Source: an uncultured virus (IMG/VR IMGVR_UViG_3300012956_000002) (lineage: Duplodnaviria; Heunggongvirae; Uroviricota; Caudoviricetes). Taken from it: DNA of 20,000 nucleotides. The notes under the pieces are model-generated. The model did not search any database. It had not been told where the DNA came from and saw only the letters and a program-made list of their open reading frames with translations. The DNA is taken from positions 55,930-75,929 of the IMG/VR virus record IMGVR_UViG_3300012956_000002; one strand, given 5' to 3'. This document shows positions 1 to 20,000 of this stretch, one piece after another (the first letter of the stretch is position 1; every line of letters starts with the position of its first letter). The position numbers and the translations under genes were made by a program.

Positions 1-2
1 CC

Positions 3-413
3 GGCCATGCGTTCGTGGCTGCGCTGGATAAGCAGCATCCGAAAAAACGGGGCCACATCGTGCAACTCATGGGTAAATTCGGCCTCACCTGCCCTGCCCT
101 GGTCGAGCCGCTGGCCGGACTGTTCGACCGTCCGCCTGGACAGGAGTCGCTCGTGCTGCCGGAGGTGCTGCGCGGGTACTTGGGCGGCGTGGCGCTCAAA
201 CTGGCGACCTTAACCGACCTTGCCAATGCCAATGAGGAAGCGCGGCAGGAACACATCCGGCTGACCTTCGAGCGGCAGCAGGAAGCTACGCCATCCGTGA
301 AGGCCGAGATCGTCACCATCTATAAAGGTGATCCGCGCAAAACACTGGCCGCGCTGCGGTCGGTGCTGGGTGATGAAGTCTATAACCTGCGTGATTTGTT
401 GATGGAGGATTAA
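3..413 (+). CDS. Hypothetical protein, 5'-truncated at the window edge
   Basis: The frame of ORF 15..413 is open back to position 3. Its stop overlaps the convergent MerR-like gene. No motif recognised. Confidence 0.7.
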   Translation, partial: GHAFVAALDKQHPKKRGHIVQLMGKFGLTCPALVEPLAGLFDRPPGQESLVLPEVLRGYLGGVALKLATLTDLANANEEARQEHIRLTFERQQEATPSVKAEIVTIYKGDPRKTLAALRSVLGDEVYNLRDLLMED

Positions 414-853
414 CTGCCCTGCTTGTTTTTCAGCACGGCGTTTTCAGCAATCAGGCGCTCTAATCTGGCCTGTGTTTCACGTAGCTGCTCTTTTAACAAT
501 TCAATCTGCCCCTTGTTGGAATGGAGTTCGGCGGTCAATTCGAGGATGCGGTTCGAGAGCATCATCTCATTGCTGTCGCTGCGCGGGATGATCCCCCTAT
601 CCATTTCAGGGATGTCGCCGCGCTGGCCGTTCCGCAGTGCGGCGTAGATGTCGTCAAAGATTTTGCCTTCGGCCTTCAGGCTGACCACCAGGCTAATCAC
701 TTCAAGGTCGGGCGGCGTGAACATGCGCTGCCTACCCTGCTCTGGTCGGGCGACCGGACTCAGGAACTCGGCAAACTTCAGCGAGTATTGCCGGATCGCT
801 TCCCTGCTAACGTTAAATAAGGTTGCCGTTTGGATTGCGGTTAAGTTGGTCAT
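410..853 (-). CDS. MerR-family HTH regulator with C-terminal coiled coil
   Basis: LTAIQTATLFNVSREAIRQYS...GRQRMFTPPDLEVISLVVSLKAEG fits the MerR winged HTH, followed by a heptad-rich C-terminus. ATG 853 chosen over the track start at 874. Confidence 0.8.
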   Translation of the reverse strand: MTNLTAIQTATLFNVSREAIRQYSLKFAEFLSPVARPEQGRQRMFTPPDLEVISLVVSLKAEGKIFDDIYAALRNGQRGDIPEMDRGIIPRSDSNEMMLSNRILELTAELHSNKGQIELLKEQLRETQARLERLIAENAVLKNKQGS

Positions 854-1019
854 GCACGAGAGTGTAACACGCATTACCGCGTGGTACTACGCAGGAGCGG
901 ATGTGAAAAGACGTGAGCGAACATTTGTTGCATTGCGGACGATGTGAACATGTGGTTACACTGTTTAGCATGTTGTAACAAAAGGGCGTTGCCCTTAGGA
1001 CACATTTAGGACTATACTC

Positions 1020-1583
1020 ATGGCACAAGCAAAGCGGATCAAACGCACGCATAAATTCCAGTTGGACATCGCCAAGGAAGTCGAGGCGTGGCTAGACGAA
1101 TGGATCATTACCCTGAAGCGTAAGAAGAAATTTTCGCAGTACATCCGCGATGGACTGACGATCATGATTTATCTTGCCGAGTGGGGCATCGCTGCCGATT
1201 CGCTCATTGAAATGCTGCGCCAGATGCGTGAGGGCAGCAAAAACAAGATGCACGAGATGTTTCCGCATCTTCAGGAAGACTCAACGCCTGCGCCCGTGGC
1301 CGTTGATCCGACCCCGACCACAACCCCCGACATTGATGAACTCAAGAATACAATCCGCGACCTCACCGAGATGGTCACAGCCTTAACCCGCACCGGTGGC
1401 TACACGATGCAGTCCACCCAACCGGCAGCAGGGCAGGGCATGAAGAAAATCGCTTCCCCTAATTTTGCGCTGCCGACCTTCGAGGATGAAGATCAGGAAA
1501 CCCAACCGGCCATTATGGTCGCCAAATCAAAGAACAACGACAGCGCTCAGAATTTTGTCAGTGCGCTGCGGAGTATGCAGTAA
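1020..1583 (+). CDS. Hypothetical protein, possible N-terminal ribbon-helix-helix DNA-binding domain
   Basis: 187 aa ORF divergent from the MerR gene. HKFQLDI...FSQYIRDGL resembles an RHH pattern, followed by a Pro/Thr-rich linker. Confidence 0.65.
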   Translation: MAQAKRIKRTHKFQLDIAKEVEAWLDEWIITLKRKKKFSQYIRDGLTIMIYLAEWGIAADSLIEMLRQMREGSKNKMHEMFPHLQEDSTPAPVAVDPTPTTTPDIDELKNTIRDLTEMVTALTRTGGYTMQSTQPAAGQGMKKIASPNFALPTFEDEDQETQPAIMVAKSKNNDSAQNFVSALRSMQ

Positions 1584-1587
1584 AGCC

Positions 1588-1833
1588 ATGCCCAAACGTC
1601 ACAAAGGCTTTTACATGGATGTCGATGGGGAGCCGGTTCATATGCTGGCCGACCCGAACATGACGCCAGAGACGCAAGCCGCGTTAGAAGCCCTGGTACG
1701 GGCAGCACGGAAGATGGTCGAGGCCATGCCGGTGTATCAGTGTGCTGAATGCGGTCAGCTTCGAGCCAGTGCAGAAGACGGGGTTTGTACGCAGTGCAAA
1801 ATAGATGATTTATGGAAAGGATTAGAAGGGTAG
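1588..1833 (+). CDS. Small Zn-finger protein (CxxC...CxxC)
   Basis: ATG 1588 is 4 nt after the upstream stop; contains CAEC and CTQC motifs; 81 aa. Confidence 0.65.
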   Translation: MPKRHKGFYMDVDGEPVHMLADPNMTPETQAALEALVRAARKMVEAMPVYQCAECGQLRASAEDGVCTQCKIDDLWKGLEG

Positions 1834-2445
1834 AAGGCTCGGCTGCCGGTGGCCGGTGTGGTAGGGCAGCAGGGCGAGGATTTTAGGCGGGTAGACTGAA
1901 AAGCCCGTGCCATCGAATGAGGCGCATCCCATATTGCGGCTGTAGATAATCCGCTCCCGCGAATTAACCCGCCCGTGGTGTACCCACATCCCCCTGCGTA
2001 CAGCCTCGGCCACGATTTTGGGCACGGCAGCGCTGTACTTGAAAGCGTTATTCCCCCCGATAAAAAGCGCATCGCATTTGTCCCACGGGACCGTATCCAC
2101 CGTACAGCCATTATGGAGTGTGAAGGACACGGGGAAGCCCATGCCGTGTATGATCCGCTCCCAGACGTGGAAGCGCTTCAGCGTGCCGCTGTGGCTCTGG
2201 ATCACGTCCGGCGCATTCATGAACACACAGCCCTTTAAGCCCTTGTAGCGCACGAGCATTTCATGGATGGCGATGGGGTCATACCTGACAAAGCAGTCGT
2301 TGTCACATGCCCACGGCACGCCGATGTCGATGGCACGCTGGGGATGGTTGCCTGCGCTGGGGGAGGTGAGCAGGCCAAAAAAAGCGGTGGGTAGTTTCTG
2401 CGTGACCGCAAAAGCAAACCCACCGCCTGAGAGGAGGTTAATCAC
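1822..2445 (-). CDS. TGT/DpdA-like (guanine transglycosylase superfamily) protein
   Basis: Motifs WACDNDCF, APDVIQ, LFIGG, WVHHGRVNS and SFDGT parallel the DxGxF, PD, HxxG and SxDG motifs of phage TGT-like TIM barrels. Recognised from memory. Confidence 0.6.
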   Translation of the reverse strand: MINLLSGGGFAFAVTQKLPTAFFGLLTSPSAGNHPQRAIDIGVPWACDNDCFVRYDPIAIHEMLVRYKGLKGCVFMNAPDVIQSHSGTLKRFHVWERIIHGMGFPVSFTLHNGCTVDTVPWDKCDALFIGGNNAFKYSAAVPKIVAEAVRRGMWVHHGRVNSRERIIYSRNMGCASFDGTGFSVYPPKILALLPYHTGHRQPSLLPF

Positions 2446-2448
2446 GGC

Positions 2449-2934
2449 TTACCCGTTGATGTACCAGTGGCCGTTGATGCGGAGCCAGTCCGAATCCGGT
2501 GCGACCAGGCGGGTGGTGTCGAGCGGGGCAGGGACATGTTTGGCTGTTTTGCGGAGCAGAGCGGCATACATCCGCAGCGCCTGACAGTCCGGGGAATCCC
2601 CGATGATGACCACGCCGGACGCCTTCCGCAGCGCGTAGCGGGTGAGTCTGGCCTTGGTTTCCTGAGCCGTGCCCTTGGGCAGCACAGCCCGTTCGTAGTA
2701 TTTGCGACTGATGGCGCTGGCCGGTCGGGCATTCGTGCCAACGACCAGCAGCTTCAAGCCCCATGTCACACACGTCCGCATGGCCTCGGCCTCGATCCCC
2801 AGCCGATCCAGTACCATGATCCCGCATTGCGTGGCGACGAGCGGCAGCGTCTTCAGCACGGCCACACGGGCCGCTTCCAGATGCAACGGGATGTTATCAG
2901 AACCCCCGTAGATGAGTATCCATTTGATGTTCAT
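2449..2934 (-). CDS. Hypothetical protein, possibly a divergent SLOG (DprA/YspA-like) Rossmannoid fold
   Basis: GAGGA RBS before ATG 2934. Alternating beta/alpha pattern ILIYGG...IMVLDRLGIE...LLVVG...RYALRKASGVVIIGD. Confidence 0.5.
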   Translation of the reverse strand: MNIKWILIYGGSDNIPLHLEAARVAVLKTLPLVATQCGIMVLDRLGIEAEAMRTCVTWGLKLLVVGTNARPASAISRKYYERAVLPKGTAQETKARLTRYALRKASGVVIIGDSPDCQALRMYAALLRKTAKHVPAPLDTTRLVAPDSDWLRINGHWYING

Positions 2935-3027
2935 AGCGTCCTCATTTGCTTGTGATGTCGTCACAGTATTACATGCCTCCTAACGGCAGTAAATAAAGAA
3001 GTCGTTCATGAATGACGGTCGAACCTA

Positions 3028-3056
3028 TTGACGAATACGAAAATCCGTTCTATATT
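3028..3056 (+). promoter_or_regulatory. Sigma70-type promoter for the ncRNA/tRNA operon
   Basis: TTGACG (3028-3033), 17-bp spacer, TATATT (3051-3056). Confidence 0.75.
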
Positions 3057-3122
3057 CGATTTACCGTTGGGTTAAGGAAACGCTCCCGCACCCTCCCAAT
3101 CGTGGGGGCGTTTCACCAACAA

Positions 3123-3196
3123 GTCGGTGTAGCTCACCGGTAGAGCGCCACTAGCGAGCTAGTGGAGGAAGCACGGTTCAATTCCTGCCATCGGCA
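3123..3196 (+). tRNA. tRNA-like RNA with an aberrant anticodon arm (identity undetermined)
   Basis: Acceptor GTCGGTG/CATCGGC, TA, D arm GCTC-ACCGGTA-GAGC, anticodon arm CCACT-AGCGAGCT-AGTGG, T arm GCACGG-TTCAATT-CCTGC with one bulge. Confidence 0.65.
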
Positions 3197-3199
3197 CAA

Positions 3200-3545
3200 A
3201 AACTCATGTGTGGTCGCAAGGGGGTAAGACCCCCAACCGTAGGGCAGCCCCCAGCCGTAAGGGGAACGTTTGGCAGAGTTCGTCAAAAACTGCCTTCTTT
3301 AACAGGTGGGGCGGTTCGCGGTAGCTCATGAGGCCGGTGCGAAAGATCGCCGGAGGATGGAGCGGGATAACCTTAATGGCCTACAACCGACGCAGTAGGC
3401 CGCCTTTCCCTCGCATCGACTCAATATATTGGGCGTTTTCGCCCTTAATACGCGGTGGCAAAGCTCAAAGAAGCCGCCGCACCATTGATGGTCAGTAGCC
3501 CGTGACTTAGATCGGGGCAGTTTGCGGTCTGCGGAAAACCGCCGC
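3200..3545 (+). ncRNA. Putative structured ncRNA between two tRNA genes
   Basis: No convincing ORF. Consecutive hairpins at 3220-3234, 3272-3294, 3334-3353, 3378-3401, 3431-3444, 3452-3480, 3498-3518 and 3524-3542, with G-U pairs on the + strand. Confidence 0.5.
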
Positions 3546-3547
3546 AT

Positions 3548-3619
3548 AGCGGGGTAGAGAAACGGCATCTCGCGAGGCTCATAACTTCGAGATTGGCAGT
3601 TCGAGTCTGCCCCCCGCAA
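3548..3619 (+). tRNA. tRNA-Met(CAT), initiator-like
   Basis: Acceptor AGCGGGG/CCCCGCA with a 1:72 mismatch, D stem GAGA/TCTC (A11:U24), loop CTCATAA, T arm GGCAG-TTCGAGT-CTGCC. CCA is not encoded. Confidence 0.92.
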
Positions 3620-3684
3620 CTTCAGGATGTCGTGACGGAATGACACATAGCATCTGCCCGATGAAAACCGTCTGTCAGGGCAAT

Positions 3685-3714
3685 AAAAACACCCACTTAT
3701 AAGCGGGTGTTTTT
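3685..3714. terminator. Bidirectional intrinsic terminator
   Basis: AAAAACACCCACTTATAAGCGGGTGTTTTT lies between the convergent tRNA operon and the long minus-strand operon. Confidence 0.8.
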
Positions 3715-3723
3715 GTTTGCGGT

Positions 3724-3741
3724 TTTGACCCATGGGTCAAA
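3724..3741. promoter_or_regulatory. 18-bp perfect palindrome, candidate parS-like site (copy 1)
   Basis: TTTGACCCATGGGTCAAA, identical to 18116-18133. Confidence 0.55.
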
Positions 3742-4153
3742 TGAGGTCGTATTGATAGGGCACATCCCCGTGTAGCTCGTAGACGTAGGCCGCCATCGCC
3801 TTAAAGAACCGGTCGAGGCCGTAGCGCATGGGGTTGATGTTGAGCATTGCCCACTCGGCCAGATGCGCGATGGTTTCATCGCCTTCCTCGTAGGCCAGCA
3901 CGAGCGTAGCCCACAGGCTTTCATTCGCCGCCATGCCAATGAGGGCAATCATCAGGTACTGCCGTTCATAGCGGTCGTCCGGTTCATAAACTTTTGCAAC
4001 GAGGTTTTCGTCCAGCACCTCGCCCCAATGGGCACGCCACTGGCGCAAGTCGCTTTCGTCAAAGTCATCGCCGCAGGCCGCCATAAACTCGACGCCTTCA
4101 GCCATAGCGTGTTCAAACGCCAGCACCAGAGGATCATCTTCAAGAGCGTTCAC
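3737..4153 (-). CDS. Acidic hypothetical protein
   Basis: 138 aa; GGAGGTGA RBS before the GTG start; overlaps the end of the upstream gene. Confidence 0.75.
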   Translation of the reverse strand: MNALEDDPLVLAFEHAMAEGVEFMAACGDDFDESDLRQWRAHWGEVLDENLVAKVYEPDDRYERQYLMIALIGMAANESLWATLVLAYEEGDETIAHLAEWAMLNINPMRYGLDRFFKAMAAYVYELHGDVPYQYDLI

Positions 4154-4463
4154 CGGTCACCTCCACGTAAAGGCGTCGGCAGATGGCCTCATAAACCAGC
4201 ACACGGGCGACAAAATTGGTCATGATCCGCTCCGGCAGGATGAGAATCCCGTCCAGGCGCAGCCGCATCATCGTCATATACAGGGTCAGCCGCTCGGCAC
4301 GGGTCACAGCCGACCGGCACTTATGCAGTTTGAGTCCGACCGAGATCAGTAGAGGCAGGGCATCGCCGGAGCGCTGCATGATGTGTTTAAGCTGCTGCTC
4401 GGCTACCTGCTCAATCCCGTGCTGGTCAAATGGCTCGGCGGTTGTTAAAGTATCGTCTGTCAT
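4140..4463 (-). CDS. Hypothetical protein
   Basis: GAGGAG RBS before ATG 4463 (MTDDTL...); 107 aa. Confidence 0.7.
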   Translation of the reverse strand: MTDDTLTTAEPFDQHGIEQVAEQQLKHIMQRSGDALPLLISVGLKLHKCRSAVTRAERLTLYMTMMRLRLDGILILPERIMTNFVARVLVYEAICRRLYVEVTGERS

Positions 4464-4601
4464 AGCTGTAGCTCTCCTCATTTCTATTGGTGTCCATTTT
4501 TTGTTGCAGTTATGGCCGCCGTGTGGAAGGTCAGATTTCCACACGGCACGCCTTTTTATACCGTTTCATCACTCGTTGGGGTTGCTGTTCGTTGGCTGCA
4601 C

Positions 4602-5522
4602 CTAAAACATGGCCGTTTGTGTGGGCTTGGCTTCCAGCACCCCGCCGAAGACCACCGCAATGCCACGGGAGAGGCCGACCTTCCGCAGCACATCAAGCAG
4701 GATGTCCGCACCTTGCACACCCATCCGCAGCACCAGGCGCTGCCGCGTGATGGCACGCATGAACACATTAGGGTTCATGAGCCAGCGGGTCCGCAGCAGT
4801 TCGAGGTACTTCTTATCCCAATCCTTCACCCCGACAGCGGTCATCCATCCCTCCATCGCGAGAAGATGCCCGATCTCGTCCTTGGTGTTGATCGTGCAAT
4901 CGACCTGATCCGCATCACTCAGCGCGATATGGTCAAAGTAGACGACACACATCAGCGGGGCAGGGCCGAACCGGTGATATGCGCCTTGAAGCTGGAGCCG
5001 GTAGGCGTCTTCGGTGCGGTTGGATGGTTCGAGGTACTTCATGCCCAGCATGGTGTACAGCGCCTGCTCGGATTGGATGGCGAGCTTTGTCTCACCCTTC
5101 CACCAGAATCCCCCTTCGGCCTTGTAGGGCGAGTGGCGGTAGTTGAGGAACTGCATCAGGTACTGGTTGGCATCGCCTGGACCGGTACGCAGCATCAGGA
5201 TGTAGCCCCAATTCCATTCGTTCGCGAGGAATATCTCGCACTTCATCCCTTTGTACAGCAAGCCGCGATAGCTGCTGCCCCAGCGGGCTTTGCCGTTGGA
5301 ATAAATCGCTATTTCGGCCTCACCGGTGGACACCATTTTGTCCAGTGCTTCGAGTAAGCCGCCCTTGTTCATCGCCACGATCTCAATATCCCCGACATCC
5401 GGCTTTTCACGGCGCAAGCTGCCAGCAATCTGGATTTTGGCACAGTACGGGCTTAGCTGTTCGCACAGTGCCTGAGCAATGGGCATGGCCTCATGGTACG
5501 GTCTGCGTTCGTCACTACTCAT
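4602..5522 (-). CDS. Minimal X-family DNA polymerase (Pol beta-like palm and thumb) with an unknown C-terminal domain
   Basis: IAGSLRREKPDVGDIEIVA, LRTGPGDAN and SEQALYTMLGMKYLEPSNR are PolX motifs. No N-terminal lyase domain and no PHP domain. Confidence 0.85.
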   Translation of the reverse strand: MSSDERRPYHEAMPIAQALCEQLSPYCAKIQIAGSLRREKPDVGDIEIVAMNKGGLLEALDKMVSTGEAEIAIYSNGKARWGSSYRGLLYKGMKCEIFLANEWNWGYILMLRTGPGDANQYLMQFLNYRHSPYKAEGGFWWKGETKLAIQSEQALYTMLGMKYLEPSNRTEDAYRLQLQGAYHRFGPAPLMCVVYFDHIALSDADQVDCTINTKDEIGHLLAMEGWMTAVGVKDWDKKYLELLRTRWLMNPNVFMRAITRQRLVLRMGVQGADILLDVLRKVGLSRGIAVVFGGVLEAKPTQTAMF

Positions 5523-5800
5523 ACTCGTTTACTCCTTTTCTGCCTGATTGCAGGCGTTAGCTCTTTTTTGGAAGTCGCTAGACGGGCCGACCATTTTAAC
5601 GATGTGTACCCACGTCCCTTAATCCAGAATCCGCCCCCCTTGTTCTTGGCGTAGGACGCTTCAAAGCCTTTCATTTGCAGAGCATCGTATATCTCAAGGA
5701 TGGCAGCACTCATGGTCGAGCGATGGAAGGCTTCAAATTCTTCCGGTCGCGATTGAGCATTGAGAATACGCGGCACTTGGTTGACGTAGCTTTTAATCAT
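5519..5800 (-). CDS. Hypothetical protein
   Basis: 93 aa; overlaps both neighbours in a tightly packed operon. Confidence 0.65.
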   Translation of the reverse strand: MIKSYVNQVPRILNAQSRPEEFEAFHRSTMSAAILEIYDALQMKGFEASYAKNKGGGFWIKGRGYTSLKWSARLATSKKELTPAIRQKRSKRV

Positions 5801-6023
5801 TTGTCACGCTTTCTTTTTTTGGACGTAGATCGACACGGCCACTTGCCTTGAGCATAAAGGCGCGTTTGGGGTTGGCGTTCAGCACGCGGCTTTCTTCGCG
5901 CAGCCATTCCCCCAGCACGCCGCTACGCCGTACAAGGCGTGTGCCCCAGCTAAATACGGTTTTGCGGACGGGAATCACCTCCTCATTAATGGATACAAAA
6001 CCCTCAACCGGTACTGCTTTCAT
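5793..6023 (-). CDS. Hypothetical basic protein
   Basis: 76 aa; AAGGA RBS; operon packing. Confidence 0.65.
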   Translation of the reverse strand: MKAVPVEGFVSINEEVIPVRKTVFSWGTRLVRRSGVLGEWLREESRVLNANPKRAFMLKASGRVDLRPKKESVTND

Positions 6024-6027
6024 GACC

Positions 6028-6291
6028 TTATCCTTCGCCTAAATAGGGCAGGACGTGTTGATGCACCCCATAACCAACGCGGACGGGGGCAGGGGATTCA
6101 TTCAGGAAACAATCCACGCAGATGTGGCGGTCGCCCATCCGCATCGTGACCCAATCCCCGTCAAAGGGTTTGCCACATTCGGTACAGGCCTCATCCATCA
6201 GGGCACGGGCTTGGGGGCGCACTTTGTCGGCCTGTGCTTCCCATGCCTGCCGCTGCTGGATGAGGCTCGGTAGGTCAAATCGGTTTGCCAT
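6028..6291 (-). CDS. Small Zn-finger protein (CTEC...CVDC)
   Basis: 87 aa; AAAGGA RBS; two CxxC pairs. Confidence 0.7.
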   Translation of the reverse strand: MANRFDLPSLIQQRQAWEAQADKVRPQARALMDEACTECGKPFDGDWVTMRMGDRHICVDCFLNESPAPVRVGYGVHQHVLPYLGEG

Positions 6292-6294
6292 CAG

Positions 6295-6564
6295 CTATCC
6301 TTTCACTCGGTACTCAATCACATCGATAATTAGCCGCTCAAGGGCGGCATCACTGATTTTGGAATAGTATTCAACGACCTTCGGATAGGTCTTGGCGTGC
6401 CGCCACTGGCTGACAATATCCTCGATCCGTAAGTGGACATAGGCGCGGTTGTCTTCACACAGGTACTTACGGGATTGCTTCAGCCGCTCCCTGTCGGTGT
6501 TGTGGGCAGCGGCCACGACCAGCTTCTGACGCGGCGAGTGGGGTGAGGGTACTTTACGCGCCAC
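6295..6564 (-). CDS. Hypothetical protein
   Basis: C-terminal part of track ORF 6295..6696. GTG 6564 overlaps the end of the upstream gene; the start is uncertain. Confidence 0.6.
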   Translation of the reverse strand: MARKVPSPHSPRQKLVVAAAHNTDRERLKQSRKYLCEDNRAYVHLRIEDIVSQWRHAKTYPKVVEYYSKISDAALERLIIDVIEYRVKG

Positions 6565-7504
6565 GATCTGCCTGCCATTTCCGTACTTCCGGCTCCAACA
6601 GGTCGGGCCGTAGGTCAGACAGCCATTTGCCATCCTGAAACGACCAGCCGGACTCCATCTCCCAGCGCGTATACTGCCGGTACAGGTCGGGCGCAAATTC
6701 CGCCCCGTTCAACAGGTCATTTTCACCGGCCAACACGCACAACGCACAGGACAGCCGTTCATTGCCAAGGGCATAGGCGGGATGCGCCACAAACGAGCCG
6801 AGCAGGTTCTCGACCAGTTGCTGCTTATCCATGCCGCCCTCGCGCTTTTGCTGGATCGCTGCCTGGTACAGCCGGAGCATGTCCGTCCGGTAGCCAAGTT
6901 CCCACCACACCTGTGAGAGCGTCCAGTCATGGATCGGCAGCCAGTTCAGCACCTGCCGCTTCTTGACGTGGCAGCCTTTCCGCTCCGACAGGATGGGTAG
7001 CCGTGCGCGGTTTTTACTCTCCTCGGCACGCATTCCCATAGTCACAAGGATGCGACCGGTCGGGAAATGATTGTTCACCCAGACGTTGATAACAGCACGT
7101 TTCTCATCGCTCGTGCAGTACCGCGCAGCAGAAGAAGGCCAAAAGGGTTTGTCCGTGCCTGCGAGCTTGTGGCGGCGGCGGTCGATCAGGGCAGGCAAAT
7201 CAAGCCCATCGTTCCGGCGTACCACATGGAGCGGCACACCGGCATCGGCGCACTGCTTGGCGACCACACGGGGCGTCACACCCCACTCGGCGCGGCCAAG
7301 GTCGGCATGTACGGCGATGATCTGCCCTTTAAATGCCATCTGGCGGTGCCAGCGGGTTAAGTGCCGGAGCATGGCCTGAGAATCCTTGCCGCCCGATATG
7401 CTGACGACCAAATCCCAGCCATCGCGCAGGAGCGCACCAGGATCAAGGTCAGGGAGCGCTTGGGCACGTTCCCCTTCATCACAAAAGAGGTCTAATTGCT
7501 TCAT
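6554..7504 (-). CDS. PAPS-reductase/DndC-like family protein (PP-loop ATP pyrophosphatase with Cys motifs)
   Basis: PP-loop SISGGKDS, RYCTSDEKR, GMRAEESKNRA, WLPIHDW and HPAY...RLSCALC. Confidence 0.9.
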   Translation of the reverse strand: MKQLDLFCDEGERAQALPDLDPGALLRDGWDLVVSISGGKDSQAMLRHLTRWHRQMAFKGQIIAVHADLGRAEWGVTPRVVAKQCADAGVPLHVVRRNDGLDLPALIDRRRHKLAGTDKPFWPSSAARYCTSDEKRAVINVWVNNHFPTGRILVTMGMRAEESKNRARLPILSERKGCHVKKRQVLNWLPIHDWTLSQVWWELGYRTDMLRLYQAAIQQKREGGMDKQQLVENLLGSFVAHPAYALGNERLSCALCVLAGENDLLNGAEFAPDLYRQYTRWEMESGWSFQDGKWLSDLRPDLLEPEVRKWQADRGA

Positions 7505-7518
7505 CGTATCTATCCTTA

Positions 7519-7549
7519 GAAAAGCAAAAACCGGCTCGTAAGCCGGTTT
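7519..7549 (-). terminator. Intrinsic terminator after the RHH-like gene
   Basis: Stem AAACCGGCT/AGCCGGTTT (7528-7549), followed on the minus strand by TTGCTTTTCT. Confidence 0.7.
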
Positions 7550-7582
7550 CAGTATGTGGTTGGATATGCAGACATGGTTAGG

Positions 7583-7801
7583 TCATGACGGTGTGAGTTT
7601 GATGTCACCATCTGCGATCATCTGGATCAGCACCGAGCGGTTTTCCGCTTTAAACTTCTTCGCCAGCCGGTCCAGGGCGGCCAGACGCTTTGCACGCTCG
7701 TCATCTTTGCCAAGGTACATGGACGCATTTTGGATGCGGTTGGTACGTGGGGGTTTGACCTCATTCGGGTCACGTTCTTTCTTCCATCCCTTTGGGGGCA
7801 T
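7583..7801 (-). CDS. Small ribbon-helix-helix-like transcriptional regulator
   Basis: NASMYL (strand), RAKRLAALDRLAKKF (helix), NRSVLIQMIADG (helix). Start may be 7801 (AGGATACGA RBS like neighbouring genes), 7831 or 7846. Confidence 0.65.
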   Translation of the reverse strand: MPPKGWKKERDPNEVKPPRTNRIQNASMYLGKDDERAKRLAALDRLAKKFKAENRSVLIQMIADGDIKLTPS

Positions 7802-7844
7802 TTCTCGTATCCTAGTCTCTGTCGCTGTCACGGTTATTGCCTCC

Positions 7845-7873
7845 ATATTATCTATTATTTACTGTACAGTCAA
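7845..7873 (-). promoter_or_regulatory. Promoter with an ACTGTACAGT palindrome overlapping -35
   Basis: The minus strand reads TTGACTGTACAGTAAATAATAGATAATAT. It shares TTGACTGTACAGT with the promoters at 15695 and 16131. Confidence 0.65.
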
Positions 7874-8575
7874 CTAGCTCGGTACGATTTCACCCGTCAG
7901 GAAGGCGACAATTTGGTCTGCGGTGGCACAGTGGGCGCGGCGGCTGGCCTGTATCCATGCCTTATCCGGCTCCTCGTTGGCCTGCCGCTCGGCCTTGGCC
8001 TGTTCTTTGCGGACTGCCCCGACCAGCATGTCAATGGTCACCTCTTTGCCGCGCAGGTGCTGGCAGTTGATGGTCGCCTGCACTTCAATGTAGACGTGCA
8101 TCTCGCCACGGATGGCCTGATTGTCGAGGTTATCCCATGCGGCATCCTGCACGAAGCGGCTGCGTGCGGCACTGAGGCGGGTTTCCATGTCTTCCCACAA
8201 GCCCCGTGCCCAGAAGTGGTAGGTTTCGTTCAACACGGGCGATACGGGCTTGGGTGTTCTGGCCGGATTGCGCTTGATCCGCTCCGATTTGTGGGGCGGC
8301 GGGTTCTTCATCATGCAGTCAATCTTGCGCTCAAGGCCGCCGATCATGGCACGCAGGCGGATTTTTTCCTTGGCATCATCAATAATGTGGTCGAGTGCTG
8401 CGGCCTTGCGCTTGTTCAGTTCGCGGGAGGGTTTCCCGCTGCCCCCGACCAATCCCATGTGGAAGTGTTCCACCATCTCATCGCCAGGGTAGCGCTTCTG
8501 TTCCAACCGGTTGAGTTTGTTGGTGGCCGAGTCCAGCTTGCGCCGGAGCCGGTCAATCGTGGTGTGCTTGCTCAC
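7874..8575 (-). CDS. Hypothetical basic protein with N-terminal coiled coil
   Basis: AAGGAGG RBS before GTG 8575; 233 aa. Confidence 0.75.
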   Translation of the reverse strand: MSKHTTIDRLRRKLDSATNKLNRLEQKRYPGDEMVEHFHMGLVGGSGKPSRELNKRKAAALDHIIDDAKEKIRLRAMIGGLERKIDCMMKNPPPHKSERIKRNPARTPKPVSPVLNETYHFWARGLWEDMETRLSAARSRFVQDAAWDNLDNQAIRGEMHVYIEVQATINCQHLRGKEVTIDMLVGAVRKEQAKAERQANEEPDKAWIQASRRAHCATADQIVAFLTGEIVPS

Positions 8576-8943
8576 AATGTTCCTCCTTCTATTACGCGCC
8601 ATGAGGCGAGTGCGTGGACATCGAGTAAATAGGGATCAGTAAAACGGACGATGTACTGATGGCGTGGGGCATATCCCCACACCACAGCCTCATCCACTTC
8701 ATCGACGACAACCGGATCACCGACCTTGTGCGGCCATGCCTCATGGGACACGGGCGCAAGCTGATAGTTGTACAGGTCGTCAAAGGTCAGTTGATGGTCA
8801 TATCTCACGAACCCATAGCCGAGGTCGTAGGCCTCAAAGCCTTCCATCTTCTCGACCGCCTGCCCACCCTCCGGCCACACGTTCGGGCGCGAGAAGGGGG
8901 CGTAGACAAATACTTTCGGTTTCTTGGCTGTGTTGTCATTCAT
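8572..8943 (-). CDS. DarA C-terminal-like (defence-against-restriction A) domain protein
   Basis: YAPFSRP...PEG...YGFVRYDHQLTFDDLYNYQLAP resembles the DarA_C pattern. ATGA coupling to the upstream gene. Confidence 0.55.
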   Translation of the reverse strand: MNDNTAKKPKVFVYAPFSRPNVWPEGGQAVEKMEGFEAYDLGYGFVRYDHQLTFDDLYNYQLAPVSHEAWPHKVGDPVVVDEVDEAVVWGYAPRHQYIVRFTDPYLLDVHALASWRVIEGGTL

Positions 8944-9383
8944 GATGCTGCCTGCCGTTCCTTCCATTGGCGGTACAGGTATTTACCGGCATCGGTCAGG
9001 ATCATCATCAAAGCCGTTTCGGTGATGTCATGCTTGACTAAGCCGCGTGCCAGCAGGCTCTCAGCAGCATCATTCGGGATTTCCACCCGTCTGATCGCGC
9101 CACGCTGCCCAAGGTGGATGATGACGTTTTCCTCGGTTGAGTTGAGGATCATCGCCATTTTGAAGCTGTCCGCTTCCTCGATATTGACCTTGGTGTCATC
9201 CAGCCGGTACAGGTCAACACGCAGCTTGGTCAGGTGTAAGGGGAAGAAGTGAATCAATCCCCCTTGCAGATTGCCCGTGCTGGGGTTGTTCCAGCCGAAC
9301 TCGATCACCCGCTGCTCGTTGCGGTCGCGCTTGTTGGCCGCGTCAGCAGGGGTATTCAGGTTTACAGTCACTCGCTTACGCAT
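8940..9383 (-). CDS. Hypothetical protein
   Basis: 147 aa; overlaps both neighbours; C-terminus is wHTH-like (LLARGLV...ILTDAG). Confidence 0.7.
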   Translation of the reverse strand: MRKRVTVNLNTPADAANKRDRNEQRVIEFGWNNPSTGNLQGGLIHFFPLHLTKLRVDLYRLDDTKVNIEEADSFKMAMILNSTEENVIIHLGQRGAIRRVEIPNDAAESLLARGLVKHDITETALMMILTDAGKYLYRQWKERQAAS

Positions 9384-11307
9384 TTTTCACTTGCTCCTTC
9401 TGGGCTATGGCCTCACGCAGAATGCGTGCGGCTTCCTTCATGTCCTCAATATCCCCACTCATCGCCGCCTTGGCGTAGTCGCGCTGGGCTTTGACCAATG
9501 GGTCAATGGCCTTAACAGGTTGCTCTATCGTTACAATGTCCACGGTTTTAGTCGGGACGTAAACAGGTTTCTCAATCATGACAATGCGCGTCTGCACACC
9601 GGTCACACGGTAGCCATTGGCCTTGAAAGCGTCCGGCGGCAGCTTCTCACTCGTCCCGCCGATCTCCTCCAACCACTCGCGGAAGGCCTTGGATTGCTTG
9701 CTGTTGGCGAAAAAGCCATGTTCGCTCATGATGGCGACCAGCTTCCCGCCTTCTTTCAGGAACTGCTCATACACATACTGCACATGCTCGATGTCCTGCT
9801 CATCTTCAAACGGCGGGTTCATGACCACGCGGTCGTACATGTCTTCGCGCTTCACGTCATAGTTGAATATCTGGTAGGCCACCAGCTCGTGCCCTTTGAG
9901 TTCCAGAATGTCACGCAGGCGCAGCACAGGCTCAACGCAGTGGACGATGGCGTCAGGGTGTTGGTCTTTGACCGCATCGGCAATGTTGCCCCAACCGGCA
10001 CTTGGCTCCAGCACCCGCATTCCAGTCTGGATGTCGGCCATTGCCAGCATCTGATCCACAATGTTGCTGGGGGTCGGGATGAAGCCTTCGATGTTCGTCC
10101 CAATCAGATCGCGCTTGATGGCCGCGATTTTGTCCCATGTGGTCATTTCCTTGGGCGGGATGTCCTTCAACAGTTCCCGCAGTTCAAAGCGTGCATCACT
10201 GAAGCGGTGCGGTGTGCCAATCCCTGCCTTCAGCAGCCGTTTGAAGTCGTCTTTCGCCGTAACAGCGCTGGGCAGGTAATCCTTAAACAACAGCCATTCC
10301 ACCGTAGCCCGTGTCAGGACACCCTTCAGCACCTCAGGCACTGTGTCCGTATCCCATGCGTCCGCGAGTTTAAGAAGGGCACTTTGCACCCGTTCCAGGC
10401 GGTCGGCATCCTGCGCCATCCCCGCGATGATGTCCATGCGGCGGCGGGTCGGGTTCTGGTTGGCCGTGGCCGGATGGCGTTTCTCATCAATCAGCTTCTG
10501 CATAGCTACAGCCAACTTGCGGAATTTGTCCGCAGGTGAGTCATAGGTGATAGCCTTGATGGCGTTGTCGGCCTTCAGGTTCTCCACCACTTCATCAAAG
10601 GCAGCCCCATCGACCAGCGCCTGAATATCATCCGGCAGCTTTTCCACTGGACACATCCAGAAGCGGTCTTTGCGGTCGTCTTTGTTCCAGCGGAAGCCAA
10701 GGGTATCCTTGTACTGCCGGAAGGTATCCGCATCCTCAAAGCGCGTGTTGTGGATTTCCCAGCCGCCATCGACCTTGACCGCTCGGTAACTGTCGCTGCT
10801 GCCCTTGGCCTTGGCCTCAGACTTGGCCGCTGGCAGACTGTCGCTCGTCTTGTGCGCTTCCTGATAAATCAGGTCAGACAGGGTATAGCTGCCCCCGCCA
10901 GGGAAAACGCTGTGATCCTGCGCCACATGTGCCGACTGATCCCATGTCGAGGTTTTAATCTCAGGCAGGGGCAGCCCGTAGCGGTCGCACACGATCTGCG
11001 CCATGCGGGTATAGAAGGGCACCGTGTACTTGCGATGCTCATGGATATAATCCGCACCCCAATGTACTTTTTCCTTCGTCACCGGATGGATGCCGTAGAT
11101 CGGGGTTGCTAAATCCTGCATCCCGTCAAACGACTGGCCTTCAAAATTCTTGGTGACCTGTTCCACCTCGGCCACGCTCGGCCCGTCCCACCATTCCACA
11201 TCGGTCGATCCCCCGCTGATGTAGACCCGAAACTTGACTTTAGGCCACATCTCAGCGAGTGCCTGACGAATAAACTTATTCGTTTCGGCTTGCGTGATGT
11301 ACGTCAT
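9376..11307 (-). CDS. Polyvalent protein: N-terminal LPD29-like domain plus C-terminal amino (N6-A type) DNA methyltransferase
   Basis: N-terminus IRQAL...PKVKFRV...VEWWDGPS...FEGQSFDGMQD. C-terminus FIPTP, VLEPSAGWG (motif I) and VVMNPPF (motif IV). AAAGGA RBS. Confidence 0.85.
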   Translation of the reverse strand: MTYITQAETNKFIRQALAEMWPKVKFRVYISGGSTDVEWWDGPSVAEVEQVTKNFEGQSFDGMQDLATPIYGIHPVTKEKVHWGADYIHEHRKYTVPFYTRMAQIVCDRYGLPLPEIKTSTWDQSAHVAQDHSVFPGGGSYTLSDLIYQEAHKTSDSLPAAKSEAKAKGSSDSYRAVKVDGGWEIHNTRFEDADTFRQYKDTLGFRWNKDDRKDRFWMCPVEKLPDDIQALVDGAAFDEVVENLKADNAIKAITYDSPADKFRKLAVAMQKLIDEKRHPATANQNPTRRRMDIIAGMAQDADRLERVQSALLKLADAWDTDTVPEVLKGVLTRATVEWLLFKDYLPSAVTAKDDFKRLLKAGIGTPHRFSDARFELRELLKDIPPKEMTTWDKIAAIKRDLIGTNIEGFIPTPSNIVDQMLAMADIQTGMRVLEPSAGWGNIADAVKDQHPDAIVHCVEPVLRLRDILELKGHELVAYQIFNYDVKREDMYDRVVMNPPFEDEQDIEHVQYVYEQFLKEGGKLVAIMSEHGFFANSKQSKAFREWLEEIGGTSEKLPPDAFKANGYRVTGVQTRIVMIEKPVYVPTKTVDIVTIEQPVKAIDPLVKAQRDYAKAAMSGDIEDMKEAARILREAIAQKEQVKNA

Positions 11308-11327
11308 ACTTCATCCTTTCTACTTGA

Positions 11328-11378
11328 ACTAAAAAAGCAAAGCTCCCCATGCGCGGAGGGCGCATAGGGTGATTTGGT
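11328..11378 (-). terminator. Repeated intergenic hairpin with U-tract (copy 1)
   Basis: 48/51 identical to 11864-11914. Minus strand: CCCTATGCGC-loop-GCGCATGGGG...TTTGCTTTTTT. Confidence 0.7.
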
Positions 11379-11381
11379 GCT

Positions 11382-11837
11382 TTAGTCCACTGAATCCATC
11401 AGGCGGCGACCCATCGGGGTGAGGTCAATGTCATAGGCCACGTCCCGCTTATGGATGACCACAAGCCCACGATCCTCCAATGCGTGCCAGTAGGCTTGCA
11501 TGTGCCGCGTCACCGGAAAGCTGCCCCCAAGGGCTTCCTGCTCGTCCTGATGCAGCGAGTCCCATTTGATATTCAGTGCGTCCCAATGCGCTTTGTAGCG
11601 CCGGTAAGCGGTCGCCCGTGCTTCGCCCTGTGCATTCACCCAGCGAAATTGCCGTTTCGCCTGGGTCATCGCCTCGGCTTTGGTTCTGCCTTCACCCATA
11701 TAGGTAAAGGAAGGCGTGCGGATCGATACCGTCCAGCGATGGGCTTTGGAAAGGTTTTCGTTCAGCCGTGCGCTAATCTGTATCCAGTCGTTCAGCCGCA
11801 GCCGGTGGGCGTGTTCCAGTCTCGCAAGCGTTTCCAT
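11382..11837 (-). CDS. Hypothetical protein
   Basis: 151 aa; GAGGAGG RBS; wHTH-like C-terminus (ALEDRGLV...LTPMGR). Confidence 0.8.
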   Translation of the reverse strand: METLARLEHAHRLRLNDWIQISARLNENLSKAHRWTVSIRTPSFTYMGEGRTKAEAMTQAKRQFRWVNAQGEARATAYRRYKAHWDALNIKWDSLHQDEQEALGGSFPVTRHMQAYWHALEDRGLVVIHKRDVAYDIDLTPMGRRLMDSVD

Positions 11838-11863
11838 TGTCTCGATCCTCCTCTATTGGTTAG

Positions 11864-11914
11864 ACTAAAAAAGCAAAGCTCCCCATGCGCTGAGAGCGCA
11901 TAGGGTGCTTTGGT
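11864..11914 (-). terminator. Repeated intergenic hairpin with U-tract (copy 2)
   Basis: Minus strand: CAAAGCACCCTATGCGC-TCTCA-GCGCATGGGGAGCTTTG-CTTTTTT. Confidence 0.7.
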
Positions 11915-11936
11915 TATTTAGTTGTAAATTTAGGGG

Positions 11937-12911
11937 TTACATGTCGTCAGGGTTGACGCGCTTCAGCTTGGTCAGGGGCACAAACGGGCAGTCTTCGAGG
12001 TCTTCAAACAAGAGCGAAGCCTCGCCATCCTTGATCCCGATCACCACACCCTGAAGCCCTGCGTCAAGCGGATATTCGTTGGTGCTGTCATACACCTTGG
12101 CGAAGTGGTACTCGGTCAGTTCTGCCGTATCCCCGACCGTGAGCGGGGCATCTGTACCATCCCATGCCGCTGGCCGCACCGTATCACCGACCTTGACACC
12201 CTTTCTTACAGGGTCAAGTTCATTCAGCAGGAAGCGGCGGCCAACATACTCCGGCAGCCACAAGGTAAACTGAATCACTGCCGACCCCGTGCCCTCATCT
12301 ACTTCGGTAATGAAGGCCTCCGCACCCTTGCGGATGACGTGCCACTTACCCTTGCTATCCTCAAAGGCGTGCGGATAGTCGTGGTTGAGCGCGACCGTAT
12401 CACCAACCTCATGCTTAACCACTGGCCGCTCGTCCGGCTCATCCTCGAACTTGCTGCGTATCCATGCAGCCTCGGCCTGCGCTTTGGCGACCTTGTAGGG
12501 ATCGAGTGGGGCAGGGGGCATGTTGCTGCCTTCCGCAACCGGCACGTTCGCCGTGACCCATTGGTGAAGAACGGACTGTGCCGTTTGCTCGAAGACGAAC
12601 ATCGTCACAGGGTTAGCTTCACAGGTTCGGGCATCTGGGAAGCCTTGCGCCATCGTCAGCAAGAAAGCATTGATAGCTGCCTCACCGATGTGCTGCATCC
12701 GATCATCCAGATTGCCAAGGTCAATGACCTTTTCGCCGCCTTCGTAGCCGCGCATGATCCCATCGACAGACACAAGGTAATTCACCTCTGGCTCCCGTTG
12801 GGTTTCCACACTGCGACCGGCTTCTCCTTGGATGCCGTTGGCCGGATCGACCACCCGCGCACCCTTTCTCAAGCCTTCAGGCATGGCGTGGTACTCTCTC
12901 ACAGTTATCAT
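11937..12911 (-). CDS. Acidic multidomain hypothetical protein with two SH3/KOW-like barrels
   Basis: GGAGG RBS before ATG 12911 (MITVREY), not the track start at 13121. Repeated VGDTV/VGDTA...G.V/I motifs; 324 aa. Confidence 0.75.
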   Translation of the reverse strand: MITVREYHAMPEGLRKGARVVDPANGIQGEAGRSVETQREPEVNYLVSVDGIMRGYEGGEKVIDLGNLDDRMQHIGEAAINAFLLTMAQGFPDARTCEANPVTMFVFEQTAQSVLHQWVTANVPVAEGSNMPPAPLDPYKVAKAQAEAAWIRSKFEDEPDERPVVKHEVGDTVALNHDYPHAFEDSKGKWHVIRKGAEAFITEVDEGTGSAVIQFTLWLPEYVGRRFLLNELDPVRKGVKVGDTVRPAAWDGTDAPLTVGDTAELTEYHFAKVYDSTNEYPLDAGLQGVVIGIKDGEASLLFEDLEDCPFVPLTKLKRVNPDDM

Positions 12912-13017
12912 CGTATCCTCCATATATTCAGTTGTTAAATAGAAAGTCGTGCTTGAGCGCACGTCACAGGCCGCGAGGAAGGGGTGACAACCTCGTGGCC
13001 TGTTCCGCGTGCGCTCA

Positions 13018-14010
13018 CTACGCGGTGTGTGACAGCTTGTTAATCTGTCGTGCAATGTCTTTGACGATGGTATCCGGTGTCGTGGTAATCTCAAGCTGGA
13101 TGTCTGCGTCCTGCCGATCACTGATATTACCCACCGTGATAATCAAGTCAGGCTTGAGCCATTCGCGTGCCCACGCAACCGCTGGGCCGCCGTTCCCACA
13201 CACGAACAGGTAAGGCACATTCGATTTGCCGAAACTCGTTTGCCCGTCATCGAGCATGGAAAGCTGCTCGGCATAGGCATATTCGTGCTGCATCAAATTC
13301 ATCATGCCTTGCCACCACAGATGATAATCCAGCGCAGCCCTAAAAATCTTTGGGCTGTACGTGCTGCCTGGTTCGGCCAGCATGTAGGGCATCACTGCTT
13401 CCTCGTATCCCGATTTCGGATGAACGCGATGGCGTCCCAGCGACATTGTGGCGTAGACATCAAGGCCGTTGGCCTCTGCTGCCCACTGTAAAGCCAGCGA
13501 TGTCCGCATAAGTGTCGGCAGATACTTTGGATTACCCACCTCACCATCCCCCGCGCTCGACAAAATCGCGATGCGGGGCGGCCTAGCAGGTTTCAGTTCG
13601 CGATGCTTGTACGGGCGCACCGTTTCGGCTGTATATGTGCCAGACAGCGAGGTCATGACGACATTGCTGAGCTTGCGCGTATCCAACCGACCACTGATGC
13701 AATTGCGCTCGATCACGATCTTGGTCACATCAGCAAACAGGTGGCCGATGCGACCGGCCATCAGGCGGCTCTCACCGAGCAAATCCTTGGGCACTTCCCA
13801 ATCCTCGATGGCCTTACGTGCCAGCGAATGATCGAAGTACACACGGAACCGCTTGTCACCGATTTTGTAATCGTTGAACAATTGGTTGCCGATCCGTGGA
13901 TCAGGCTCAGGATAGGCCGCGAGGTCGCGCATATCCAACCGAATGCCGAGGCCTTTCTTACCTTTTTTGTTGGTGTAAGGCTCAAGCCGAAAAATCGACT
14001 TCTTTTGCAT
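13018..14010 (-). CDS. Putative vWA/CobT-like partner of the MoxR-type ATPase
   Basis: Directly downstream of the AAA+ gene. SGRLDTRKL precedes a hydrophobic strand, as in CobT/vWA partners, but there is no canonical DxSxS. Confidence 0.55.
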   Translation of the reverse strand: MQKKSIFRLEPYTNKKGKKGLGIRLDMRDLAAYPEPDPRIGNQLFNDYKIGDKRFRVYFDHSLARKAIEDWEVPKDLLGESRLMAGRIGHLFADVTKIVIERNCISGRLDTRKLSNVVMTSLSGTYTAETVRPYKHRELKPARPPRIAILSSAGDGEVGNPKYLPTLMRTSLALQWAAEANGLDVYATMSLGRHRVHPKSGYEEAVMPYMLAEPGSTYSPKIFRAALDYHLWWQGMMNLMQHEYAYAEQLSMLDDGQTSFGKSNVPYLFVCGNGGPAVAWAREWLKPDLIITVGNISDRQDADIQLEITTTPDTIVKDIARQINKLSHTA

Positions 14011-14124
14011 TTCGTATCCTTTCTATTCAGTTGTTAATAAGGGTTTTAGGTCGTGCGACCAATCCCACCCACATGCGAACATGTGGAGGGGCGTGATACA
14101 CGAGCGCAAAGCGGACAGTCATTT

Positions 14125-15216
14125 TCATGATCCAGACTTGGCAGCAAAAGGACTCGCACTGCCGAACGGGCTTGCAGGCTTAGGATTGTTGAAAGAAGGC
14201 CGCGCAGAGGGCGCAGGCACGGGCGCAGGTTTTGGAGCCAGCATGTCCCGCGTGTCCGCGTCCAGCCGCTCCAAAAATTCATGCTCCATTGCTTCCTCTA
14301 AATCCCAACCAAGGAAGTCGATCCCGTCAGCCATCCGCAGCAGTGTCCGGTTTGACAGCACCACGCGCAGCGCGTTGTCGTCAATCGTTTTCCGCATGGA
14401 CGCAGCCCAATCGACCAACTGGTCAGCCGTATACTCATCGTAGCCATTCGAGAGCAGGATTTCTTTCTCATGCTCATACCCTGTCGTGATAATCGTGATC
14501 CGATCCATGCTTGCGGCATCAAGGGCATTGCGACCGACATACTGCCGCGTTGCGCCACTACCGAAAGTGTTCATGGTCAGGATTATCGGGCAGTCACCTT
14601 GCGGATATACCCGCCCTTCAGGGCTTGTGATGTACCGACCCTTTTTGTGCATCCCTGCCGCTTGAAAGGCACTTTGAAGACAGAGAGCCGCACGCGGATT
14701 TGCCGCGTCAAACTCATTGATAATCAAAGCCTTGCCCTGCGTAAAGCAGCGCGTCACAATTCCAGGCTTGTACACCTCCGACCCCTGCCCATCCTTCAGC
14801 ACGTAGGTCGTGGCTCCGATGAGGTCTGCCGGTTCGATAAACTCAGTCATATCGAGGACTTCGTACTCGTACCCCAGCACTTCCAGCACTGCCTCCGCAA
14901 CTGTCGTTTTGCCGTTCCCAGCGGGACCGACAAGCGCAATCACGGGGCGGCATCGGCTAGGCTGTAGATACATGCACAATTTACCCCAATACTTTGGCTT
15001 AATGATGCTCGTATGTGCTGCGATGGCAGCTTCAGACGAATTGTTGTCGATTACGACAGCAAGTCCATCTTTCACCGATACCCACAGCGCGAGGTCATCC
15101 GGTTTGTCACCCTGCCAATTGAGCATAATGCTTATGCTTTGGTCGTCAGGGCTAGTCGTTGTCGCGACAATCCGTGGCTCAGGCAGAGCCATAGCCGTAT
15201 CCGTAACAGACTCCAT
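14125..15216 (-). CDS. MoxR/CbbQ/CobS-like AAA+ ATPase
   Basis: Walker A GPAGNGKT, Walker B variant LIINEFD, sensor region TMNTFGSGATRQYVGRNALDAASMDR. Confidence 0.9.
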   Translation of the reverse strand: MESVTDTAMALPEPRIVATTTSPDDQSISIMLNWQGDKPDDLALWVSVKDGLAVVIDNNSSEAAIAAHTSIIKPKYWGKLCMYLQPSRCRPVIALVGPAGNGKTTVAEAVLEVLGYEYEVLDMTEFIEPADLIGATTYVLKDGQGSEVYKPGIVTRCFTQGKALIINEFDAANPRAALCLQSAFQAAGMHKKGRYITSPEGRVYPQGDCPIILTMNTFGSGATRQYVGRNALDAASMDRITIITTGYEHEKEILLSNGYDEYTADQLVDWAASMRKTIDDNALRVVLSNRTLLRMADGIDFLGWDLEEAMEHEFLERLDADTRDMLAPKPAPVPAPSARPSFNNPKPASPFGSASPFAAKSGS

Positions 15217-15258
15217 AATTTCACCCCTATTCAGTTATTAAATTGCGAAAGTGCGATT

Positions 15259-15325
15259 AGCACATAACAGGGCTTAAATTGCCTTAAGCCCTGTTATGTG
15301 CTGCCAGTGTCAGCACTGGCAGCAC
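15259..15325. repeat. Two overlapping long inverted repeats
   Basis: A 19-bp stem at 15259-15277/15284-15302 and a 12-bp stem at 15298-15309/15314-15325. Confidence 0.85.
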
Positions 15326-15332
15326 GGGCAGC

Positions 15333-15632
15333 CTATTTTCTGGGCAGATACCATGAAATATGAGTCACCTTATCACCCAGCACATAGTCGAGAGTCCAGT
15401 ATTTCGGGGCTGAAGCCTTCAGTATTTGAATGATGAGTCTGATTTCATCATATGTAATAAAGGGCTTATGCCATTCCAGAGTCACCAAAATTCTAGTAAT
15501 GGGCTTAACCTTTGTGCCTGTTTTGGTGATTAGATTCAGGGTGTCAGCAGATTCAAAAATTTTAGCTATGGTCACACCCTTATGAGACTGTAGAGTCTCA
15601 ATTCCTGCCCTTAGTTCCACACCCTTTGTCAT
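15333..15632 (-). CDS. Hypothetical protein, first gene of the leftward operon
   Basis: ATG 15632 with a GAAGGGTG RBS just downstream of the promoter; 99 aa; CG-poor codons. Confidence 0.75.
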   Translation of the reverse strand: MTKGVELRAGIETLQSHKGVTIAKIFESADTLNLITKTGTKVKPITRILVTLEWHKPFITYDEIRLIIQILKASAPKYWTLDYVLGDKVTHISWYLPRK

Positions 15633-15647
15633 GTTGTCACCCTTCAG

Positions 15648-15714
15648 ATAAATTGACTGTACAGTCATTATATAGACTTCAGACTGTACAGTCAATACAT
15701 ATTTTAAAATTGCC
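15648..15714 (-). promoter_or_regulatory. Leftward strong sigma70 promoter with two palindromic operators
   Basis: TTGACT (15695-15690), 17 bp, TATAAT (15672-15667). GACTGTACAGTC at 15682-15693 and TGACTGTACAGTCA at 15654-15667. AT-rich UP-like element. Confidence 0.85.
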
Positions 15715-15720
15715 TATTTT

Positions 15721-16079
15721 TGCTGCCAGTGCTGCCAGTGTCAGCCCATAAAATCACCCTTTGTCATCCTCGAAACAAAGCATAAGAGGATAGAAGGCAG
15801 CATAAGAGGATAGAAGGGCTGACAGCCCACAGAAGGCAGCATAAGCCCTTCTGTGCTGCCAGTGCTGCCAGTGTCAGCCCACAGAAGGCAGCAAAATTTT
15901 TCACCCTGGTATGCACTTTTTTAATTGCCAGTGCTGCCAGTGTCAGCCCATAAAATCACCCTTTGTCATCCTCGAAACAAAGCATAAGAGGATAGAAGGC
16001 AGTGTCAGCCCACAGAAGGCAGCAAAATTTTTCACCCTGGTATGCACTTTTTTAATTGCCAGTGCTGCCAGTGTCAGCC
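15721..16079. repeat. Nested direct-repeat array between the divergent promoters (candidate origin or genome-end region)
   Basis: A ~77-bp block at ~15724 repeats 202 bp later, and a ~78-bp block at ~15871 repeats 131 bp later. GCTGCCAGTGTCAGCC occurs four times. Confidence 0.85.
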
Positions 16080-16111
16080 TAGACTCACCCCTCATAATGA
16101 GGGGTAATTGT

Positions 16112-16178
16112 GGCAATTTTAAAATATCTATTGACTGTACAGTCACATATCCATATAATGACTGTATAGTCAATTTAT
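16112..16178 (+). promoter_or_regulatory. Rightward strong sigma70 promoter with two palindromic operators
   Basis: TTGACT (16131-16136), 17 bp, TATAAT (16154-16159). TGACTGTACAGTCA at 16132-16145 and TGACTGTATAGTCA at 16159-16172. Inverted copy of 15648-15714. Confidence 0.85.
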
Positions 16179-16220
16179 AGGTAAGCACTTGATTAAGTTC
16201 TATGAAGACTAATCACCCTT

Positions 16221-16298
16221 TGTCATCCTCGTGCAAAGCATAAGAGGATGACACTCAGAAGGGCTTAAGCATAAGCCCTTAAGCCCTTCTGAGTGTCA
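16221..16298 (+). repeat. Overlapping hairpins in the 5' leader
   Basis: 10-bp stem TGTCATCCTC/GAGGATGACA (16221-16253) and a perfect 21-bp stem at 16249-16269/16278-16298. Confidence 0.85.
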
Positions 16299-16346
16299 AT
16301 ATAGACACTAGGCAAAATTGCCAGCAAAAACAAAGGATTATGAATC

Positions 16347-17033
16347 ATGACTACAGTAGATAGCATTCCTGTTACAAGCAATATGAAGACTGGTATCAGT
16401 GCCAAGGGCATAGCAGCACAAGCCAAGGCACAACTGGCAGCACAGAAGGCACAATTAGAAGCACAGAAGGCAGAACTCAAACAGACTGAGTCAGCACTGA
16501 AGGCAGAACTCAAACAGAAGAAAGAATCACTGAAGGCTGAGTCAGATGCTGCCAAGGCTGAAGCCCTTGGCAAGAAAGTACAAATTGACTCTTACCTTTG
16601 GCTTGCTAATTGGGCAAAGGGCAGCATAAGGGCAGACAAGGCAGAGAAGGCAGCACTGAAGGCAATTGAGAAGGCAGAAAAGACACTAGAAAAGATAGCA
16701 GCACCTAAAACCCCTGAATATCAGAATGGTAATGAGATTATCAAAACTGACTTGCCACAGACTCATGCTGATGTCTTGAATCTCATTGCTGAAGGCTTGT
16801 CAGCCAGTGTCAGCACTAAGGGTAAGTCAAAGGGTGATGTCATTATTGCCAGTGCAAGAATTGACCTTGCTAACCTGAAGAAAAAACATGCTGAAGCCCT
16901 TCAGTCATTAATCACAAAGGATTATGTCAGCATGACTCAACCTGATTACTACATGCTGACTGACAAAGGGCTGGCAGTGTTTGGGCTGACACTACAACAG
17001 GTCAAAGATAATTACCTTGCATCGCTCGAATAA
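16347..17033 (+). CDS. Lys/Ala-rich coiled-coil protein with a possible C-terminal wHTH
   Basis: 228 aa; AAAGGA RBS; AQKAQL/AELKQ heptads; LQSLITKDYV...YMLTDKG. No CG dinucleotide until the last four codons. Confidence 0.8.
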   Translation: MTTVDSIPVTSNMKTGISAKGIAAQAKAQLAAQKAQLEAQKAELKQTESALKAELKQKKESLKAESDAAKAEALGKKVQIDSYLWLANWAKGSIRADKAEKAALKAIEKAEKTLEKIAAPKTPEYQNGNEIIKTDLPQTHADVLNLIAEGLSASVSTKGKSKGDVIIASARIDLANLKKKHAEALQSLITKDYVSMTQPDYYMLTDKGLAVFGLTLQQVKDNYLASLE

Positions 17034-17048
17034 AGCATAAGACAGCAT

Positions 17049-17149
17049 TAGAAGGGCAGCATAAGCCCTTCTGTGCTGCCTTCAGGGCTGATGTCATCCA
17101 TCAGCCCTGAAGGCAGTATAAGACACTCGAAACAAAGCATAAGAGGATA
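17049..17149 (+). repeat. ~100-bp structured intergenic leader repeat (copy 1)
   Basis: Near-identical to 17370-17469. Contains an 18-bp stem CTGCCTTCAGGGCTGATG/CATCAGCCCTGAAGGCAG and ends in CTCGAAACAAAGCATAAGAGGATA. Confidence 0.85.
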
Positions 17150-17157
17150 GAAAAAAC

Positions 17158-17337
17158 ATGAGACAAGATTCTGTTTGTTGTGTCATAGGTGAGATTTTAT
17201 TCATTATGAAAACTGGAATGTGCCAAGGTTACACACTCACATTCCATTCTGCCAAGGCAGCACTAGCCTATGCCAGACTCTGTAGAATGGATTTAATGAA
17301 GGCTGAAGCCTTTATTGCCTTCTGTGAGGGATCATAG
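17158..17337 (+). CDS. Small Cys-rich hypothetical protein (59 aa, not in the ORF track)
   Basis: MRQDSVCCVIGEILFIMKTGMCQGYTLTFHSAKAALAYARLCRMDLMKAEAFIAFCEGS*. The GAGGA RBS comes from the repeat, and the ORF fills the gap between the two repeat copies. Confidence 0.6.
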   Translation: MRQDSVCCVIGEILFIMKTGMCQGYTLTFHSAKAALAYARLCRMDLMKAEAFIAFCEGS

Positions 17338-17369
17338 GGCAGTGCTGACACTGGCAGCACTGGTAAGCA

Positions 17370-17469
17370 TAGAAGGGCAGTATAAGCCCTTCTGTGCTGC
17401 CTTCAGGGCTGATGTCATCCATCAGCCTAGAAGGCAGTACAGACACTCGAAACAAAGCATAAGAGGATA
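17370..17469 (+). repeat. ~100-bp structured intergenic leader repeat (copy 2)
   Basis: Matches copy 1; its GAGGA serves ATG 17475. Confidence 0.85.
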
Positions 17470-17474
17470 ACAGC

Positions 17475-17783
17475 ATGTTAGAAGTGCATAGGGCAGTGTC
17501 AGCACTGGCAGCAAACAAAGGCTTGCTAGTGCTGACTCATGCCAGTGTCAGAAGTGAATTAGAGCATAGAGTCACCTTACAGCCCATGCCTGGATTGCAA
17601 GGCGGCCTACGAGCGGCAGTGCATGAGGTCTGGCTGGGCATCCTCGATGATGCGGCCAGCCGCGATGGCCTGAGAAGGCAGTACACGAACTATCGCAAGG
17701 ATGGCACGCTCGAAGTGACCTACAGCGCGATCAGCGATGAGAATACCGAAAAACCGACAAACCAGTCGGTTTTTCGTTTCTAA
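17475..17783 (+). CDS. Hypothetical protein spanning the edge of the CG-free island
   Basis: 102 aa; GAGGA RBS. Confidence 0.65.
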   Translation: MLEVHRAVSALAANKGLLVLTHASVRSELEHRVTLQPMPGLQGGLRAAVHEVWLGILDDAASRDGLRRQYTNYRKDGTLEVTYSAISDENTEKPTNQSVFRF

Positions 17784-17811
17784 GCCCAATTAATAGTGAA
17801 AGGCAAGTGTC

Positions 17812-18114
17812 ATGGAAACGAGAGAGGCGTTTGTTCATATGGTGCGGACATCCCTGAAGGATGTCAGCGAGCTCGCCACGTTGGAGCATGAACTCGTGGC
17901 CTATCAGGCGGCCAACGACCGCTTTGTCGATCTGCGGCTGACTTTCGAGCCAGCGTTCGCGCAGCAGGATCGGGCGACCAAGGCCAAGGTCTTGACCACC
18001 GTACAGCAGGCCTTTAGCGAGGCCTGTGCCGTGTGCGGGATGCACCAGACTGCGGACGTTCGCAAGAGCATCTGTGAGATGCGGTTCATGTTCGCCATTA
18101 TCCCGTGGAAGTAA
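17812..18114 (+). CDS. Hypothetical protein
   Basis: 100 aa; GAAAGG RBS. Confidence 0.7.
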   Translation: METREAFVHMVRTSLKDVSELATLEHELVAYQAANDRFVDLRLTFEPAFAQQDRATKAKVLTTVQQAFSEACAVCGMHQTADVRKSICEMRFMFAIIPWK

Positions 18115-18115
18115 T

Positions 18116-18133
18116 TTTGACCCATGGGTCAAA
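18116..18133. promoter_or_regulatory. 18-bp perfect palindrome, candidate parS-like site (copy 2)
   Basis: TTTGACCCATGGGTCAAA, 45 bp upstream of the ParB-family gene. Confidence 0.55.
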
Positions 18134-18178
18134 CATGGAGGGAGCCGCGCATTCCACTGACCACGCGGCAGTAAGGAC

Positions 18179-19006
18179 GTGCAGATGATCGAGACAACGC
18201 AGGACATCCGGCTGGACATGATTCAGCCTGGAAGCAATGACCGCAAGCTGTTTAAGGCGGATGAACTCCGGCAGCTTGCGGACAATATCAAGACGAATGG
18301 ACTGGCGCAGCCTATCACCGTTCGACCGGTGGGCAAAAACCAGTACCAGATCGTCGCCGGTGAGCGGCGGTTCCGTGCCTTCGGACTGCTGCGGGAGGAG
18401 GACGCCGAGCGCTGGGGTGCGATTACTGCCCTCGTGCGTGAGATGTCGGATGAGAAGGCGGACGCCATCATGCTGGCCGAGAACATCCAGCGCAAAGACT
18501 TGGATGTGATTGAGGAAGCCGAGGCGTACCAGAAGCGGATGGATAAGTACGGATGGACGCTGAAGAAGTGCGCCGAGGAATGCAATGTCAGTGAAGGCAG
18601 GGTAGGCGACCGCGTGAAGCTGTTGAAGCTGCTGCCGGAAGTGCAAACCCTTGTCCGGCACGGGCATATGCCCATCGGGCACGCGCTGGCAATGACCGAC
18701 CTGAACAAAAACAACCAGCTCATCGCGTTGAAGGCGTTGGACGGAAAGAACCTGACCAAGACGCAGTACATCGCGGTGTGTGCCGACCTGTACGCCAAAC
18801 AGTGCCAATTGTCGATGTTCGATGATGACCAACTGTTTAACGAGGCGGTGGTGCTGGCACAGAGTTTTATTGAGCCGGTCAACACGACTATTGTATTTGA
18901 GATTCCGAACAACCGTGCTACTATCCATGTAGTGATCGAATACCCCAAGGGCTTAGGTGTCGAGATCGATACCGCAGCCATCGCCAAACTCATAACTTTT
19001 AAATGA
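18179..19006 (+). CDS. parB: ParB/RepB/Spo0J-family protein
   Basis: LADNIKTNGLAQPITVR, IVAGERRFRA (CTPase box), ENIQRKDL..IEEA, then an HTH (TLKKCAEECNVSEGRV). Confidence 0.9.
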   Translation: MQMIETTQDIRLDMIQPGSNDRKLFKADELRQLADNIKTNGLAQPITVRPVGKNQYQIVAGERRFRAFGLLREEDAERWGAITALVREMSDEKADAIMLAENIQRKDLDVIEEAEAYQKRMDKYGWTLKKCAEECNVSEGRVGDRVKLLKLLPEVQTLVRHGHMPIGHALAMTDLNKNNQLIALKALDGKNLTKTQYIAVCADLYAKQCQLSMFDDDQLFNEAVVLAQSFIEPVNTTIVFEIPNNRATIHVVIEYPKGLGVEIDTAAIAKLITFK

Positions 19007-19770
19007 AACGAGGTGTCATGGGCACATTAGCCGACAATTTCTATGCCAATGGGATGCCCCTCAGTGGGCCGGACGTGATTAAACGTATCCAGCAGGAAAC
19101 GGATGAAATCGCGGTCGCCTTCTCGTATGGGAAGGACTCACTGGCAACCTACCTCTCCGTGAAAGACGAGTTTAAGCGGGTCGTGCCGTTCTTCAGAGAG
19201 TTCGTTCCGGGGATGCAGTTCATCGAGCGCAGGCTCGCCTATTATGAGGACATCCTCGGTACGCACATCGTCCGCGTCAACCACGTCAATTTCTTCCGCA
19301 TGATCCGCCATGCGCTGTGGCAGCCGCCGCACCGCATCCCCATGATCGATGCCATGAACATACCGGATGTCGATTACAAGCAAATCAACCAACTGGTATT
19401 TGCCGATCAGGGATTGCCGCCAGATGTGTTCACGGCAGCAGGGGTCAGGGCAGCAGACAGCCCCCAGCGTCGGGCAACGGCCAAATCCAGAGGTGCAATC
19501 AACTGGAATGAGCGCGTGTTCTGGCCGGTCTGGGATTTATCCCATGCCGAGGTGGGCGACATGCTGCGGAAGCACAACATCAAGCTCTCACCAGAGTACG
19601 AATGGTGGGGCACATCGTTTGACGGGCTTCGGAGGTTCTTCTTAAAAGACATCCGTGAGCATTGGCCGGAGGATTATGATCTGATCCTCCAATATTATCC
19701 GTTCGCGGATATGGAATTTCGCCGCTATGAACTGAAGGATGAACCCTATCCAGAAAGCGAGGTCAAGTGA
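19003..19770 (+). CDS. Phage-type PAPS-reductase-like / adenine nucleotide alpha-hydrolase protein
   Basis: PP-loop AFSYGKDS, GVRAADSPQRR, FWPVWD and SFDG; no Cys residues. Start is 19003 (ATGA coupling) or 19018 (GAGGTG RBS). Confidence 0.8.
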   Translation: MKRGVMGTLADNFYANGMPLSGPDVIKRIQQETDEIAVAFSYGKDSLATYLSVKDEFKRVVPFFREFVPGMQFIERRLAYYEDILGTHIVRVNHVNFFRMIRHALWQPPHRIPMIDAMNIPDVDYKQINQLVFADQGLPPDVFTAAGVRAADSPQRRATAKSRGAINWNERVFWPVWDLSHAEVGDMLRKHNIKLSPEYEWWGTSFDGLRRFFLKDIREHWPEDYDLILQYYPFADMEFRRYELKDEPYPESEVK

Positions 19771-20000
19771 AAGAGAAACAAACCGGTATTAAGGAAAAGG
19801 CCAGTCTGCTCGGCACCAAGGTGGCCGGTGTGGTCGGCATCAAGGGCAAGGACACGATCGGCATGAAGACGAAGGGTGGATCGGTCAAGGCCGCTGCCGA
19901 TGACATGATCGACAACCCCTTGAAAAAGGTGGTGCTGACATCAAGCCTTGAGGATGATTGCAAGACTGAGGCGGATGTCATCCGTGAAGCCCTGCTTGCC
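19767..20000 (+). CDS. Hypothetical protein, 3'-truncated, coupled to the PAPS-reductase-like gene
   Basis: GTGA overlap at 19767. The frame MKEKQTGIKEK...DNPLKKVVLTSSLEDDCKTEADVIREALLA stays open to the window end. Confidence 0.7.
   Translation, partial: MKEKQTGIKEKASLLGTKVAGVVGIKGKDTIGMKTKGGSVKAAADDMIDNPLKKVVLTSSLEDDCKTEADVIREALLA

Follow-up and report, generated by a model that had tools for sequence, protein, structure and literature searches.

Between two tRNA-shaped elements of an uncultured virus lies a stretch of about 345 nt (positions 3200–3545) that is rich in stems, and the question is whether it gives rise to one large non-coding RNA, as the initial annotation had proposed, or to several smaller ones. 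The window analysed here has 20,000 nt and forms the final 20 kb of a 75,929-base virus record (G000) with direct terminal repeats and with genes for terminase, portal, capsid and integrase. G000 is a complete temperate phage of 75.9 kb. The relatives of its capsid from named bins belong to Caldilineaceae, Phototrophicaceae, Aggregatilineales and Chloroflexota, and in one case to a Gammaproteobacteria bin. Since the named capsid relatives come mostly from Chloroflexota-type bins, the host is likely to be a Chloroflexota bacterium.

Several other loci were seen in passing. In the window, the stretches 4602–5522, 6554–7504, 13018–15216 and 18179–19770 hold a protein that weakly matches the DNA polymerase beta thumb, two proteins like PAPS reductase, an AAA ATPase with an unknown gene beside it, and a ParB protein. 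At 15000–17300 the GC content is 42–46%, compared with about 56%, and the gene direction switches there. In locus L014, formyl transferase, glycosyltransferase, MT-A70 and DegT aminotransferase genes form a sugar-modification cluster among the head genes (7995–14039), and a protein before the capsid genes (14544–16367) shows a weak N-terminal match to the 2'-5' RNA ligase (2H) superfamily.

Anatomy of the tRNA-bounded unit

The RNA unit is on the + strand and is flanked by two - strand genes without a known family; its features are collected in Table 1. The promoter that had been placed at its start was found again as a sigma-70-like TTGACG-17-TATATT site (10/12), the sole site in 2800–4000, where shuffled sequences gave a mean of 0.7. 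The long hairpin in the leader was also confirmed, an equal fold being reached by 1 of 200 shuffles. For the terminator proposed at 3685–3714, the hairpin is plain in the sequence and the region 3620–3720 folds at z -3.42, but the terminator scan left this hairpin unflagged. The region 3629–3714 gives in addition a weak match to the Rfam family BASRCI414 (E 0.024, 19.8 bits, far below the cut-off), which is probably a terminator likeness. As had been stated, the unit has no credible + strand ORF: none of at least 60 aa is present, and the four ATG ORFs are of 13–56 aa. A 135-aa ORF on the - strand (3326–3733) was dropped as a gene candidate; it has no PHROG or Pfam family.

Two runs (X2 and X3) of one study labelled wastewater metagenome contain short contigs, of depth 3–7, from a close relative. 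These contigs cover the promoter (X3 only), the leader, the tRNA-like element, module 2 and the core. The changes considered here are 40 of their 67 substitutions, outside the tRNA-like element, module 2 and the 5' strand of the core. Among the changes listed, those in the terminator hairpin (3699 and 3701) are apical and outside the 10-bp base stem. A contig of X4 covers the downstream ORF alone.

Both tRNA shapes match the Rfam tRNA model, with 42.1 bits for 3123–3196 and 52.8 bits for 3548–3619. ARAGORN at default settings reports one tRNA in the whole G000 genome and overlooks the element 3123–3196. The D arm and the T loop of this element are normal; its anticodon arm forms either an 8-nt loop without U33 or a 7-bp stem with a 4-nt loop. 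Because of the 8-nt loop without U33, it seems unlikely to serve as a decoding tRNA. X3 lacks the extra C of the T stem (base 3174 left out), and so does X2 (loose end at 3173). The X2 contig has 11 gaps, all of them within the leader, so that the length of the tRNA-like arm is kept in X2.

The second element has the CAU anticodon together with the 1:72 mismatch, a mark of initiators. The three consecutive G-C pairs that initiators have in the anticodon stem, according to PMC6393288, are absent from it, the corresponding pairs being A-U, G.U and G-C. The changes of X3 in its T stem keep 5/5 pairs, and two of these pairs are changed on both sides. This tRNA-Met could escape a nuclease directed at tRNA-fMet, or serve as a decoy.

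Table 1. Features of the RNA unit, in positions of the window
Feature	Position	Strand	Basis or remark
Sigma-70-like promoter	3028–3056	+	promoter scan; in relative X3 the -35 box is TTGACA and one -10 base is altered
Leader hairpin	3066–3120	+	z -3.08; region covered by relatives X2 and X3, with insertions
tRNA-shaped element without usable anticodon loop	3123–3196	+	Rfam tRNA match; extra C in T stem
Module 2: hairpin 3220–3234 and predicted small three-way fold 3241–3296	3210–3297	+	weakly supported, z -0.69, -0.83
BoxA-like/TTAACA spacer	3293–3304	+	TTAACA ends 3 nt upstream of core
100-nt core RNA	3308–3407	+	homologues L076 875–974 and L080 (G037 6723–6822)
Core helix P1	3308–3312/3402–3406	+	predicted
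Core helix P2	3313–3316/3369–3372	+	predicted
Core helix P3	3324–3327/3360–3363	+	predicted
Core helix P4	3334–3339/3348–3353	+	predicted
Core helix P5	3378–3384/3395–3401	+	predicted; preceded by linker UUAAU; 10-nt loop
Variable module, 4–5 hairpins, dispensable	3408–3545	+	z -1.63; 25 nt instead in X3 contig, loose end in X2
tRNA-Met(CAT), initiator-type acceptor	3548–3619	+	A1.A72 mismatch, G2-C71, C3-G70, A11-U24
Terminator-like hairpin, U run (A run on opposite side)	3685–3719	+	sequence and folding

One RNA or a chain of modules

The four stems quoted in the initial annotation are present at 3220–3234, 3378–3401, 3431–3444 and 3452–3480, and the boxA-like word is TTCTTTAACA at 3295–3304, within the spacer 3293–3304. 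As for the "at least eight stems", strict counting gives 7 non-overlapping GC-rich hairpins, and weaker stems raise the count. This density is unusual: the shuffled mean was 3.3, 7 hairpins were reached by 3 of 500 shuffles, and among 57 tiles of the window this number was reached solely by the tile over the RNA unit.

Such a density, with two tRNA shapes as boundaries, would suit a single RNA of about 345 nt, perhaps GOLLD- or ROOL-like, of which the core is one domain. According to PMC12286853, GOLLD combines a variable 5' part with a conserved 3' part and may contain tRNAs. The folding energy, however, does not favour one folding unit: over the 351-nt interval the MFE is at z -1.29, and 8 of 100 shuffles were equally good, in other words the stretch as a whole is no better than shuffles, an outcome that the initial annotation had named as counting against its proposal. 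Its thirds fold at z -0.82, +0.24 and -1.50. Furthermore, in one X3 contig 139 nt of the window (3406–3544) are replaced by 25 nt, which join 3405 directly to 3545, and the X2 contig has the same loose end, while the conserved part is 100 nt. Apart from the core and one paralogue of it, no module has a match between the window and the two other loci that carry the core (L076 and L080, see below), and module 2 is unmatched by any module of these loci.

The Rfam scan gave nothing credible over 3200–3545 at E<=10, the sole above-threshold matches being the two tRNAs, and over the core two junk lncRNA fragments are the only matches at that cut-off. The GOLLD covariance model, which covers the conserved 3' region, was unmatched in the scans of the window, L076 and L080, and the ROOL model in those of the window. 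In PMC12286853 and PMC6582537, GOLLD is given as longer than 400 nt and often longer than 800 nt. The window unit resembles GOLLD and ROOL in being a structured RNA of a phage or prophage beside tRNA-Met and a pseudo-tRNA; it is unlike GOLLD in that 345 nt lie between the tRNAs, short of 400 nt, and that the conserved unit of 100 nt moves alone. The proposals of a single species and of a GOLLD/ROOL likeness are thus unsupported, and we regard one 345-nt RNA as improbable. The interval is likely to be a chain of small folded RNAs. What stands from the initial reading is an uncatalogued structured non-coding RNA under selection within the tRNA-bounded unit.

In this chain, module 2 is covered by X2 and X3 with substitutions and indels. 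The core is more constant: in the X3 contig, 1 of 84 positions differs in the core (3322–3405), compared with 37 of 411 downstream (3545–3955; P 0.012). It should be mentioned that 3513–3527 in the variable module matches the first bases of the core at 13 of 15 positions (p 0.06); it is possibly a remnant of a second core copy.

The 100-nt core, its copies and its predicted fold

The core was found in two further loci, namely a 1.3-kb metagenome contig (L076) and a 25-kb phage record that is 59% complete (G037, locus L080). The three copies differ pairwise at 10, 8 and 13 of 100 positions, the core recurring 90–92% identical; their 60-nt flanks match at 18–40% without gaps, as unrelated sequences, and the conservation stops at the terminal stem. 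When G037 was compared with G000, the core stretch was the sole blastn match, and tblastn gave one match, a 24%-identical terminase. The core family is uncatalogued in Rfam and common to unrelated phages.

In all three loci (3/3) the core is downstream of tRNA-shaped elements. In L076 it follows a tRNA-shaped element (808–872) in an array with a promoter-like site 17 nt upstream. In L080, three modules follow the portal gene, namely a tRNA-shaped one (a), a 115-nt paralogue of the core (b) and the core (c), and then a terminator. Module a (2217–2284, - strand) has a tiny D arm and a 3-nt loop at the anticodon position, and folds at z -3.5. Module b (2090–2204, - strand) gives a score against the core that none of 300 shuffles reaches (0/300). 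An X1 contig covering 3308–3392 has the upstream sequence of L080 and four differences like L080, and was not counted as independent. Behind the L076 core there is a long, ORF-poor and structured-looking stretch (975–1324), which is without an Rfam match and runs off the contig; one of its hairpins resembles 3452–3480 of the window by eye, the similarity not being significant.

These contexts bear on the possibility that the core works in cis, as a processing stalk, a stabiliser or an antitermination element (made up of the boxA-like spacer and structured RNA) for the neighbouring tRNAs, and never accumulates alone. The core is always within a tRNA-like array, and TTAACA is directly upstream in 3 of 4 copies including the paralogue, that is, in the window and in both related L080 modules. 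However, L076 lacks the TTAACA spacer, in L080 the core closes the array, followed by the terminator and nothing that it could serve, and the core has a closed 5'/3' stem. A role in cis seems unlikely.

With regard to the searches, all matches of the early exact-pattern scans were due to chance (8/8, then 4/4); later scans gave one match each that was true (1/1, L076; 1/1, L080). Further pattern scans gave 1 true match of 4 (L080 again) and 1 true locus of 13 (L080, both modules). Locus L097 had a similar appearance but, being antisense within a 924-aa ORF, was rejected as a homologue. The pattern used for the genome-collection scan misses both the L076 and L080 variants. In 36 phage records, mostly fragments and searched by DNA without a positive control, the core was not found (0/36), bar three matches of 14–15 nt; the model R1 found it in none of 59 phage records (0/59), mostly capsid relatives and fragments, likewise without a positive control. 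Scans with the neighbouring proteins found no close relative bearing the RNA unit, and G000 has no second copy of the core. Blastn against GenBank phages and plasmids gave tRNA matches or short chance matches only. Rfam scans by gathering threshold and by E-value over the window, L076, L080 and the chance loci gave tRNAs and weak terminator-like matches only. A literature search, of a kind that does not reach large supplementary catalogues, found no publication on the motif. A 20-nt stretch of the core and the L080 contig id are both absent from six supplementary files of PMC10690425; the motif may be among the 10,006 candidates of that work.

The predicted fold of the core is a three-way junction. 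A terminal stem of 5 bp leads into a long arm, which a 5-nt linker separates from a hairpin of 7 bp with a 10-nt loop. The long arm is composed of 4 bp, a 7x5 loop, 4 bp, a 6x6 purine-rich loop, 6 bp and a GAAA-containing apex. This junction is the MFE structure of the window copy alone, and it is identical in the consensus of the three sequences. The 6x6 loop might be taken as a k-turn, with tandem G.A beside U.U, a reading that suits the paralogue better than the core.

The positions of the changes support this fold. Among the three copies, 12 of 52 paired columns vary compared with 2 of 48 unpaired ones (Fisher P 0.008, the structure being checked on the same sequences). Between the window and L076 all six touched pairs are kept (6/6; P 1e-4 for random placement), and between the window and the L080 core four of six (P 0.04), two of the 26 pairs in the latter being broken. 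In the consensus, 3 of 25 pairs have two-sided changes, and 97% of the cells pair compared with 29–51% in slid controls. Three independent copies are too few for formal covariation, and the pair-shuffle control on three rows was not significant (65/500 for two-sided pairs, 56/500 for the score). By itself, the core does not exceed shuffles in stability (z -0.47, -0.76 and -0.61 for the three copies). The L080 paralogue was misaligned by MAFFT and was compared by eye, no model being built from it; in this alignment P1, P2, P3 and P5 are kept, with an extra two-sided change in P5. The loops are near-invariant across copies. Frozen loops combined with covarying stems are a pattern of RNAs that make protein or tertiary contacts. 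Taken as a whole, the core is very probably a real conserved RNA element.

The same data bear on two other explanations of the conservation. The very high identity, in a temperate phage with an integrase, might reflect recently transferred functionless DNA or a host-gene copy picked up at an attachment site. This would be quite improbable, as the changes in the stems keep pairs and the loops are frozen, the identity does not extend beyond the terminal stem, the integrase is about 26 kb away, and the divergent paralogue retains the architecture. Alternatively, a small peptide might drive the conservation. A 13-codon ORF (3357–3398) and a longer frame from 3328 are both open in 3/3 copies, and the single change in the former is synonymous. 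This reading is disfavoured because the third codon positions are frozen between unrelated phages. In addition, GGAGG abuts the ATG with zero spacing, codon 3 of the paralogue is a stop, and the longer frame shows mostly non-synonymous changes and differing lengths. We regard a coding function as very improbable.

The invariant P5 loop raises the question of whether the modules join as subunits into a multi-RNA assembly, in which this loop would pair with a loop of the upstream module. The last loop of the upstream element in L076 contains a 7-nt Watson-Crick complement of the P5 loop, and the P5 loop of the L080 paralogue contains one of 5 nt (6 with G.U). These complements were, however, noticed after the fact, and the match includes ordinary T-arm sequence. 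For the window, the tRNA-like element offers the best complements, in its acceptor stem (6 nt) or T arm (5 nt). The P5 loop never varies and therefore offers no covariation, and its predicted accessibility in folds of the whole unit ranges from 0.07 to 0.68. Such an assembly is considered to have only a slight chance.

Relation to known RNAs and proposed role

No family-model match of the core was found among Rfam tRNA, SRP RNA, tmRNA, RNase P RNA, 6S and small ribozymes. The core (3308–3407) does not form a cloverleaf with D, anticodon and T arms; the three-way fold is found instead. The bacterial small SRP RNA is of about 100 nt, with a long arm and a purine-rich symmetric loop with C.A/A.C pairs below a GNRA-type apex. 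The core is similar to it in size, in the long arm and in the purine-rich symmetric loop below a GNRA-type apex, but its loop lacks the C.A/A.C pairs, its apical helix is longer, it has an extra hairpin, and it has no Rfam match.

A divergent Y RNA, binding a host Ro60 protein, would also have about 100 nt, paired ends and tRNA-like neighbours, and the 5' strand of the core loosely resembles the GGUCCGA given in PMC4201824. However, the TROVE gene is absent from G000 and G037: a Ro60/TROVE gene was found within 4 kb in 0 of 2 records (G037 being 59% complete; L076 has only 1.3 kb). Compared by eye with YrlA/YrlB, the core has no GNCGAAN0-1G near its 5' end and no T and D arms, the apical hairpin of L076 being the sole motif match, and no Rfam family matches. 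This assignment is extremely improbable.

The unit shares with allo-tRNA and irregular tRNA polycistrons, as described in PMC5389517, arrays of tRNA shapes, some of them outside translation, and a predicted 12-bp acceptor branch. The core is unlike allo-tRNAs of that source in that it lacks a D arm, a T loop and an anticodon arm, its branch is predicted as 5+7 rather than 8/4 or 9/3, and no toxin-antitoxin pair was identified next to it. The best reading is that the core belongs to the small stable RNAs of a phage operon punctuated by tRNAs and is akin to T4 RNAC/RNAD. PMC3014915 presents these two as small RNAs of a tRNA region with an unknown role; like the core, they would be non-tRNA structured elements inside a tRNA-bearing unit. 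Relative to that account, the present case differs in the small temperate phage, the one canonical tRNA and the module common to unrelated phages. A comparison with RNAC/RNAD made through Rfam and GenBank-phage blastn only gave no credible match.

On this analogy, the unit would be transcribed as one precursor from 3028–3056, and cutting at the tRNA-like ends would yield the two tRNA shapes and free the core. P1 and P5 might stack to 12 bp resembling an acceptor/T-arm branch, followed by one discriminator-like base; this means that RNase P may cut before P1, with 3' trimming after P1. The discriminator-like base is A in L080 b, L080 c and X2/X3, and U in the window and L076. The terminal stem is predicted at only 5 bp, and a 7+5 register is possible too. 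Since the core has neither a T-loop consensus nor an encoded CCA, its recognition by RNase P is not assured. PMC4201824 describes one Y RNA, with an acceptor-like stem of 7 bp, that RNase P cuts and that acquires CCA. Release of the core as its own small RNA is predicted with a modest preference, and the fuller model, in which host tRNA processing frees a core that acts as a protein-binding tRNA mimic, has about an even chance.

The freed core might bind a host protein through its invariant loops, so that the phage keeps translation running. Beside it are a tRNA look-alike that lacks an anticodon and a tRNA of initiator type whose anticodon stem is altered, and from these neighbours the target is guessed to be a tRNA-directed nuclease, toxin or sensor. 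Phage tRNAs counter host tRNA nucleases in the case set out in PMC10264068; given this case and the neighbours, the core may best be guessed to act as a decoy against tRNA-directed defence, although a decoy or mimic role is less likely than not. A wider scheme, which seems unlikely, is that Chloroflexota phages trade a toolkit of tRNA-punctuated modules. The core would then represent a new RNA-only class of counter-defence or host control, a mimic of the tRNA top in which frozen loops trap a host protein and the P5 loop may dock onto a neighbour, to give a multi-RNA particle as a modular counterpart of the GOLLD/ROOL cages.

For decades, non-tRNA RNAs have been known from phage tRNA clusters, but no function has been assigned to them. 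The core is small, sharply bounded and common to unrelated phages, and it has a natural paralogue, so it is directly open to biochemistry. Should it act as a decoy against tRNA-directed defence, it would add an RNA-only form of counter-defence; otherwise it remains an RNA family absent from Rfam.

Follow-up and report, generated by a model that had tools for sequence, protein, structure and literature searches.

T5-like phages resist R-M systems unless recognition sites fall in the FST region inside their terminal repeats; in T5 and BF23, as PMC10644984 describes it, sites within this region decide sensitivity and sites elsewhere are tolerated. In Autographiviridae, too, sensitivity depends on R-M motifs in the first-injected DNA, and it is the location of a motif in this leading region rather than its genome-wide number that matters for restriction (PMC12455610). 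Rusinov et al. (2018) describe the loss of short palindromes that orthodox Type II systems recognize, a genome-wide and site-specific pattern; site avoidance is weaker in temperate phages, according to published surveys (PMC6286503).

Here we describe a 76-kb phage (75,929 nt) from activated sludge, whose early control stretch of 2.2 kb, hereafter the island, is nearly devoid of CG. Unless marked as genome positions, coordinates refer to the window, the 20,000-nt stretch analysed. The island resembles the T5/BF23 FST in that strong promoters of the host type and the first-expressed genes lie together on a short segment, and in that recognition words are scarce locally but present across the rest of the genome. 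It differs in that the T5 FST is a ~10-kb terminal repeat shown to enter first, whereas for the island early entry is a proposal. Furthermore, T5 avoids particular sites, whereas here a whole dinucleotide has been purged with accompanying protein recoding, in a phage that has an integrase. What was described for Autographiviridae are individual Type I motifs, in lytic podophages of known entry order. Elimination of short palindromic words is shared with the pattern of Rusinov et al., but is confined here to 3% of the genome. Avoidance of individual sites in first-acting phage DNA is already known; here, a whole dinucleotide has gone from one 2.2-kb module, and no description of a locally CG-free phage region was found in the literature searched.

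Results

CG is lost from a single stretch of the genome

Between 15407 and 17602 there are 7 CG, compared with ~106 expected from the island's own C+G content (o/e 0.066; Poisson P(≤7) = 3e-36). Shuffling the mononucleotides of the island 2000 times left 105.9 CG on average and never fewer than 78. The seven positions given in the preliminary description of this DNA (15771, 15973, 16230, 17023, 17027, 17128 and 17448) proved exact. A genome-wide o/e scan corrected for base composition places the island far below its flanks and reveals it to be unique: the remaining 2196-nt segments of the 75,929-nt genome contain 157-247 CG each, no 500-nt bin outside the island has an o/e below 0.5, and the rest of the genome, with an o/e of 1.07, is without depletion. 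G+C drops by 12 points, from 56.6% in the genome to 44% in the island. As had been argued before, low G+C is not the cause of the CG loss, because another low-G+C stretch (genome positions 54501-55500, 42.6% G+C) has normal CG (59 CG, o/e ~1.3).

The island had been called sharply bounded. This applies to the right edge, which is followed by 18 CG in the next 181 nt, but not to the left one, where a leaky margin (15255-15406) contributes 3 CG beyond the 7 of the core. The zone as a whole is as follows.

15255-17602, unstranded: CG-poor zone including the leaky left margin, 10 CG compared with 115 expected

In agreement with the earlier observation, coding and non-coding DNA are both purged, with 2 CG in 1221 coding nt and 5 CG in 975 non-coding nt. 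The 25 substitutions among repeat copies within the island have created no new CG, the random expectation being 14-18% (P ~0.02 to 0.007), and no CG has been regained in the core outside the retained motif described below.

Other words of the kind found in Type II sites are scarce as well. GGCC is absent from the island (at least 6 in every other 2196-nt segment) and GATC occurs once, at 17330 (at least 4 elsewhere), which reproduces the earlier counts; GAGC/GCTC occurs twice (at least 8 elsewhere), and GGAG/CTCC is also at its genome-wide minimum. AT-only palindromes, CTAG and GTAC are undepleted, and AGCT and TGCA are low with respect to the island's own dinucleotide make-up only, not with respect to other segments. 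Outside the island the genome avoids none of CG, GGCC and GATC; it avoids only CTAG, of which the island has 7 compared with 1 per 2.2 kb elsewhere. Dinucleotide o/e values other than that of CG are shifted, too (AG 1.40 versus 0.82, AT 0.93 versus 1.24), and CA (1.51) and TG (1.41) are raised in the island.

Divergent promoters share operators with a resident cassette

The preliminary description had placed a divergent control region with its first genes here. Two divergent, near-identical promoters of the sigma-70 consensus type indeed head the minus- and plus-strand gene blocks, which fits first-acting DNA.

15667-15695, minus strand: leftward promoter, TTGACT-17-TATAAT, 11/12 consensus positions; heads the long minus-strand operon
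15653-15695, unstranded: operator pair of the leftward promoter, 16-bp palindrome with the consensus TTGACTGTACAGTCAA
16131-16159, plus strand: rightward promoter, TTGACT-17-TATAAT, 11/12 consensus positions
16131-16173, unstranded: operator pair of the rightward promoter, two copies of the 16-bp palindrome

The rightward promoter sits in a stretch of 67 nt that repeats the region of the leftward promoter in inverted orientation, with 90% complementarity. At the leftward promoter, one operator overlaps the -35 hexamer and the second spans the start region. Besides these four operator copies at the two island promoters, a fifth is found at a third promoter, 8 kb from the island.

7527-7873, minus strand: third-promoter cassette in CG-normal DNA, consisting of promoter, operator, small basic protein and intrinsic terminator

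The third promoter (TTGACT-17-TAATAT) is overlapped by an island-type operator with one mismatch, and its surroundings have 26 CG in 401 nt. The small basic protein is encoded by an 87-aa ORF (7583-7846), is probably ~72 aa long and found no match in Pfam or the PDB; the cassette would represent an autoregulated repressor. Because this promoter in CG-normal DNA has its operator, -35 hexamer and 17-nt spacing in common with the island promoters, the island is wired into resident regulation and is not controlled independently of the resident genome. We infer that the island is expressed early, as the phage's central, immediate-early control module.

Lambdoid PL/PR control combines divergent strong promoters, one repressor-type operator, long operons and nut hairpins. 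The island likewise has divergent operator-bearing promoters, long operons and leader hairpins with conserved loops. Unlike in lambdoid phages, its promoters are near-copies carrying the same operator pair each, and no repressor gene lies between them, the candidate being 8 kb away. The ORFs searched had no match to the N, Q, CI or Cro families, and neither a phage RNA polymerase gene nor a T7-like organisation was identified.

Island genes are orphans

The following ORFs lie in the island or cross its edge.

15333-15632, minus strand: 99-aa gene, first of the leftward genes, orphan; structure model an alpha/beta two-layer sandwich
16347-17033, plus strand: 228-aa gene, orphan; founds an unnamed 9-member family
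17158-17337, plus strand: 59-aa ORF, orphan
17475-17783, plus strand: 102-aa ORF crossing the right edge; a hairpin with a T-run (~17750-17779) is next

Fold comparison of the 99-aa model gave no informative match. The 228-aa protein, which has no Pfam match, is predicted to be helical, in a coiled-coil-like manner, over a long N-terminal part and to end in a winged-helix-like domain (pLDDT 71-90 in the latter). In VIA comparisons, residues ~130-228 align with MarR-family chains, T4 MotA, TubR and ScpB at Z scores of 7-8.5, which lie in the tool's 'common' range, with an rmsd of 2.4-5.5 Å over 60-80 residues. Its homologues form eight clusters and are known as proteins only. The database gene call for the 102-aa ORF covers only the CG-rich last 65 aa, with the start read as ATG 17586; the hairpin and T-run behind it were read by eye from the sequence and are not in the terminator scan list. 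Searches of the island ORFs against Pfam, PHROGs and NCBIfam, including anti-restriction and takeover families, gave no match. As for the anti-defence expression formerly proposed for the island, no known anti-defence family matches any of its genes. A DarA_C-like protein, also named there, finds no counterpart in a Pfam scan of 31 window ORFs, which detected no DarA-like domain, and nothing indicates a replication origin in the island, where one had been suspected.

The DNA around these genes is rich in repeats and hairpins.

15259-15323, minus strand: two hairpins 3' of the 99-aa gene; the first (15259-15302) has a stem of 19 bp, the second (15300-15323) is a 24-nt palindrome
15714-16079, plus strand: inter-promoter spacer with tandem repeats ~202 nt apart
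16166-16346, plus strand: structured leader; includes CG-motif copy 3 and, at 16249-16298, a 21-bp hairpin without mismatches
17049-17118, plus strand: intergenic unit of two hairpins, repeated at 17370-17439 with 96% identity
17370-17439, plus strand: second copy of this intergenic unit

The hairpins at 15259-15323 form the left limit of the island vocabulary. The spacer contains same-strand GCTGCCAGTG(CTGCCAGTG)TCAGC words and two copies of the CG motif. For the leader, a folding energy of -70.8 kcal/mol was calculated (z = -7.3).

Proteins are recoded and the remaining CG lie in one motif

All 12 Arg codons of the island ORFs are AGR, as had been noticed before, compared with 33 of 553 in 19 large ORFs elsewhere. 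Lys stands in for Arg in the island proteins: the 228-aa protein has 0.9% Arg and 14% Lys, compared with 5.7% Arg and 4.3% Lys elsewhere in the phage. Its closest homologues are also poor in Arg (P0002 has 2 Arg in 246 residues, P0005 and P0006 ~1 each, counted by eye). With the phage's own codon usage, the island proteins would require ~21, 49 and 13 CG; 2, 2 and 0 are observed.

All 7 CG of the core fall in six copies of the motif CTCG-N3/4-AAAGCATAAGA, each of them on the plus strand.

15769-15787, plus strand: copy 1, CG at 15771
15971-15989, plus strand: copy 2, CG at 15973
16228-16245, plus strand: copy 3, CG at 16230
17021-17042, plus strand: copy 4, CG at 17023 and 17027; overlaps the stop codon of the 228-aa gene
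17126-17144, plus strand: copy 5, CG at 17128; provides the GAGGA ribosome-binding site of the 59-aa gene
17446-17464, plus strand: copy 6, CG at 17448; provides the ribosome-binding site for ATG 17475

Since the six TCG belong to a conserved motif at cistron starts, they are presumably required for the motif's own function and have been kept for it.

The leftward operon encodes DNA-modification enzymes

The phage's own methylases and other DNA-modification genes are located in the leftward operon. A C5-cytosine methylase of 512 aa (E = 2.7e-61) has M.HhaI as the closest solved relative of its catalytic core, whereas the ~260 aa between its conserved blocks form a long variable region that is unmatched. 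Also encoded are a Dam-family (D12) methylase (E = 1.6e-23) and a ParB-like protein, as well as an LPD29-MTS methyltransferase fusion and two PAPS-reductase-like proteins; an MTase fusion and PAPS-like genes had been named in the preliminary description. Its TGT-like gene, by contrast, has no TGT-family match anywhere in the genome: a six-frame search for DpdA/TGT (PF01702) returned no match at E ≤ 1, whereas 14 of 14 control genomes were matched. An integrase gene is present, and the large terminase is of the Terminase_6 type, which is commonly linked to headful packaging and hence gives no fixed end.

The island is continuous with its flanks

Two contigs of a separate assembly (Logan run X1, which may derive from the source sample and hence is not independent biological support) match the phage with 0 differences. 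One of 12.4 kb runs from the left flank to 15753, and one of 40.3 kb from 17398 into the right flank; breaks between Logan contigs inside the island coincide with exact internal repeats. A failure to span the edges, by which a chimera had been expected to betray itself, is not seen in these contigs. Although composition jumps at both edges and the island contigs have roughly twice the depth of the flanks, an assembly chimera or artefact appears scarcely credible with both edges bridged in this way, considering also the ORF, the common operator system and the common repeat words that cross or link the edges. At the contig level, per-copy depth is 30-44 in the island and 19-20 in the flanks (1.5-2.2x). 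This excess is graded with local G+C and has no clean twofold step; a collapsed repeat is also compatible with it. The ends of the phage contig overlap by 123 nt, which is uninformative as to whether the island lies at a virion end.

Discussion

We tentatively favour, with a confidence that stays short of even, a model in which selection removes targets of restriction and methylation from first-acting DNA, along the lines known for the T5 FST region and for the leading region of T7-group phages. Purifying selection on the DNA itself would purge CG and, less strongly, GGCC, GATC and GAGC/GCTC from that part of the genome which is obliged to work first on incoming DNA. Without CG, the island would offer no target to restriction enzymes or cytosine methylases with CG-containing sites; its promoters could hence fire in any host, and their firing would open the leftward operon with the phage's methylases and other DNA-modification genes. 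In this model selection would still be at work, its agent would be restriction or methylation, and the module would act, or enter the cell, ahead of the exposure of the remaining genome. Several observations argue against this model. Should all 76 kb enter in one step, the phage would gain no protection from 2 kb that lack sites. The terminase is of the Terminase_6 type, and an integrase is present, site avoidance being weaker in temperate phages. No island protein matches a known anti-restriction or takeover family, the folds being uninformative or winged-helix-like. Furthermore, the loss of CG in all contexts is broader than any known restriction-site set needs, and the phage's methylases could shield the island like the rest, which would leave a local purge unexplained.

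The preliminary description had offered two options, a restriction-proof first-acting region and a region exempt from the phage's own modification, and each is compatible with all tests. The purge of GGCC, GATC and GAGC/GCTC, its extension over coding and non-coding DNA, the promoters, the first genes, the methylases and the PAPS-reductase-like genes support the idea of R-M-site avoidance that both share. According to the second option, which we regard as rather unlikely, the phage marks its own CG, GATC, GGCC and similar words by its methylases or by some other modification chemistry, and the early module is kept target-free so that host RNA polymerase, the repressor and other regulators meet DNA without marks; in that case marking would be limited to the six TCG, which could serve as modification-sensitive switches at cistron starts. 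Multispecific phage methylases have targets of the CG, GATC, GGCC and GAGC/GCTC sort, and the purged words resemble the targets of such enzymes. The C5-methylase with its ~260-aa insert, the Dam-family methylase, the LPD29-MTS fusion, the two PAPS-reductase-like proteins and the ParB-like protein are in line with marking, and outside the island there is no avoidance of CG, GGCC or GATC, as expected if this DNA is protected by marks. The 1.5-2.2x depth of the island could originate from less efficient sequencing of marked DNA, but it follows local G+C, and G+C bias of the usual kind may account for it. Against exemption, there is no TGT/DpdA-family gene, the third promoter functions with the same operator in CG-normal DNA so that CG-free surroundings seem unneeded, and coding DNA would need no exemption for the binding of regulators. 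A stricter form, in which a phage enzyme marks every CG, the CG-less module stays readable, and the six TCG sense marked (virion-type) as opposed to unmarked (newly replicated or prophage) DNA, we consider improbable; if true, it would define a general class in which phage control regions make do with fewer dinucleotides and thereby escape the short-motif DNA chemistry of the phage or its host.

The composition discontinuity with its sharp edge is that of a mosaic module, and the island might have been imported by recombination from a CG-free phage lineage, its present state being a relic of selection in the donor. The whole dinucleotide signature differs (AG, AT, CTAG), G+C is 12 points down, the sharp right edge lies within 17 nt of the read start of a CG-rich gene, the island genes are orphan relative to the rest of the phage, and Arg is just as scarce in the proteins closest to the 228-aa one. 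Import nevertheless carries a low probability in our view: the operator, -35 hexamer and 17-nt spacing common to the third promoter demand that a CG-free donor share the immunity type, no near-identical donor was found among GenBank phages, PLSDB plasmids, IMG/VR, JGI metagenomes and GTDB genomes, CG has been regained neither in the core outside the motif nor in the 25 substitutions between repeats, and the question would only be shifted to the donor. Mutational decay through deamination of methylated C, in a stretch often single-stranded owing to heavy transcription or as a terminal repeat resected in each infection, is far less probable still. CA and TG are raised, the G+C deficit matches ~190 changes of CG to TG or CA, a C5-methylase is present, and the 1.5-2.2x depth would suit a collapsed terminal repeat; yet the excess of CA and TG (~80) is under half of the missing CG, the ORFs have stayed open while Arg changed to AGR or Lys, which needs selection and not plain C-to-T loss, the rest of the genome is undepleted (o/e 1.07), and the depth is graded with G+C and lacks a clean twofold step. 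We assign a similarly slight chance to avoidance at the RNA level, by which early transcripts would shun CpG because a host or phage ribonuclease or an RNA sensor reads it. The zone roughly equals the two first transcription units between the outermost hairpins, and the CG that remain belong to a motif found at cistron starts on one strand (6/6 copies on the plus strand). A cause in the mRNA is unlikely, however, because the rightward ORF and its transcript run into 18 CG before the hairpin at ~17750, and because the untranscribed inter-promoter spacer, in which a strong promoter was looked for and none found, is equally CG-free; moreover, the palindromic DNA words GGCC and GATC are purged as well.

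If selection for site-free first-acting DNA is the correct model, something in the infected cell would read the bare CG step, or very many CG-containing sites, and only the island would be exposed to it. The island is a compact test object for this idea, since restored synonymous CG should alter host range or expression if it is true, and the six CG left in place single out one motif for functional study.

CG depletion in the island

The window is the final 20 kb (G000:C1:55930-75929) of the phage genome, a single 75,929-nt virus contig. Between window positions 15407 and 17602, hereafter the island, only seven CG dinucleotides occur, exactly where the preliminary description had placed them. 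Base composition predicts 106 (observed/expected 0.066, Poisson P 3e-36), and the lowest of 2000 shuffles still contained 78. All other 2196-nt windows of the genome hold 157-247 CG. Only four 500-nt bins genome-wide have an observed/expected ratio below 0.5, all of them inside the island, and the genome's six longest CG-free gaps (155 to 793 nt) as well as the eighth-longest lie there too. The depletion covers coding (1221 nt, 2 CG) and non-coding DNA (975 nt, 5 CG), as had been noted from the sequence. G+C amounts to 44% in the island versus 56.6%; composition alone is nevertheless insufficient to explain the loss, because another stretch of low G+C (genome 54501-55500, 42.6%) keeps 59 CG (observed/expected ~1.3), in keeping with the earlier argument. 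This internal control (L003:14501-15500, in another stretch of the same genome) contains small ORFs of unknown function. The right edge of the island is abrupt: the next 181 nt hold 18 CG, and the first GGCC stands at 17604. On the left, the boundary is leaky: counted from 15255 on, there are 10 CG versus 115 expected.

All seven retained CG are TCG and lie inside six copies of a single motif, in which 3-4 bases separate CTCG from the invariant AAAGCATAAGA; these copies are all on the plus strand and have no counterpart elsewhere in the genome. Two copies read as GAGGA ribosome-binding sites (for a 59-aa ORF and for the ATG at 17475), a third overlaps the 228-aa gene at its stop codon, a fourth belongs to the rightward leader, and the remaining two are in the inter-promoter spacer.

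Further words are missing. The scarcity of GGCC and GATC in the island, pointed out previously, holds in comparison with the whole genome, both counts being genome-wide minima (GGCC 0, other windows at least 6; GATC 1, others at least 4). GAGC/GCTC (2, others at least 8) and GGAG/CTCC (0, others at least 3) are likewise below every other genome window. AGCT (1 versus 20.1) and TGCA (7 versus 25.2) are depleted relative to dinucleotide-preserving shuffles, 0 of 500 being as low, while their raw counts are not outliers among windows. The z-scores of these secondary words are not mutually independent, since many words recur within the island. Counts close to expectation were obtained for AT-only palindromes, CTAG, GTAC and CATG, and CA (observed/expected 1.51), TG (1.41) and AG (1.40) are raised. 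CTAG is the only word avoided in the rest of the genome, and strongly so, at about 1 per 2.2 kb; with seven occurrences, the island escapes this avoidance.

Probable selection acting on the DNA

Written in the phage's own codon usage, three island proteins would be expected to carry about 21, 49 and 13 CG, compared with 2, 2 and 0 observed. The reported restriction of arginine to AGR codons is borne out, with AGR in 12 of 12 island codons versus 33 of 553 in 19 large ORFs elsewhere. Amino-acid composition is shifted as well: the 228-aa protein contains 0.9% Arg and 14% Lys, versus 5.7% and 4.3% elsewhere. Its nearest homologue, the metagenome protein P0002 (47% identity, BLASTP), has 0.8% Arg, and the next two homologues appear similarly Arg-poor by eye. 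Indirectly, these sequences suggest that the trait is old, or else a property of the protein family. Moreover, the 25 differences between repeat copies within the island include no new CG, where a CG would arise through 14% of substitutions overall and 18% of transitions (P = 0.02 and 0.007, respectively).

Island genes and their relatives

The following genes and elements were recognized in the island and at its right edge.

15333-15632, minus strand: 99-aa gene
16347-17033, plus strand: 228-aa gene
17158-17337: 59-aa ORF, no family match
17475-17783: 102-aa ORF spanning the right island edge
~17750-17779: hairpin and T-run, read from the sequence and absent from the output of the terminator scan

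The database gene call within the 102-aa ORF comprises only its CG-rich last 65 aa. As this call, in our reading, begins at ATG 17586, the right edge of the island lies within 17 nt of a CG-normal gene start.

We regard the functional assignments of all island genes as putative. Modelling of the 99-aa protein (pLDDT 77) gave a generic alpha/beta sandwich, for which Foldseek reached at best E = 7e-3 and VIA at best Z = 9.0, to designed proteins; the ESM Atlas yielded nothing usable for it. Protein searches with the 99-aa and 102-aa ORFs returned no homologue except themselves. For the 228-aa protein, a long helical, coiled-coil-like N-terminal part is predicted. Its C-terminal domain (model pLDDT 71-90) gave winged-helix alignments at Z 7-8.5, a range that the tool calls common, and only winged-helix-like leads in the ESM Atlas. 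One homologue was found by word search and eight clusters by full HMM search, resulting in an unnamed family of nine metagenome proteins (the window protein, P0002 and P0005-P0011). Its members have an N-terminus rich in Lys, Gln and Ala, a long region predicted to be helical and, at the C-terminus, a conserved domain of winged-helix-like type. The closest ones are nearly Arg-free; P0005 is encoded on a 56-kb contig, and another member comes from an Anaerolineae MAG.

At the nucleotide level, the island and 15 kb of flank had no match among GenBank phages (megablast, blastn), and a scan of IMG/VR with a 17-nt motif produced one chance match, on an unrelated contig of 30% G+C. Neither tblastn searches of phages or plasmids with the 228-aa protein, P0005 and P0010 nor IMG/VR locus scans with the flank proteins and the island-protein family as queries returned anything; GTDB and JGI scans, run with poorly chosen patterns, gave only false matches, one low-complexity coiled coil and one short peptide.

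Promoters, operators and a candidate repressor

Three promoters share a putative operator, a 16-bp palindrome with the consensus TTGACTGTACAGTCAA.

15695-15667, minus strand: leftward promoter TTGACT-17-TATAAT, 11/12 sigma-70 consensus
16131-16159, plus strand: rightward promoter TTGACT-17-TATAAT, 11/12 sigma-70 consensus
7873-7845, minus strand: third promoter TTGACT-17-TAATAT, with a fifth operator copy (1 mismatch) over its -35 hexamer
7527-7873, minus strand: cassette of operator-overlapped promoter, small basic protein and intrinsic terminator (7550-7527)

The two island promoters are divergent and lie within a 67-nt inverted repeat, 90% complementary. Each carries two operator copies, of which one overlaps the -35 hexamer and the other follows immediately after the -10 hexamer. 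Going by the orientation of the genes, the leftward promoter stands at the head of a block that lies mostly on the minus strand, reaches back to ~41 kb in the genome and contains the three methylase genes. Ahead of the rightward promoter are the ParB-like gene, a PAPS-reductase-like gene, the terminase gene and those for structural proteins.

The cassette at 7527-7873 encodes an 87-aa ORF, the protein being likely ~72 aa from the second ATG. We infer that its product may repress all three promoters, its own included. By eye, the sequence has a ribbon-helix-helix-like pattern, and family and PDB searches returned no match for it. Because the cassette sits in CG-normal DNA (26 CG in 401 nt), operator and promoter presumably do not depend on a CG-free context.

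Between the island promoters, the spacer contains tandem repeats ~202 nt apart. These repeats carry words of the form GCTGCCAGTG(CTGCCAGTG)TCAGC, all on the same strand, of which eight exact or near-exact copies occur, every one in the island or at its edges. A replication origin built on these GCTGCCAGTG...TCAGC words is not supported, as intervals of 133, 69 and 131 nt do not resemble those of typical iterons. The rightward leader folds far better than shuffles (-70.8 kcal/mol, z = -7.3). As read from the sequence, the word AGCATAA is displayed in loops of several island hairpins, which, we presume, recall the antiterminator hairpins of lambdoid phages; Rfam returned only sub-threshold, microRNA-like chance matches for the island hairpins.

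Assembly, read depth and flanking repeats

The stretch was found in a single public run, X1, an activated-sludge metagenome, and no RNA run was listed among the public runs holding it. Contigs of this run, made with a different assembler, cover the stretch without differences: coming from the left flank, a 12.4-kb contig ends at 15753, and a 40.3-kb contig begins at 17398 and continues in the right flank. The internal contig breaks coincide with 31-mers repeated inside the island. As X1 is possibly the contig's own source sample, this agreement excludes an assembler artefact and is not independent biological replication.

In the same run (window 14800-18300), k-mer depth is 20.2 and 18.7 for the flank contigs and 41.0 and 43.8 for the two unique island contigs; three short repeated island contigs have a depth of 30-32 per copy after division by k-mer multiplicity. 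The gradation follows local G+C. Possible sources of the excess are ordinary G+C bias, the collapse of a terminal repeat, another carrier of the module, or lower sequencing efficiency of CG-rich DNA that is modified.

Two pairs of repeats were noted.

15305-15324 and 17494-17513: exact 20-nt direct repeat CAGTGTCAGCACTGGCAGCA, 2189 nt apart, bracketing the island
15298-15318 and 17340-17360: 21-nt perfect inverted copy

Excision as a 2.2-kb circle between the direct repeats (15305, 17494) was rejected, since both long contigs cross them unbroken. The palindromic words at 15305 and 17494 and the inverted copy are located just after gene ends, like REP-type elements.

Gene content of the phage

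The virus record is rated complete; it assigns the ends to the class of direct terminal repeats, a label that refers here to a 123-nt overlap of the contig ends. The genome encodes a Terminase_6-type large terminase, whose nearest relative among GenBank phages is only 34% identical (a Tunturiibacter phage), alongside an SPP1-type portal, capsid and tail proteins and a tyrosine integrase. Further products are a C5-cytosine methylase, a Dam-family methylase, a DnaC/IstB-like ATPase and sugar-modifying enzymes. Genes within the window specify a MoxR/CobS-type AAA ATPase, an LPD29-methyltransferase fusion, two PAPS-reductase-like proteins, a ParB-like and a MerR-type protein. Genes with a possible bearing on DNA modification are as follows.

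L003:10002-11540 (genome 50002-51540), minus strand: C5-cytosine methylase, 512 aa, conserved blocks at residues 2-128 and 448-497, closest to M.HhaI
window 9376-11307, minus strand: fusion of an LPD29 polyvalent-protein domain and an MTS-type methyltransferase, 643 aa
window 18179-19770: ParB-like gene and PAPS-reductase-like gene, overlapping by 4 nt
window 6554-7504: second PAPS-reductase-like gene
L001:7995-14039 (another stretch of the genome): formyltransferase, group-1 glycosyltransferase and DegT-type aminotransferase genes among head genes

Between its conserved blocks the C5 methylase has an unusually long unmatched region, an insert that we take to be reminiscent of multispecific phage methylases. 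In PHROGs, the matches to the 643-aa fusion are methyltransferase modules from polyvalent proteins of giant phage and plasmid type. The ParB-like/PAPS-reductase-like pair presumably resembles IbrB/IbrA-type pairs, whose DNA-related function is not known. The sugar-modification set could play a role in virion or DNA decoration. Two flank ORFs (394 and 330 aa) had no informative PDB match.

Explanations for the island

The best fit to our analysis, held tentatively and at somewhat less than even likelihood, would be that selection keeps a first-acting module clear of restriction and methylation targets, in line with one of two readings in the preliminary description. Its weak link is that the island DNA would have to enter or act before the rest of the genome is exposed. 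The same logic has experimental backing for the first-step-transfer region of T5-like phages (PMC10644984) and for the first-injected region of Autographiviridae (PMC12455610). Neither the Terminase_6-type terminase nor the integrase points to a lytic phage with fixed ends (cf. PMC6286503). The other early reading, that the island is spared from the phage's own DNA modification, is in our view rather unlikely. It draws on the rich set of modification genes, on the rest of the genome showing no such avoidance and on the different depth of island and flanks, but provides a weaker rationale for the purging of coding DNA, and the 'TGT-like' gene invoked for it is absent by the Pfam TGT model.

Import of the island as a module would account for the wholesale shift of its dinucleotide signature, yet we consider it improbable: the operator is common to the island and to the resident third promoter in CG-normal DNA, which makes recent arrival from an unrelated, wholly CG-free phage less likely. 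Avoidance at the RNA level is very improbable, because the inter-promoter spacer is purged too and the rightward ORF continues into CG-rich sequence; to local deamination and to an artefact we likewise assign hardly any weight. Full-text literature searches brought up no description of a local CG-free region in a phage. Selection on a first-acting module remains our preferred reading, under which the island would be a variant of site avoidance in first-acting phage DNA.

Follow-up and report, generated by a model that had tools for sequence, protein, structure and literature searches.

A CG-poor island and its CG-bearing repeated motif at the probable ends of an uncultured phage chromosome

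Why would about 2.3 kb of a phage genome lose almost every CG dinucleotide, and why would the few survivors lie in or beside one repeated motif? The locus belongs to a complete tailed-phage genome of about 75.8-75.9 kb (IMG/VR IMGVR_UViG_3300012956_000002), of which we analysed a window of 20,000 nucleotides, the genome's end part. This is a sludge phage, likely one that infects Chloroflexota bacteria (Anaerolineae). It is long-tailed, codes for an integrase and ParB, and has its terminase genes about 3 kb from the island on the circular map. We propose, tentatively, that the island represents the chromosome ends, purged of restriction targets, and that the motif keeps its CG as a protein-binding DNA site.

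Composition of the island and of its motif

Only the island, which spans 15255-17602, shows the purge. Its core (15407-17602, with a sharp right edge at 17603) contains 7 CGs where about 106 are expected (Poisson P~3e-36), at positions 15771, 15973, 16230, 17023, 17027, 17128 and 17448. An earlier note on this DNA had claimed that the only retained CGs sit in or beside the motif. This holds for the core, where six of the seven lie within a copy and the seventh (17023) is adjacent, but not for the leftward extension of the CG-poor zone to ~15255, where three further CGs (15325, 15389, 15405) lie outside the motif.

Longer words were lost as well. The core has no GGCC, no GGNCC, one AGCT and one GATC, and GGCC, AGCT and GATC are common in the genome body. 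Compared with the body, the island is short of restriction targets, as a T5-type first-step-transfer region should be. In the body itself, 6-bp sites are avoided (GCCGGC 0 versus 65 expected, CGGCCG 0 versus 56, TGATCA 0 versus 35) and 4-bp sites are kept. Chloroflexota genomes, represented by seven sample sets of short samples (20-40 kb), avoid the same words, each its own (GGCC 0.06 in G012, AGCT 0.01 in G779). GATC, purged from the island, is yet unavoided in all seven sets (0.88-1.71). Conversely, GANTC and GCWGC are enriched in the island (18 versus 6.4 and 22 versus 11.8), and TTAA is kept (10 versus 9.9); all three are described as methylated by solitary enzymes in lake Anaerolineae (PMC6329791).

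Two other causes of the purge were rejected. Decay by 5mC deamination fails as the main one: CT increased more than CA did, and its products, GGTC/GACC and AGTT/AACT, show no enrichment. Avoidance of McrBC alone should have spared YCGR contexts, which make up about a quarter of the CGs in the body.

The motif, CTCG-N3/4-AAAGCATAAG, was confirmed in six copies on the + strand, at 15769, 15971, 16228, 17025, 17126 and 17446. A search of the 75.9-kb genome found no other exact copy, and chance would place ~0.006 copies of AAAGCATAAG on one island strand. The exact 24-mer is present in four, as the earlier note had it: copy 1 (15769-15792), copy 2 (15971-15994), copy 5 (17126-17149) and copy 6 (17446-17469). 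Copies 1 and 2 share a 77-bp duplication, and since both they and the pair 5/6 are embedded in longer recent duplications (77-100 bp), there are about three to four independent lineages rather than six. Copy 3 (16228-16244), an N3 variant carrying TCGT, falls within what is predicted to be ORF228's 5' leader, and copy 4 with its adjacent CG (17023-17041) overlaps the last codons and the stop of that gene. The - strand carries an approximate seventh copy, GACG-ACC-AAAGCATAAG, at 15131-15147 within an AAA-ATPase gene; 6e-4 would be expected within 300 bp of the island edge.

Genes, promoters and probable chromosome ends

ORF228 (16347-17033, + strand) encodes a Lys/Ala-rich coiled coil with a predicted winged-helix-like domain. 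The nine members of its family are all Arg-poor, and four of them match HTH_45 (best E 6e-4); fold searches with ORF228 returned only weak matches, none at E<=0.001. Two small ORFs without family match accompany it, one of 99 codons (15333-15632, - strand) and one of 59 codons (17158-17337, + strand). Among the island ORFs, no counterpart of A1, A2 or dmp and no PHROGs or Pfam match was found.

Two divergent sigma70-type promoters, TTGACT-17-TATAAT, both scoring 11/12 in our promoter scan, lie in this region. The leftward one (15667-15695, - strand), behind which the 99-codon ORF comes first, overlaps two GACTGTACAGTC palindromes (15652-15667 and 15679-15694), and the rightward one (16131-16159, + strand) also overlaps two palindromes (16130-16145 and 16157-16172). 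No + strand promoter call covers any copy of the motif. Perfect hairpins with stems of at least 8 bp number 17 in the island versus 0-3 per equal body window, and many of their loops read AG[CT]ATAA. A stem of 21 bp (16249-16298) has the loop CATAAGCC; one of 18 bp (17076-17116) has an imperfect copy at 17397-17436. Stems of 19 and 12 bp (15259-15325) mark the left edge of the CG-poor zone, where a role as an injection stop signal is only suggestive.

Read depth points to a direct terminal repeat of ~1.5 kb, best placed at 15923-17411. The depths come from the one sequencing run that contains the genome, probably of the source sample and kept as contigs, with one figure per contig; no RNA run was listed as containing it. 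Unique contigs inside the island have depths of 41.0 (16050-17090) and 43.8 (17077-17411), against 18.7, 19.3 and 20.2 for body contigs of 40.3, 20.3 and 12.4 kb. Coverage doubled between two fixed points is described in PMC5557969 as the signature of a terminal repeat, and such doubling is what this one run displays. A k-mer step model fitted the left end at 15885-15925 and the right end at ~17340-17424. It predicted 57.6 and 62 for two repeat-shared contigs, which were observed at 57.3 and 62.8, whereas doubling of the whole low-GC island would give 75 and 84. GC bias was therefore rejected as the cause of the doubled depth. No novel joint, foreign flank or relevant loose end appeared among the listed, filtered contig records, which leave 15754-15918 uncovered. 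Under this model a terminal repeat at ~15920-17400 is likely, and the segment from 15.92 to 17.40 kb would, quite probably, be present twice per virion chromosome. The CG-poor zone exceeds the fitted repeat by ~670 bp on the left and ~190 bp on the right; the imperfect hairpin copy straddles the fitted right end.

The island was likely purged because end DNA meets host restriction enzymes first. T5-like and Murciavirus phages are reported to be restricted only via sites in first-injected DNA (PMC10644984 and PMC12455610). By analogy with both, the end DNA would arrive unprotected, and ORF228 and the two small ORFs, behind two consensus sigma70 promoters, would fairly probably act before the site-rich body is exposed. 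Word usage in the phage body and in the Chloroflexota samples speaks for this reading of the island. Against it, a whole-dinucleotide purge goes beyond known 4-bp targets, the repeat of T5 is CG-rich, the CG-poor zone overshoots the fitted repeat, and GATC was purged although the host sets do not avoid it.

The fitted ends bear a relation to the motif, both lying ~35-50 bp upstream of perfect copies. Copy 2 is 46-86 bp (best 48) to the right of the left end, copy 6 ~21-105 bp to the right of the right end, and the 1475 bp between them match the fitted repeat length. The offsets are compatible with a common value of ~46-60 bp, a fit with a chance probability of 6-20%; random placements gave an end-motif match in 6-11% of cases, or 10-20% counting either side. 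TGCC precedes the four perfect copies by 45, 45, 49 and 48 nt. A mosaic joint (15842-15881, + strand), which none of the listed contigs covers, connects via TGCC what immediately precedes the fitted right end (17383-17401, or the duplicate at 17062-17080) to what immediately follows the fitted left end (15930-15950, or 15728-15748). The upstream context of copies 1 and 5 is near-identical, yet neither appears to be a main end; copies 3, 4 and 7 lie far from any end. The geometry thus hints at an end-cutting signal. The reader of the motif may be the terminase or end-duplication machinery, cutting near TGCC ~45-50 bp upstream of a perfect copy, a step we rate as possible but less than evenly likely.

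What the motif may be

The earlier note inferred that the CG is kept by selection, probably in a sequence-specific binding site, in DNA or RNA form, or in a methylation-sensitive switch. Retention is indeed specific to the motif. Of the 34 CGs expected in the 228 codons of ORF228 there are two, both in the last 11 nt, beneath copy 4, a place with synonymous escapes. Between copies, flanks and spacer vary but CTCG and AAAGCATAAG are constant. A codon-junction test showed no clear difference (2/12 versus 21/66, P=0.21). If the island is the terminal repeat, as it appears to be, this lends support to a packaging or ejection site, one of the options raised in that note. The RNA or hairpin form found no support. 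The ATCCTC/GAGGAT stems are present in three copies (15766-15791, 15968-15993 and, with 10 bp, 16221-16253), the one at copy 1 being a weak 6-bp stem, but only copy 3 folds strongly (z -4.8 with DNA parameters, versus -1.2 for copies 1 and 2 and none for copies 4-6). As the hairpin is strong in one of six copies, a dsDNA site is likelier than an RNA element. The motif is probably a protein-binding site, which is likely why its CG was kept, possibly for positioning end cuts; it would be read as primary sequence in dsDNA, and we lean towards the CG being either needed or shielded by the bound protein.

The best-surviving alternative, although we consider it unlikely, accepts the ends and the purge and makes the motif a passenger: a CG that escaped because TCGA is a weak target, then spread by the slippage and duplication behind this repeat mosaic. 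The recent duplications around copies 1/2 and 5/6 fit this, and repeated words are cheap here, since repeated 14-mers cover 39% of the island. TCGA is unavoided in the phage body and in the seven host sample sets (hosts 1.0-1.54), and five of the seven CGs are TCGA. However, the 2040 nt of the core outside the six copies contain no CG at all, and no TCGA where ~7.7 are expected (P~4e-4 before allowing for repeats), and two of the CGs are in other contexts (TCGT, TCGC). Identity between copy classes begins exactly at CTCG, the core of copy 4 is intact amid diverged sequence, and the seventh copy is on the opposite strand.

Relatives bear on the same question. The C-terminus of the nearest ORF228 homologue (P0002), NTLK, cannot be encoded by CTC-GAA-TAA; the absence of these codons favours a passenger and is a weak negative for conservation of the CG. 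Alignments of capsid and TerL proteins gave 257 loci which, with five whole virus records (two complete), formed part of 276 loci surveyed. None of the 276 has a motif copy, and their sole ORF228-domain match (in L077, best domain E 1.3) was judged spurious. A 1.5-kb stretch with CG o/e <0.35 occurs in 4 of 251 loci of at least 3 kb, all in AT-rich DNA, and these four retain AGCT in their most CG-poor windows. The island is therefore not common to relatives at 32-54% capsid identity. Single queries with ORF228, the AAA protein, the capsid protein and P0244 confirmed no locus, the promoter-operator pattern had no match, and a motif scan of viral contigs returned two single matches, inside genes of unrelated AT-rich phages. 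Genome searches gave 1/382 and 1/251 (the same host winged-helix gene), 0/151, 0/5 twice, and 7/401 consisting of low-complexity matches. By blastn the island matched none of 50,697 phage records, and nothing in cultured phages.

Less probable again is a site for a locally encoded regulatory or partition protein, serving early-gene control or end-coating rather than cutting. Candidate binders exist in the winged-helix-like ORF228, the 99-codon ORF and a ParB-like protein that adjoins the island (18179-19006, + strand), at a distance of 730 bp from copy 6. The positions of copies 3-6, in a leader, at a stop codon or ahead of ribosome-binding sites, fit such a role; the GAGGA within copies 5 and 6 does stand ahead of the ATGs at 17158 and 17475, as the earlier note had proposed, and neither ORF matches Pfam or PHROGs. 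The strand of G[CT]ATAAG also tracks transcription: 13 instances on + lie to the right of the leftward promoter and 2 on - to its left. Against such a role, both promoters already own palindromic operators, the copies are irregularly spaced (202, 257, 797, 101, 320), and the ORFs scanned yielded no ParA. The chromosomal-type parS consensus is a 16-bp palindrome; the motif core is asymmetric, and a 6-bp inverted flank is found in copies 1 and 2 only.

Two proposals involving methylation are improbable. In the first, phages of a Chloroflexota-infecting family would evade, through CG-free ends, a host defence reading the CG dinucleotide, and methylation of the spared motif CG, together with the GANTC and GCWGC sites, would gate cutting of the repeat; if true, it implies an undescribed CG-level defence and methylation-timed end processing. 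The second, which we rate lower, holds that a C5 methyltransferase of phage or host marks CG, GGCC and AGCT, that the ends evade methyl-dependent nucleases by staying free of 5mC, and that the motif CG is a methylation-sensitive switch. It would explain the whole-dinucleotide purge, and among the phage's own enzymes are a 512-aa C5 methyltransferase, whose motifs are intact and whose variable region is long, and D12-class, MT-A70 and LPD29-fused methyltransferases; AluI-type AGCT methylation sensitises DNA to McrBC according to PMC12707154. But virion methylation would make the near-total avoidance of 6-bp sites on those cores in the body needless, and the island retains 50 of the GANTC, TTAA and GCWGC sites methylated in Anaerolineae, though those are m6A/m4C.

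Very unlikely, finally, are an RNA or single-stranded hairpin loop (antitermination, translational operator), in favour of which the excess of hairpins and their recurrent loops can be cited but whose copies 5 and 6 lack predicted structure, whose copies 1 and 2 lie between divergent promoters and which has no Rfam match at gathering score, and a depth signal from a second element or collapsed duplication, against which the listed contigs hold no back-joint or foreign flank.

Comparison with known systems

That first-entering DNA is poor in restriction sites is already known for T5, T7-like phages and plasmid leading regions. A sharp, dinucleotide-level purge covering only a 1.5-kb terminal repeat with its flanks would be far more extreme than what T5's repeat displays, and our literature searches listed no report of one. 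Such a purge could serve as a sequence-only marker of phage genome ends, for which we found no paper in this phylum. A sequence that retains a forbidden CG is probably required, and the purge therefore points at functional bases; the words kept and purged may predict the enzymes of uncultured hosts, and ORF228 becomes a candidate early DNA-protecting protein.

The resemblance to T5 and BF23 (Tequintavirus) extends to the long direct terminal repeat, which is inferred here, to strong host promoters in divergent orientation, to an early gene of DNA-binding type and to an abundance of repeats and palindromes; in those phages restriction sites matter mainly in the first-step-transfer segment (PMC10644984 and bioRxiv 10.1101/866236). 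Unlike T5, however, the repeat here is 1.5 kb rather than ~10 kb and its ORFs show no A1, A2 or dmp match, while the repeat of T5 is not short of CG (o/e 1.31) and retains GGCC, AGCT and GATC. In Autographiviridae (Murciavirus, T7-like), counter-selection of restriction targets is likewise centred on first-entering DNA (PMC12455610), and variable short repeat arrays lie in and beside the terminal repeats (PMC5923468). Those phages differ in being podoviruses, with repeats of ~200 bp and an RNA polymerase of their own, and PMC12455610 deals with a single Type I motif. The present phage is long-tailed, has an integrase and ParB, and has purged a whole dinucleotide as well as several 4-mers.

Terminase recognition sites adjoin the cut, as in lambda cosB and the pac sites of P22/P1 and T3/T7. 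Like these, the island has a repeated motif in the same orientation, at a distance of some tens of bases from the inferred cuts; unlike them, it has extra copies far from the ends, and the likeness is one of placement.

A CG-poor island in a phage of likely Chloroflexota host

The virus record measures 75,929 bp, the window being its last 20 kb; its final 123 bp are a copy of its start, giving a unit genome of 75.8 kb. By PHROGs and Pfam matches, it encodes small and large terminase subunits, portal, tail and tape-measure proteins, a tyrosine integrase, an O-like initiator, a DnaC-like loader, ParB, two PAPS-reductase-like proteins and four methyltransferases (C5, D12-class, MT-A70 and LPD29-fused). 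The C5 protein (512 aa, L003:12002-13540), whose catalytic motifs are intact and whose variable region is long, is a candidate multispecific enzyme. Between the head genes, at L001:7995-14039, are inserted a formyltransferase, a glycosyltransferase, a second terminase-like ATPase fragment, the MT-A70 methyltransferase and an aminotransferase, possibly to glycosylate virions or modify DNA. For the putative capsid protein and for TerL, named homologues occur in Caldilineaceae, Phototrophicaceae, Aggregatilineales and Anaerolineae records, and 15 of the 17 genome loci carrying the capsid gene are Chloroflexota. Chloroflexota are therefore the likely hosts, judging from these homologies.

The CG-poor zone, hereafter the island, extends from about 15255 to 17602, its left fringe adding three CGs. 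The genome's six longest stretches without CG all fall inside it, and it is unique within the genome. It is flanked, on both arms, by a PolX-like gene, the two PAPS-reductase-like genes, the LPD29-methyltransferase fusion and ParB (window 4602-5522, 6554-7504, 9376-11307 and 18179-19770). The purge has a sharp edge at 17603, within an ORF (17475-17783) whose real start may lie later; alternatively, the edge may reflect distance from the chromosome end.

The depletion is not limited to CG. With dinucleotide content fixed, GGCC was found 0 times (6.4 expected), AGCT once (19.9), GATC once (6.0) and GGNCC 0 times (4.4). Of 161 palindromic REBASE sites, the island contains 52, versus 65-85 in 35 windows (every second of those computed) and 83.5 in dinucleotide-matched controls, a gap inflated by the island's repetitiveness. 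Throughout the genome, many 6-bp palindromes, CCSGG and GGNCC are avoided near-totally. In the genome body, 5- and 6-bp sites are almost wholly avoided and 4-bp ones kept, so that the island represents, in its most extreme form, an avoidance seen across the genome. It is a real and striking feature, and its purge is of a known kind at an unusual extreme. Deamination was rejected as its main cause, as it does not explain the pattern.

Other words are kept. GANTC occurs 18 times in 18 different contexts, versus 6.4 expected (2.8-fold enriched, P~1e-4), its ratio in the phage body being 0.47; GCWGC occurs 22 times (11.8 expected) and TTAA 10 times (9.9 expected). In one report, solitary enzymes of lake Anaerolineae methylate these same three words (PMC6329791). 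This counts against methyl marks being avoided in general, not against avoidance of 5mC, and we read the island as tolerating words without a cognate nuclease. GANTC and GCWGC may be safe words, or a timing signal from host methylation. Among seven small Chloroflexota genome samples, single genomes avoid GGCC (0.06) or AGCT (0.01), all seven under-use GANTC (0.42-0.76), and none avoids CG or TCGA.

A probable direct terminal repeat within the island

The island was contained in a single metagenome run, X1, from activated sludge. Two of its contigs with single-copy k-mers, 16050-17090 and 17077-17411, had depths of 41.0 and 43.8, versus 18.7, 19.3 and 20.2 for body contigs of 40.3, 20.3 and 12.4 kb. 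According to PMC5557969, a direct terminal repeat doubles coverage between two points. Doubling of about 15920-17410 alone predicted depths of 57.6 and 62 for two repeat-made contigs, and 57.3 and 62.8 were seen, whereas doubling of the whole low-GC island would give 75 and 84. Under a rough error model, the fitted edges were 15885-15925 (left) and ~17340-17424 (right). No back-joint or foreign flank was found at the island among the contigs listed for X1. The segment as a direct terminal repeat is well supported by one data set, a run that is probably the assembly source and whose depth data consist of one figure per contig. If correct, the linear chromosome has CG-free DNA at both extremities, ~1.7 kb at its start and ~2.2 kb at its end.

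The segment 15754-15918, including the joint between predicted ends, is on none of the listed X1 contigs; it may have been filtered out, belong to a minor variant or be an artefact of assembly. A second repetitive stretch, L003:1-1080, is a tail-region gene with tandem repeats, and is represented in X1 by short contigs and back-joints.

The CTCG motif and the predicted chromosome ends

A recount in the sequence bore out the earlier note's description of a + strand motif, CTCG-N3/4 followed by a fixed core, with six copies (15769, 15971, 16228, 17025, 17126 and 17446), four exact 24-mers (copies 1, 2, 5 and 6), seven CGs and hairpins. A seventh near-copy lies at 15131-15147 (- strand), within the coding sequence of the AAA-ATPase, and points the same way as leftward transcription. 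Because copies 1/2 and 5/6 are inside recent duplications, the independent lineages number about 3-4, not 6.

The note had also proposed that the CG is kept by selection, and the evidence is divided. CG and TCGA are absent from the 2040 nt of island outside the copies, where 7.7 TCGA are expected, and the core is constant while flanks and spacer length vary. In ORF228, the 228-codon island gene (16347-17033, +), 2 CGs are present versus 34 expected, both in the last 11 nt beneath copy 4, with synonymous escapes open. These points argue against a passenger spread by duplication, a reading ranked behind that of an end signal. In its favor are the duplications, the mosaic nature of the island (39% of bases within repeated 14-mers), TCGA not being a target in the sampled hosts, and a nearest ORF228 homologue whose C-terminus cannot encode the same bases as copy 4. 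A codon-junction test gave no clear signal (2/12 versus 21/66, P=0.21). The proposal of a hairpin or RNA-type element was not supported, since structure is not conserved among copies; the element is therefore probably primary sequence. The motif is probably functional.

An end signal is the reading we place first, at somewhat under even odds. Each fitted end has a copy close to its right, copy 2 at the left end and copy 6 at the right end, and these two are 1475 bp apart. TGCC precedes all four perfect copies by 45-49 nt, the intervening bases being unrelated between the 1/2 and 5/6 classes, and at 15842-15881 a stretch from the left side of the predicted right end is joined, via TGCC, to one from the right side of the predicted left end. 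The three hints are partly interdependent, and random placement matched the offset in 6-11% of trials (10-20% counting either side); the position relative to the ends is suggestive. A regulator or ParB site also ranks behind the end signal.

Island genes and comparison with other phages

Two 11/12 sigma70-type promoters, divergent and near-consensus (15652-15696 and 16130-16172), each carry a pair of GACTGTACAGTC palindromes, spaced by 27 bp, which cover the start site and the -35 box. They are candidates for a repressor-controlled early switch, with ORF228 as candidate repressor. Perfect hairpins of at least 8 bp number 17 in the island versus 0-3 in each of 28 body windows. AACTGAATAG occurs on the - strand at 15227-15236 and 14023-14032, before the RBS of the AAA-ATPase gene and of the next gene, and nowhere else in the genome.

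ORF228 has eight homologous clusters. Its model combines a long Lys/Ala-rich helix with a C-terminal domain mostly at pLDDT 70-90, and its winged-helix matches are weak only. Arg/(Arg+Lys) is 0.03-0.33 in all nine family members versus 0.40-0.76 in 25 other phage proteins. CG-free coding would force such a composition; alternatively, Lys-rich DNA binders can be Arg-poor anyway. Two members are on contigs of 56,115 and 9,056 bp, equal in size to those with close TerL or capsid homologues, which suggests that related phages may share one neighbourhood.

Neither the motif nor a credible ORF228 homologue was found in 276 fetched loci, all distant, and profile searches of ~1,200 genome slots returned a host gene and low-complexity matches only. 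On these comparisons, this shows only that the island would not be family-wide at 32-54% capsid identity. In the literature searched, mostly non-subscription journals, neither a CG-free terminal repeat nor this motif was found to have been described. There is a likeness to phage T5. No A1 or A2 hit was found among the island ORFs, which places the phage outside T5 membership, and the T5 terminal repeat, unlike the island, is not CG-poor (o/e 1.31). Two small ORFs besides ORF228 lie in the predicted chromosome-end DNA, and the island arrangement resembles T5 first-step DNA as described in bioRxiv 10.1101/866236 and PMC10644984.
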